The translations under genes and the position numbers were made by a program. DNA of 35,623 nt, taken from Candidatus Woesearchaeota archaeon. GTDB taxonomy: Archaea; Nanobdellota; Nanobdellia; SCGC-AAA011-G17; GW2011-AR20. Below, piece after piece: positions 1 to 35,623 of the stretch. The stretch lies in NCBI GenBank assembly GCA_964361505.1, contig CAYIAV010000002.1, forward strand, positions 1 to 35,623, in the 5' to 3' direction. The notes under the pieces were generated by a model. The model did no database searches, was not told the origin of the DNA, and was given only the letters and a program-made list of their open reading frames with translations. Numbering within the stretch: the first letter of the stretch is position 1; each line of letters opens with the position of its first letter.

Positions 1-341
1 GAAAAAGTTTATCCTATCAAAAGAACATGATAAAAAAGAATGCATACGAATTTATGAGATTAATGACTGATTTGCCTTCAAGTATAAAATCAATTTTATC
101 AAGTCACGAACATATGAAAGTTGATTTGGAAGAAAAAACAATTAACAAAATCACATTCAGATTAGACAGCGCAATGAACAGAATCGCTTTAGGAATAGTC
201 ATAGCTGCATTAATAATAGCAGCAGCAATAACTCCAGTGAAAAGCGAAGGTATTTTAAACATCAGATATTTTTACATAGCTATAGCAGTTATTTTAGGAA
301 TGTATTTGATAAGGTCAATAACCAAAGAAAAGGAGGTATAA
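1..341 (+). CDS. C-terminal fragment of a membrane-anchored protein, open at the left edge; possibly the tail of an ABC1/UbiB-type kinase
   Basis: The frame is open from nt 3 to the stop at 339-341. Two hydrophobic helices (IALGIVIAALIIAAAI, YFYIAIAVILGMYLI) follow an amphipathic segment, as at the C-terminus of archaeal UbiB-like proteins. The family assignment is a guess. Confidence 0.4.
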   Translation, partial: KSLSYQKNMIKKNAYEFMRLMTDLPSSIKSILSSHEHMKVDLEEKTINKITFRLDSAMNRIALGIVIAALIIAAAITPVKSEGILNIRYFYIAIAVILGMYLIRSITKEKEV

Positions 342-342
342 A

Positions 343-579
343 TTGATGAGGGAACTTTTCAGAAGAGGTCTTGCCAAACTAAGTTTTAGAAGACAAACAA
401 GTAGAGGTAAAAAAATATCAAGAGCATTGCTCCATTTTGGCAAATCAGAATCAATTAGAATAAAAGATGCCTTGAAAAAAGAGACTAAAAGAGGGATAAA
501 AAAAGCAATAGTGGCTGGAAAAAAAGAAGTAAGCGAAGTCAAAAAGACATTAGCAAAAAAATTATCTAAAAAAAAGTAA
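343..579 (+). CDS. hypothetical small Lys/Arg-rich protein
   Basis: 78-aa ORF with TTG at 343 and ATG at 346. SD AGGAGGT at 331-337. No recognisable domain. Confidence 0.45.
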   Translation: MMRELFRRGLAKLSFRRQTSRGKKISRALLHFGKSESIRIKDALKKETKRGIKKAIVAGKKEVSEVKKTLAKKLSKKK

Positions 580-633
580 TGACTTCTTAAAAAACAATAG
601 ATTTATAAATAAAGTAATCACTAGTGATTACAG

Positions 634-840
634 GTGTATATTTTGGAATTAATACTAACCTATCATGCAAAAGTCAGAATGGCAGAAAAAGCAGTAAATA
701 CAGAACAAATCAGGGAAGTAATTAAAAAAGGTGCAAAAATAAAACAAACAGATGGCTTTTTAGCAAGATATGGCTGCATAAAAGTCGCCTACAAGATGAT
801 AAAAGAAAAATACATCATAAAAACAGTGATAATAGAATAA
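634..840 (+). CDS. DUF4258-like toxin of a type II toxin-antitoxin pair
   Basis: 68 aa with a GTG start. The motif LTYHAKVRMAEKAVNTEQIREVI matches the DUF4258 signature (H-A-x-x-R-M-x-E-R-x-I). The stop lies 1 nt before the next ORF. Confidence 0.6.
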   Translation: MYILELILTYHAKVRMAEKAVNTEQIREVIKKGAKIKQTDGFLARYGCIKVAYKMIKEKYIIKTVIIE

Positions 841-841
841 A

Positions 842-1177
842 ATGGAAAAATGCTACATATGTGAAGAAGGAAGACTTGTAAGTAAAAAAGTAGATTTCAA
901 AATGTATGGTAAGGCTATAGGAAAGTTCGACGCCTTAGCGTGTGATAAATGTAGTGAAATATTCTTTGACGAAAGTGCTTCAGAAAAAATAGATAAGGCA
1001 GTAAAAGAAAAAGGTTTATGGGGATTAGAAGCTACAACATCAGTAACACAAGCAGGAAATTCTCTGGCAATAAGAATACCGAAAAGGATAGCGAAGTTTC
1101 TAAACCTTAAAAAAGGCACACAGACAAGGATGCGCCCAGAAGAAAATAAGTTAATAGTGGAAAGTGTAGAAGAATAG
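842..1177 (+). CDS. antitoxin-like protein: MqsA/YgiT-type zinc ribbon fused to an AbrB/SpoVT (MazE-like) domain
   Basis: The CxxC...CxxC motif (CYICEEG...CDKCSE) matches the YgiT zinc finger. The C-terminal SLAIRIPKRIAKFLNLKKGTQTRMRPEENKLIVE is a swapped-hairpin AbrB-type motif. The ORF is tightly coupled to 634-840. Confidence 0.6.
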   Translation: MEKCYICEEGRLVSKKVDFKMYGKAIGKFDALACDKCSEIFFDESASEKIDKAVKEKGLWGLEATTSVTQAGNSLAIRIPKRIAKFLNLKKGTQTRMRPEENKLIVESVEE

Positions 1178-2584
1178 CTATTTTTTATATTTACTAATGA
1201 TCTCGAAAATCTTTTTGCCATCAACCTTTCCCCTATATTTCTTCATTAAAATCCCCATAATGGCATTTGGATTTAATTCTTTATTATAACTAATTATTTT
1301 TTTAATCTCTATCTCAATTTCTTTATCTGAAATTTTCTTAAAAGAGCTAAAATCAATAGTTTCTCCTTTAGAATGAGCAACTAATATATCAACAATTGCG
1401 TTTTTAGATATTTTGCCGTTATTTAAATTCTCTAAAACTTTTTCTAAGGATTCACTTTTAGGATCAATATTAAACCTGGTTTTAATCTCCTTAGGAATCT
1501 CCAATATAACATCAGCGATTACTTTTGGCTCTAAATTTTTATATTTTTTAGATAAACTATCTAAATCTAAATTATTCTCTAAAACTTCCTGAGCAACAGT
1601 TTTCCTTAAGTTAAATTTTTTCTCTAATTTTAAAATTTTCTCACTAATTAACTCAGACAAAACAATTTTCTTTAATTTATCTTTAGAAATTAAGATAGAA
1701 GGATGATCCGTTTCTGGATACATGCGTGACGCTCCAGGCATGGGTCTTAAAAACGAAGTAGTATTATCTACATTTACTTTTCTTACTTCTCCTTTCAATG
1801 GTTTCTCTTTTAATTGTCTTTCAATTTCCTTTTCAATAACAACAGGTATGCTTCTTAAATCTTGAAAGCCTTTTAATTCAATTCTCGGAAAATTCTTAAT
1901 TGATAAATTAATATCTTCCCTAATAGTACCAATACCACGCAATACTTTTCCAGTTGATCTTAAAATCATACCAATTGTAGAAGCTACCTCCTTAGCATGT
2001 CCCTCATCTCGAATATCAGGAGTTGTAGCAATTTCTATTAAAGGAACCCCTAGTCTATCTAATCTATATGTAACAGAATCTTCATTTTCATTAATCTTCT
2101 TAGCAGCCTCTTCCTCCAAGCATATTGTGGCGATTCCAACTTTTCCTTGAGTAGTCTCAATAAAACCATCAATGGCTATTAACATTGTCCTTTGAAATCC
2201 TGAAACATTTGAACCATCAACAACAACTTTTCTCATTACATGAATTTCATCAACAACTTGGGCATTTAGCAATAAAGAAACTTCAAAAGCTGCATTTAAT
2301 GCATCTTCATTAATTCCATGGATAGGTTCACAATCAAGATCTACCAAACAATCACAATCATTGTAAGATTCATAAATAAATTCTTTATTTTTACTCTGTT
2401 CAAACTTAGCAGCTTCATCAATTTTACCCATTTCGCCCATGGAAGCTCTTAATCTTCTTTTAACAATAAAGTCCGGCTCTTCTGTTTTATTTGTAATAAC
2501 GGGACATGAACAAAATAATTTCTTCCCAAAGAGCTGTTGGTGAATCTCCAGACCGCATTTAAAATTTAATTTTTTATAATCCAT
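1178..2584 (-). CDS. gatE: Glu-tRNA(Gln) amidotransferase subunit E (GatE type), compact 468-aa form
   Basis: Motifs GLEIHQQL, KLFCSCP, RGIGTIREDINLSI, RPMPGASRMYPETD and a GatB/YqeY-like tail. These are GatE-type rather than GatB-type motifs. It is shorter than the usual ~620 aa and no gatD is adjacent. Confidence 0.8.
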   Translation of the reverse strand: MDYKKLNFKCGLEIHQQLFGKKLFCSCPVITNKTEEPDFIVKRRLRASMGEMGKIDEAAKFEQSKNKEFIYESYNDCDCLVDLDCEPIHGINEDALNAAFEVSLLLNAQVVDEIHVMRKVVVDGSNVSGFQRTMLIAIDGFIETTQGKVGIATICLEEEAAKKINENEDSVTYRLDRLGVPLIEIATTPDIRDEGHAKEVASTIGMILRSTGKVLRGIGTIREDINLSIKNFPRIELKGFQDLRSIPVVIEKEIERQLKEKPLKGEVRKVNVDNTTSFLRPMPGASRMYPETDHPSILISKDKLKKIVLSELISEKILKLEKKFNLRKTVAQEVLENNLDLDSLSKKYKNLEPKVIADVILEIPKEIKTRFNIDPKSESLEKVLENLNNGKISKNAIVDILVAHSKGETIDFSSFKKISDKEIEIEIKKIISYNKELNPNAIMGILMKKYRGKVDGKKIFEIISKYKK

Positions 2585-2699
2585 TTTCTAGCACCCTCAT
2601 TATTACAATCTAAAATGACTTTATCAAACCAAGGCCTCCAAGAAACCCTCCACTGTGAAATATTATCATTAAATTCTAAAATAACCCTATCAATTTTCT

Positions 2700-2840
2700 T
2701 TATTTTAAATCACCTTCTAAATATCTTTTAATAAATTTTTCCAAAACCACCCAAACTTCTTTTCTTTCCTTCTTTACTTTTGCTACAAAGTCTATCCATA
2801 AATCCCTATCGCCTTTTAAAGTTAGAACGTCTTTTTGCAT
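2700..2840 (-). CDS. unannotated 46-aa ORF, ribbon-helix-helix-like
   Basis: ATG at 2840, TAA at 2702-2700. Sequence MQKDVLTLKGDRDLWIDFVAKVKKERKEVWVVLEKFIKRYLEGDLK shows a strand-helix-helix pattern typical of CopG/RHH proteins. It is below the ORF-track length cutoff. Confidence 0.35.
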   Translation of the reverse strand: MQKDVLTLKGDRDLWIDFVAKVKKERKEVWVVLEKFIKRYLEGDLK

Positions 2841-2863
2841 AGTATTATAGTAATACTTTAATA

Positions 2864-2872
2864 TTTATATAA
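2864..2872 (+). promoter_or_regulatory. TATA-box-like element upstream of rtcA
   Basis: TTTATATAA is centred about 25 nt upstream of the ATG at 2893, consistent with a leaderless archaeal transcript. Confidence 0.35.
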
Positions 2873-2892
2873 GTTTCTATATCCAGTTAGTA

Positions 2893-3915
2893 ATGATAGA
2901 AATTCAGGGCAATATCCATGAAGGCGGAGGCTCTATAGTCCGTTTATCTTGCGCTTTATCCGCTTTAACTCAAAAACCAGTAAAAATCACAAAAATAAGA
3001 GAAAATAGAGAGAGAAAAGGATTAATGGAGCAACATTATCAAAGTATAAAATCCTTAGCAAGATTGTGCAACGCAGAAACAAAAGGTGTTGAGTTAGGTA
3101 GCAGAGAATTAGAATTCATTCCTCATGAAATAACAAAAAAACAGTTAAATGTTGAAATAAGAACAGCAGGCAGTACTTGTTTAGTCTTGCAATCTTTAAT
3201 GCTTCCCTCTTTGTTTCTAAAACATAATATGCAAATAAGAATTGAAGGTGGTGCAACTTTCAATGAAAAAGCTCCAAATATTTTCTATTTCACAGATGTT
3301 TTATTTCCAATTTTAAGGAAGTTAGGATTTAATTTAAATTTAGATGTAATAAAGCACGGCTTCTATCCAAGGGGAGGAGCAGACTTAATTTTCAGATCTA
3401 AACCATTTACTAAACTAAACAATCTTTATTTAGATATGCCCAGTGAACTAAATAAAATAACTGGTATTTCAGTTGCAACTTCAGAATTGAAAAAAGCAAA
3501 AGTAGCAGAGCGTCAATCTTTAAGTGCTGAAAAAATTTTATCAAATAATTTTGACTGTCCTGTAAATATTAGGATAATGTACGTAAATTCACTAAGCCCT
3601 AGCTCTGGAATATTGCTAAAAGCTCATTATCCTGATTACATTTTAGCTGGAGATGCTTTAGGTGCAAAAGGAAAATACAGTGAAAAGGTTGGAGAAGAAG
3701 CTGCAACAAATTTATTAAAGCAAATAATACCAAAAGCAACAGTAGACGAACATCTTGCTGATCAATTAATTCCTTATCTAGCATTAACAGAAGAATCAAT
3801 AATAAAAGTCCCAAGAATAACAGACCATCTAAAGACAAATATTCATATAGTTGAAAAATTTATAAATTGTAAAATTAAAGTAAAGGGAAAGATAATTGAA
3901 ATAAAAAAGATTTAA
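2893..3915 (+). CDS. rtcA: RNA 3'-terminal phosphate cyclase
   Basis: EGGGSIVRLSCALSALTQKPVKITKIRENRERKGLMEQH matches the RtcA N-terminal signature. Length is 340 aa. Confidence 0.85.
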   Translation: MIEIQGNIHEGGGSIVRLSCALSALTQKPVKITKIRENRERKGLMEQHYQSIKSLARLCNAETKGVELGSRELEFIPHEITKKQLNVEIRTAGSTCLVLQSLMLPSLFLKHNMQIRIEGGATFNEKAPNIFYFTDVLFPILRKLGFNLNLDVIKHGFYPRGGADLIFRSKPFTKLNNLYLDMPSELNKITGISVATSELKKAKVAERQSLSAEKILSNNFDCPVNIRIMYVNSLSPSSGILLKAHYPDYILAGDALGAKGKYSEKVGEEAATNLLKQIIPKATVDEHLADQLIPYLALTEESIIKVPRITDHLKTNIHIVEKFINCKIKVKGKIIEIKKI

Positions 3916-3939
3916 ATATTTGTTGAATATATAAAAACT

Positions 3940-4509
3940 ATGATACTTAGACCATGTTCTTATGATCTTGCAACAGCAGTTAGAAGGCTTGAAGAAGATC
4001 CAAGAATTGCATTTGAATTGACAAGAAGAACAGTCCCTCTCCCAGGAGAAGCAAATCATGAAGATTGGCCAGTAATAACTACATTAGATATGTGGGGTCC
4101 AAAAAGAAGCTATGCCGAACAAAATCCAAAGGGAGATGGTTACAAAGGACCAATATGGAAAAGTGATGTTAGATTATCTTCAAGGTTTAGAACAGTTGAT
4201 AAAATTTTTGACCATATAATAGATCATACTCTAGGAATGCCACATTATGGGGACATAGGGGATGTGGATGGAGAGTTAATATTAAGATATGACTTTCCAG
4301 TAGACCTACAACCAGATAATCAACCAGCACCTGCACCACACATAGTATACCTTAAACTTAGTGAAAGGAAAGGTCGTCATAGTAGAAATTTTGGAAGCAT
4401 TGGAGATTTAAGAAATAAAATACTTATAACCCCTGAGCTTTACCTTCCTTTTTATCAAACATCACCTGAAGAAATTGCACTTGCAAGAGCTGAATTAGCA
4501 AAAACATAA
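3940..4509 (+). CDS. hypothetical protein with atypical composition
   Basis: 189-aa ORF rich in Pro/Arg/Gly/His/Trp and visibly more GC-rich than its neighbours. No family recognised. Confidence 0.55.
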   Translation: MILRPCSYDLATAVRRLEEDPRIAFELTRRTVPLPGEANHEDWPVITTLDMWGPKRSYAEQNPKGDGYKGPIWKSDVRLSSRFRTVDKIFDHIIDHTLGMPHYGDIGDVDGELILRYDFPVDLQPDNQPAPAPHIVYLKLSERKGRHSRNFGSIGDLRNKILITPELYLPFYQTSPEEIALARAELAKT

Positions 4510-4514
4510 TTCTA

Positions 4515-5240
4515 ATGACACTCCAAGAAATAGCTGAAGACATTAAAGGAAAAAGAAGCTTATCAGACATTGATGATGATTTTCTAAAAGCTAGAATATT
4601 AGAAAAGATAGACAAATACAAAATAGATATTAATGAGGATTTTAAAAAATTAAAAAGAAAAGATCGTTATCAGCAGTTCTTCAAGGAAGTAAGGAAACAA
4701 TTAAGAAAAGTTTACGGAGTTTATCGCGAATTGGCAGAACCCAGGCCAAAATCAGCTTACAAAGAAATTCTTAAAAAAATCGGAAATTTTAGCTCTTTAC
4801 TAGACATAGGCTGTGGAAAATCTCCTTTAGAATACATTGAAATATTCGGAAAAGACAAAACATATTACTCATGTGATATTTCTAAAGAGTGTATAGAAGA
4901 AATTGATTCCTACAAGAAAAAAAATAAAGTCAGAGGCAAAACTTTCATGTTTAATGCATATGACAATTATAAGGAAAATTTGCCTAAAGCAGATGTAACA
5001 TTTCTATTTAGAGTTTTAGAAAGCTTGGAAACATTAAAAAAAGGTTCAAGTGAGAAATTGTTTAAAAACTTAAATTCTAAAACAATCTTAGTTAGTTTCT
5101 CAAAAATAGCATTAGGTCATAATGAAGAAATAAAGAAAAAGGGAAGGTCTTGGTTTAGAAGAATGCTAAGTAGAAACAATTACACATTTGAGGACTTTGA
5201 TATAGAAGATGAAATATTCTTCTTAATTAAAACCAAATAA
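4515..5240 (+). CDS. ArmA/Rmt (FmrO)-family 16S rRNA methyltransferase homolog
   Basis: KEVRKQLRKVYGVY resembles the family motif K-x-V-R-x-x-L-H-x-I-Y-G-A-Y. LDIGCGKSPL is the SAM loop (compare LDxxCGxNPL). ADVTFLFRVLESLE and VSFSKIALGHNEEIKKKGRSWF compare with SFPxxSLxGxxKGMxxxYxxWF. The C-terminal DEIFFLIK also fits. Confidence 0.6.
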   Translation: MTLQEIAEDIKGKRSLSDIDDDFLKARILEKIDKYKIDINEDFKKLKRKDRYQQFFKEVRKQLRKVYGVYRELAEPRPKSAYKEILKKIGNFSSLLDIGCGKSPLEYIEIFGKDKTYYSCDISKECIEEIDSYKKKNKVRGKTFMFNAYDNYKENLPKADVTFLFRVLESLETLKKGSSEKLFKNLNSKTILVSFSKIALGHNEEIKKKGRSWFRRMLSRNNYTFEDFDIEDEIFFLIKTK

Positions 5241-5277
5241 AAACCTTTAAAAGAACTTTTAATCTCATCTAAATTAA

Positions 5278-5440
5278 GCCGCGATCGCATAACCTGGTAT
5301 TGCGCAGATTAACAGCGTAGGATTGCTAAGGTTATAAGCAACCACAGAGATCCTGTTTCCTCACGGATATCTGGGTTCAAAGCACTCTCATGAGAAACGC
5401 TGTAAAGCTTTGTGTGAGTGGGAGAGTCCCAGTCGCGGCG
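5278..5440 (+). tRNA. tRNA-Ser(GCU) gene with three introns (163 nt gene, 84 nt mature)
   Basis: Acceptor GCCGCGA/TCGCGGC with G73. D-arm GCAT-AACCTGGTA-TTGC. After removing 5308-5320 (13 nt, position 29/30) and 5329-5349 (21 nt, 37/38), the anticodon arm is CAGGA-TTGCTAA-TCCTG. There is a 15-nt variable arm (TCC/GGA stem). T-arm is CTGGG-TTCAAAT-CCCAG after removing 5382-5426 (45 nt, 59/60). Each intron has a 4-position central helix flanked by two 3-nt bulges. Confidence 0.8.
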
Positions 5441-5451
5441 ATTTTTAAAAA

Positions 5452-5913
5452 ATGGAATATCACAAACCAGTAGAATTCAAGCATTATCCCGCAACAAGCG
5501 AGAGAGGAGAAGCAAAATTAACAATCGCAGTAGGTCCAGTAATAATAGAACAAGGTAAAGTCCTGCTAGACAAACATGGAGAAGATAAATTCTGGAAATT
5601 CCCAGGAGGAAAGTACATTGATACTTTTAGCTTCATTGATAACGCAAGAAGAGAAGCAAAAGAAGAGCTTGGAATTGAGATAAGGATTTTGGGTGAACCA
5701 TTCATCTACCAGTTTGAAAGAAATCATGATGGCATTCCAGAATATGTTATACTAGTGCATTATTACGCAAAGAGAATGGTAATAGAAAAAATAAAACCTG
5801 GAAGAGATGTAAGGGAATATGAATGGTTTGAGATAGAAAATCTACCAGAAAATTGCGCACCAAATATAGCACCAGCAGTCAGGCACTTCAAAAAAGTACT
5901 AAAAGGTAAATGA
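5452..5913 (+). CDS. NUDIX hydrolase
   Basis: Nudix box GGKYIDTFSFIDNARREAKEELGIE (GX5EX7REUXEEXGU). Confidence 0.8.
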   Translation: MEYHKPVEFKHYPATSERGEAKLTIAVGPVIIEQGKVLLDKHGEDKFWKFPGGKYIDTFSFIDNARREAKEELGIEIRILGEPFIYQFERNHDGIPEYVILVHYYAKRMVIEKIKPGRDVREYEWFEIENLPENCAPNIAPAVRHFKKVLKGK

Positions 5914-6575
5914 AAGAAATTCTCACAAAAGACAACAGCATAACTTTTTTCAACAAAGAATTTAAAGAAAACCTACATCCGGAATCGGGTGCAATAGCAA
6001 GCGTTTACAATAGATACATTAACCATTTAAAATTAAAAAATAACATAAAAGTTCTAGATATTGGTTTTGGTATAGGCTACATTTCTTTAATAATTTTAAG
6101 CAAAGTAAATGCAGATATTACAGCACTAGAAAAAAACAAAGAATACACAGAAGTGATGAAAAACTTAAATTTGCCAGATACTCTAAACGAATATCACAAA
6201 AAATTAAAAAGAATAAATATTATCATAGGAGATGCAAATAAAACTATAAAAAAAGTAAATAAGAATTTTGATTTAATAATATTAGATGGTTTTTCTCCAA
6301 TAAAAAATAAAGAATTATACTCAATTAATTTCTTAAAAGAATTAAAAAAGAGAATGAATAAAGATTCAACATTAATAACATATTCCAGCAATCCCTTAGT
6401 AAGGCATAATTTAATGGAAGCAGGATTTAAATTGAAAAAATACAGAATCAGCAAATATGAAGAAGGCACAATAGCCTCTTTTACTGAAGGAAACCTAACA
6501 GAAAAAGATAAAAAATTAATAAGAGCCTTCAACTTACCTATACAAAATTCCGGTAAAGAAGTTAATCTGGTCTAG
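5910..6575 (+). CDS. MnmC-like SAM-dependent methyltransferase (DUF752 type)
   Basis: VLDIGFGIGY is the SAM loop. ILDGFSPIKNKELYSINFLKELKKRMNKDSTLITYSS matches the MnmC methyltransferase-domain signature (DGFxPxKNPxLW...TY). Confidence 0.6.
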   Translation: MKEILTKDNSITFFNKEFKENLHPESGAIASVYNRYINHLKLKNNIKVLDIGFGIGYISLIILSKVNADITALEKNKEYTEVMKNLNLPDTLNEYHKKLKRINIIIGDANKTIKKVNKNFDLIILDGFSPIKNKELYSINFLKELKKRMNKDSTLITYSSNPLVRHNLMEAGFKLKKYRISKYEEGTIASFTEGNLTEKDKKLIRAFNLPIQNSGKEVNLV

Positions 6576-6794
6576 TCTATAAAAGATAAACACAATTAGT
6601 AACACCAAAGCCAATAACATCACTGCTAATATCATGCTGGCATAAAAGTTCATTACAGCCCATCTCTTATGCTCTCTAGTGGCTTTCAAATTTTTCAATT
6701 GTAATTCTTCACTAAAGGAAATTCTATATTTCTCTCCATCAGAATCAGTTTTATATAGCTTGCCACCCTCTTCAAAATACTTAATGTCGGCCAT
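6534..6794 (-). CDS. hypothetical single-pass membrane protein
   Basis: 86-aa ORF with one strong TM helix (MILAVMLLALVLLIVFIFY). Its 3' end overlaps convergently with 5910-6575. Confidence 0.4.
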   Translation of the reverse strand: MADIKYFEEGGKLYKTDSDGEKYRISFSEELQLKNLKATREHKRWAVMNFYASMILAVMLLALVLLIVFIFYRLDQINFFTGILYR

Positions 6795-6902
6795 ATCAGG
6801 CTTAAATTTAGATTGTTTATAAATATTATTATTATAAAGTGGTTATTATAGAGAATAATAATCATTAATAAGGCTTATTAAGACTTTTAATCAAATCGAT
6901 GT

Positions 6903-7406
6903 ATGGTACTAGAGTTTTTAATAGCGTTCCTTGGATTTATAGCAGGTTTTTTTCTAAATAGGGTTGTAAAAGAAGAATTAGGACCTGGAAAAAAGTATTT
7001 TGCATTTCTCTCAATAATACTTCTCATTTCCATAATAATATTAAATATAGTGCCAATATTTGATATAGTAATAGGCATAATAATAGGTGTAATATTAAGC
7101 TGTCTAATAAGTAATATATATTTTTATCTTGGAATCTCTGCATCAGTCTCTGTATTATCAAATAATAACATAGCATTATTATCAGCATTAATTTTTATTT
7201 TTGGATTATCTTATTCAGCTTTAAACTATAAAATAATAAATAAAAAATTTTTGTTAAAAAGTTTAATATTTTTCTTTATCCCTTTTCTTTTATTATTGAT
7301 AAACATATTTCCGGGATTTTACACAAATTTTTCAGGAATAAGCATAGGTGGTTTAATAGTTGCTATAACAAAAATCCAAAAAACTACATCTTTTCTAAAA
7401 TTCTGA
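6903..7406 (+). CDS. hypothetical polytopic membrane protein
   Basis: 167 aa with about five hydrophobic helices. No motif recognised. Confidence 0.5.
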   Translation: MVLEFLIAFLGFIAGFFLNRVVKEELGPGKKYFAFLSIILLISIIILNIVPIFDIVIGIIIGVILSCLISNIYFYLGISASVSVLSNNNIALLSALIFIFGLSYSALNYKIINKKFLLKSLIFFFIPFLLLLINIFPGFYTNFSGISIGGLIVAITKIQKTTSFLKF

Positions 7407-8277
7407 TTCTTTCATTAATGTCCGGATGTGTGCTAAACAAGCCATTAACTTTGCCTTTAAAGTTTCTTAATGGATTTTCAATGAACAAATGTGCAGTTGC
7501 TTTATTTGCAGCTTCTACTAATGGTTCTTTGTCATCTCTTATTGCTTTCAAAGCATTTGCTAAACTCTTAGGATTTCTATAAAGTAATGCGCCATCTGCA
7601 TCAGCTAAAAATTCACGCTTTCTGCTTATTGACAGTTTAATTAGTTGCGCTATCAATGGAGTAAGTATAGCCAAAACTATGCCAATAAGTACAACCACAA
7701 TTACAATAGTACCTCCTTTGATATCATCTTTTCTCTTTCCATAAATAAAACTTCTTAAGAATAAATCACTGAGTAAAGCAACAACTCCAACTAAAACAAC
7801 AACAAGCATCATCATTCTTATGTCATAATTCCTTATGTGCGCCATCTCATGAGCTATAACTGCTTCAAGCTCATCCCTTTTTAATCTTTGAATAGCTCCA
7901 GTTGTTACAGTCACAGCAGCATGTTCAGGATCTCTTCCGGTCGCAAATGCATTTATTGCACTATCATCTATGACATAAATTTTAGGTGTAGGGATTCCAG
8001 CGGCAATAGCAAGTCCTTCAACAGAATTGACTAAATGAGGATATTTCTTCTTATCTGCAATAATAGCATGGCTCATGCTTAATATCATTTTATCGCCAGA
8101 ATAGAAGCTTACTAAAGTCATTATAACAGAGAGTATTATTGCAAATGACAATCCAATAAAAACATTCCCAATATAAGCCCCTAAAGCATATCCCAAAATT
8201 CCAATAATGACAAAAAATAAAACAATTAAAAGAATTGATTTTCTTTTGTTTGAAGAGATATGATCATATAGCATCAT
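7384..8277 (-). CDS. htpX: HtpX-family M48 zinc metalloprotease
   Basis: HEMAHIRNYD (HExxH) and N-terminal TM helices. It is paired with lemA, as is common. Confidence 0.85.
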   Translation of the reverse strand: MMLYDHISSNKRKSILLIVLFFVIIGILGYALGAYIGNVFIGLSFAIILSVIMTLVSFYSGDKMILSMSHAIIADKKKYPHLVNSVEGLAIAAGIPTPKIYVIDDSAINAFATGRDPEHAAVTVTTGAIQRLKRDELEAVIAHEMAHIRNYDIRMMMLVVVLVGVVALLSDLFLRSFIYGKRKDDIKGGTIVIVVVLIGIVLAILTPLIAQLIKLSISRKREFLADADGALLYRNPKSLANALKAIRDDKEPLVEAANKATAHLFIENPLRNFKGKVNGLFSTHPDINERIRILEKM

Positions 8278-8829
8278 CTAAAATTCAACTTTGACTGATT
8301 TTTTTTCAGATTCCTCAGTCTTAAAAAATTCTCTTTCCTTAAAATTAAGTATACCTGCAATAACACTGCTTGGAAATTGTTGTATTCCATTATTTAACGC
8401 CATTACATTATCATTATAAAACTGTCTTGCATATGCTATTTTACTCTCTGTCCCTGAAAGCTCTTCCTGCAGCATCTTGAAATTTTCAGAAGCTTGCAGT
8501 TTTGGATAATCCTCAGCCACAGCAAATATAGTCTTGAAAGCATTGCTGATAGCATCAGACGCTTTTGCTTTTTCACTCATTGAGCCAGAAACAAGGTTAG
8601 CTCTCATTTTAGTTACTTCAGTTAAAACGCCTTTCTCATGTTTCATATAGCCCTTGACTGTTGCAATTAAATTTGGTATCAGCTCATATCTCCTCTTTAG
8701 CTGCACATCTATCTGGCTCCATGCATTATCTACTCTATTTCTTAAGCTTATGAGTCTGTTAAAAGTAAAAACAATATAGAGAACTATAACTACCGCAATT
8801 CCTATGATTATCCACAAAGCCAGTATCAT
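8278..8829 (-). CDS. lemA: LemA family protein
   Basis: N-terminal TM helix plus FNRLISLRNRVDNAWSQIDVQLKRRYELIPNL, the LemA signature. Confidence 0.85.
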   Translation of the reverse strand: MILALWIIIGIAVVIVLYIVFTFNRLISLRNRVDNAWSQIDVQLKRRYELIPNLIATVKGYMKHEKGVLTEVTKMRANLVSGSMSEKAKASDAISNAFKTIFAVAEDYPKLQASENFKMLQEELSGTESKIAYARQFYNDNVMALNNGIQQFPSSVIAGILNFKEREFFKTEESEKKSVKVEF

Positions 8830-8919
8830 AAAAAGTCTATTATAATAGATTATATAAACATTTGCCTAAGCTTATATTTAAGGAGCAAGGCTTTAAAGTT
8901 TTTCTGTTATAGCTAGGAT

Positions 8920-9453
8920 ATGGCAAAAAATAATTCATTCAATCTAACATTCACAGGAGCCAGAATAGAAGACAAAATAATTGGAAGCATGTGCTTTACA
9001 GGCAGTGGGTATTATGGTTGTAAATTAGATGGAATAATTGTAGCTGCACATATTGATTCAGAAAAAAAAGAAGTAGTCCCAAATTTTGAAAGATACCTAA
9101 AAAGGGAATGGGCACCGGATGGTTATAGATTAGATGATGTACCTAAGGGAAATGGTGAGAGGCAAAGATTGATAGAACTGTTAATTGGAAAAATACCAAA
9201 AAGAAAAATAGTAGATGCCTTGAAAAAACGAAGAGCTCTGGATAGAAAATTTAAGAGATATTATTTGGATATGTTGTTTTTGGATGAGAGACTAATAAAG
9301 GCTGTTAAAGAATTAAAAGCATACCATCTGTTAGAAGACAGGCAGCAACCAAATTTAGAAGATCTAAAAAGGTACAACGGGAATCTAGGAAGACTAGGCC
9401 ATTATTCTACATGGATTAGTGGAAGCAGAAAATCCAGAAGGTCAGAAGAGTAA
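8920..9453 (+). CDS. hypothetical protein
   Basis: 177-aa ORF with protein-like composition and a basic C-terminus. No family recognised. Confidence 0.5.
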   Translation: MAKNNSFNLTFTGARIEDKIIGSMCFTGSGYYGCKLDGIIVAAHIDSEKKEVVPNFERYLKREWAPDGYRLDDVPKGNGERQRLIELLIGKIPKRKIVDALKKRRALDRKFKRYYLDMLFLDERLIKAVKELKAYHLLEDRQQPNLEDLKRYNGNLGRLGHYSTWISGSRKSRRSEE

Positions 9454-9456
9454 AAC

Positions 9457-10185
9457 ATGGCATTATTTTTGATTGGCTTAGGACTGGATAAAGATGATAT
9501 TTCTTTAAAAGCAATTAATATACTGAAAACATGCAATAAAATTTACTTAGAACTATACACTTCTATTGGGGTTTCAAAAGAGTATTTAGAAAAATTATTA
9601 AAAAAAGATATAGAATCAAAAGACAGGATATTCTTTGAGAATAAAAGTAAAAAAATAATTCTAGAAGCAAAGAAAGAGAATGTAGCTCTGTTAATTCAAG
9701 GAGATTGTTTAAGCGCAACAACGCACATATCAATACTGCAAGAAGCAATGGAAAGTAATGTAAAAACAGAAATAGTTCATGGAATTTCAATATTCACGGC
9801 AATAAGTGAAACAGGACTAAGTTTGTACAATTTTGGAAAAACAACAAGCATTCCATTTGATTATAAAAACATAAAAACACCATATGAAGCAGTAAATTCT
9901 AACTTAGAAAAAAACATGCACACTTTAGTTCTGCTAGACTTAAATCCGAAAGAAAACAAATTCTTAACTGCAAGTGAAGGGTTAAAGTATTTAGTATCTC
10001 TTGGCTTGGATGATAAAAAAGAAGCAATTATATGTTCAAAACTAGGAACAAAAGGTAAAGAAATAAAAAAAGGTAAAATAAAAGATTTAATAAAGATAAA
10101 GCTTAAAGAATTCCCTCAATGTATAATAATTCCAGGAAAAATGCATTTTATGGAAGAGGAATATACTAGGATATGGAAGATATAA
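9457..10185 (+). CDS. dph5: diphthine synthase
   Basis: MALFLIGLGLDKDDISLKAINILKTCNKIYLELYTS matches the Dph5 N-terminus (tetrapyrrole-methylase fold). Confidence 0.85.
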   Translation: MALFLIGLGLDKDDISLKAINILKTCNKIYLELYTSIGVSKEYLEKLLKKDIESKDRIFFENKSKKIILEAKKENVALLIQGDCLSATTHISILQEAMESNVKTEIVHGISIFTAISETGLSLYNFGKTTSIPFDYKNIKTPYEAVNSNLEKNMHTLVLLDLNPKENKFLTASEGLKYLVSLGLDDKKEAIICSKLGTKGKEIKKGKIKDLIKIKLKEFPQCIIIPGKMHFMEEEYTRIWKI

Positions 10186-10655
10186 GGATAAAAAGATTAA
10201 ATGAAGAAAATTTTGACAGCTTCTTTTTATTAATTAAATCGCTCGCGGAATATGAAAAGCTTGCTGCTCCAGATGCAAACGCAAAAACAAGGCTCAAAAG
10301 AGACGGATTATCAGGTAATCAAAGATATAGTGCTTATCTAGGAATGCTAGAAAAAAAACCAGTAGGTTATATGATTCTGTTTGATACGTATTCGTCTTTT
10401 CTCGCGTTGCCAACACTATACTTAGAAGATTTTTTCGTCCTAGAAGAATTCAGAGGAAAGGGAATAGGACAAAAAATGTTTGATTTTTGTGTATCACTTG
10501 CAAGACAAGGAGAATATGGAAGATTAGAATGGTGTGTTTTAGACTGGAACAAGCCAATGATAGGGTTTTCACAAAAAAATGGTGCCCAAAAATTACCATG
10601 GAATCACTTTGCATTAAACAAAGAACAAATTAAAAGATACAAGGAATTGGAGTAA
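10173..10655 (+). CDS. GNAT family N-acetyltransferase
   Basis: Acetyl-CoA motif FVLEEFRGKGIGQKMF. Length is 160 aa. Confidence 0.75.
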   Translation: MEDIRIKRLNEENFDSFFLLIKSLAEYEKLAAPDANAKTRLKRDGLSGNQRYSAYLGMLEKKPVGYMILFDTYSSFLALPTLYLEDFFVLEEFRGKGIGQKMFDFCVSLARQGEYGRLEWCVLDWNKPMIGFSQKNGAQKLPWNHFALNKEQIKRYKELE

Positions 10656-10676
10656 TAAATAATAAAAGGATAAAAT

Positions 10677-11039
10677 ATGACAACATTAATAGCTTGCTTA
10701 TCAACTGGAAAAGGAACTTGGGGTCATGTGTCTAGATTAATTCAGGATGGAAAATTTGATCATATCATTCTAATAACAAATGAGTATGGAAAAGAAAACT
10801 TCCAAAAAAGTGAAAATACAGAATTAATAGCAATAAAGCTAGAACAGGGTATGAAAGAATTAAGAGATGAAATGTATAGAACCATTAAAGAGAGAATAAA
10901 ATCCGATGAAACAGAAGTTGCTTTAAACCTAGCCTCTGGCACAGGGAAGGAACACATGGCCTTATTATCTGCTTTATTAAAACTAGGCATTGGAATAAGA
11001 TTAATGGCTTTAACAAAAGAAGGCATTGAAGAAATCTAA
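10677..11039 (+). CDS. hypothetical small Rossmann-like protein
   Basis: 120 aa with alternating strand/helix pattern and two Gly-rich loops (CLSTGKGTW, NLASGTGKEH). Confidence 0.5.
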   Translation: MTTLIACLSTGKGTWGHVSRLIQDGKFDHIILITNEYGKENFQKSENTELIAIKLEQGMKELRDEMYRTIKERIKSDETEVALNLASGTGKEHMALLSALLKLGIGIRLMALTKEGIEEI

Positions 11040-11071
11040 ACATTTATATCTTTTCTTTACTTTATTAAACT

Positions 11072-12133
11072 ATGCCAAGTCTATTTGACGATGTTTTAAA
11101 AAATTCAGAATCCTTATTCATAAATGAAATAGCACTAGATCCTAATTTTATCCCTCCAATCTTAGAATATCGAGAGAACCAGCAAAAATGCATAGCAGAA
11201 ACAATAAAACCATTATTTATGAAAAGAAACGGTAAAAACTTAATAATTCACGGAGCTCCTGGTATAGGAAAAACATTAGCAGCTCGTTATGTCTTAAAAG
11301 AATTACAGGAAGAAACAGATGAAATTTACACAATTTATATCAATTGTTGGAAATCCCCGACAGCATATAAAGTAGTGCTTGAATTATGTGAGCTATTAGA
11401 ATATAAGTTTACACATAACAAAACAACAGAAGACTTGTTAAAAAAAGTCACTTCCATTTTAAATAAAAAATCAGTAGTTATTTGCTTTGATGAGGTGGAT
11501 AAATTAGATAGCACTGGCATTATCTATAATCTCTTAGAAGATATTTACAGGAAAACAATAATCCTAATAGTAAATGATAGATCATGGCTAATAAAACTTG
11601 ATTCAAGAATAAGATCAAGATTAGCCACAGAAACTTTAGAGTTCAAGCAATACAACAAAGATGAAATGTTTGGAATATTAAAAAAGAGAACAGAATTCGC
11701 ATTCACTCCAAATGCATGTTCACAAGAGGCTCTTAATATAATCTCAAAAAAAGCATTTGAATCTGGAGATGTAAGGATAGGAATTTACCTTTTAAAAGAG
11801 TCAGGTTTAATCGCCGAATCAGAATTATCCAAAAAAATCTTAGAAAAACATGCTCTTACTGCAATAGAAAAGACAGATTTCACTATAAAAAGTCCTAAAA
11901 ACCTTAAAGAAGAAGATTCTTCTTTATTAGAGTTCATAAAGAAAAATCCAGATTTACCTTCTTCAAAGCTGCATGAATTATATGATTCTTCTATTTCCTA
12001 CAGAACCTTTAGAAGACAACTAGAAAAGCTAGAAAAAGCAAAATTAATTGAGTTAGATCTAACTTCTCAAGGTGTTCATGGTAAAACGACCATAGTAAAG
12101 TTTAAACAGAAAAAAACATTAGACAGATTTTGA
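11072..12133 (+). CDS. cdc6: Orc1/Cdc6 replication initiator
   Basis: Walker A GAPGIGKT, Walker B VICFDEVD, and a C-terminal winged-helix region. Length is 353 aa. Confidence 0.85.
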   Translation: MPSLFDDVLKNSESLFINEIALDPNFIPPILEYRENQQKCIAETIKPLFMKRNGKNLIIHGAPGIGKTLAARYVLKELQEETDEIYTIYINCWKSPTAYKVVLELCELLEYKFTHNKTTEDLLKKVTSILNKKSVVICFDEVDKLDSTGIIYNLLEDIYRKTIILIVNDRSWLIKLDSRIRSRLATETLEFKQYNKDEMFGILKKRTEFAFTPNACSQEALNIISKKAFESGDVRIGIYLLKESGLIAESELSKKILEKHALTAIEKTDFTIKSPKNLKEEDSSLLEFIKKNPDLPSSKLHELYDSSISYRTFRRQLEKLEKAKLIELDLTSQGVHGKTTIVKFKQKKTLDRF

Positions 12134-12290
12134 TAAATTCTAGCTAATTAAGCCCTATAACGTCAAAGTAGGGGTTTAATAATAAAAATAGATACTAAAA
12201 TATGTATATCCAACTCAGTGGTCCACACGACAACCTTGCGCGCCAGCCTTTTAAGCAAAAATTAATTCTAAGAATCATGAGGTGGTCGAA

Positions 12291-12482
12291 ATGAACAAAC
12301 TAAACTTATACCCTAAGCTAAGGAACACATGGAATACCGCTGATTTCATAACAGAAAAGTCATTCACAATACCAAAAAAGTATAACAAGCGCATTGAAGA
12401 AGTTTTCAGCAAACAACTAAGAAATTTAACAACAAAGGAATTCGAGAAAAGAACTTTCAGCATCATAAAGGAGGTGAACTAA
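12291..12482 (+). CDS. hypothetical small basic protein
   Basis: The ORF track starts at GTG 12282. ATG 12291 is preferred because SD GAGGTGG (12279-12285) lies 5 nt upstream. Confidence 0.45.
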   Translation: MNKLNLYPKLRNTWNTADFITEKSFTIPKKYNKRIEEVFSKQLRNLTTKEFEKRTFSIIKEVN

Positions 12483-12483
12483 A

Positions 12484-12597
12484 ATGGAATTTTACACAAG
12501 AGATGATTTGTTTGAATTGATGGAAAACGATGAGATATCAGATGAAGAAGAAGGATTTATGATGGGTTTCCTACATGCCTTCAAAAAGCAGCGTTAA
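12484..12597 (+). CDS. unannotated 37-aa acidic micro-ORF
   Basis: Strong SD AAGGAGGTGA (12468-12477) lies 6 nt upstream of ATG 12484. Sequence MEFYTRDDLFELMENDEISDEEEGFMMGFLHAFKKQR. Coupled to the previous ORF. Confidence 0.45.
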   Translation: MEFYTRDDLFELMENDEISDEEEGFMMGFLHAFKKQR

Positions 12598-12833
12598 CTC
12601 CTTTTTTCTTTTTTATCATAAGGATCATAGTTCCACCAAAAAAAGTTATCGTGAACACTTCTAATAGTAAACTTACCTCCAGGAGTCTCATAAGATCCTT
12701 GAACAATCTCATCAATTTCTCTATAAAATCCAACAGCATGTCCATCAACAACATCTTTATTATACAATTTCTCCATATTTTCATAATGTTCTGTTAGTTT
12801 TTCAAGCATAGATTTAGACATAAGAATAAACAT
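12594..12833 (-). CDS. hypothetical protein
   Basis: 79-aa ORF with globular-looking composition (GHAVGFYREIDEIVQGSYETPGGKFTIRSVH). Preferred over the overlapping ORF 12581-12784. Confidence 0.45.
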   Translation of the reverse strand: MFILMSKSMLEKLTEHYENMEKLYNKDVVDGHAVGFYREIDEIVQGSYETPGGKFTIRSVHDNFFWWNYDPYDKKEKRS

Positions 12834-12891
12834 ACAAGAAACCTTAAAAAGATATCAAAAACAATTTAAACTTCAATTAAAAACAAAGACT

Positions 12892-13461
12892 ATGAAAATA
12901 TTAGCATTCTCTGATTTGCATGGTGACAAAAAAGCTTTATCTGCATTAATCAAAGTTAGTAATTCTAAAAATCCGGATATAATCATATGCGCCGGAGATA
13001 CATCAAATAATAAAACAAGTGTAAAAGAAGTTATAAAAGAACTAAAAAAAACTAGAAAGCCAATTTTAATAGTGCACGGCAATCATGAAACTTCTCAGGA
13101 GATAAAGTCAGATAAACAAGTAACAAATTTGCACAAAAAGTTAATAAAAATAGAAAATTACCATTTCCTAGGATTTGGAGGGGGAGGTTTCTCAAAAAGA
13201 GACCCAGAATTTGAAAGATTCTCAAAAAACACCAAAAAAGAAAATTTAATTTTAATAACCCATGCCCCGCCATACAAAACATCTTTAGATATCTTGCCAA
13301 TGGGTCACGTTGGTTCTATTTCAATAAAGAGGTTCATAGAAAAAAACAAACCAATTCTAGCAATCTGTGGTCATCTTCATGAAAATGAAGGAAAATCTGA
13401 AAAAATCAGTAAAACATTAATAATAAACCCTGGAATAAAAGGAAAAATAATAAAAATATAG
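12892..13461 (+). CDS. calcineurin-like metallophosphoesterase
   Basis: Motifs FSDLHGD, AGDTSN, VHGNHE and CGHLH. Confidence 0.8.
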   Translation: MKILAFSDLHGDKKALSALIKVSNSKNPDIIICAGDTSNNKTSVKEVIKELKKTRKPILIVHGNHETSQEIKSDKQVTNLHKKLIKIENYHFLGFGGGGFSKRDPEFERFSKNTKKENLILITHAPPYKTSLDILPMGHVGSISIKRFIEKNKPILAICGHLHENEGKSEKISKTLIINPGIKGKIIKI

Positions 13462-13476
13462 AAAAAAGAGAAGAGA

Positions 13477-13554
13477 TTATCTTCTCTTCTTAGACGTAGA
13501 AGCCTTTCTTCTTGTAGTAGACTTCTTTGCAGTTGACTTTCTTTTTGCTGCCAT
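13477..13554 (-). CDS. unannotated 25-aa highly basic micro-ORF
   Basis: SD GAGGTG (13565-13560) lies 5 nt upstream of ATG 13554. Sequence MAAKRKSTAKKSTTRRKASTSKKRR, TAA at 13479-13477. The 61-aa track ORF 13377-13562 is in a different frame and looks spurious. Confidence 0.4.
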   Translation of the reverse strand: MAAKRKSTAKKSTTRRKASTSKKRR

Positions 13555-13689
13555 TTTTTCACCTCTTTAATCCCATAAGGTTTTTATGAGCGAAATGTAT
13601 AGAACTAAAAACTGAAATTTGGATATTAGCTCTTGAATTTTTTAAATTCATATCACTCAAATAGCAAAGCTTGTTTAAATATTTTTCTA

Positions 13690-14427
13690 TTAACCAAAAA
13701 ATTTTTTGTAGTTGCCAAAAAAGATTTTCTCCAATTTATCTTTTTCAATATGTTTTATAGAAGAAATAATTTTAATTGTTTCATCAACGAGAAAAGGTTC
13801 ATTTCTTTTACCAACATCTGCGCTCAAAAATGGGGAATCTGTTTCAGTCAGTAGTTGTGAAGCATTAACTTCTTCAACAATCTTTTGGAAGTGCTTGCTT
13901 CTTTTAACGATGCAAGGAATAGAAATCATCCAGTTATTTTTTTCAATTTTCCTTACAAGATCAAACTTTCCTTGAAAACAATGAAAAACAACCTTCTTAA
14001 CATCAAGTTTCTCAAAAAGTTCGACACACTTTTTTTCAGCGCTTCTCGAATGCACAATGAATGGTTTGTTTAAATAATTTAATTCATTAATCATCTTAGT
14101 AAGGACTCTTATCTGTCTGTCTTTATTTCTACTATCCTTAAAATCTAATCCAATCTCTCCTATAGCAACTATATCTTTACTATGTCTCTTAATAAATTCT
14201 ATTTCATCATCAATATCTTTTATACTCATATCCAATGCATCTAAGGGATAAATGCCTAAACTCGCCTTGATATTTTTAAATTTCTTGGACAATTTCAAAA
14301 CTTCTAAATTGCTTTTATGATTAATTCCCGCAGTAACAGCAATCATGTTCTTAGTCCTTTTAATTACTTCTTCCAAATCTTTAGAAAACAATTCATGATC
14401 CAAATGGCAATGAATATCAACTAACAT
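13690..14427 (-). CDS. tatD: TatD-family metal-dependent hydrolase
   Basis: MLVDIHCHLDH, GEIGLDF, HSR and TDSPF motifs. Confidence 0.85.
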   Translation of the reverse strand: MLVDIHCHLDHELFSKDLEEVIKRTKNMIAVTAGINHKSNLEVLKLSKKFKNIKASLGIYPLDALDMSIKDIDDEIEFIKRHSKDIVAIGEIGLDFKDSRNKDRQIRVLTKMINELNYLNKPFIVHSRSAEKKCVELFEKLDVKKVVFHCFQGKFDLVRKIEKNNWMISIPCIVKRSKHFQKIVEEVNASQLLTETDSPFLSADVGKRNEPFLVDETIKIISSIKHIEKDKLEKIFFGNYKKFFG

Positions 14428-14428
14428 T

Positions 14429-15625
14429 TTAACTAAAAATAAACCTAAACAGCTTCATCAGCCAAGGTGATAAATTAATAATCAATAGTAAAAGAAGAAA
14501 AATAGTAATAACCTTCCAAGTTTTCATTGCCTTTTCTTTATTTATAAAAGTCATCATGCCCAAAAAAAACATCCTTCCTCCATCAACAGGTCCTAAAGGT
14601 AATAAATTGAATAATCCGACACCAAAGCTAATAACCCAAATCCAAAAAAATAATTGTCTTAGCCAAAAGATAAAACCTAAAAATGTTTTGCCATAATTAT
14701 CAACCGCTTCTTTGCTGTATTCAATACTCAAGGGGGAAATTCCTGCTCCCAAATAACCTATGCCTTCACGTGATTTCAAAAATTCTTTAGGCTGCTCTCC
14801 TAAAACAACTTTGCTTGCTCCCTTGTCAGTTTGTAAAATAATCTCCTGTCCAGGCTTTTTATTAGAAAGTTCATCAAAAAATTCCTCAACAGTTCCAACT
14901 TTTGCATCATCAACCTTAGTGATATTTTCACCTAGCTTAATGCCAGATATATCCAAAGGTCCTTTCTCTACAACATGAGAGATAATAACCCCCCTCTCCT
15001 CTAAAAGGGATTCAGTAAAAGGACTTACAAAAATCAAGAGCAATATAACAAGTATAGCTAAAAGCACATTAGAGAAACTTCCTGCAGCAAGAATAGACAA
15101 CTGCGCTTTAACACTAGATTTACCCATCTTCTTCTCATCAGGTTCTACAAAAGCAGCAGGTATGGGTCCTAAAAAAGCAAATCCTGAACTCTTGATCTTA
15201 ACGTTGTAAACTCTCGCAATAACACCATGGGAAAATTCATGAACGATTGCAATAATAAACAAGCTGATAATCCAATGCAAAAAACTCAAAGTTGGCAAAC
15301 CTGGTGCAATTTTAATTCCAGGCAAAACAGGGGCTAATGCAGGTAAAGAATCAGGAATAAACAACAAATCAAATGTAGCTTTGATAAGAATGACAAACAT
15401 AGCAATCATACCAAAAAATCCAATAAAAATTCCGATATAAGCTAAAAATTTAAGTAATTTGGGATGTTTCTTAGCAGTTCGGTCCATCCATTCAAGTCCT
15501 AAGTTAGTCTTGTATAAAGCAAATATTTTCCCTTGAATCTCAAATTTATGTTTATGCGTAAAATAGAACAGAGCAATTAAAGCTAAAAATACAAGTAACA
15601 ATATCAAATCTAAATTCATTAACAA
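14429..15625 (-). CDS. site-2 protease (M50) with PDZ domain
   Basis: HEFSHG (HExxH) lies in a TM region. A central PDZ-like segment and the C-terminal NLLPLGPVDGG motif are present. Confidence 0.85.
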   Translation of the reverse strand: MLMNLDLILLLVFLALIALFYFTHKHKFEIQGKIFALYKTNLGLEWMDRTAKKHPKLLKFLAYIGIFIGFFGMIAMFVILIKATFDLLFIPDSLPALAPVLPGIKIAPGLPTLSFLHWIISLFIIAIVHEFSHGVIARVYNVKIKSSGFAFLGPIPAAFVEPDEKKMGKSSVKAQLSILAAGSFSNVLLAILVILLLIFVSPFTESLLEERGVIISHVVEKGPLDISGIKLGENITKVDDAKVGTVEEFFDELSNKKPGQEIILQTDKGASKVVLGEQPKEFLKSREGIGYLGAGISPLSIEYSKEAVDNYGKTFLGFIFWLRQLFFWIWVISFGVGLFNLLPLGPVDGGRMFFLGMMTFINKEKAMKTWKVITIFLLLLLIINLSPWLMKLFRFIFS

Positions 15626-15644
15626 AGAAAAAGAACACCCCTAT

Positions 15645-15806
15645 TTATTTCTTTCTAACCGGCCTTAACGCAGCGCCATTACATTTTCTGCATTTAACCT
15701 TGCCAGCCAATACATGAACAGGTTTAGCTCTTATTTTAGACTTGCATTTTCTGCAGACATAAATATTAACTTGTAATCTATTGAGTGCTTCTTGAAATTT
15801 TGCCAT
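15645..15806 (-). CDS. rpl40e: ribosomal protein L40e (unannotated, 53 aa)
   Basis: MAKFQEALNRLQVNIYVCRKCKSKIRAKPVHVLAGKVKCRKCNGAALRPVRKK carries the CxxC...CxxC ribbon typical of archaeal L40e. Below the ORF-track cutoff. Confidence 0.8.
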   Translation of the reverse strand: MAKFQEALNRLQVNIYVCRKCKSKIRAKPVHVLAGKVKCRKCNGAALRPVRKK

Positions 15807-15807
15807 T

Positions 15808-16197
15808 TTACTTTATCTGCTTCATAATCTTGCTGCCTATAACATCCCAATAAATAACCTGAGCCCCTTCTCTTATATTCCCTTTAATATCCTCTGGTAT
15901 TTTAAGATCAAATGTCTCAAAAGTTTCCATATCCATGACATTTGCAGTTTCTCCATGAATTGACAATATTTGTGCAGCTTTTTTTTCTATAATCGGAACA
16001 ACCATCTTATCATGTCCTGGTAAAACAATCACTTTCTTTTGTCCATCAACAATACCAATTGCTTCTATCCTGCATTTAGCATGACCATGTTTTCCAGTTT
16101 TAGAAGTTTGTATGCTTTTAATAATACATGCAATATTGTCTATTATGCAATAATTACCTACCTTTAAGCCACTTACATTGATTACTTTCTGCTCCAT
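15808..16197 (-). CDS. eif5a: translation initiation factor 5A
   Basis: Hypusine-loop motif TSKTGKHGHAK. Length is 129 aa. Confidence 0.9.
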   Translation of the reverse strand: MEQKVINVSGLKVGNYCIIDNIACIIKSIQTSKTGKHGHAKCRIEAIGIVDGQKKVIVLPGHDKMVVPIIEKKAAQILSIHGETANVMDMETFETFDLKIPEDIKGNIREGAQVIYWDVIGSKIMKQIK

Positions 16198-16277
16198 TAA
16201 TTATCAAGGCATTAGAGAAATTTATAAACGTTGTGGTAAAATCAGAACTTCCGAAAGTGAAAAAGTGGGCTCTTTTT

Positions 16278-16682
16278 TTAAAATCTCTTTAAAGTTTTTT
16301 TAATATTTTTCTTAGTTTTCTCTGCAACTTTTGGTTTAGGAGCTTTTTTTACTATTTTTCTAGAAGTTTTTATCTTCACTTCTTTTACTACATCAAACTC
16401 TTTAGGAGTTTCAATTTTCTCCTCCTTATAAGTAACTTCTTTATCCTTTAAAGAATTTACATTAGTATTAATTTCCTTTAAAGCATCTTCTAAGACGTTC
16501 AATTTCATATTAATAGTAAACAATTGTTTAGAAAGTACAGCAATTGCAATCCAAAGTTGGGCATTTCCTTGATTTTTAGCAGTGCTATAAGCGATTTTAT
16601 GCATAGTTGTTTCTCTAACTTGAGCCTCAAGATGTTCTCTCAAAGCAGGGTCAACTTTATTTCTCCAATCAGCCATTTTCAC
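16278..16682 (-). CDS. hypothetical protein with Lys-rich tail
   Basis: 134-aa ORF. No family recognised. Confidence 0.5.
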   Translation of the reverse strand: MKMADWRNKVDPALREHLEAQVRETTMHKIAYSTAKNQGNAQLWIAIAVLSKQLFTINMKLNVLEDALKEINTNVNSLKDKEVTYKEEKIETPKEFDVVKEVKIKTSRKIVKKAPKPKVAEKTKKNIKKTLKRF

Positions 16683-16788
16683 TTTCCTCCTAAAAGCGAC
16701 AATTAAAGAAGCCTTAAATATTTTTCTATTGGCAAGTAATTACAAAAAAAAGCATATTTTTAAAAAATGGCAAAAAAACACCCTAAAT

Positions 16789-17430
16789 ATGATTAAAAAA
16801 GGAGATTTTATAGAATTGAATTTTACTGCAAGAATCACCGATTCAAATAAAGTTTTTGATACAACAAAAAAAGAGATAGCAGAACAAAACCATTTCCATG
16901 AAAATCATGATTATAATCCGATAGTAATTTGCGTTGGTCATAATGATGTAATTCAAGGCCTAGACGAGCAATTAATAGGAAAAGAGCTCAAAAAATACAT
17001 TTTCAATATCCCAACAGAAAAAGGATTTGGAAAAAAACATCATGAATTAATCAAATTAGTTCCTTCTTCTTTATTCGCAAAACAAAACATAAAACCTATT
17101 CCAGGTTTACAAATCAACTTAAACGATATGATCGGCACAATAAGATCAGTAAGTGGTGGTAGAACTGTAATAGACTTTAATCATCCTTTAGCAGGTAAAG
17201 ACTTAAGTTATGAAGTAGAAATTTTAAGAGAAGTCAAAGATACAAAAGAAAGAGTTAAAAGTATAATATCACAAATCACAAAGAAATCTGAAATAACAAT
17301 AACAAATAATGAAGTAGAGATTAAATCAAATATTGGAAAAGATTTTCAAGAAAAAATAAAAGAGGAGATAAAAGCAAGAATTCCAGAAATAAAAGAGATA
17401 AAATTCTCAAAAGAAGAGAATGCAATATAA
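16789..17430 (+). CDS. FKBP-type peptidyl-prolyl isomerase (SlyD-like)
   Basis: GDFIELNFTARI...VFDTT, VIQGLDEQLIGKE and NHPLAGKDLSYEVEIL motifs. ATG 16789 is preferred over the upstream TTG 16729. Confidence 0.75.
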   Translation: MIKKGDFIELNFTARITDSNKVFDTTKKEIAEQNHFHENHDYNPIVICVGHNDVIQGLDEQLIGKELKKYIFNIPTEKGFGKKHHELIKLVPSSLFAKQNIKPIPGLQINLNDMIGTIRSVSGGRTVIDFNHPLAGKDLSYEVEILREVKDTKERVKSIISQITKKSEITITNNEVEIKSNIGKDFQEKIKEEIKARIPEIKEIKFSKEENAI

Positions 17431-17493
17431 TTTCTTAAATATAATCACTAAAGAATAAATAAATTTATATATGTACATCAAATAAGCATCATT

Positions 17494-18615
17494 ATGGATT
17501 CAATCATAAGAACTGTTTCTAGAACTGAAAGAGAGAGACCATTAAAATCAGAAATCAGGAAAACATCTCCAATAGATGAAGAACTAGAACAATTATTGGC
17601 TGCGCAAAGAGCAAAGATAAAAGTAATAGGTGTTGGCGGAGGCGGAGGTAACACAATCTCAAGAATCTCTGAAATAGGAATAACAGGAGTAGAAACAATA
17701 GCAACAAACACAGATGCCCAAGATCTTTTATATGCAAACGCAGATGTAAAAATTCTTCTTGGAAAGCAGGTTAGCAAGGGAATGGGTGCAGGTTCTCTTC
17801 CTCAGGTGGGAGAAGAAGCTGCCAGAGAAAGTGAAGCTGAAGTAAAGCAGGCAATTCATGGCTCAGATATGATATTTATTACTTGTGGTTTAGGTGGGGG
17901 TACAGGAACAGGTGCATCTCCAGTTATAGCTGATATTGCAAAAAAAAGCGGTGCATTAACAGTAGCTGTAGTAACAATTCCTTTTTCTATGGAAGGAAGA
18001 AGAAGATTAGACAATGCATTATTAGGTCTGGACAAGTTAGAGCAAGCAGTAGATACTTTAATTGTTATACCCAATGATAAATTATTAGAACTAGCTCCTG
18101 ACCTGCCATTACAAACAGCATTCAAAGTAGCAGATGAAATTCTCACTAATGCCGTAAAAGGAATCGCAGAACTAGTTACAAAAGCAGGTCTAGTCAATCT
18201 AGATTTTGCAGATATAAAATCAGTAATGGGAAAAGGAGGAGTAGCAATGATTGGAGTTGGTGAATCAGATACTGAACGAAGAGCAGTAGAAGCAGTAGAA
18301 AAAGCAATTTCCAATCCATTACTTGATGTCGACATCACAGGAGCAAATGGAGCATTAATCAATGTATCTGGAGGTCCAGACATGACATTGAACGAAGCCC
18401 GAGAAGTAGTGCAGAGAGTATCAGAACGCCTAGATGAGGATGCAAAAATCATATGGGGTGCGCAAATTTCAGAAGACCTTGAACACACAGTAAGAACAAT
18501 GCTCATAGTAACAGGCGTTCATTCTCCTCAAATCTTTGGAAGCACAAGAAAAACAATATCAGAAAAGAAGAATAAAGAAATGGAACAAGAGCTAGGTATT
18601 GATTTTATGGATTAA
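17494..18615 (+). CDS. ftsZ: cell division GTPase FtsZ
   Basis: GVGGGGGN and GLGGGTGTGASPVIA tubulin signature. Confidence 0.95.
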   Translation: MDSIIRTVSRTERERPLKSEIRKTSPIDEELEQLLAAQRAKIKVIGVGGGGGNTISRISEIGITGVETIATNTDAQDLLYANADVKILLGKQVSKGMGAGSLPQVGEEAARESEAEVKQAIHGSDMIFITCGLGGGTGTGASPVIADIAKKSGALTVAVVTIPFSMEGRRRLDNALLGLDKLEQAVDTLIVIPNDKLLELAPDLPLQTAFKVADEILTNAVKGIAELVTKAGLVNLDFADIKSVMGKGGVAMIGVGESDTERRAVEAVEKAISNPLLDVDITGANGALINVSGGPDMTLNEAREVVQRVSERLDEDAKIIWGAQISEDLEHTVRTMLIVTGVHSPQIFGSTRKTISEKKNKEMEQELGIDFMD

Positions 18616-18661
18616 AACACCTTATGGTAATCTTTATAAACCTGATTTTCTCAAAAATTTT

Positions 18662-18838
18662 ATGTCTCTATGGGAAAAATTCAAGCTGTTCATAATTGAA
18701 TCAAAAAGGGTTTTTAGATCAACAAAGAAGCCATCAAAAGAAGAATATCTCGCTATAGTCAAGGTATCAGGCATAGGTGTGCTTATCATAGGATTCCTAG
18801 GATTCCTAATCCATATGATATCATCACTAATACATTAA
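18662..18838 (+). CDS. secE: protein translocase SecE/Sec61-gamma
   Basis: ATG 18662 gives a 58-aa tail-anchored protein (KKPSKEEYLAIVKVSGIGVLIIGFLGFLI). It has the conserved position upstream of spt5. Confidence 0.75.
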   Translation: MSLWEKFKLFIIESKRVFRSTKKPSKEEYLAIVKVSGIGVLIIGFLGFLIHMISSLIH

Positions 18839-18839
18839 A

Positions 18840-19301
18840 ATGGCAATATTTGCTATAAGAACAACGGCAAACAGAGAAGACCAAGTATTGGATTTTGTTA
18901 GCTCAAATGCTAAAAAAAAGTCTCTAAACGTATATTCCTTAATCCATCCTCATGGTATGCGTGGTTATATCTTCATAGAAGCAGATAACAAGCAGGACGC
19001 TGAAAATGCCACATTAGGAGTTCCTTATGCCAAAGGAATCCTTCAAAGTCCTATAACCTACAAAGAGATAGAGCATATGTTAGAGCAGGCAAAAACGCAG
19101 ACAAATATTATTAAAAATGATATTGTCGAAATAATATCGGGTCCATTCAAAAGAGAAAAGGCAAAAGTAGTAAGAGTTGACAAACAGAAAGAAGAAGTCA
19201 TTGTTGAATTACTAGAATCTGCAGTTCCAATACCAATGACAATAAAACTTGATTCTGTTAAAGTTATAAGAAGAGAAGGTGAAGAACAGAAAGAAGAATA
19301 A
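18840..19301 (+). CDS. spt5: transcription elongation factor Spt5/NusG
   Basis: NGN domain (IFAIRTTANREDQV) plus KOW (DIVEIISGPFKREKAKVVRVD). Confidence 0.85.
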   Translation: MAIFAIRTTANREDQVLDFVSSNAKKKSLNVYSLIHPHGMRGYIFIEADNKQDAENATLGVPYAKGILQSPITYKEIEHMLEQAKTQTNIIKNDIVEIISGPFKREKAKVVRVDKQKEEVIVELLESAVPIPMTIKLDSVKVIRREGEEQKEE

Positions 19302-19302
19302 G

Positions 19303-19995
19303 ATGGGAACAGAAAGATTAGAATTACTTGTTGAAGGCGGAAAAGCTGCTGCCGATCAAAATACAGCGCAGAAGCTGGGTCCTCTGGGTATCTTACAGAA
19401 TGTTATAAAGTCAGTAAATGATAAAACAGCTTCATTTGCAGGCATGAAAGTTCCAGTAAAGGTTTCTATTGACACAACAACAAAGGAGTTTACAATATCC
19501 ATAGGTACACCTCCAATAGCTGAACTAATAAAAAAAGAGTTAAATGTACAAAAAGGTTCAGGCACTCCAGATAAACAAAAGATAGGAAATCTCTCAATAG
19601 AGTCAATAATAAAGATTGCAAAAATGAAAAGAGATTCTATGCACGCTAATACATTAAAGTCTGCAGTAAAATCAACAGCAGGCTCAGCAAATTCATTAGG
19701 TGTTTTAATAGAAGGCAAACAAGCAAAAGAAATATGTGAAATGATAGATAAAGGAATCTTTGATAAGCAGATTGAAGAAGAAATAACAGTAGCTCCTGAA
19801 AATAAAAAGCAAGTTCTCAAAGCTCAGTTGGATGAATACAACCAAATGATGAAGAAAGAACTAGAGAAGATGAAAGCGGCTGCAACTGCCCAGGAAAAAC
19901 CAAAAGCAGCAGAAGAAAAAGCAGCAGCTCCAGCAGAAGAAAAAGCAGCAACTGCTAAACCTGCAAAAGAAGAAAAAAAGCCAGGAAAGAAGTAG
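19303..19995 (+). CDS. rpl11: ribosomal protein L11 (uL11) with a ~70-aa C-terminal extension
   Basis: GGKAAADQNTAQKLGPLGI and the PPIAELIKKEL core. ATG 19303 is preferred over 19279. The tail is coiled-coil plus an Ala/Glu/Lys repeat (AAEEKAAAPAEEKAATAKPAKEEKKPGKK). Confidence 0.85.
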   Translation: MGTERLELLVEGGKAAADQNTAQKLGPLGILQNVIKSVNDKTASFAGMKVPVKVSIDTTTKEFTISIGTPPIAELIKKELNVQKGSGTPDKQKIGNLSIESIIKIAKMKRDSMHANTLKSAVKSTAGSANSLGVLIEGKQAKEICEMIDKGIFDKQIEEEITVAPENKKQVLKAQLDEYNQMMKKELEKMKAAATAQEKPKAAEEKAAAPAEEKAATAKPAKEEKKPGKK

Positions 19996-20039
19996 ATTTC
20001 TTTCAATAAATTTATAAAACAAGTAATATAAACAAAATA

Positions 20040-20171
20040 GGGGCTTACTTCCATTGCCGGTATGGGACTTCAAAAAGAAGCATAAAGCTATAGGCTAATG
20101 GTTAGGCTCACAGGTTTGGGTCTAAAAGAGCAAAAAACCTGTTGATCCAGGTTCGAATCCTGGTAGCCCCA
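20040..20171 (+). tRNA. tRNA-Pro(UGG) gene with a canonical intron and an acceptor-stem interruption
   Basis: The 3' acceptor TAGCCCC + A73 pairs with GGGGCT (20040-20045) + A20090, which are separated by 44 nt. D-arm GGCT-AATGGTTA-GGCT. After removing 20121-20136 (16 nt, 37/38), the anticodon arm is ACAGG-TTTGGGA-CCTGT, with a perfect central helix TTTG/CAAA and 3-nt bulges. T-arm CCAGG-TTCGAAT-CCTGG. Mature length is 72 nt. Confidence 0.7.
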
Positions 20172-20213
20172 CTCCAAAAGATTTAAAAAACAAAGGGATT
20201 AGGTTCTATAAAA

Positions 20214-20423
20214 ATGGCAAAACACAAAGTAGGAACAGCAGGACGTTTCGGACCAAGATATGGAAGAAAAATTCGACATATAGTTTCAGAAATTGAAAAA
20301 AAATTGCGCTCTTGGCACAAATGCCCTTACTGCAAAAAATTAAGAGTTAAAAGAATTTCATCTGGCATATGGGAGTGCAGAACATGTAATACAAAATTTA
20401 CAGGAAAAGCATATACACTATGA
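20214..20423 (+). CDS. rpl37ae: ribosomal protein L37Ae (eL43)
   Basis: GTAGRFGPRYG plus the zinc ribbon CPYC...CRTC. Confidence 0.9.
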   Translation: MAKHKVGTAGRFGPRYGRKIRHIVSEIEKKLRSWHKCPYCKKLRVKRISSGIWECRTCNTKFTGKAYTL

Positions 20424-20425
20424 AA

Positions 20426-20563
20426 ATGGTTACGCATAAATGTTTTGTTTGTGATAAGACAGTAAAGCAAGACTATACTAAGAAAAAAATCAGATGTCCT
20501 TATTGCGGTTCTAAGATTCTATACAAACCTAGAATAATATCCAGAAAAGTAAAAGCTATCTAA
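20426..20563 (+). CDS. rpoP: RNA polymerase subunit P (Rpo12), unannotated 45 aa
   Basis: MVTHKCFVCDKTVKQDYTKKKIRCPYCGSKILYKPRIISRKVKAI carries the CxxC...CPYCG ribbon and a KAI C-terminus, as in archaeal RpoP. Confidence 0.8.
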   Translation: MVTHKCFVCDKTVKQDYTKKKIRCPYCGSKILYKPRIISRKVKAI

Positions 20564-20564
20564 C

Positions 20565-20888
20565 ATGGAAGATCAAAACCAGCAAATTCAGAAGCTTCAG
20601 CAATTGGAGCAAAATCTTCAATCCTTAATGATGCAACGCCAATCATTCCAATCCCAATTTCTCGATACGGAAAATGCATTAAAAGAAATGCAAGTTCCTC
20701 AAAAAGAGGTATACAAAATTATGGGAACAATAATGATAAATATTTCTCAAGAAGAAATAAAAAAGGAATTAGAAGAAAAAAAAGAGATTCTTGATTTAAG
20801 AATCAAAAGCATTGAAAAACAGGAAGATATTTTAAGGAAGGAATCAGAAAAAATAAAAAAAGAGGTACTGGAAAAATTAAAGCAGTAA
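20565..20888 (+). CDS. pfdB: prefoldin beta subunit
   Basis: Coiled-coil / beta-hairpin / coiled-coil layout (QQLEQNLQSL ... VYKIMGTIMI ... ). Length is 107 aa. Confidence 0.75.
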   Translation: MEDQNQQIQKLQQLEQNLQSLMMQRQSFQSQFLDTENALKEMQVPQKEVYKIMGTIMINISQEEIKKELEEKKEILDLRIKSIEKQEDILRKESEKIKKEVLEKLKQ

Positions 20889-20889
20889 A

Positions 20890-21132
20890 ATGATCAAAGA
20901 TGAAATTAGTGATATTATCATGATACTCCGATCAATAAGGGAAGACAACAGCGTTCCAAAAAATGTAAAAAGCAAAATAGACTCAACTATTGGTTCTCTC
21001 AATTCTGAAAGTGAGGTTTCCTTAAGAATAGACAAGGCATTGCAGGAATTAAGTGAAATTTCTAACGACCCAAACATCCCAGCATATACAAGAATAGAAG
21101 TATTGAACATGATAAGCTTATTGAGCAAATAG
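20890..21132 (+). CDS. UPF0147-family small helical protein
   Basis: VPKNVKSKI ... LQELSEISNDPNIPAYTRIEVLNMISLL matches the conserved archaeal UPF0147 pattern. It lies downstream of prefoldin beta, as in many archaea. Confidence 0.6.
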   Translation: MIKDEISDIIMILRSIREDNSVPKNVKSKIDSTIGSLNSESEVSLRIDKALQELSEISNDPNIPAYTRIEVLNMISLLSK

Positions 21133-21177
21133 CAATAGAAATGTTTATATATTTATTGCAGTTAAATACTAATTAAA

Positions 21178-21603
21178 ATGGGTGCACTTTCAAAGTTTAA
21201 AGATATCTTCAAGAGAGAAGATGAAGGATTCGAAGGAGAAATGGGCGAAGACTATGTCGAGCTAGCAGGTCCATTGGAAAAAGGCTCAAAAGCAAAGGTT
21301 ATAGTAAGACCTTTTGTTATTGAAGATTTCACAGATGTAAAACCAGTTCTAGACTGCCTAAGAGAAGGCGTAACAATAGCTCTTGTTAATATTAGACCTC
21401 TAAAAGAAAGAGATATAGTAGAGTTAAAGAGAGCTGTAAGTAAGCTGAAGAAGACCTGTGATGCAATAAGTGGGGATATTGCAGGATTCGGAGAAGACTG
21501 GATTGTGATAACTCCTCAATTTGCGCAGATTTACAGAACAGGTCAGACTGAAGACATAAGAGAATCAGCTTCAGCAAGTGCTGCAATGCAGACAGATAAT
21601 TAG
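21178..21603 (+). CDS. sepF: SepF-like FtsZ-anchoring cell division protein
   Basis: VIVRPFVIEDFTDVKPVLDCLREGVTIALVNIRPL...DIAGFGEDWIVITP matches the DUF552/SepF core. Confidence 0.7.
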   Translation: MGALSKFKDIFKREDEGFEGEMGEDYVELAGPLEKGSKAKVIVRPFVIEDFTDVKPVLDCLREGVTIALVNIRPLKERDIVELKRAVSKLKKTCDAISGDIAGFGEDWIVITPQFAQIYRTGQTEDIRESASASAAMQTDN

Positions 21604-21635
21604 TTTTATAAATTGTATCTTCATTCTTTTATGCT

Positions 21636-22151
21636 ATGGAATTAATTGAAAAGCAAGAATGTCCTGTTTGTAGAGAAAAAGCAATGCGGTTAATTCAAGA
21701 AGAAAGAGAAGTCCCTCATTTTGGTAAGTGCTATTTAATGTCAATGAACTGTACAAAATGCTTATATCACTCTTCAGATATAGAAGTTGAAAAAAAAGAT
21801 AATTCTAAAAAATATGAGTTTACAGTTGAAAAAAAAGAAGACTTAAATGTTAAGGTTATAAAATCAGGTGAAGCAACAATAAAGATACCTCAATTAAGAA
21901 TGTCTGTAACTCCAGGTGCTTCCTCTATAGGTTATATTTCAAACATAGAGGGAGTTTTAAGAAGGTTCAAAAAAATTATTGAGGACCAAAGAAACACAGC
22001 AGAAGATCCAGAAACAAAAAAAACAGCTAAAAACCTATTAAAAAAGTTCTGGAAGGCAGAATGCGGGGAATTAGTTCTAAAAATTGTCATAGAAGATCCA
22101 TCGGGAAATTCTGCTATAATATCTAGTAAAGCAGTAGTAAGTAAAAAATGA
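21636..22151 (+). CDS. ZPR1-type zinc finger protein
   Basis: CPVC...VPHFGKCYLMSMNCTKC followed by the ZPR1 beta domain (VIKSGEATIKIPQL...GYISNIEGVL). Confidence 0.75.
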   Translation: MELIEKQECPVCREKAMRLIQEEREVPHFGKCYLMSMNCTKCLYHSSDIEVEKKDNSKKYEFTVEKKEDLNVKVIKSGEATIKIPQLRMSVTPGASSIGYISNIEGVLRRFKKIIEDQRNTAEDPETKKTAKNLLKKFWKAECGELVLKIVIEDPSGNSAIISSKAVVSKK

Positions 22152-22825
22152 AAGTTGTATTTATAGATGCAAAAGCAAGTTTTGATATTGCTAAATTAAA
22201 AAAGAAGATCAGTTCTAAATTCAAAAAAGGAAAATTCGGTTTAGTTACAAGTGTACAATTCCTTTCCCAATTAGAAGAAATAAAAGTTATTTTGCCAAAT
22301 TCAGTAATTGCAGGTCAAGTAGTAGGCTGCAATGTTCTAAACACAATAAAAATAAAAGAAAAAGTAAATGCATTTATCTACATCGGTTCAGCATATTTTT
22401 ATCCGATAGAAATAGCAGCAAAAACAAAAATGCCTGTTTATGTAGCAAATCCATTAACAAATGAAATTTCTTTAGTTTCAAAAAAAGAAGTTGAAGAATA
22501 TGAGAAAAAAAAGAAAGGTAAAATCTTAAAGTTCTTATCAGTAAAAAAAATTGGGATTCTTGTTTCAACTAAACCAGGCCAGGAAAATATGAAATTAGCT
22601 TTGCTAATAAAAGAAAAACTTAATAAAGAATCAGTAATAGGAATATCAAATACATTAAATCCAGACAGTCTAGAAAATTTTTCAGATGTTGAGTACTGGA
22701 TAAACACAGCATGCTCAAGAATAGAGCATCCAAAAATAATAAACTTCGAAGATATACCAAAAGAATATCTTAATGTAAAATCAAAGGTTGAAAATTTCAG
22801 ACCAAACCTAATAAAAGCCAAATGA
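22148..22825 (+). CDS. dph2: Dph2-like diphthamide synthesis protein, short 225-aa form
   Basis: GQVVGCNV and WINTACSRIEHP match the domain 2 and domain 3 Cys motifs of archaeal Dph2. The domain-1 region is absent. 4-nt overlap with the ZPR1 gene. Confidence 0.65.
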   Translation: MKVVFIDAKASFDIAKLKKKISSKFKKGKFGLVTSVQFLSQLEEIKVILPNSVIAGQVVGCNVLNTIKIKEKVNAFIYIGSAYFYPIEIAAKTKMPVYVANPLTNEISLVSKKEVEEYEKKKKGKILKFLSVKKIGILVSTKPGQENMKLALLIKEKLNKESVIGISNTLNPDSLENFSDVEYWINTACSRIEHPKIINFEDIPKEYLNVKSKVENFRPNLIKAK

Positions 22826-24318
22826 CAAAAACAGAAAGCATAATGAACATCGCAACAAAGCGAGGCTTCTTCTTTCCAGCTGGTGAAATATACAAACCAA
22901 TTGCAGGATTTTGGACTTATGGTCATTTAGGAACATTAATGAAGCATAACTGGGAAAGCCTTTGGAGAAAATATTTCTTAACATTAAACACAAATTATTT
23001 TGAAATTGAAGATGTAAATATCATGCACAAAGCAGTATTTCAAAGCTCAGGTCATTTAGACAATTTTAATGATCCTTTAACTGAATGTAAAAAATGCCAT
23101 TTTCGCTGTAGAGCAGACCAATTAATAGAAGATGTATTAGAAAGAAGTGCAGACGGTCTTAAAGAAAAAGAGATGGAAGATCTAATTAAAAAAAATAAGA
23201 TAAAATGCCCTAATTGTAATGCAACTGATTTTGATAAGGTTGTATGGTTTAACATGATGTTTGACTTGAAAGTTGGTGCAACAGGAAACGAAACAGTTTA
23301 CCTAAGGCCAGAAACAGCACAATCTCCTTACCTAGCATTTAAACGAGAATTTTCAGCTTTAAGAGAAAAATTACCAATGGGTCTAGCAGTCATAGGAAAA
23401 GCATTCAGAAATGAAATATCTCCTAGACAAGGATTTTTCAGATTAAGAGAATTTACTCAGGCAGAGTTGCAGATATTTTTTAATCCTGAAAATCTTGATA
23501 AAACAGAGAATTGGAATGAAGTAAAAAACTACAAAGTAAGAGTTCTCTTGGTAAAAGATAAAAAAATAAATGAAATTTCTTGTGATGAATTAAATAAAAA
23601 ACTAAAATTGCCTAAGCTCTATGTTTATCACTTAGCTAAAATTCAAAAATTCTATTTGGATATTTTAAAAATCCCAAAAGACAAATACAGATTTAGGGAG
23701 TTATCAGAAGCAGAAAGGGCATTTTACAATAAAATTCATTTTGATATAGAATTGGATTTAGAAACACTAAAAGGCTTCAAGGAAGTAGCAGGTTTGCATT
23801 ATCGTGGAGATCATGATTTAGGTGGTCATCAAAAAGGCTCAAAAGAAAGACTAGAAGTTAACATAGAAGGGGAAAAATTAATACCTCATGTCTTAGAATT
23901 AAGTTTCGGAGTTGATAGGAACATATGGGCTTTAATGGATATTTTCTATAAAGAAGAAAAAGAAAGAACAGTATTCAAGTTTGGTCCAGAAGTGTCTCCT
24001 ATTCAAGTTGCTATATTTCCATTAGTAAGAAAAGATAAGTTGCCTGAAAAAGCAAAAGAAATTTTTGAATTGTTAAACAAAGATTTCACATGCTCTTATG
24101 ATGAAACAGGTTCAATAGGAAAAATGTATAGAAGAATGGATGAAATTGGCTGTAATGCAATGATCACAGTAGACTATGAGTCATTAAAAAATGATTCAGT
24201 AACACTAAGAGATAGAGATTCTCTAAAACAAATAAGAATTAAAATAAAAGATATCAAAGAAATTCTAAAAAAATTCTTAGAAGGCGAAAAACTGGAAAAA
24301 TTAGGAAAGATAGTTTAA
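22822..24318 (+). CDS. glyS: glycyl-tRNA synthetase (archaeal/eukaryotic alpha2 type)
   Basis: KRGFFFPAGEIYKPIAGFWTYGHLG, FRNEISPRQGFFRLREFTQAE (motif 2) and a C-terminal anticodon-binding domain. Confidence 0.9.
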   Translation: MTKTESIMNIATKRGFFFPAGEIYKPIAGFWTYGHLGTLMKHNWESLWRKYFLTLNTNYFEIEDVNIMHKAVFQSSGHLDNFNDPLTECKKCHFRCRADQLIEDVLERSADGLKEKEMEDLIKKNKIKCPNCNATDFDKVVWFNMMFDLKVGATGNETVYLRPETAQSPYLAFKREFSALREKLPMGLAVIGKAFRNEISPRQGFFRLREFTQAELQIFFNPENLDKTENWNEVKNYKVRVLLVKDKKINEISCDELNKKLKLPKLYVYHLAKIQKFYLDILKIPKDKYRFRELSEAERAFYNKIHFDIELDLETLKGFKEVAGLHYRGDHDLGGHQKGSKERLEVNIEGEKLIPHVLELSFGVDRNIWALMDIFYKEEKERTVFKFGPEVSPIQVAIFPLVRKDKLPEKAKEIFELLNKDFTCSYDETGSIGKMYRRMDEIGCNAMITVDYESLKNDSVTLRDRDSLKQIRIKIKDIKEILKKFLEGEKLEKLGKIV

Positions 24319-24346
24319 TAAAATTAATATATTCAATTCTTAGAAT

Positions 24347-24431
24347 GGGCCAGTAGTATAACGGCTAGAATCCGCCCATGGCATGGGTGGGATCCGGGTT
24401 CGAAAATTCATCGAAAGTCCCGGCTGGTCCA
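24347..24431 (+). tRNA. tRNA-Ala(GGC) gene with a 13-nt intron in the T-loop
   Basis: Acceptor GGGCCAG/CTGGTCC carries the G3:U70 Ala identity pair, with A73. Anticodon arm CGCCC-ATGGCAT-GGGTG. T-arm CCGGG-TTCGAAT-CCCGG after removing 24405-24417 (position 59/60). Central helix TTCG/CGAA is perfect, with bulges AAA and AGT. Confidence 0.85.
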
Positions 24432-24445
24432 ATACATTTATAAAA

Positions 24446-25363
24446 ATGGGCAATAAACTTAAATCAATGAAAAGTTGGAAAATAATTGTCATACTTCTTT
24501 TAGTTTTCATAGTTATATTCTTAGCAGCAATAAAAATAGATTCTCCAAAAATATCTCAAAATCAAATAGCAATAATACCAATAGCGGGAACCTTATCTTC
24601 TTCAAGCATGGGGTTTAGCCCATTAACATCTTCAATAACAAACACAGATAATATCATAGATTCATTAGAAAAAGCTAATTCCAATCATAATGTAAAAGCA
24701 ATTATTTTGGAAATAAACTCGCCTGGTGGAACAGTAGTAGCTTCAAAAGAAGTTGCTGAAGCAGTGGCCAAATCAGAAAAGCCAACAGTTGCATTCATAA
24801 GAGAAATTGGTACATCTGGGGCATACTGGGTAGCTTCTTCAACAGATTACATTATAGCAGATGAATTATCAATCACAGGAAGCATAGGGGTTTTATCCTC
24901 ATATCTTGAATTTTCTGGTTTCTTAAAGGAACATAATGTAAATTATCAAGAACTAACAGCAGGTAAATATAAAGAGCTAGGTAATCCTTTTAAAGAATTA
25001 ACTCCAGAAGAAGAAACAATAATGAATGATAAATTAGTAAAAATTCAGGATGTATTCATAAGAGAGATTCAGGTCAAAAGAAAATTAAAAGATGTTGAAG
25101 ATATAAGAACAGGCAAATTCTATTTAGGCTTTGAAGCAAAGGAACTTGGTTTAGTGGATGAACTAGGCAATAAGGAAACAGCAGTTAAAAAAGCCCAGGA
25201 GTTGGCAGGAATAGAGAACGCTGAATTAACTCTTTATGAGTCCAAAAAAACATTCTTTGATTTATTCAGTGCACTGTCATCTGATTCTTTTTATTCTATG
25301 GGCAGAGGCATTGGCGAAGAATTAAAAGTAGGTATGGATAAAAATTCTGTAATAAAAGCTTGA
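24446..25363 (+). CDS. sppA: signal peptide peptidase SppA (S49)
   Basis: LEINSPGGTVVASKE and GTSGAYWVA motifs with an N-terminal TM helix. ATG 24446 is used because the track start at 24383 lies inside tRNA-Ala. Confidence 0.85.
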   Translation: MGNKLKSMKSWKIIVILLLVFIVIFLAAIKIDSPKISQNQIAIIPIAGTLSSSSMGFSPLTSSITNTDNIIDSLEKANSNHNVKAIILEINSPGGTVVASKEVAEAVAKSEKPTVAFIREIGTSGAYWVASSTDYIIADELSITGSIGVLSSYLEFSGFLKEHNVNYQELTAGKYKELGNPFKELTPEEETIMNDKLVKIQDVFIREIQVKRKLKDVEDIRTGKFYLGFEAKELGLVDELGNKETAVKKAQELAGIENAELTLYESKKTFFDLFSALSSDSFYSMGRGIGEELKVGMDKNSVIKA

Positions 25364-25409
25364 TAAATCTTAATCCAAAACTCTTAAAAAACTCTTTCTA
25401 TTATGATAA

Positions 25410-25682
25410 GTGCAGACTAGATTGGCGGGCTAGCCCCTCGTTGTAACTGCAAACGGGCTTCATGGTAGGATCGAATCTTGGAGAGAGGTATATGCATTCA
25501 TGTAAACCTCAGCCGTACTGATGATCCTCTGTCCTGTTCGGTCGGCATAGTAAGGAACTGAGTCAGGGTAGGAATACAGCAGCTCTAACTTGTTATATCG
25601 GCGCTTACAGGGAAGCAGAGAGTAGGAAAAGCTGGGATCATTTGCATGAACTGTATATATCCATCTCCAGGAGTGTCTGCAA
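25410..25682 (+). ncRNA. ffs: signal recognition particle RNA (7S/SRP RNA); ends approximate
   Basis: GC-rich structured island. The terminal helix pairs TGCAGAC (25411-25417) with GTCTGCA (25675-25681). A helix-8-like motif GTCAGGGTAGGAATACAGCAGC (25562-25583) has a GGAA tetraloop. An Alu-like GGCGGGCTAGCCCC lies near the 5' end. Confidence 0.75.
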
Positions 25683-25697
25683 TATTAAAAAAAGAAA

Positions 25698-26957
25698 TTA
25701 GAAACTTTTTCCAGTAAGAATCTTAATTCTAGTGTCTCCAGGTCTAACTCTAGAGTCCATAGCAACCAGATATTTCAAGTTGCTTCTCTCAGCACCTAAA
25801 ACAAGAGTTCTGTCAATGTAGCCATCAAAAACAACAGCATAAGCATTCTTCAAGTTTCTAATAGTTCCACCTAATTCACTTGTAGGAACTTTACCCAAGA
25901 TATCTAATTTTTCATCTAATATAAAAGCCCCTCTTGTTCCAACCAAATCATCTAGTAAAGATTTAAATTTTCTAGTTTCATCAGTTTGGACTGGTTTAAC
26001 CGGTTCAGGTCTTTTAACAAAATTTTTCTCATCCTGAACTTCAATTTTAGGTCTTTCCTGAGAAGTTTCAGATCTTGGTATGCGAGGTCTTTCATAATGA
26101 TGGTTAGAGCTTTCAATAGCTTGTGCAAAATCCATCTTCACTTGCTCAATAGTGACTCTGCTTCTCAAAGCCTTATGAATCTCTTTCTTAGTAATTTCCT
26201 CAACCTCTTTACCATCAGGAGCCTTTATCACATAGTCTAGTTCAACACCAGCATCAATCAAACCTTTTATAATAAGATCTCCACCCCTATCTCCATCCAC
26301 AAAAGCAATCAAAACTTTTTGAGATCCTAAATTCCTAATAGTGTTTGGTATGATTGTTCCATTAACTGCAATAGCATTCTTAATACCATGTTTTAACAAA
26401 TTCAGAACATCAGCTCTTCCCTCAACTAAAATAACTTCTTCACTTTCATCAATAGCAGGTCCAGCAGTTAGTCTATCTGGTCCATATTCTATTGCAGCCA
26501 TCATCCTCACAGAATGCTCAACAACTTCAGTAATCTCTTGAGAATCAGGCAATACACTAGAAGTCAATTCCTTAAGTAATTCCTTAGCTCTTTCAATAAC
26601 AAAGTTTCTTTTAGAAATCCTGACATCTTCAATTTTCTCAACTCTAACTTTAGAATTACAAGGTCCTATTCTCTGGATAGTTTCCAAAGCAGCTGCAATA
26701 ACAGCAGTTTCAGCTTTATCTAAGTTACTAGGTACAACTATCTCACCATTAGTCCTTCCATTTCTAGTCTCTAAATTGACCTCAATTCTTCCAATTCTCC
26801 CGCTTCTTTGTAATTCTCTTAATTCGAGATCATTTCCTAACAATCCTTCAGTTTGTCCAAAAATGGCGCCTACAACATCGGGTTTTTCAACAACGCCTTC
26901 TGCACTAATGACAGTATGAACAATATATTTTGCTCCTACAGGGCTTATCTTAGCCAT
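25698..26957 (-). CDS. dnaG: archaeal DnaG-type primase (Toprim; exosome-associated)
   Basis: The N-terminus AKYIVHTVISAEGVVEKPDVVGAIFGQTEGLLG is typical of archaeal DnaG. Toprim motifs are ILVEGRADV and VDGDRGGDLI. Confidence 0.9.
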   Translation of the reverse strand: MAKISPVGAKYIVHTVISAEGVVEKPDVVGAIFGQTEGLLGNDLELRELQRSGRIGRIEVNLETRNGRTNGEIVVPSNLDKAETAVIAAALETIQRIGPCNSKVRVEKIEDVRISKRNFVIERAKELLKELTSSVLPDSQEITEVVEHSVRMMAAIEYGPDRLTAGPAIDESEEVILVEGRADVLNLLKHGIKNAIAVNGTIIPNTIRNLGSQKVLIAFVDGDRGGDLIIKGLIDAGVELDYVIKAPDGKEVEEITKKEIHKALRSRVTIEQVKMDFAQAIESSNHHYERPRIPRSETSQERPKIEVQDEKNFVKRPEPVKPVQTDETRKFKSLLDDLVGTRGAFILDEKLDILGKVPTSELGGTIRNLKNAYAVVFDGYIDRTLVLGAERSNLKYLVAMDSRVRPGDTRIKILTGKSF

Positions 26958-27133
26958 TTAAATCCCCCCACTTAAGCCCCTCGAAACTATAGAACAAAAC
27001 CTCAAAAGGAGAACAATATACTATACATTCTGCCTTTTTTTCCTAAATTTACAGTAATTTTGATTTTTAAATAATAAATGAAGGTTAATTAAGCTTTGTT
27101 TGATAGTTTAAAGGTGATTTATATTATCATAAA

Positions 27134-27209
27134 TGTTGCCTGGGACACTAACTCTCAAGTTCATCGTATCAGCCGTTGGCTTACTCTATTGAGTATTCTC
27201 ATGCCAGGC
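27134..27209 (-). ncRNA. candidate H/ACA-like guide RNA hairpin
   Basis: 72-nt GC-enriched hairpin in an AT-rich spacer. The lower stem is GCCTGG/CCAGGC and the upper stem CTCAA/TTGAG, leaving 10+10 nt internal loops. An apical GCC/GGC stem has GA-rich flanks. On the minus strand the hairpin is followed by AACA (27137-27134). Confidence 0.25.
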
Positions 27210-27270
27210 TATAAACTAAAAGGCAGTATTCCTATATAAAGATTTCTATAACTACTCAAAAAGAGCAAAA

Positions 27271-27762
27271 TTAGTCATATTTGACAGCTTTTAAGTATCT
27301 TTTAACCTCATCAAAGATAGAATAAGTTTCAGCTCTTAAATCCTTATGGATTTTATCAAAATGCTGCTTAACAATAAACTTATCAAACACTTCTCTAATA
27401 AACTTAGAAACAGGATTTTTTTCCCAGTTATCCTCATAATCCTTATATACATAACTCTCAAAAAGGATTGAGACATTACCTTTCAAAAGATTTCTATTTC
27501 CAACCTTAACCTCTTCAAGTTTATTTCCTCTAAAAGTAACATCAATAATCATCTTTGTGTAGTCATCTACTTTTTTCTCAGAACTCCATTTGATAAAGAT
27601 ATTTTTTCCTTCTTCAAGCTCTTTGTCATTATACTCATTTTCGATAAAGTCGTATCTTCTCTGAAAAAACCACTCTTTCATAAGCTTATAAGTTTCTCTT
27701 AAATCAATAACTCCAGATTTCTTAATCATAATCCCACTTATTACATAATCCGTTTCAGCCAT
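27271..27762 (-). CDS. uncharacterised protein, paralog 3 of a tandem trio
   Basis: 163 aa. Shares the blocks Y-x-x-[LM]-K-x-W-[FL]-x-x-R, I-[KQ]-W-x3-KK-[VI]-[DS]-[DS]-[YF] and D-x-W-[EDQ] with the two upstream ORFs. Confidence 0.7.
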   Translation of the reverse strand: MAETDYVISGIMIKKSGVIDLRETYKLMKEWFFQRRYDFIENEYNDKELEEGKNIFIKWSSEKKVDDYTKMIIDVTFRGNKLEEVKVGNRNLLKGNVSILFESYVYKDYEDNWEKNPVSKFIREVFDKFIVKQHFDKIHKDLRAETYSIFDEVKRYLKAVKYD

Positions 27763-27792
27763 GATTTCATCAATCCTTTTCTATTATTAAAC

Positions 27793-28302
27793 CTATCTTG
27801 TTAGTCCTAAATTTTCTTTTGTATAATCAACAAACTGGTATAATAATGTGTAGTAAACAACTTTATGCTCTTCTAATCTTCTCCTGCCTATAAAATTAAA
27901 ATAAACTTTATCAATAAAACTAGCTTTATCCCAGTCATCTTCTCCTACCTTGACATATCCAATCACCCTTATCTCAAAATCTCCCCTATCCACCTTTCTT
28001 TTTATATCACCTATCTGCACTTCTGCATCACTCATCCCTAATATCAAAAAAGTTACTTCCATATTATAAGAGAAATAGCTACTAACTTTCTTAGAGCATT
28101 GCCATTGTATTTCTAAATTTTTAACTCCACCCGCAAATCTTCTCTCAGTAAACTTCTTCTCTAAAGTCTTTTCATCAGCAAATCCCCTATCCTCAAGCCA
28201 TAGCTTCATAAATTTATATACCTCAGAAAAACTGGTATTCCCTTGCCACCTAATCTTCAATCCAGCTTTTGGTGTTAAATATACATCATCTCCCATTTTC
28301 AA
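27793..28302 (-). CDS. uncharacterised protein, paralog 2 of a tandem trio
   Basis: 169 aa with the same block structure. Its start overlaps the stop of paralog 1 by 4 nt. Confidence 0.7.
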   Translation of the reverse strand: MKMGDDVYLTPKAGLKIRWQGNTSFSEVYKFMKLWLEDRGFADEKTLEKKFTERRFAGGVKNLEIQWQCSKKVSSYFSYNMEVTFLILGMSDAEVQIGDIKRKVDRGDFEIRVIGYVKVGEDDWDKASFIDKVYFNFIGRRRLEEHKVVYYTLLYQFVDYTKENLGLTR

Positions 28303-28787
28303 TCATAAAGCCCCATAATCTCTTTCATTTCCCCTATACATTCCATCATCTCTAAATACAAATTTGTTTCATAATAATGCTTTATTTTAGCTTTTATTAA
28401 AAAATTAGTATAAAGATGGAATAAAAGTCTTTTGAAAGGCGTGTCCTGCCACTGGTTCCTGTAGTCTAATTCAAGATAAGCCACAACATTTATCTTGACA
28501 TCACCAACATGCTTATTGCCTCTCTTTTTATATTCTCTAACCAAAGCAAAAGTCTCTATATGAAATTCAACAAAATCATCTATTTTTTTATCTCCATCAA
28601 GCTTTATGTTCAATTCATTCCCATGAGCCCTGTATTTTTCAGTATTTTCCCTCTCAGTAAAAGTATACATTCTTTTATCAAACCAACTTTTTAAAGTAGA
28701 ATAATACAGCTTAGCATCAAACTCCCCCTTTTTGAAAATTAATATCCCATTGCCCGGAGTAATCTCATCCTTTTTAGGAATAGCCAT
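28299..28787 (-). CDS. uncharacterised protein, paralog 1 of a tandem trio
   Basis: 162 aa with the same block structure (LYYSTLKSWFDKRMY, NIKLDGDKKIDDFVEF, DYRNQWQDTPF). Confidence 0.7.
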   Translation of the reverse strand: MAIPKKDEITPGNGILIFKKGEFDAKLYYSTLKSWFDKRMYTFTERENTEKYRAHGNELNIKLDGDKKIDDFVEFHIETFALVREYKKRGNKHVGDVKINVVAYLELDYRNQWQDTPFKRLLFHLYTNFLIKAKIKHYYETNLYLEMMECIGEMKEIMGLYD

Positions 28788-28863
28788 AACATCAAAATCC
28801 TTCTGAAATTAATAAAACTTTCCTTTCAATAATTTTAAATAAGATGATGAAATAACTAATTTA

Positions 28864-29268
28864 ATGGATAATTGTATATTCTGCAAAATCATAAAAAAAG
28901 AAATACCCTCTTTTGCAGTAAATGAATGCAAAAATTTCCTAGCTTTCTTAGATATAAACCCAAGAACAAAAGGCCATACTTTAATCATTCCAAAAAAACA
29001 TTATGTTAATTTAACAGATTTCCCCTCTTCTTTGGCTAAAGAATTAGTAGATTTTTCAAAAGAAACAGCAAATAAGGTACTGGCAGTTGTTAAAACAACA
29101 GATTTCAATTTCTCAATTAATAACGGAAAGTTTTCAGGTCAAGAAGTTTTTCATGCCCATTTCCACATTATTCCAAGATTCAAAGATGATAAGTTAGCTC
29201 ATTGGCCAAAGTCCCAATCTAGTAATGATATATTTAAAAAATTAGCTGATGAAATAAAAAACAAATAG
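28864..29268 (+). CDS. HIT-family nucleotide hydrolase/transferase
   Basis: Histidine triad HAHFHIIPR and N-terminal CIFCKI. Confidence 0.85.
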   Translation: MDNCIFCKIIKKEIPSFAVNECKNFLAFLDINPRTKGHTLIIPKKHYVNLTDFPSSLAKELVDFSKETANKVLAVVKTTDFNFSINNGKFSGQEVFHAHFHIIPRFKDDKLAHWPKSQSSNDIFKKLADEIKNK

Positions 29269-29310
29269 TTTCAAAACCCTTTTAAAACCAAATATTTCTA
29301 AATTTATAAA

Positions 29311-29384
29311 GCCTCTGTAGCTCAGTCTGGCAGAGCGTCGGTTTCATGAGCCGAATGTCGGGAGTTCAAATCTCCTCAGAGGCA
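29311..29384 (+). tRNA. tRNA with CAU anticodon (elongator Met; an Ile2 type cannot be excluded), intron-less
   Basis: GCCTCTG-TA-GCTC-AGTCTGGCA-GAGC-G-TCGGT-TTCATGA-GCCGA-ATGTC-GGGAG-TTCAAAT-CTCCT-CAGAGGC-A. It lacks the initiator features (A1:U72, three G:C pairs in the anticodon stem). Confidence 0.9.
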
Positions 29385-29387
29385 CTC

Positions 29388-29804
29388 TTAAACAAAGCAC
29401 ATATCAGGTATATCCTCTATTCTAGACTCAACAGGTCTAAACCCTTCTTTACTTAAAATTGTTACTAACTGTTCTATAGAGCTATGAGCTTCTTCAAAAT
29501 CTCCTTCAGAATTGATTGAATGTCTTATACAAACCAAGACTCTTCCCAAAGATTTTTCTAAATAAATGTAAACATCATTATCAAAAAAGTTTAAGTGAGA
29601 ATAAACAATTTTTTTAGTAGTACTGAGAATATAAGTATCCATCATACTAGAAGAGTCACTCATCTGTTGTGGGGTCAAAATTTTCTCATCCTGTAATCCT
29701 AAAACCCTCCTTATAGCATAATCAGGATTTTCTATAGCATCAGAAACATAAACTCCAAGAACATAATCTTCTTTATTCTCATAATATATCATAAATCTAC
29801 ACAA
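29388..29804 (-). CDS. hypothetical protein
   Basis: 138-aa ORF. No family recognised. Confidence 0.5.
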   Translation of the reverse strand: MCRFMIYYENKEDYVLGVYVSDAIENPDYAIRRVLGLQDEKILTPQQMSDSSSMMDTYILSTTKKIVYSHLNFFDNDVYIYLEKSLGRVLVCIRHSINSEGDFEEAHSSIEQLVTILSKEGFRPVESRIEDIPDMCFV

Positions 29805-29840
29805 AACAAAAAAATATATAAGAATTTGCTAAGGAAAAAT

Positions 29841-30062
29841 CTACTTTCTACTCAAAGTTATCTCAATAGTGCTTACTCTGATATTTTTACCTTCATTATT
29901 CTGAAATTCTTCGCTATCTATCTTGATATGTTTAATTTCTACAGTATTCTCCAAGAATCTTTTGCAGGCAACTTCTGAGATGTCTACACACCTAGAGATA
30001 AACTTGCCTCTTCCTTTTATAACTACCTCCTTAGCTCCTTGCGTAGTAAACTGCATAACCAC
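29841..30062 (-). CDS. albA: Alba (Sac10b) DNA/RNA-binding protein, C-terminal portion only (beta2 to beta4)
   Basis: GAKEVVIKGRGKFISRCVDISEVACKRFL...NIRVSTIEITLSRK aligns with the Alba core. The conserved N-terminal VxVGxKPxMNYV segment is missing from this ORF. By my reading, the codon at the track start (30062-30060) is TGG and the first ATG is at 30056. Confidence 0.8.
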   Translation of the reverse strand: MVMQFTTQGAKEVVIKGRGKFISRCVDISEVACKRFLENTVEIKHIKIDSEEFQNNEGKNIRVSTIEITLSRK

Positions 30063-30074
30063 ACCTGTTACGTA

Positions 30075-30106
30075 ACTCTTGCTGAGAAAGCCTTAACTTA
30101 ACTCAG
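30075..30106 (-). other. candidate BHB intron inside the Alba coding region (31-32 nt)
   Basis: On the minus strand the stem pairs CTGAG (30105-30101) with CTCAG (30085-30081). It is flanked by 3-nt bulges AAA (30108-30106) and AGT (30076-30074). The central helix pairs CATG (30112-30109) with CAAG (30080-30077), with 3 of 4 positions paired. Geometry and bulge sequences match the tRNA-Ala intron. Confidence 0.5.
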
Positions 30107-30108
30107 TT

Positions 30109-30147
30109 TCATGAAGGGTTTTGCTCCCACGAACACGGTATAGTCAT
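30109..30147 (-). CDS. albA: Alba N-terminal segment (DDYTVFVGAKPFM) in a different frame from the C-terminal ORF
   Basis: The translation matches the Alba beta1/alpha1 start (VVxIGKKPVM). The frame ends at TAA three codons later unless the intervening element is removed. Confidence 0.55.
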   Translation of the reverse strand: MTIPCSWEQNPS

Positions 30148-30296
30148 CTGCAGATTTTCTTGTTCCTTCCTGTGTACCATAGTCTTCCTGATTCATTTTA
30201 ATCCGCCTCCAACATTTTTTGATGAATGTCAAGTCTAGTCTACTCTGTTGCCATAAATCGTAAAGTCAAGAAAGCTTTTAAATGTTTTCTTCAGAA

Positions 30297-30491
30297 TTAG
30301 CAATTCTTACTTTGCTTAGTTAGCCTAGTAACATAACCAGTTATCACATTTCTTAGCTTCTTGGAAGGAAAATCAACAAATTGCTCTGTAAGTTTTTTAT
30401 TAGCATCAAAATTATCAGTAAAACAATCTTTATGATCCCTAAAAGTTTTCAAAGCTACTCTCTTAACCAATGCGGTCTTAATTCTTCCCAT
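30297..30491 (-). CDS. rps17e: ribosomal protein S17e
   Basis: MGRIKTALVKRVALK...ITGYVTRL matches S17e. ATG 30491 is preferred over TTG 30497. Confidence 0.85.
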   Translation of the reverse strand: MGRIKTALVKRVALKTFRDHKDCFTDNFDANKKLTEQFVDFPSKKLRNVITGYVTRLTKQSKNC

Positions 30492-30512
30492 AACCAAAAC
30501 CTAAAAAATAAT

Positions 30513-31538
30513 CTATTTAAGCTTTTCTAAAACCCATATCTCTCTTTTAATCCAAGAATCTTTTAAGTCATAAACAATAGGATTCTGAGCCTCTTCAAAT
30601 ACTGTAGCTCTAAACCCAATGTCTTGAATTAAAGAATCAAAATCCATGCCTACATTTTTTCCAAAAGCCTTGATTATAGGCACAATAACAATAACTTTCC
30701 CTTCAACAATTTTATTAGCCTCCGATAAAAATTGAAAATACATTTTTTGCAATTTCTTCATAACTCTATAAGCCTCTTTCTGAGAAGGAGTCTTTTTCCA
30801 ATAAGGTCCTAAATAAGGCTCAGTAACAATAGCCTCAACTTTATTAAAATAAGTGCTTAATTTCTTAGAGTCCCCTTTAACTAGTTTAAACTTATTTTTA
30901 AATAAAAATTCTTTTTTTGCCCATTGAATATTATGCTGCACTTCATAAATAGTCTTGTCAACTCCTAAGACATTAAGTCCGCTAAGCAAGCCTTCCTGTA
31001 ATATTGTTCCACAACCACAAAAAGGGTCTAAGATTTCTTTTCTGGCTTGGCTTAAATTTATCAAGATTTTAGCGAGTCTTATTGAAATAACTTTTTTTTC
31101 ATCGAATGCCGGTCTATTCTCATCTCTTGTCTTATACTTCTTAGGATTTGAAACAGAAAAAATGCGAAAAAGAGTTTTACCAGCTTCGATAACTTCTAGA
31201 TCAAAATACGTAGGTTTATTGATGTATTTTCTAAAAATTCCTTTAATTCCCTCTTTTTTAAAAAATTGTTTTAAAACCTCTTTATTTTTTTCATTTCCAA
31301 AAAAAGAATAAGTAACAACATTCTCGCCAAATTTCAATTGATCAATAGCAAATTCCTTTCCAATTTTAACTATGCCACCAAAAGCATCAGCAGTAAAAGC
31401 AAAAGAATTAATGTCCAATATTAAAAATTCATCATTAAACATAATAAAGTTATAATTAACAGTTCTAGCTTGAAGAAAACTAATTACCTCAAGCACAGCC
31501 AATTCCTTATCTCTTCCCAAAACAAAAATGTATTTCAT
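30513..31538 (-). CDS. putative RNA (guanine-N2 / Trm11- or Trm14-like, UPF0020) methyltransferase
   Basis: SAM motif ILDPFCGCGTILQEG and catalytic-type motif VTEPYLG (an NPPY variant). The N-terminal domain is THUMP-like in size. 4-nt overlap with the upstream gene. Confidence 0.6.
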   Translation of the reverse strand: MKYIFVLGRDKELAVLEVISFLQARTVNYNFIMFNDEFLILDINSFAFTADAFGGIVKIGKEFAIDQLKFGENVVTYSFFGNEKNKEVLKQFFKKEGIKGIFRKYINKPTYFDLEVIEAGKTLFRIFSVSNPKKYKTRDENRPAFDEKKVISIRLAKILINLSQARKEILDPFCGCGTILQEGLLSGLNVLGVDKTIYEVQHNIQWAKKEFLFKNKFKLVKGDSKKLSTYFNKVEAIVTEPYLGPYWKKTPSQKEAYRVMKKLQKMYFQFLSEANKIVEGKVIVIVPIIKAFGKNVGMDFDSLIQDIGFRATVFEEAQNPIVYDLKDSWIKREIWVLEKLK

Positions 31539-32401
31539 AATTTAAGCTCATCAGAACAATAACCATTAAAAGTTATCTGGCAAGTTTTACAGCAAATAAA
31601 CAATTTATCACAATCAATATTCTTGCAATTTACATACAAATCACTAAAAGATTCGCAAATTTCACACTTAGAAATGGGATGAACTTCTTTAGAATTATCT
31701 AAAGAAATAGCCATTCTCCTGTCAAAAACAAAGCATTTTCCTCCCCAGTGAGCATCAGAGCATTTATCAGAATAGTTCAATATTCCTCCATCTAATTGAA
31801 AAACATTGTTAAATCCATTTTCCATTAAAAAAGCAGAAGCCTTCTCACATCTAACTCCCCCAGTGCAATAAGTAACTATCATTTTATCTTTTAAAGACCT
31901 TAAAGAATTTATCTTACTTTTAAACTCAGTAAATTTTTTTATGTCTAGGTCTATAGCTCCTGAAAATTTCCCAATCTTAGTTTCATAATTATTTCTAACA
32001 TCTAACAAGATTACATCTTCTTTTTCATCAAGAATTTTCTTCAGTTGTTTTGGTTCTATTTTCCTGGCAGCTTTAGAATAATCCACATTAGTATCAAAGG
32101 TTACAATCTCTTTTCTAACTCTCACAAACATCTTTCTATAAGCTTCATCTCCAACAAGTGTCTCTCTAAACTGAATATCCCTAAATTCTTTACAAGATAT
32201 CAATTTTTTCTTATAACTGTCTACATTAATATTTTTACCAGTAATCCCTCCATTAATGCCTTCTTTAGAAACCAAAATCTTCCCCTTTAATCCTAAACTC
32301 TTGCAAAAAGAAAGATGTTCTTTTGCAAAAGATTCTGGATCATCAATAGTTGTATATTTGTAAAAAGTGGTAACTTTCATAAAATCAAAGAATAATGACA
32401 A
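31535..32401 (-). CDS. trhO: rhodanese-domain protein of the TrhO/YceA (UPF0176) family, tRNA U34 hydroxylase-like
   Basis: FYKYTTIDDPESF..., GKILVSKEGINGGITG, the rhodanese loop YCTGGVRCEKASAFL and a C-terminal Cys cluster. Confidence 0.75.
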   Translation of the reverse strand: MSLFFDFMKVTTFYKYTTIDDPESFAKEHLSFCKSLGLKGKILVSKEGINGGITGKNINVDSYKKKLISCKEFRDIQFRETLVGDEAYRKMFVRVRKEIVTFDTNVDYSKAARKIEPKQLKKILDEKEDVILLDVRNNYETKIGKFSGAIDLDIKKFTEFKSKINSLRSLKDKMIVTYCTGGVRCEKASAFLMENGFNNVFQLDGGILNYSDKCSDAHWGGKCFVFDRRMAISLDNSKEVHPISKCEICESFSDLYVNCKNIDCDKLFICCKTCQITFNGYCSDELKL

Positions 32402-32404
32402 CTT

Positions 32405-33328
32405 TTAAAGTTTTTCAAATATCAGAAAATGTTTAGAAGCGTATTCTATCCCCTTTTTATTAAGCTCTCCAGAAAATAAAAAAAGCAAAGGTAATTTCCT
32501 CAATTGAGAATCATTATGGGCTAAAACCAGATCAGCATCACTAATAATCTTCTTATTCCTGTATTTCACAAAAAACTTTACTTTCCCAACACTGCTAGGT
32601 ACTTCTGCAATATACTCTAGTTCAGAGCTTTTCCTAAGAATTTTTTCTTCAACAATAACAGCCTTCTTCTGAGAAAGATAATTTCTAACTGTAATTGAAG
32701 CATCGCTTTGCTCTCGAATTTTTTTAGGCTTAGGTTCTTGAATCTCTTTTTTCTCTTGAATAATTGGAATGTTATTAGGTAAATCTTCTATATCTTCTTT
32801 CAAGGCGACTTTCTCTTCTATAGCCCCTTGTTCTAAAGGGGGTATAGCCTCTGGCATTTCTAAAGGAATATCTTGAATTTTTTGTTCAGGATAATACATT
32901 TCTTTAATCAGTTGTATGGCGTCATGATCACTGATTAAATACCATCTCCAAAAGATTCCATCTTCATTCTGAATAGAATAAGCAAAGTCTCTAATTTCTC
33001 TCAAGGCAACTCTCTGCCAAGCTTCTAAGTCTTTGTCTTTCAAAATTTTATTATCTTTTAATAAATCATAAACTTTCTTGTGAACATCTTTCAAATGGTC
33101 ATAAAGAACATGTAATTTATATTCTTGCCCGTCAACATAATAAACAGGGCTTCCACCAACCTTAGCACTACTGATCCTTATTTTCTGCCTTCCAACCAGT
33201 TCACTTAATATGGCCCCTGCAAAAAATAAATTCCCGCCAAATTGCTTAGAAATCTGAATAGGCAATACAGGACCATTAACTCTAATAAAAGAAATAACCT
33301 TATCTCTAAAAGCAGGATCTTGGACCAT
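32405..33328 (-). CDS. hypothetical protein with winged-helix-like N-terminal repeats and a possible nuclease-fold C-terminus
   Basis: 307 aa. The N-terminal 60 aa look like a wHTH (VISFIRVNGPVLPIQISKQFG...). The C-terminal ELEYIAEV...VKFFVKYR is reminiscent of PD-(D/E)xK. Both readings are tentative. Confidence 0.45.
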   Translation of the reverse strand: MVQDPAFRDKVISFIRVNGPVLPIQISKQFGGNLFFAGAILSELVGRQKIRISSAKVGGSPVYYVDGQEYKLHVLYDHLKDVHKKVYDLLKDNKILKDKDLEAWQRVALREIRDFAYSIQNEDGIFWRWYLISDHDAIQLIKEMYYPEQKIQDIPLEMPEAIPPLEQGAIEEKVALKEDIEDLPNNIPIIQEKKEIQEPKPKKIREQSDASITVRNYLSQKKAVIVEEKILRKSSELEYIAEVPSSVGKVKFFVKYRNKKIISDADLVLAHNDSQLRKLPLLFLFSGELNKKGIEYASKHFLIFEKL

Positions 33329-33361
33329 AATAAATCAATAAAGATACAGGTATAAAAAGAT

Positions 33362-33583
33362 TTATACTATCTTAATTATATTTACAGGGCAATTCAATGA
33401 TACTTTTTTAGCTTCTTCAATATCAACAATCTCTATAAACCTAATAAAAACCTCTTTAACATTTTGAGATTCAATTAAATCAGATTTTCCATCTTTCTCA
33501 GAAATACGCCAGAAATGGGGTGCATATTCTACACAAGCATTACATCCTATACATTTATCTCTATAATAAAGAATTTTTGCCAT
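33362..33583 (-). CDS. small [4Fe-4S] ferredoxin
   Basis: CIGCNACVEYAP ... CPVNII, 73 aa. Overlaps the end of the U32 gene by 23 nt. Confidence 0.75.
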   Translation of the reverse strand: MAKILYYRDKCIGCNACVEYAPHFWRISEKDGKSDLIESQNVKEVFIRFIEIVDIEEAKKVSLNCPVNIIKIV

Positions 33584-34835
33584 TTGCCCTTTGGATTAAT
33601 ATATATAACTTATCTCCTGCTCTAACCTTTATAGGCAAAGGAACAGTAACATCAGTTCCCTTAGATGCAAAAAAAATTTTGTTATCATCCTTATATATAC
33701 TAGAAACACGAGATTCAACAACACCAGTAGTGGGTCCTGTAACCAAAATTTCATCTCCCTCTTTAAGAGATCCGCCATTTAAATTAAAATATGCAACATG
33801 GGATTTCATAAAGTAATTCTTAACCTTACCAACAAGAATCTTTTCCTTAGTTGATTGAGAGCCATAATCACCGCTCCACTCTCCAAGCTTCTTGCCTAAA
33901 TAATAACCGCCCTGCCAAAAACCCCTATTATAAACTGATTCAAGATCTTTAGTCCATCTATCTATCTTTTCTTTATTGTAAGTTCCTAAAAGATAAGAAT
34001 TAATTGCTTCTCTATAAGATTTAACAACAACATGTACATAATCTTCTTTTCTTCCTCTTCCTTCTATTTTTAAAACAGAAACTCCCGCATCTAGTATCTT
34101 GTCTATAAATCCAATAGTGCAAAGATCTTTAGGAGACATTACATATTTGTTGTCAATAACTAACTCGTCTCCTGTTTCTTCATCAATAACTCTATAGGCT
34201 CTTCTGCAATTCTGTAAGCATGCACCCCTATTAGCAGATGCATTGTAAGTTGCCAAGCTCATATAACATTTTCCAGAAATAGCTATACATAAAGCGCCAT
34301 GTACAAAAATCTCAACTTTCACCAAATCTCCTGAAGACCCCCTAATATCATAGCTCTTAATTTCTTCACAAATATTCTTGATTTGTTTCAAGGTTAATTC
34401 TCTAGCTAAAACAACAACATCTGAAAATTGTGCATAAAATTTAACAGATTCTATATTGCTAATATTAACTTGTGTAGAGATATGAACCTTTAGTCCTAAT
34501 GATCGTGCATACTGAATAGCAGCCATATCACTAACAATAACAGCATCAATCTCTGCATTTTTGGCAGCTTTGCATATGTCTTTCATTAGAGAAATATCAT
34601 GATCATAAAGCACAGTATTTAGTGTTAAATAAAATTTTACTCCATTTTTTTTGCAAATAGAAGCTATTTTCTTCAAATCCTCTAAAGTAAAATTATTGGC
34701 AGAACATGCTCTCATGTTCAGCTGCTCAACGCCAAAATAAACAGAATCAGTTCCAGCATTTATTGCAGCCATTAAAGACTCATAAGATCCCACAGGTGCC
34801 ATTAGCTCTATAGGTTTAAACATATCAAAAAACAT
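33561..34835 (-). CDS. peptidase U32 family protein (TrhP/RlhA-like RNA hydroxylation factor)
   Basis: ELMAPVGSYESLMAAINAGTDSVYFG, the TIM-barrel-like U32 core, the conserved Cys region (GALCIAISGKCYMS) and EGRGR. Confidence 0.8.
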   Translation of the reverse strand: MFFDMFKPIELMAPVGSYESLMAAINAGTDSVYFGVEQLNMRACSANNFTLEDLKKIASICKKNGVKFYLTLNTVLYDHDISLMKDICKAAKNAEIDAVIVSDMAAIQYARSLGLKVHISTQVNISNIESVKFYAQFSDVVVLARELTLKQIKNICEEIKSYDIRGSSGDLVKVEIFVHGALCIAISGKCYMSLATYNASANRGACLQNCRRAYRVIDEETGDELVIDNKYVMSPKDLCTIGFIDKILDAGVSVLKIEGRGRKEDYVHVVVKSYREAINSYLLGTYNKEKIDRWTKDLESVYNRGFWQGGYYLGKKLGEWSGDYGSQSTKEKILVGKVKNYFMKSHVAYFNLNGGSLKEGDEILVTGPTTGVVESRVSSIYKDDNKIFFASKGTDVTVPLPIKVRAGDKLYILIQRANGKNSLL

Positions 34836-34956
34836 ATATCAATAATTATAAGGTTTTCTAAAAATCAAATTAATTAACCGATATGACCTAATGTGCCAAG
34901 GCATAATAAAATTTTATTATAGTCATTTCAATAGCTTTGAATAATAAACTGTAATC

Positions 34957-35517
34957 TTACGGTCTAGTCCACTTAATTTCGTAGTAAGTACAATCTTCCT
35001 CTGCATCAACTATCCCCAATAGCAATCTCTTCCTTGTGCTATGAGCAACCCTGTTCTTAGCGCTAAACTCATGCCAGGTTAATGTGCTTCCCTCATGAAC
35101 TGGAAATAAAACCCATTTAGCATGATCTTCTCCAGGTTTAATTCCCCTATCATAAACCCTAAAATCGGCCCCAAATTTTAAAGCAGTTTTAACAATATAT
35201 CCTCTGCTCCTCATATCTCTATAAACAAGATACTTCAACCAAATATTGGGCTCAGTTTTCTTAGAACTTTTCAATAAAGCATCAAATTTCAAAGTTTTCT
35301 TGCCATCTTTGACATTCATCTTTCCCTTTTCCACTAAGTACAAAGCCTCAACTAAAGAATAAACTATCTTGCCGTCCTTAGGCTCACCATATCTGCTGGA
35401 ATCATACAATTCTCTAGCACTGCCTTTATCTTGAGCACTAACTTTCTCCATCAAAAACTCAGCTGCAAATTTCCTGACTTTTATCTTTTCTTCTTTAATA
35501 TTATCCTTATCACTCAT
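34957..35517 (-). CDS. endA: tRNA-splicing endonuclease, single-unit (alpha-type) subunit
   Basis: YRDMRSRGYIVKTALKFGADFRVYDRG, HAKWVLFPV and VAHSTRKRLLLGIV correspond to the catalytic Tyr/His/Lys region of archaeal EndA. Length is 186 aa. Confidence 0.85.
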   Translation of the reverse strand: MSDKDNIKEEKIKVRKFAAEFLMEKVSAQDKGSARELYDSSRYGEPKDGKIVYSLVEALYLVEKGKMNVKDGKKTLKFDALLKSSKKTEPNIWLKYLVYRDMRSRGYIVKTALKFGADFRVYDRGIKPGEDHAKWVLFPVHEGSTLTWHEFSAKNRVAHSTRKRLLLGIVDAEEDCTYYEIKWTRP

Positions 35518-35567
35518 TCCAAAGAAAGAGCATAAATTATTTAAAAGGCTTTTCTTTATCCTCTAGA

Positions 35568-35623
35568 ATGAAAATAACATTTCTTGGAACTTCTGCAATG
35601 CTTCCAACCAAAGAAAGAAACCC
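35568..35623 (+). CDS. rnz: ribonuclease Z (tRNA 3' endonuclease), N-terminal fragment running off the right edge
   Basis: MKITFLGTSAMLPTKERN matches the RNase Z N-terminus. Only 18 codons are visible. Confidence 0.6.
   Translation, partial: MKITFLGTSAMLPTKERN

Follow-up and report, generated by a model that had tools for sequence, protein, structure and literature searches.

Transfer RNA genes carrying three introns, as well as introns located at positions 3/4, 29/30 and 59/60, are established for Crenarchaeota (PMC4090602). DPANN archaea possessing a splicing endonuclease (EndA) of the alpha4 type display more disrupted tRNA genes, multi-intron genes included (Kaneta et al. 2018, PMC5829648), and a Woesearchaeota genome was among those surveyed (PMC5829648). 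The longer loop between the catalytic Tyr and His residues of the Nanoarchaeum equitans and ARMAN-2 enzymes is designated L3 (PMC3488258, PMC5829648), and this loop, together with the CSL of (alpha-beta)2 enzymes and the ASL of epsilon2 enzymes, has been linked to the cutting of relaxed splice motifs (PMC5829648, PMC12397907). The EndA of M. jannaschii is described as strict for the canonical bulge-helix-bulge (PMC5829648, PMC4090602). In a literature search of limited extent, no prior description was found of the tRNA-Ser gene family reported here.

The locus lies in a 35,623-nt stretch of DNA (hereafter the window; G+C about 31%) originating from a low-GC DPANN archaeon (Woesearchaeota) of Hainich groundwater. 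Positions 5278..5440 of the window very probably constitute a working tRNA-Ser(GCU) gene of this archaeon, interrupted by three protein-spliced introns. An EndA gene is present in the same window.

Materials and Methods

Related serine tRNA genes were searched for by comparing a 23-nt D-arm sequence to contigs, with one genome retained per species. This pattern retrieved 77 stretches, nearly all labelled Woesearchaeota, Nanoarchaeota or Nanoarchaeia, from which 76 distinct Ser genes were obtained, 28 of them intron-less and 81-85 nt in length. These labels assign the source organism to the Woesearchaeota group of DPANN archaea. The loci harboring the genes recovered in this way are designated by L-numbers (L001, L060 etc.). 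Intron positions in the relatives were determined by alignment to intron-less references followed by a structure-aware parser. The splice motif was defined geometrically: a 4-nt segment that stops two nucleotides ahead of the 5' cut pairs with another that stops two nucleotides ahead of the 3' cut, and each cut is placed after the second nucleotide of a 3-nt bulge.

Results and Discussion

Anatomy of the gene and its spliced product

The gene is composed of four exons and three introns, as follows.

5278..5440, plus strand: complete tRNA-Ser(GCU) gene, 163 nt, CCA not encoded
5278..5307, plus strand: exon 1, tRNA positions 1-29 (acceptor 5' strand, D arm, G26, C27-G29)
5308..5320, plus strand: intron 1, 13 nt, ATTAACAGCGTAG, at 29/30, relaxed, bulge-helix-loop like
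5321..5328, plus strand: exon 2, positions 30-37, GATTGCTA, holding the anticodon GCT
5329..5349, plus strand: intron 2, 21 nt, at the canonical 37/38
5350..5381, plus strand: exon 3, positions 38-59 (anticodon stem 3' strand, 15-nt variable arm, T stem 5' strand, T-loop TTCAAA)
5382..5426, plus strand: intron 3, 45 nt, at 59/60 in the T-loop
5427..5440, plus strand: exon 4, positions 60-73 (T60, T stem 3' strand, acceptor 3' strand, G73)

A first-pass annotation had proposed that the 163-nt gene yields an 84-nt class II tRNA-Ser(GCU) upon excision of the segments 5308-5320, 5329-5349 and 5382-5426. The segments, their positions and the resulting product are all upheld: their removal restores a canonical cloverleaf, which is identified as tRNA-Ser(gct) by ARAGORN and agrees with the intron-less relatives. 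The spliced product possesses a 7-bp acceptor stem. Its 15-nt variable arm, anticodon GCT and G73 are those of a class II tRNA-Ser; the anticodon stem CAGGA/TCCTG, the loop TTGCTAA (UUGCUAA in the RNA), the T-loop TTCAAAT and G73, as announced by the same annotation, are likewise all found in it. The 28 intron-less Ser genes of the relatives display the same class II architecture. The product differs from the intron-less gene of L060 by a single nucleotide, located in the variable loop, and the spliced gene of L031 equals the L060 sequence exactly; this comparison provides the strongest support for the proposed structure. The L060 gene itself scores 56.5 bits against the Rfam tRNA model, whose gathering score is 29.

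The ARAGORN check suggested at first pass succeeded with the spliced form and failed with the unspliced one: no call was obtained on the unspliced region with the intron option enabled, and the two tRNAs reported for the whole window do not include this gene. The Rfam tRNA model gave no match over the same unspliced region even at E<=5. Four independent Hainich assemblies contain the identical 163-nt gene, which is full-length in L001, L002 and L006 and truncated at its 5' end in L005, so that an assembly artefact can be dismissed. The four exons are colinear, on one strand and within 163 nt, so that the gene is neither split nor permuted.

Splice motifs and choice of junctions

Each intron could be fitted to the geometry defined above, with the following components (^ denotes the cut).

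Intron 1, 29/30, plus strand: central helix GCGC/GCGT, 4/4 paired; bulges AG^A and AG^G; inner stem of 1 bp; outer helix interrupted
Intron 2, 37/38, plus strand: central helix TTGC/ACAG, 3/4 paired; bulges TA^A and AG^A; inner stem GGTT/AACC; the anticodon stem as outer helix
Intron 3, 59/60, plus strand: central helix TTCA/GGAG, 3/4 paired; bulges AA^G and AG^T; inner stem CACTC/GAGTG; the T stem as outer helix

The first reading had given every intron a four-position central helix with a 3-nt bulge on the 3' side of each strand. The bulge-helix-bulge geometry does fit all three introns, with two qualifications. Full pairing of the central helix is achieved in intron 1 only, introns 2 and 3 containing one mismatch each (C35.A and A57.G, respectively). 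In addition, the inner stem of intron 1 is reduced to a single T-A pair, so its 5' 'bulge' actually lies inside a 9-nt loop, a relaxed form of the motif. The intron stems GGTT/AACC and CACTC/GAGTG were both retrieved, and the placement of the cuts after the second bulge nucleotide is supported by the register control and by the geometry of the relatives. In that control, taken over all relatives, the true register gives the central helices mean pairings of 3.91, 3.63 and 3.71 out of 4, against 2.65 at most once the 3' side is displaced by 1-5 nt. Shuffled introns equal the observed helix pairing in only 0.1-0.2% of cases per intron, which, along with a spliced product matching intron-less orthologues, excludes chance as the origin of the motifs.

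Of the three junctions, that of intron 3 is the sole unambiguous one. By sequence alone intron 1 could be located at 27/28, 28/29 or 29/30, since removal of 5306-5318 or 5307-5319 gives the same product, and intron 2 at 37/38 or 38/39, removal of 5330-5350 being equivalent. The gene could accordingly be real and cut at the other junctions with an unchanged mature sequence, with a latitude of 2 nt at intron 1 and of 1 nt at intron 2. This is, however, very unlikely: both cuts follow the second bulge nucleotide flanking a 4-bp helix only with 29/30 and 37/38, and the 29/30 junction is unambiguous in L031, L061, L069 and many other relatives. The 29/30 and 37/38 positions were retained on these two grounds.

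The bulge-helix-bulge motifs did not emerge from minimum-free-energy folding, whether this was applied to the whole precursor or to the local arms. With introns 2 and 3, folding favors a register shifted by 2 nt (-22.1 versus -17.6 kcal/mol for intron 3), a shift made possible by the GAGAG repeats found at the 3' ends of both introns. This result was regarded as carrying no information on the motifs rather than as evidence against them, since such calculations penalise 3-nt bulges and the enzyme binds the motif. As a separate observation, the sequence GCACTYTCA at the 5' end of the T-loop intron is common to 5382-5426 of the window and to the 59/60 introns of the distant relatives L010, L054, L065 and L072. 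This sequence is complementary to TGAAAG at the 3' end of the same intron and so vies with the T-loop for that partner; the intron-internal GCACTYTCA/TGAAAG helix is the one preferred by folding.

Introns of the related serine tRNA genes

Fifty related tRNA-Ser(GCU) genes, that of the window included, contain no intron (16 genes), one (10), two (14) or three (10). Their introns occupy the 29/30, 37/38 and 59/60 sites, with one additional case each at 58/59 and 60/61. Three introns arranged as in the window but differing in sequence are present in L064, L070, L031, L061 and L069. The 59/60 site is used by 16 other genes, and 22 others possess a homologous 29/30 intron, 17-39 nt long, with an inner stem of 3-10 bp whose sequence varies. 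The 29/30 inner stems represent 13 distinct sequences, every one of which pairs, and the central-helix partner may be GCGT, GTGT, GTGC, GCAC or ACGT, with 4/4 pairing in 21 of the 23 introns. It is structure rather than sequence that is conserved among the introns of the relatives. The 13-nt intron 1 of the window corresponds to the 17-nt intron of L064 and L070 minus 2 nt on each inner-stem strand; the loss concerns two whole base pairs of this stem, and the register is therefore kept.

Departures from the canonical motif are widespread in this series. None of the 23 introns at 29/30 has a continuous outer helix, and 30 of the 43 introns at 37/38 are devoid of an inner helix, 18 of these 30 being 14 nt or less in length. 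Relaxed motifs are the rule in this Woesearchaeota lineage.

Clearly homologous 29/30 introns (AAACTTTTGG.AAAAGTTTCATCAAAAAG...) were also noticed in L037, L015 and L042, located in the Ser(GCU) gene of one genome and in the Ser(UGA) genes of two others. All Ser isoacceptor genes recovered with the D-arm pattern share one and the same sequence between position 8 and the splice site, and such an identical 5' stretch could allow intron transfer by gene conversion.

Signs of activity

Two elements flank the gene.

5239..5263, plus strand: conserved upstream box, AAAAACCTTTAAAAGAACTTTTAAT / AAAAACCTTTAAAAGAAC, with a TATA-like core CTTTAAAAG at -33 to -25 from G1
5442..5446, plus strand: T5 run directly after G73

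The upstream box also precedes the three-intron orthologues L064, L070, L031, L061 and L069 and the intron-less L017; its position, along with knowledge of archaeal TATA boxes, designates it as a putative promoter. T-rich trailers follow most orthologues as well, and the T5 run is likely a transcription stop. In every assembly that yielded more than one Ser gene, a single GCU gene was found among them. The codons AGT and AGC account for 148 of the 483 Ser codons (31%) in 30 Pfam-supported open reading frames of the window. The promoter box, the T-run, the single-copy pattern and the heavy AGY usage argue, at the level of sequence, for an active tRNA-Ser gene.

The same observations bear on the possibility that the locus is a decaying pseudogene, namely a tRNA-Ser broken by three insertions while a working copy exists elsewhere in the genome. 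Such a copy could lie beyond the 35.6 kb in view, and rejection by the standard tRNA finders as well as three imperfect motifs would also be expected of a decaying gene. The exons are nevertheless intact, with the one variable-loop difference from L060; at least five other species-level genomes retain the arrangement of three introns, their sequence changes leaving the pairing intact; and the conserved promoter box, the common AGY codons and the one GCU gene of related assemblies all speak against decay. A pseudogene is thus highly improbable, and the reading of a working gene is retained. Removal of the inserts by a route other than EndA, through self-splicing or trimming by other nucleases, might be invoked given the resemblance of the window EndA to a narrow-specificity type, but is scarcely credible for inserts of 13, 21 and 45 nt, far below the size of group I or II introns, in a window where no group I or II family was matched, at the tRNA-Ser region or elsewhere, even at E<=5, and where the inserts bear the signature of EndA substrates, a conserved 4-bp helix flanked by 3-nt bulges.

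The splicing endonuclease

The candidate enzyme is encoded near the end of the window.

34957..35517, minus strand: EndA gene, 186 aa, Pfam PF02778 and PF01974

Its catalytic triad is intact (Y122, H132 and K163). The best solved relative is the M. jannaschii EndA (PDB 1a79, E 1.3e-34), with which it is colinear over 158 residues, with one 1-residue gap per side. The protein has the hallmarks of the homotetrameric (alpha4) type: a single polypeptide of about 180 aa, N-terminal and catalytic domains, and the Tyr/His/Lys triad. The acidic L10-type loop reads DAEED in the window EndA and DADGD in M. jannaschii, a feature that is compatible with the alpha4 type but constitutes no proof of it. The N-terminus is extended by some 15 Lys-rich residues relative to the M. 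jannaschii enzyme.

The Tyr and His residues are spaced by 9 residues in the window EndA and in M. jannaschii, versus 15 in N. equitans and 14 in ARMAN-2. All 120 closest EndA homologues display the 9-residue loop DRG[IV]KPGED or a near-identical variant, and the Nanoarchaeum-type (L3) insert is absent from the window EndA and from these 120 homologues. Also lacking in the window EndA are the insertions found in the N-domain of the ARMAN-2 (ASL) and A. pernix (CSL) enzymes. One homologue, P0058, appears to be located on the same 111,214-nt contig as L015, the Ser(UGA) gene with a 29/30 intron.

The window EndA is expected to be the enzyme that cuts all three tRNA-Ser introns. The first-pass annotation had called for an endonuclease tolerant of relaxed motifs: this need is real for the lineage, where such motifs are common, and the EndA actually encoded in the window is devoid of the insertions linked to tolerance. 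Since the literature ties the cutting of relaxed motifs to loops, the window EndA would have another way of achieving it, or a partner encoded outside the window. The broader proposal, held tentatively and with somewhat more doubt than belief, is that a plain, M. jannaschii-like and loop-less Woesearchaeota EndA cuts relaxed motifs (hBH, HBh' and bulge-helix-loop) at 3/4, 29/30, 37/38 and 59/60. If so, broad range in this large lineage would rest on an undescribed determinant, such as the Lys-rich N-terminal extension or other surface residues, or on an unseen partner, and the enzyme would be a major exception to the proposed rule that pairs a specificity loop with disrupted tRNA genes.

Other disrupted and nested tRNA genes

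The window contains a second disrupted tRNA gene.

20064-20171, plus strand: tRNA-Pro(UGG) with two introns
20067-20086, plus strand: tRNA-Pro intron at 3/4 in the acceptor stem, 20 nt
20121-20136, plus strand: tRNA-Pro intron at 37/38, 16 nt, central helix TTTG/CAAA, 4/4 paired

The spliced form is recognised as tRNA-Pro(tgg); ARAGORN miscalls the unspliced gene as Phe(aaa). The central helix of the 3/4 intron, TATG/CATA, is paired 4/4, takes in three bases of the 5' leader and is accompanied by an inner stem CTTC/GAAG. A 44-nt acceptor-stem intron starting at about 20043-20046 was considered as well and rejected for want of a splice motif, that of 20067-20086 being perfect instead.

Several recovered loci show a complete tRNA-Ser gene lying inside another tRNA-Ser gene, both with the same anticodon.

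L014, about 6063-6371, plus strand: nested tRNA-Ser locus (L085 has the same sequence)
L082, minus strand: nested tRNA-Ser locus, inner tRNA at 4171-4257
L084, about 9510-9950, plus strand: nested tRNA-Ser locus
L086, minus strand: nested tRNA-Ser locus

The inner tRNA is part of a 129-131-nt segment in the variable-arm region of the outer gene. This segment is flanked by a conserved canonical splice motif. Three loci have a fully paired (4/4) central helix and the remaining one a 3/4 helix; the inner stem of the motif, 12-15 bp long, is formed by an A-run and a T-run, in which base changes preserve pairing. Once the segment is removed, the outer gene remains interrupted by a hairpin of some 26 nt, and the nested loci offered no convincing candidate for a second splice motif capable of completing maturation of the outer tRNA-Ser. 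The outer gene is otherwise intact in L086; its anticodon loop counts only 6 nt in L082. A related arrangement was seen in L087 (about 620-1000, plus strand), where the 5' two-thirds of a tRNA-Ser gene lie 23 nt upstream of a full tRNA-Ser gene. The full gene carries the same 37/38 intron as the partial copy, and the downstream arm of the nested cases is missing. L087 may be a decayed or half-formed nested arrangement.

Proposed maturation of the tRNA-Ser precursor

Transcription would start from the TATA-like box situated about 30 nt upstream and end at the T-run after G73, giving a 163-nt precursor with archaeal introns at 29/30, 37/38 and 59/60. The 4-nt pairing would place each cut after the second nucleotide of a 3-nt bulge, or within the loop for the 5' site of intron 1, and the EndA encoded in the window would cut both sites of every intron. 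The exons would then be joined by a ligase, presumably of the RtcB type, and leader removal and CCA addition would deliver the finished 84-nt class II tRNA. With three local motifs, the order of cutting is probably free. The motif of intron 2 could form while intron 1 is still unspliced, since TAG, at the end of intron 1, and the exon nucleotides GA are able to pair with TCCTG; the motif of intron 3 would be restricted to the T arm.

Genes related to RNA and tRNA are abundant in the window.

2893-3915, plus strand: RtcA (RNA 3'-phosphate cyclase), 1.3 kb upstream of the tRNA-Ser gene
25410-25682, plus strand: archaeal SRP RNA, 126.7 bits
29311-29385, plus strand: intron-less tRNA-Met(CAU)
1178-2584, minus strand: RNA/tRNA-related gene
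5910-6575, plus strand: RNA/tRNA-related gene
30513-31538, minus strand: RNA/tRNA-related gene
31535-32401, minus strand: RNA/tRNA-related gene
33561-34835, minus strand: RNA/tRNA-related gene

The last five include a GatB/E-type amidotransferase subunit, an MnmC-like methyltransferase domain, an RMKL-like methyltransferase, a UPF0176/rhodanese protein and a U32 peptidase-family protein, whose gene adjoins that of EndA. Within the 35.6-kb window RtcA was seen and no RtcB ligase.

Significance and comparison with known systems

The gene is invisible to ARAGORN and Rfam, and Woesearchaeota genomes would for this reason seem to be missing tRNA-Ser(GCU) and, on the same reasoning, further tRNAs. 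Such missed genes distort estimates of genome completeness as well as claims that codons have been reassigned. The 50 related genes, with zero to three introns at fixed sites, form a natural series for the study of intron gain and precise loss, in which homologous 29/30 introns are visible in different Ser isoacceptor genes. The window furthermore pairs the substrates with their enzyme, a loop-less EndA facing mostly relaxed motifs, and this pairing bears on the model of how archaeal endonucleases gained their broad range. The tRNA itself is of modest interest; the question of the enzyme is the more interesting part.

Multi-intron tRNA genes are already known, and the tRNA-Ser(GCU) described here is a well-supported further case. 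It shares with the multi-intron tRNA genes of Thermoproteales/Crenarchaeota (Sugahara et al. 2007, 2008; reviewed in PMC4090602) the presence of up to three protein-spliced introns per gene, the relaxed hBH and HBh' motifs and the failure of standard tRNA finders to detect the genes. [quoted passage not shown] The 'few archaeal lineages' to which triple-intron genes had been ascribed at first pass should consequently be extended to DPANN/Woesearchaeota, as already hinted in PMC5829648.

Nanoarchaeum equitans, ARMAN-2 and the surveyed DPANN genomes (PMC5829648) belong to the same superphylum and likewise possess disrupted tRNA genes. The trait was tied there to the L3 (Nanoarchaeum/ARMAN-2) loop, whereas the window EndA is without this insert. 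The tRNA-Ser(GCU) described here involves no split or permuted gene. With the alpha4 EndA of M. jannaschii, the window enzyme has in common its colinear sequence, the catalytic Tyr/His/Lys residues and the acidic L10-type loop; the M. jannaschii enzyme is nevertheless described as strict, while the substrates of the window lineage are mostly relaxed.

Follow-up and report, generated by a model that had tools for sequence, protein, structure and literature searches.

A Woesearchaeota tRNA-Pro(UGG) gene with predicted introns at positions 3/4 and 37/38 and a 5' leader that probably forms part of the splice signal

Introduction

Introns at position 3/4 are an extreme case of tRNA intron placement, known from the Thermoproteales (Sugahara 2008, via PMC4090602), and the tRNA-Pro(UGG) gene of Pyrobaculum islandicum is cited in the same review as carrying introns at 25/26, 37/38 and 56/57 (Sugahara 2007, via PMC4090602). 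In DPANN archaea possessing an alpha4-type EndA, the disruption of tRNA genes has been reported to be increased, in a survey that included a Woesearchaeota genome, and the DPANN tRNA sets obtained from standard predictors to be incomplete (Kaneta et al. 2018, PMC5829648).

We analysed a tRNA-Pro(UGG) locus of a Woesearchaeota genome, for which a previous reading of the letters (hereafter the sequence-only reading) had proposed that the mature 5' acceptor strand is a GGGGCT lying 44 nt upstream of the tRNA body. Judged from its sequence, this locus, besides which the assembly yielded no tRNA-Pro(UGG) gene, has introns at 3/4 and 37/38, both in strict BHB motifs. With a probability that we put at roughly 0.85, it is a two-intron gene with a 24-nt leader that undergoes standard EndA splicing, the GGGGCT at 20040-20045 belonging to the leader and not to the mature tRNA.

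Materials and methods

The region was scanned for BHB motifs under the strict archaeal definition, in which the central helix has 4 bp and each of its strands is followed on the 3' side by a bulge of 3 nt. Orthologues were sought through the conserved 3' end of tRNA-Pro in 240 genomes of the same order, from which 62 further loci were taken, and the leader duplex was tested in the 15 orthologues that have an intron at 3/4 or 4/5. The whole genome was also searched with a SPLITS-like procedure combining T-arm anchors, removal of single BHB candidates and aragorn.

Results

The source genome (G000) comprises 0.84 Mb at 32% G+C and is estimated to be 94% complete; its contig C2 is the window, by which we mean the whole stretch of 35,623 nt that was analysed. 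Two sister species (G001 and G002), both groundwater MAGs of Candidatus Woesearchaeota, share the locus at 92-95% identity, and their differences in the tRNA-Pro body and in both splice motifs fall in loops or are compatible with pairing. Standard tools recover the gene poorly: the Rfam tRNA match (20087-20167, 38 bits) covers model positions 4-67 only, and ARAGORN wrongly called the unspliced locus Phe(aaa). When both introns were removed in silico, aragorn returned a 72-nt tRNA-Pro(tgg) cloverleaf with a 7-bp acceptor stem, in which the spliced 5' strand GGGGCTA pairs with TAGCCCC at all seven positions, in keeping with the identity assigned by the sequence-only reading. The parts of the gene are the following.

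20064-20066, plus strand: exon 1, tRNA positions 1-3 (GGG), from in-silico splicing
20067-20086, plus strand: intron 1, 20 nt, at tRNA position 3/4, from the BHB scan, relatives and in-silico splicing
20087-20120, plus strand: exon 2, tRNA positions 4-37, with the anticodon UGG at 20117-20119, from the Rfam match and the aragorn cloverleaf of the spliced sequence
20121-20136, plus strand: intron 2, 16 nt, canonical 37/38, from direct reading and in-silico splicing
20137-20171, plus strand: exon 3, tRNA positions 38-73, from direct reading, Rfam and in-silico splicing

The 3' acceptor strand TAGCCCC occupies 20164-20170 and is followed by the discriminator A at 20171, with no CCA encoded. As had been noted earlier, the AAAGCT directly upstream of the body is unable to pair with the CCC of this strand, and the 5' acceptor strand is indeed interrupted, in the form of the 20-nt intron at 3/4. 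Rfam and aragorn revealed no second tRNA-Pro(UGG) in the 94%-complete assembly. An aragorn call of tRNA-Pro(tgg) on contig C6 was rejected as not being Pro, having the acceptor stem GCCGCGA and no Rfam match. A split or permuted gene was likewise discarded, the pieces being collinear within 132 nt and downstream of one conserved TATA box, and no motif for a nested second intron, left after removal of the first, was found by reading the sequence.

The intron at 37/38 was already delimited correctly in the sequence-only reading, as 16 nt with a TTTG/CAAA helix. Its BHB is composed of TTTG (20115-20118), the bulge GG/T (the slash marking the cut), an inner helix h' of C-G and U-A pairs, CAAA (20131-20134) and the bulge AA/A, the two bulges being those described before. 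In run X8, a drinking-water metagenome, one DNA contig of low depth is missing exactly these 16 bases (20121-20136), which supports the boundaries of the intron, and points to an intron-less allele or a close relative. The same contig also carries G20166A and an additional T after 20171. In DNA contigs from other groundwater samples, 20040-20090 is unchanged.

The interruption of the acceptor strand coincides with a second perfect BHB, which ranked first in the scan of the region.

20061-20087, plus strand: first BHB motif, rank 1 in the BHB scan of the region

It consists of the helix strand Ha, TATG (20061-20064), the bulge GG/A (20065-20067), the inner hairpin h' CTTC-AAAAA-GAAG (20068-20080, with 4 bp between 20068-20071 and 20077-20080), the strand Hb, CATA (20081-20084), and the bulge AA/G (20085-20087), so that the motif places the cuts after 20066 and after 20086. 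Its outer helix h comprises 2 bp, a 3-nt internal loop and a further 8 bp in which the leader pairs with the D-arm region. When the upstream 147 nt were shuffled 20,000 times, no shuffle matched the quality of this BHB together with a restored 7-bp acceptor stem. The implication of the sequence-only reading that no canonical BHB accounts for the interruption is thus superseded by the motif at the top of the scan, while its two hairpins of the intervening sequence can be drawn: the second is the inner helix of the first BHB, and the 3' arm of the first corresponds to the central-helix strand plus the first bulge. Energy minimisation did not draw the BHB itself and favoured a UAUGG/CUAUA pairing in its place. 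Bulged motifs are usually missed by energy minimisation, and the evidence for this one therefore lies in its pattern and in comparison. A competing hairpin, between 20049-20054 and 20062-20067, is possible and is predicted for G002, which speaks against the two-intron model, as does the shortness of the outer helix, with no more than 2 bp adjoining the central helix ahead of the 3-nt loop. A 44-nt candidate with a GGCT/AGCT helix was rejected because its acceptor stem would be mismatched.

Most orthologues in the order have an uninterrupted GGGGYTR strand, starting mostly 24-28 nt after an 8-mer TATA box. In 10 genomes belonging to seven Woesearchaeales families, however, the 3/4 intron is present with the same layout, the succession of a proximal GGG, the intron and GCT being invariant and the first bulge being GGA in all of them. 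The central helices (TATG/CATA, CGTG/CACG, TACG/CGTA, GATG/CATC and GATG/CATT) show compensatory changes in three of their four pairs, and none is broken across the 10 genomes. The introns begin with ACT or ATT and end mostly with GCRTAAA, and on account of these shared ends they look homologous.

Three further observations were made on these loci. In one additional family (five genomes; L058, L062, L063, L065 and L066) the tRNA-Pro intron measures 31 nt and is located at 4/5 rather than 3/4, and the gene has a leader of some 24 nt complementary to the D arm. In L070 (G136) an upstream copy of the strand, TATGGGG, could also make up the central helix with the same CGTA strand, through one G-U pair, in which case two alternative 5' splice sites would define a 14-nt or a 36-nt intron and the same mature tRNA. 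Finally, tRNA-Pro genes from several families, whether or not they contain the 3/4 intron, have a conserved motif AAATWGGNTGG in the spacer that separates the TATA box from the start of the transcript (L002, L003, L045, L069, L021 and L064); it is missing in G000.

Upstream of the gene, the following elements were recognised.

20011-20018, plus strand: TATA box (TTTATAAA) preceded by an A-rich BRE-like stretch, from direct reading; promoter function predicted
20040-20063, plus strand: predicted 5' leader, 24 nt, beginning 21 nt after the TATA box; start predicted
20040-20045, plus strand: upstream ('ghost') copy of the 5' acceptor strand, GGGGCT, from direct reading and the minimum-energy fold
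20051-20060, plus strand: part of the leader complementary to the 3' exon, giving the outer helix h, from folds and covariation in orthologues

The TATA box (TTTATAAA) is kept in G001, G002 and many orthologues. Given the usual archaeal TATA spacing and the position at which intronless orthologues start, transcription probably begins at about 20040-20042. In all orthologues that have both a TATA box and an intron at 3/4 or 4/5, the distance from the box to G1 is 43-49 nt, as against mostly 24-28 nt from the box to +1 in those without a 5' intron, which suggests that a leader of about 20-25 nt exists only where the motif needs one. The 5' exon is only 3 nt long, hence the first BHB is built with the leader, which contributes the outer helix and, in the Ha strand, three bases out of four. 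In the folds, G20060 pairs with C20088, G20059 with U20089, and 20051-20058 with 20093-20101, leaving U20096 bulged; the complementarity between the latter two segments that was pointed out earlier is therefore real and corresponds to the outer helix of the splice motif. In G001, a change of G20059 to A turns the G-U pair into A-U. A duplex between the 16 nt preceding the central helix and the first 20 nt of the downstream exon was found in all 15 orthologues tested; its two strands co-vary, and for 13 of these orthologues no more than 7% of shuffled leaders are as stable. Of the two routes by which removal had been suggested to proceed, a precursor fold joining the upstream segment to the D arm is thus supported by folds and covariation, whereas a relaxed-specificity enzyme is not, the BHB being strict.

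The machinery that such a precursor would require is encoded in the genome. Besides an RtcB gene and a full-length archaeal RNase P RNA (140 bits, contig C92), the window itself contains an endonuclease gene.

34957-35517, minus strand: EndA, 186 aa, the sole tRNA-splicing endonuclease gene of the genome (PF01974, 100 bits; PF02778, 54 bits)

EndA has an N-terminal and a catalytic domain and is the single match in the genome; from its size and single copy, it is presumably a homotetramer. The only rtcB gene is itself peculiar in harboring two mini-introns, 30 and 33 nt long, which are in frame and contain stops (L096:2780-2809 and L096:2663-2695, both on the minus strand, equal to about 3200-3229 and 3083-3115 of C66 in G000). 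The first splits PDGH/WGYGFP and the second GFDI/NCG, and the second has a perfect BHB (TGAC, AT/T, GTCA, AG/A).

Among the other tRNA genes, G000 yielded only 23 Rfam tRNA matches and 31 T-arm sites. No further clear acceptor-stem intron was found among these 31 sites, which are too few to judge how general the strand copy is, with the exception of a tRNA-Arg(UCU) (C11, about 5097-5199, plus strand). The latter has a 16-nt insert at 8/9 or 9/10 with a relaxed motif containing one C-A mismatch, an 11-nt intron at 37/38, and a leader of about 23 nt that starts with GGGC, the tRNA starting with GGGCCCG, and that is complementary to the anticodon arm on its 3' side. Many tRNAs of G000 have introns in the T loop, T arm or D loop (e.g., C22:9513-9595, C8:13751-13845 and C5:2-100), so that standard finders overlook a large share of the tRNAs.

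Discussion

The pathway that we propose would start with transcription from about 20040, some 22 nt after the TATA box, giving a precursor with a 24-nt leader, three exons and two introns. Three leader bases and G1 would form one strand of the 4-bp central helix, while leader positions 20051-20060 would pair with tRNA positions 5-6 and 10-18 as the outer helix, a pairing that may tether the 3-nt 5' exon to the body until ligation. Following established enzymology, a single EndA would cut after 20066, 20086, 20120 and 20136, and RtcB would ligate the exons, leaving a leader-bearing spliced intermediate joined as TATGGG-GCTATAGG. After ligation the D arm and the true acceptor stem could form, RNase P would trim the leader between 20063 and 20064, and CCA would be added later. 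Since the leader is required in the splice motif, splicing appears to precede 5' trimming by RNase P. Both motifs are strict and so require no broadened EndA specificity; the non-BHB mechanism or relaxed-specificity enzyme invoked by the sequence-only reading becomes unnecessary, as the strict BHB at 3/4 suffices.

The origin of the upstream GGGGCT, which is present at 20040-20045 as that reading reported, is the point on which explanations diverge. About 0.006 copies of this hexamer would be expected by chance in 60 nt, and in the minimum-energy fold it pairs with AGCCCC (20165-20170) to give a pseudo-cloverleaf. A distal copy is found at the same place in 8 of the 10 orthologues with a 3/4 intron (with 6 of 7 pairs in G000) and is paired with the 3' strand in the minimum-energy fold in 7-8 of the 10. 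Its sequence differs among the three species of the genus, being GGGGCTT in G000, GGGTGCT in G001 and GGGCGT in G002; elsewhere it reads GAGGCTG in G056 and is absent in G177 and G119 (two families). That this copy is the mature 5' strand, with the interval to the body removed without a BHB by an alternative fold or a relaxed enzyme, is very improbable. Such a model does account for a strand that pairs 6/6 with the 3' strand, is improbable by chance, is paired with the 3' strand in the predicted fold and sits where intronless orthologues begin their tRNA; its mature product would, moreover, be identical in sequence to that of the two-intron model, for which reason mature 5' ends are unable to separate the two. 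Yet a bulge-helix motif is lacking at each of the four registers (3/4 to 6/7) in which GGGGCT would serve as the 5' strand, a result that the earlier reading had obtained and the scan repeats, and the perfect, conserved BHB dictating a cut after 20066 would be left unexplained. The distal copy is also degenerate or absent in 5 of the 10 orthologues, so it cannot be the mature 5' strand, and G000 yielded no tRNA-Pro(UGG) other than this one; on these grounds we abandon the assignment of GGGGCT to the mature tRNA.

Equally hard to accept is a decaying or unexpressed pseudogene in which an insertion has destroyed the acceptor stem. The failure of standard tools, with the aragorn call of Phe(aaa) and an Rfam match limited to model positions 4-67, is what such a gene might produce, but the tRNA body and both motifs are intact at 92-95% identity in two sister species, the same layout recurs in seven families, and the genome, at 94% completeness, yielded no second tRNA-Pro(UGG). 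Unlikely, though less so, is a two-intron gene transcribed from a closer start, e.g., from the TATA-like AATATAAA at 20025-20032, with a leader of about 9 nt; GGGGCT and the segment antisense to the D arm would then be untranscribed relics of an old 5' end. The presence of this second TATA-like element in G000 and the fast evolution of the distal copy, with three versions in three species of the genus, agree with it. However, the element is missing in G001 and G002, which retain the upstream box, and the complementarity between leader and D arm co-varies in 15 orthologues, which implies that the segment must be transcribed. The two-intron gene with the 24-nt leader thus remains our preferred reading.

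Taken alone, the two-intron model leaves the strong over-representation and the recurrence of the distal GGGGCT unexplained. Tentatively, and with the odds somewhat against it, the copy may be a functional stand-in acceptor strand in the precursor rather than a mere relic of the old 5' end. If so, it would pair the free 3' strand (20165-20170) while G1-G3 sit in the splice motif, keeping the 3' end ordered and the 3-nt exon held until ligation, and would then be displaced by the true strand and removed by RNase P. It would represent a folding aid that acts in cis and is peculiar to introns interrupting the acceptor stem, and this recurrent upstream copy is the only part of the locus that could be new biology.

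What appeared to be an exception is corrected by these results, since a strict motif explains the gap and neither a new splicing chemistry nor a relaxed enzyme is required. They extend the extreme 3/4 position from the Thermoproteales to a DPANN order, where it seems to be old and widespread in tRNA-Pro, and the locus illustrates why a genome estimated to be 94% complete gives no more than 23 tRNAs with standard finders. It also offers a testable case of a 5' leader acting as part of a splice signal, with the implication that splicing precedes 5' trimming.

In the literature consulted, with Sugahara 2008 represented through a review, no description was found of the present tRNA-Pro intron in Woesearchaeota, of an outer helix built by the leader or of an acceptor-strand copy in the leader. 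A 3/4 intron is of a kind already known, so that what was not found described is confined to the last two of these. The statistics of Kaneta et al. 2018 (PMC5829648) are, in the part of that study considered, given at the level of genomes and describe neither a tRNA-Pro 3/4 intron nor its leader. With the tRNA-Pro(UGG) of P. islandicum, as presented in the review cited above, the gene has in common the isoacceptor, the presence of several BHB introns and the fact of being missed by standard finders; the intron positions differ and the lineage is unrelated, and homology of the introns is not expected. The resemblance to the 3/4 introns of the Thermoproteales is closer: according to the review (PMC4090602), those introns also have BHB splice sites cut by the archaeal splicing endonuclease and often coexist, as here, with a canonical 37/38 intron. 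Their hosts are, however, crenarchaeal with a heterotetrameric enzyme and their motifs relaxed, whereas the present motif is strict and belongs to a DPANN archaeon whose single EndA measures 186 aa. As in the split tRNAs of Nanoarchaeum equitans (Randau 2005, via PMC4033280 and PMC4090602), sequence outside the mature tRNA, be it leader or trailer, is complementary to the partner and builds the helix in which the BHB is offered to EndA; unlike in N. equitans, as these reviews portray it, the present gene would act in cis within one transcript, and its leader would remain attached once splicing is complete and need RNase P, which is absent from N. equitans.

Follow-up and report, generated by a model that had tools for sequence, protein, structure and literature searches.

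A predicted 32-nt bulge-helix-bulge intron within an asparagine codon of the Alba gene of a Woesearchaeota-type archaeon

The pre-mRNA of cbf5 in Crenarchaeota (Aeropyrum, Sulfolobus) reportedly contains an intron (Watanabe 2002, Yoshinari 2006). Two archaeal genes, cbf5 and HVO_1309, have been listed as having mRNA splicing dependent on the tRNA-splicing endonuclease EndA, with further examples expected (2023 review, PMC10485636). According to the same review, the HVO_1309 mRNA of Haloferax volcanii is cut by EndA (Schwarz 2020, PMC7714728, cited through PMC10485636). In the case of cbf5 (Yokobori 2009, PMC2738675), a short intron of the bulge-helix-bulge (BHB) type lies in a conserved protein gene and is removed by the tRNA-splicing endonuclease, followed by ligation; it is patchily distributed, related lineages having gained or lost it, and the genes are annotated as frameshifted or truncated. 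The Alba gene described here resembles cbf5 in all these respects, with removal and ligation being predicted. The two cases differ in the host gene and lineage (the pseudouridine synthase Cbf5 in Crenarchaeota, Alba in DPANN/Woesearchaeota) and in the motif, which in cbf5 is relaxed and tied to a heterotetrameric (alpha-beta)2 EndA (PMC2738675, PMC10485636), whereas the Alba element has both 3-nt bulges, a 4-bp helix and flanking helices, and the sole EndA seen is alpha4-like. Splicing of cbf5 has been demonstrated experimentally, whereas that of Alba is predicted. With HVO_1309, as far as it is presented in the review, the Alba gene would share an archaeal mRNA that serves as substrate of the splicing endonuclease through a BHB, in a different gene and lineage.

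Archaeal pre-tRNA introns of the hBHBh' type have the same geometry and cut rule, and the Alba inserts (21-34 nt) fall within the length range of tRNA introns; Alba loci with two adjacent introns likewise resemble multi-intron tRNAs. In contrast to pre-tRNA introns, the host is an mRNA, and invariant amino acids have to be encoded by those bases of the exons that take part in the helices. No report of an intron in an Alba gene was found in the literature searched, a coverage that leaves out most subscription journals. To our knowledge, Alba is the third host gene for protein-coding BHB introns and the first in DPANN archaea; neither tandem introns with micro-exons of 4-5 nt nor a structure kept through synonymous sites has been described for protein genes.

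The window, that is, the whole stretch of DNA analysed, comprises 35 623 nt (CAYIAV010000002.1:1-35623). It comes from a groundwater archaeon (Hainich), and the interruption recurs in dozens of related uncultured archaea. The split Alba gene is made up of the following features.

30206-30210, minus strand: Shine-Dalgarno-like GGAGG that precedes the start codon of Alba by 9 nt, read directly and conserved in the related locus L049
30108-30196, minus strand: Alba exon 1, with start codon ATG at 30196-30194, 29 codons (MNQEDYGTQEGTRKSADDYTVFVGAKPFM) and the bases AA of Asn30 (ORF table)
30076-30107, minus strand: predicted 32-nt BHB intron, ACUGAGUUAAGUUAAGGCUUUCUCAGCAAGAG, the removal of which gives an in-frame Alba of 107 aa
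29841-30075, minus strand: Alba exon 2, made up of the last base of the Asn30 codon, 77 codons (YVTGVVMQFTTQ...ITLSRK) and, at 29843-29841, the stop codon

The open reading frame at 29841-30062 (minus strand) encodes Alba from profile position 21 onward only (ORF table, Pfam). The missing N-terminal piece, DDYTVFVGAKPFM, comes from a different frame of that strand, further upstream (ORF 30098-30232), and is followed by a stop after KLS; residues 1-29 of exon 1 gave 100 % in tblastn. In the same frame as DDYTVFVGAKPFM, the ORF starting at ATG 30196 reads MNQEDYGTQEGTRKSADDYTVFVGAKPFM-KLS-stop, the stop lying three codons into the insert. Excision of exactly 32 nt (30107-30076, ACTGAGTTAAGTTAAGGCTTTCTCAGCAAGAG) is in frame, and direct translation yields a protein of 107 aa (MNYVTGVVMQFTTQ...) that reads ...KPFM-N-YVTGVVMQFTTQGAKE... 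across the joint. By this junction KPFM-N-YVTGVVMQFTTQ is restored, a stretch that does not vary among 17 intact homologues; in the alignment with these homologues, all residues from K26 to Q42 across the junction, the Asn of the split codon included, are invariant except for the nearly invariant V36. The codon of Asn30 is split by the insert as AA/U (a slash marks the cut here and below), and shifting the 32-nt deletion by one base in either direction replaces Asn by Ser or Lys. In the predicted spliced RNA, ...UUCAUGAA would be joined to UUACGUAAC without 30107-30076, and the junction peptide of the predicted protein would be PFMNYVTGVVMQFTTQGAK.

The joined protein matched the Pfam Alba profile (PF01918, the Alba/Sso10b family) over positions 2-66 of 66 with 54 bits (cut-off 25), whereas exon 2 alone matched positions 21-66 only, with 36.6 bits; the spliced product would thus be a full-length Alba domain, as in other members of this family. 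In a search of 5.8 billion proteins, it was 70-85 % identical to thousands of contiguous Alba proteins, labelled mostly Woesearchaeota or Nanoarchaeota; none of the 120 homologues retrieved was identical to a spliced product. Ten exact spliced products were absent from a collection of 15 billion proteins, with neither an assembled transcript nor an intronless twin being found. A tblastn search of the window and of 184 related loci revealed no second copy of Alba. Production of Alba would depend on splicing, because the unspliced mRNA can give only a 32-aa peptide that ends within the intron.

In its geometry, the insert with its flanks corresponds to the hBHBh' type of archaeal tRNA introns, a 4-bp helix lying between two bulges of 3 nt each on opposite strands. 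EndA cleaves each bulge behind its second base. The elements were assigned as follows.

30115-30117, minus strand: outer helix h, 5' strand CCU (exon 1), pairing with 30073-30071, the middle pair being a C.C mismatch in the window
30110-30113, minus strand: central helix H, 5' strand CAUG (exon 1), pairing with CAAG at 30081-30078 in 3 of 4 positions
30107-30109, minus strand: 5' splice-site bulge AA/A, cut between 30108 and 30107, the sole register that restores Asn
30102-30106, minus strand: inner helix h', 5' arm CUGAG (minimum free energy (MFE) and centroid fold, pair probability 0.95)
30088-30099, minus strand: apical hairpin AAGU-UAAG-GCUU within the intron (fold), part of the UAAGUUAAnnCUU motif
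30082-30086, minus strand: inner helix h', 3' arm CUCAG (MFE and centroid fold, pair probability 0.95)
30078-30081, minus strand: central helix H, 3' strand CAAG (intron), assigned from pairing in the family
30075-30077, minus strand: 3' splice-site bulge AG/U, cut between 30076 and 30075, U30075 completing the Asn codon AAU
30071-30073, minus strand: outer helix h, 3' strand ACG of U-UAC-GUA (exon 2), assigned from covariation in the family

Cuts placed by the BHB rule, 30108/30107 and 30076/30075, are in silico the only register that restores both Asn and the reading frame. The central helix of the window carries an A.A mismatch, and the outer helix consists of 3 bp following a conserved U.U mismatch. 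As a control, the identical scoring was applied to the tRNA-Pro(UGG) gene at 20087-20167, where it picked one register, an intron at 20121-20136 in the canonical 37/38 position with 4/4 pairs in H and 5/5 in the outer helix.

Much of this anatomy had been recognised in a preliminary description of the window, made from the sequence alone. Its reading of ORF 29841-30062 as a C-terminal Alba fragment was borne out by the Pfam match from profile position 21 onward, and the ORF table agrees with its placement of the missing N-terminal piece upstream, on the same strand and in another frame that stops after KLS. The parts of the BHB (CUGAG with CUCAG, CAUG with CAAG in 3 of 4 positions, bulges AAA and AGU) were named correctly, but with coordinates shifted by one: the N-terminal piece (DDY..M) lies at 30148-30110 instead of 30147-30109, the stem arms CUGAG and CUCAG at 30106-30102 and 30086-30082 instead of 30105-30101 and 30085-30081, and the 32-nt insert, the excision of which does restore KPFM-NYV, at 30107-30076 instead of 30106-30075. 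The statement that this excision leaves the frame one nucleotide off, to be mended by an extra G at 30059-30061, was a miscount, the excision being exactly in frame; a 31-nt excision, said to be in frame, leads on direct translation to a frameshift and early stops. Nor does the ATG behind the Shine-Dalgarno-like sequence lie in a third frame from which 34 nt would have to be removed: ATG 30196 shares the frame of DDYTVFVGAKPFM, and no second removal is needed.

The restoration of the Alba consensus by the bulge cuts had also been judged unlikely to arise by chance. From the structure alone, the insert is not beyond chance. The local fold of the insert is not unusually stable (z = +1.3), and the MFE structure shows h' only. 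The full BHB conformation lies 1.9 kcal/mol above the MFE, and free-RNA folding gave family mean pair probabilities of 0.18 for H and 0.28 for h. A structure-only scan of both strands of the window, with thresholds that the Alba insert just meets (H at least 3 of 4 pairs, h' at least 4 bp, 14-110 nt), returned 1417 BHB-shaped inserts the removal of which fuses ORFs. Such a scan is non-specific in the AT-rich DNA of the window and useless for finding further interrupted genes. Since the fold is unremarkable and the candidates are so many, the BHB shape by itself proves nothing, and homology and comparison have to carry the case; with homology, the exact junction and covariation across genomes taken into account, the insert is far beyond chance. 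An intron in the T-loop of a tRNA-Ala gene, to which the bulges had been likened, could not be located, only two tRNA loci being found in the window by ARAGORN, Rfam and a deletion scan. No Rfam match was obtained at the Alba locus even at E <= 10. A self-splicing intron of group I or group II was considered and excluded by this absence of matches and by size, the insert having 32 nt (21-34 nt in the family) and a ribozyme core hundreds of nucleotides.

Comparison of Alba loci in related genomes, which had been suggested in the preliminary description together with the search for a second intact copy, revealed a wider family. A metagenome collection was scanned with a pattern that fixes only the coding sequence of the exons and allows any gap of 12-42 nt after ATGAA, which returned 101 loci. 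Across the metagenome and genome collections, 67 loci were found to carry 54 different inserts of 21-34 nt exactly at the AA/Y site of the Asn codon. Removal of the insert gives a normal Alba in all 67; the stop codon is reached in 61, and the other 6 are cut by contig ends. The insert lengths fall into all three classes modulo 3 (23/22/9), so translation by read-through is impossible. Nine further loci have an intron 4-5 nt upstream of the AA/Y site. Three of these (L004, L070, L075) have a single intron at TTTA/TG; in four (L095, L113, L114, L140), an intron at TTTA/TG is combined with one at AA/Y, leaving the 4-nt micro-exon TGAA between them, and in two (L143, L144), an intron at TTT/ATG is combined with one at AA/Y, leaving the 5-nt micro-exon ATGAA. 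All nine yield a full-length KPFMNYV Alba, with a separate H and h' for every intron. In total, 76 interrupted genes from different lineages were identified, all of which give a normal Alba after removal of the inserts. Within the genome collection, at least 5 of 80 loci are interrupted; these counts are lower bounds, as the DNA pattern is blind to upstream-site introns that occur alone. The UAAGUUAAnnCUU motif is common to many Alba introns and, together with its flanking stem, occurs only there in about 1 Mb of related loci. An origin of the introns by transposition from tRNA genes was considered and rejected, the shared hairpin motif being found in Alba introns only in about 1 Mb of related DNA.

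In the unspliced precursor of most tandem genes, intron 2 has a better-paired central helix, which draws on the final bases of intron 1; in L095 this helix is formed by ACUG and CAGU with 4 of 4 pairs, of which only 2 of 4 are left once intron 1 has been removed. This better pairing with intron 1 still present suggests that intron 2 may be removed before intron 1.

Pairing was scored at positions anchored on the splice sites, a procedure that involves no alignment choices. Taken singly, pairs 1-5 of the inner helix h' are formed in 84-93 % of cases and draw on four to six types of pair each, compared with 29-54 % for a slid partner. Over 53 sequences, h' as a whole is 89 % paired, and each of its five pairs shows compensatory changes. 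The central helix is 75 % paired family-wide (20-53 % in slid controls); its first pair shows a compensatory change between CG and UA that involves the synonymous Phe codons TTC and TTT, and its second pair is unpaired in 29 of the 53 sequences. The outer helix (helix 1) is 94 % paired, with changes between GC and AU and a compensatory change at one pair. In the formal count, for which loop-trimmed sequences of 41 columns were used, 85.5 % of the cells are paired, a value reached by 0 of 500 shuffles, versus 65.4 % in shuffles and 25-48 % with slid partners. The covariation score is 0.537 versus 0.157.

The covarying pair of the outer helix consists of the synonymous wobble positions of CCN (Pro) and TAY (Tyr). 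These wobble bases pair in 46 of 55 intron-bearing genes (G-C in 31, A-U in 15), CCG going with TAC in 31/31 cases and CCA with TAT in 15/16. Among intronless genes, they pair in 34 of 76 and as G-C only once (Fisher p = 5e-6 against intron-bearing genes, a value inflated by phylogenetic non-independence, with the qualitative switch still clear). The Phe codon TTC, which provides a C-G pair in H, is favoured in the presence of the intron (38 of 55 versus 20 of 76 intronless genes). From these codon patterns, the BHB structure appears to be maintained through synonymous exon positions, which covary only in intron-bearing genes.

The identical insert is present in three independent assemblies, namely those of the Hainich groundwater H51 replicates R1 and R2 and the Logan assembly of ERR3858114. 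Assemblies ERZ1292623 and ERZ1292627 and run ERR3858114 belong to this well, H51. Gene callers run on these assemblies reported a truncated 71-aa "Alba" and, in one of them, the 32-aa ORF as well. The 32-nt insert recurs at the identical site in another species-level genome (L049, JACOZR010000036); the intron there differs from that of the window in 2 of 32 positions, both in the loop, while the Alba genes have diverged to a dS of about 1.0 (35 of 63.7 synonymous sites differ). Between the two, dN/dS is 0.028 for the whole gene and 0.030 for exon 1. The low dN/dS, calculated for the whole gene and for exon 1, and the near-identity of the introns at a dS of about 1 argue strongly that both exons are translated in their own frames under strong purifying selection and that the insert itself is constrained.

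The reading best in accord with these data is that the Alba gene of this Woesearchaeota-type (DPANN) archaeon very probably carries a 32-nt BHB intron inside the codon of Asn30, which is spliced out of the mRNA. Of the three outcomes left side by side in the preliminary description, a spliced or recoded Alba mRNA is strongly supported, in the form of splicing, while a decaying pseudogene and local assembly indels are rejected on the strength of selection and of the independent assemblies. A gene that is truly contiguous and only appears interrupted through an assembly or sequencing artefact might be thought of for a metagenome assembly of low coverage (cov 4-6 in the contig names); with the identical insert in three independent assemblies and homologous inserts at the same site on more than 70 contigs from many projects, it is practically out of the question. 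Inactivation of Alba by the 32-nt insertion, with the protein no longer being made, would agree with the gene calls, which give just the truncated 71-aa product and the 32-aa ORF, and with the end of the unspliced frame three codons into the insert. A decaying gene would be under relaxed selection, which is at odds with the dN/dS of 0.028 overall and 0.030 in exon 1 at a dS of about 1 against L049; furthermore, the 76 interrupted genes from several lineages are all normal Alba genes without their inserts, the only incomplete ORFs being the six cut by contig ends, the insert is conserved and its helices covary, and there is no second Alba copy in the window or any related locus. Such a pseudogene is hardly credible.

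Two explanations would preserve Alba without splicing. Ribosomal bypass or frameshifting over the 32 nt, similar to the hop in T4 gene 60, is suggested by the shortness of the gap, by an in-frame stop soon after its beginning and by a stable hairpin within it, features also of bypass elements. In the window, however, take-off and landing codons that match and would give the invariant Asn are lacking; the AAU codon of this Asn is itself split by the insert. The covarying BHB extends into the exon bases on either side and has the exact geometry of an EndA substrate; genes with two inserts and micro-exons of 4-5 nt are beyond a single hop, and the insert lengths fall in all three classes modulo 3. 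We therefore regard recoding as very unlikely. Split genes are known in DPANN archaea, and pieces of 29-32 aa and 71-73 aa might be translated separately and then assemble, as in Nanoarchaeum, for which GTG 30062 and ATG 30056 are possible internal starts. The codons for N-Y-V-T-G that precede the first of these have no start codon, yet N-Y-V-T-G is kept in the window, in L049 and in the loci from the protein search and is invariant in intact homologues. An insert of 21-34 nt is, moreover, too small for a promoter or ribosome-binding site, and the covariation of the BHB would be left unexplained, so that a two-piece Alba is very improbable.

For the removal of the intron, a presumed enzyme is encoded 5 kb from Alba.

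34957-35517 (coding 34960-35517), minus strand: tRNA-splicing endonuclease EndA, 186 aa and stop codon, the presumed intron-cutting enzyme

Both Pfam domains were found in this protein (tRNA_int_endo_N, E = 1e-14; tRNA_int_endo, E = 7e-29). Its best solved relative is the alpha4 homotetramer of M. jannaschii (1A79, E = 1e-34), with which it is colinear without a large insertion. Enzymes of the alpha4 type with an extra loop have been described from DPANN lineages rich in disrupted tRNA genes (Kaneta et al. 2018, PMC5829648). A near-canonical BHB kept by selection on exon wobble positions would fit an enzyme of fairly strict requirements. There is some tension between the resemblance of this EndA to the alpha4 type of strict specificity and the slightly imperfect BHB of Alba. 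In that part of the window which was annotated, no gene for an RNA ligase was found.

We infer the following course of events. Alba would be transcribed as a single pre-mRNA, in which the outer helix, a 3-nt bulge, the 4-bp central helix, the second 3-nt bulge and the inner hairpin of CUGAG and CUCAG would form. EndA, encoded 5 kb away, would cut after the second base of each bulge, and an RtcB-type ligase would join the exons; the 107-aa Alba would then be translated from ATG 30196 of the spliced mRNA.

The carriage of introns is partly clustered by protein similarity, 38 of 52 nearest neighbours being in the same state against a background of 39 %. Because carriage differs between genes that are 89 % identical in nucleotides, repeated loss or gain of Alba introns is indicated by the comparison; among the loci compared, contiguous genes reached at most 89 % nucleotide identity with an intron-bearing gene. 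Three insertion sites lie within 6 nt in the Alba family. It is conceivable, though doubtful at present, that the KPFMNYV-coding stretch is a hot spot of active gain, sliding and loss of BHB introns in Woesearchaeota, that such introns are mobile into protein genes, that the pairing of the central helix with the end of intron 1 in tandem genes implies an obligatory order of removal, and that splicing-gated synthesis of Alba acts as a post-transcriptional checkpoint. If this were true, the tRNA-splicing machinery would gate the synthesis of a major chromatin- and RNA-binding protein.

For an uncultured lineage, the comparative support is unusually strong, comprising more than 70 loci, three covarying helices and synonymous exon sites. 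Alba genes of this kind are annotated as truncated or missing in public metagenome-assembled genomes, by which marker-gene and completeness statistics are affected; this argues for BHB-aware gene calling in DPANN genomes. The loci also provide a substrate set of natural variation for the specificity of DPANN splicing endonucleases. For the biology of these archaea, the finding would mean that the best-conserved coding region of an abundant nucleic-acid-binding protein can accommodate a strict tRNA-type BHB, and that tandem BHB introns with micro-exons of only 4-5 nt between them can occur in protein genes.

Additional introns with a predicted bulge-helix-bulge (BHB) structure were identified in the KPFM-coding stretch of nine related Alba loci (L095, L113, L114, L140, L143, L144, L004, L070 and L075), at TTTA|TG or TTT|ATG, 4-5 nt upstream of the intron site in the window's Alba gene. 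In six of the nine (L095, L113, L114, L140, L143 and L144) two introns occur together and enclose micro-exons of 4-5 nt, TGAA or ATGAA. According to the predicted pairing, the last bases of the upstream intron form part of the central helix of the downstream intron in most of these tandem loci.

LAGLIDADG homing-endonuclease-like ORFs or a putative remnant were located beside three Alba genes, all of which (3/3) carry the intron (locus coordinates):

L121, ca. 5955-7100, Alba strand: LAGLIDADG homing-endonuclease-like ORF, ca. 300 aa (Pfam PF14528, E = 3e-16)
L154, ca. 7192-8261, Alba strand: LAGLIDADG homing-endonuclease-like ORF, ca. 300 aa (Pfam PF14528, E = 6e-14)
L090, ca. 1120-1409, Alba strand: putative 85-codon remnant, with last residues resembling the C-terminal tail of the L121 and L154 ORFs

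In L121 and L154 the ORF lacks a stop codon and runs in frame into the start of the intron-bearing Alba gene; its 3′ end contains the Shine-Dalgarno-like GGAGG of Alba. Such an ORF or putative remnant was found at 3 of the 67 intron-bearing loci and at none of the 92 intronless loci, a difference that is not statistically significant.

The archaeal origin of the window was confirmed by a match to the archaeal SRP RNA, and Alba is directly preceded by the S17e gene:

25410-25682, + strand: archaeal SRP RNA (Rfam RF01857, 126.7 bits)
30300-30497, − strand: ribosomal protein S17e gene, same strand as Alba

The gene order methyltransferase-S17e-Alba is the same in three independent assemblies. Ca. 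80 nt 5′ of the Alba start codon (ATG) lies a TTTAAAA box, rich in A/T, that is also conserved in L049, from another species-level genome with the same intron; this box may be the Alba promoter. Four consecutive or nearby ORFs (162-307 aa; 27274-28787 and 32408-33328, − strand) gave no Pfam match at E ≤ 0.001.

Archaeal Alba genes were also observed in MAGs labelled Patescibacteria (L046, JAHIVA010000097, with a 33-nt intron) and "bacterium" (L007); both are probably mis-binned DPANN contigs.

Two inserts were recognised in the tRNA-Pro(UGG) gene (20040-20172, + strand):

20121-20136, + strand: 16-nt intron at the canonical position 37/38; central helix UUUG/CAAA, with GG|U and AA|A as the two bulges
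Acceptor stem, + strand: second insert, ca. 44 nt, between the stem partners GGGGCU (20040-20045) and UAGCCCC (20163-20169)

The acceptor-stem insert has the same GCU at each of its two boundaries, and no register fits a strict BHB. Deletion of both inserts yielded a clean tRNA-Pro (ARAGORN); this tRNA gene appears to contain two introns.
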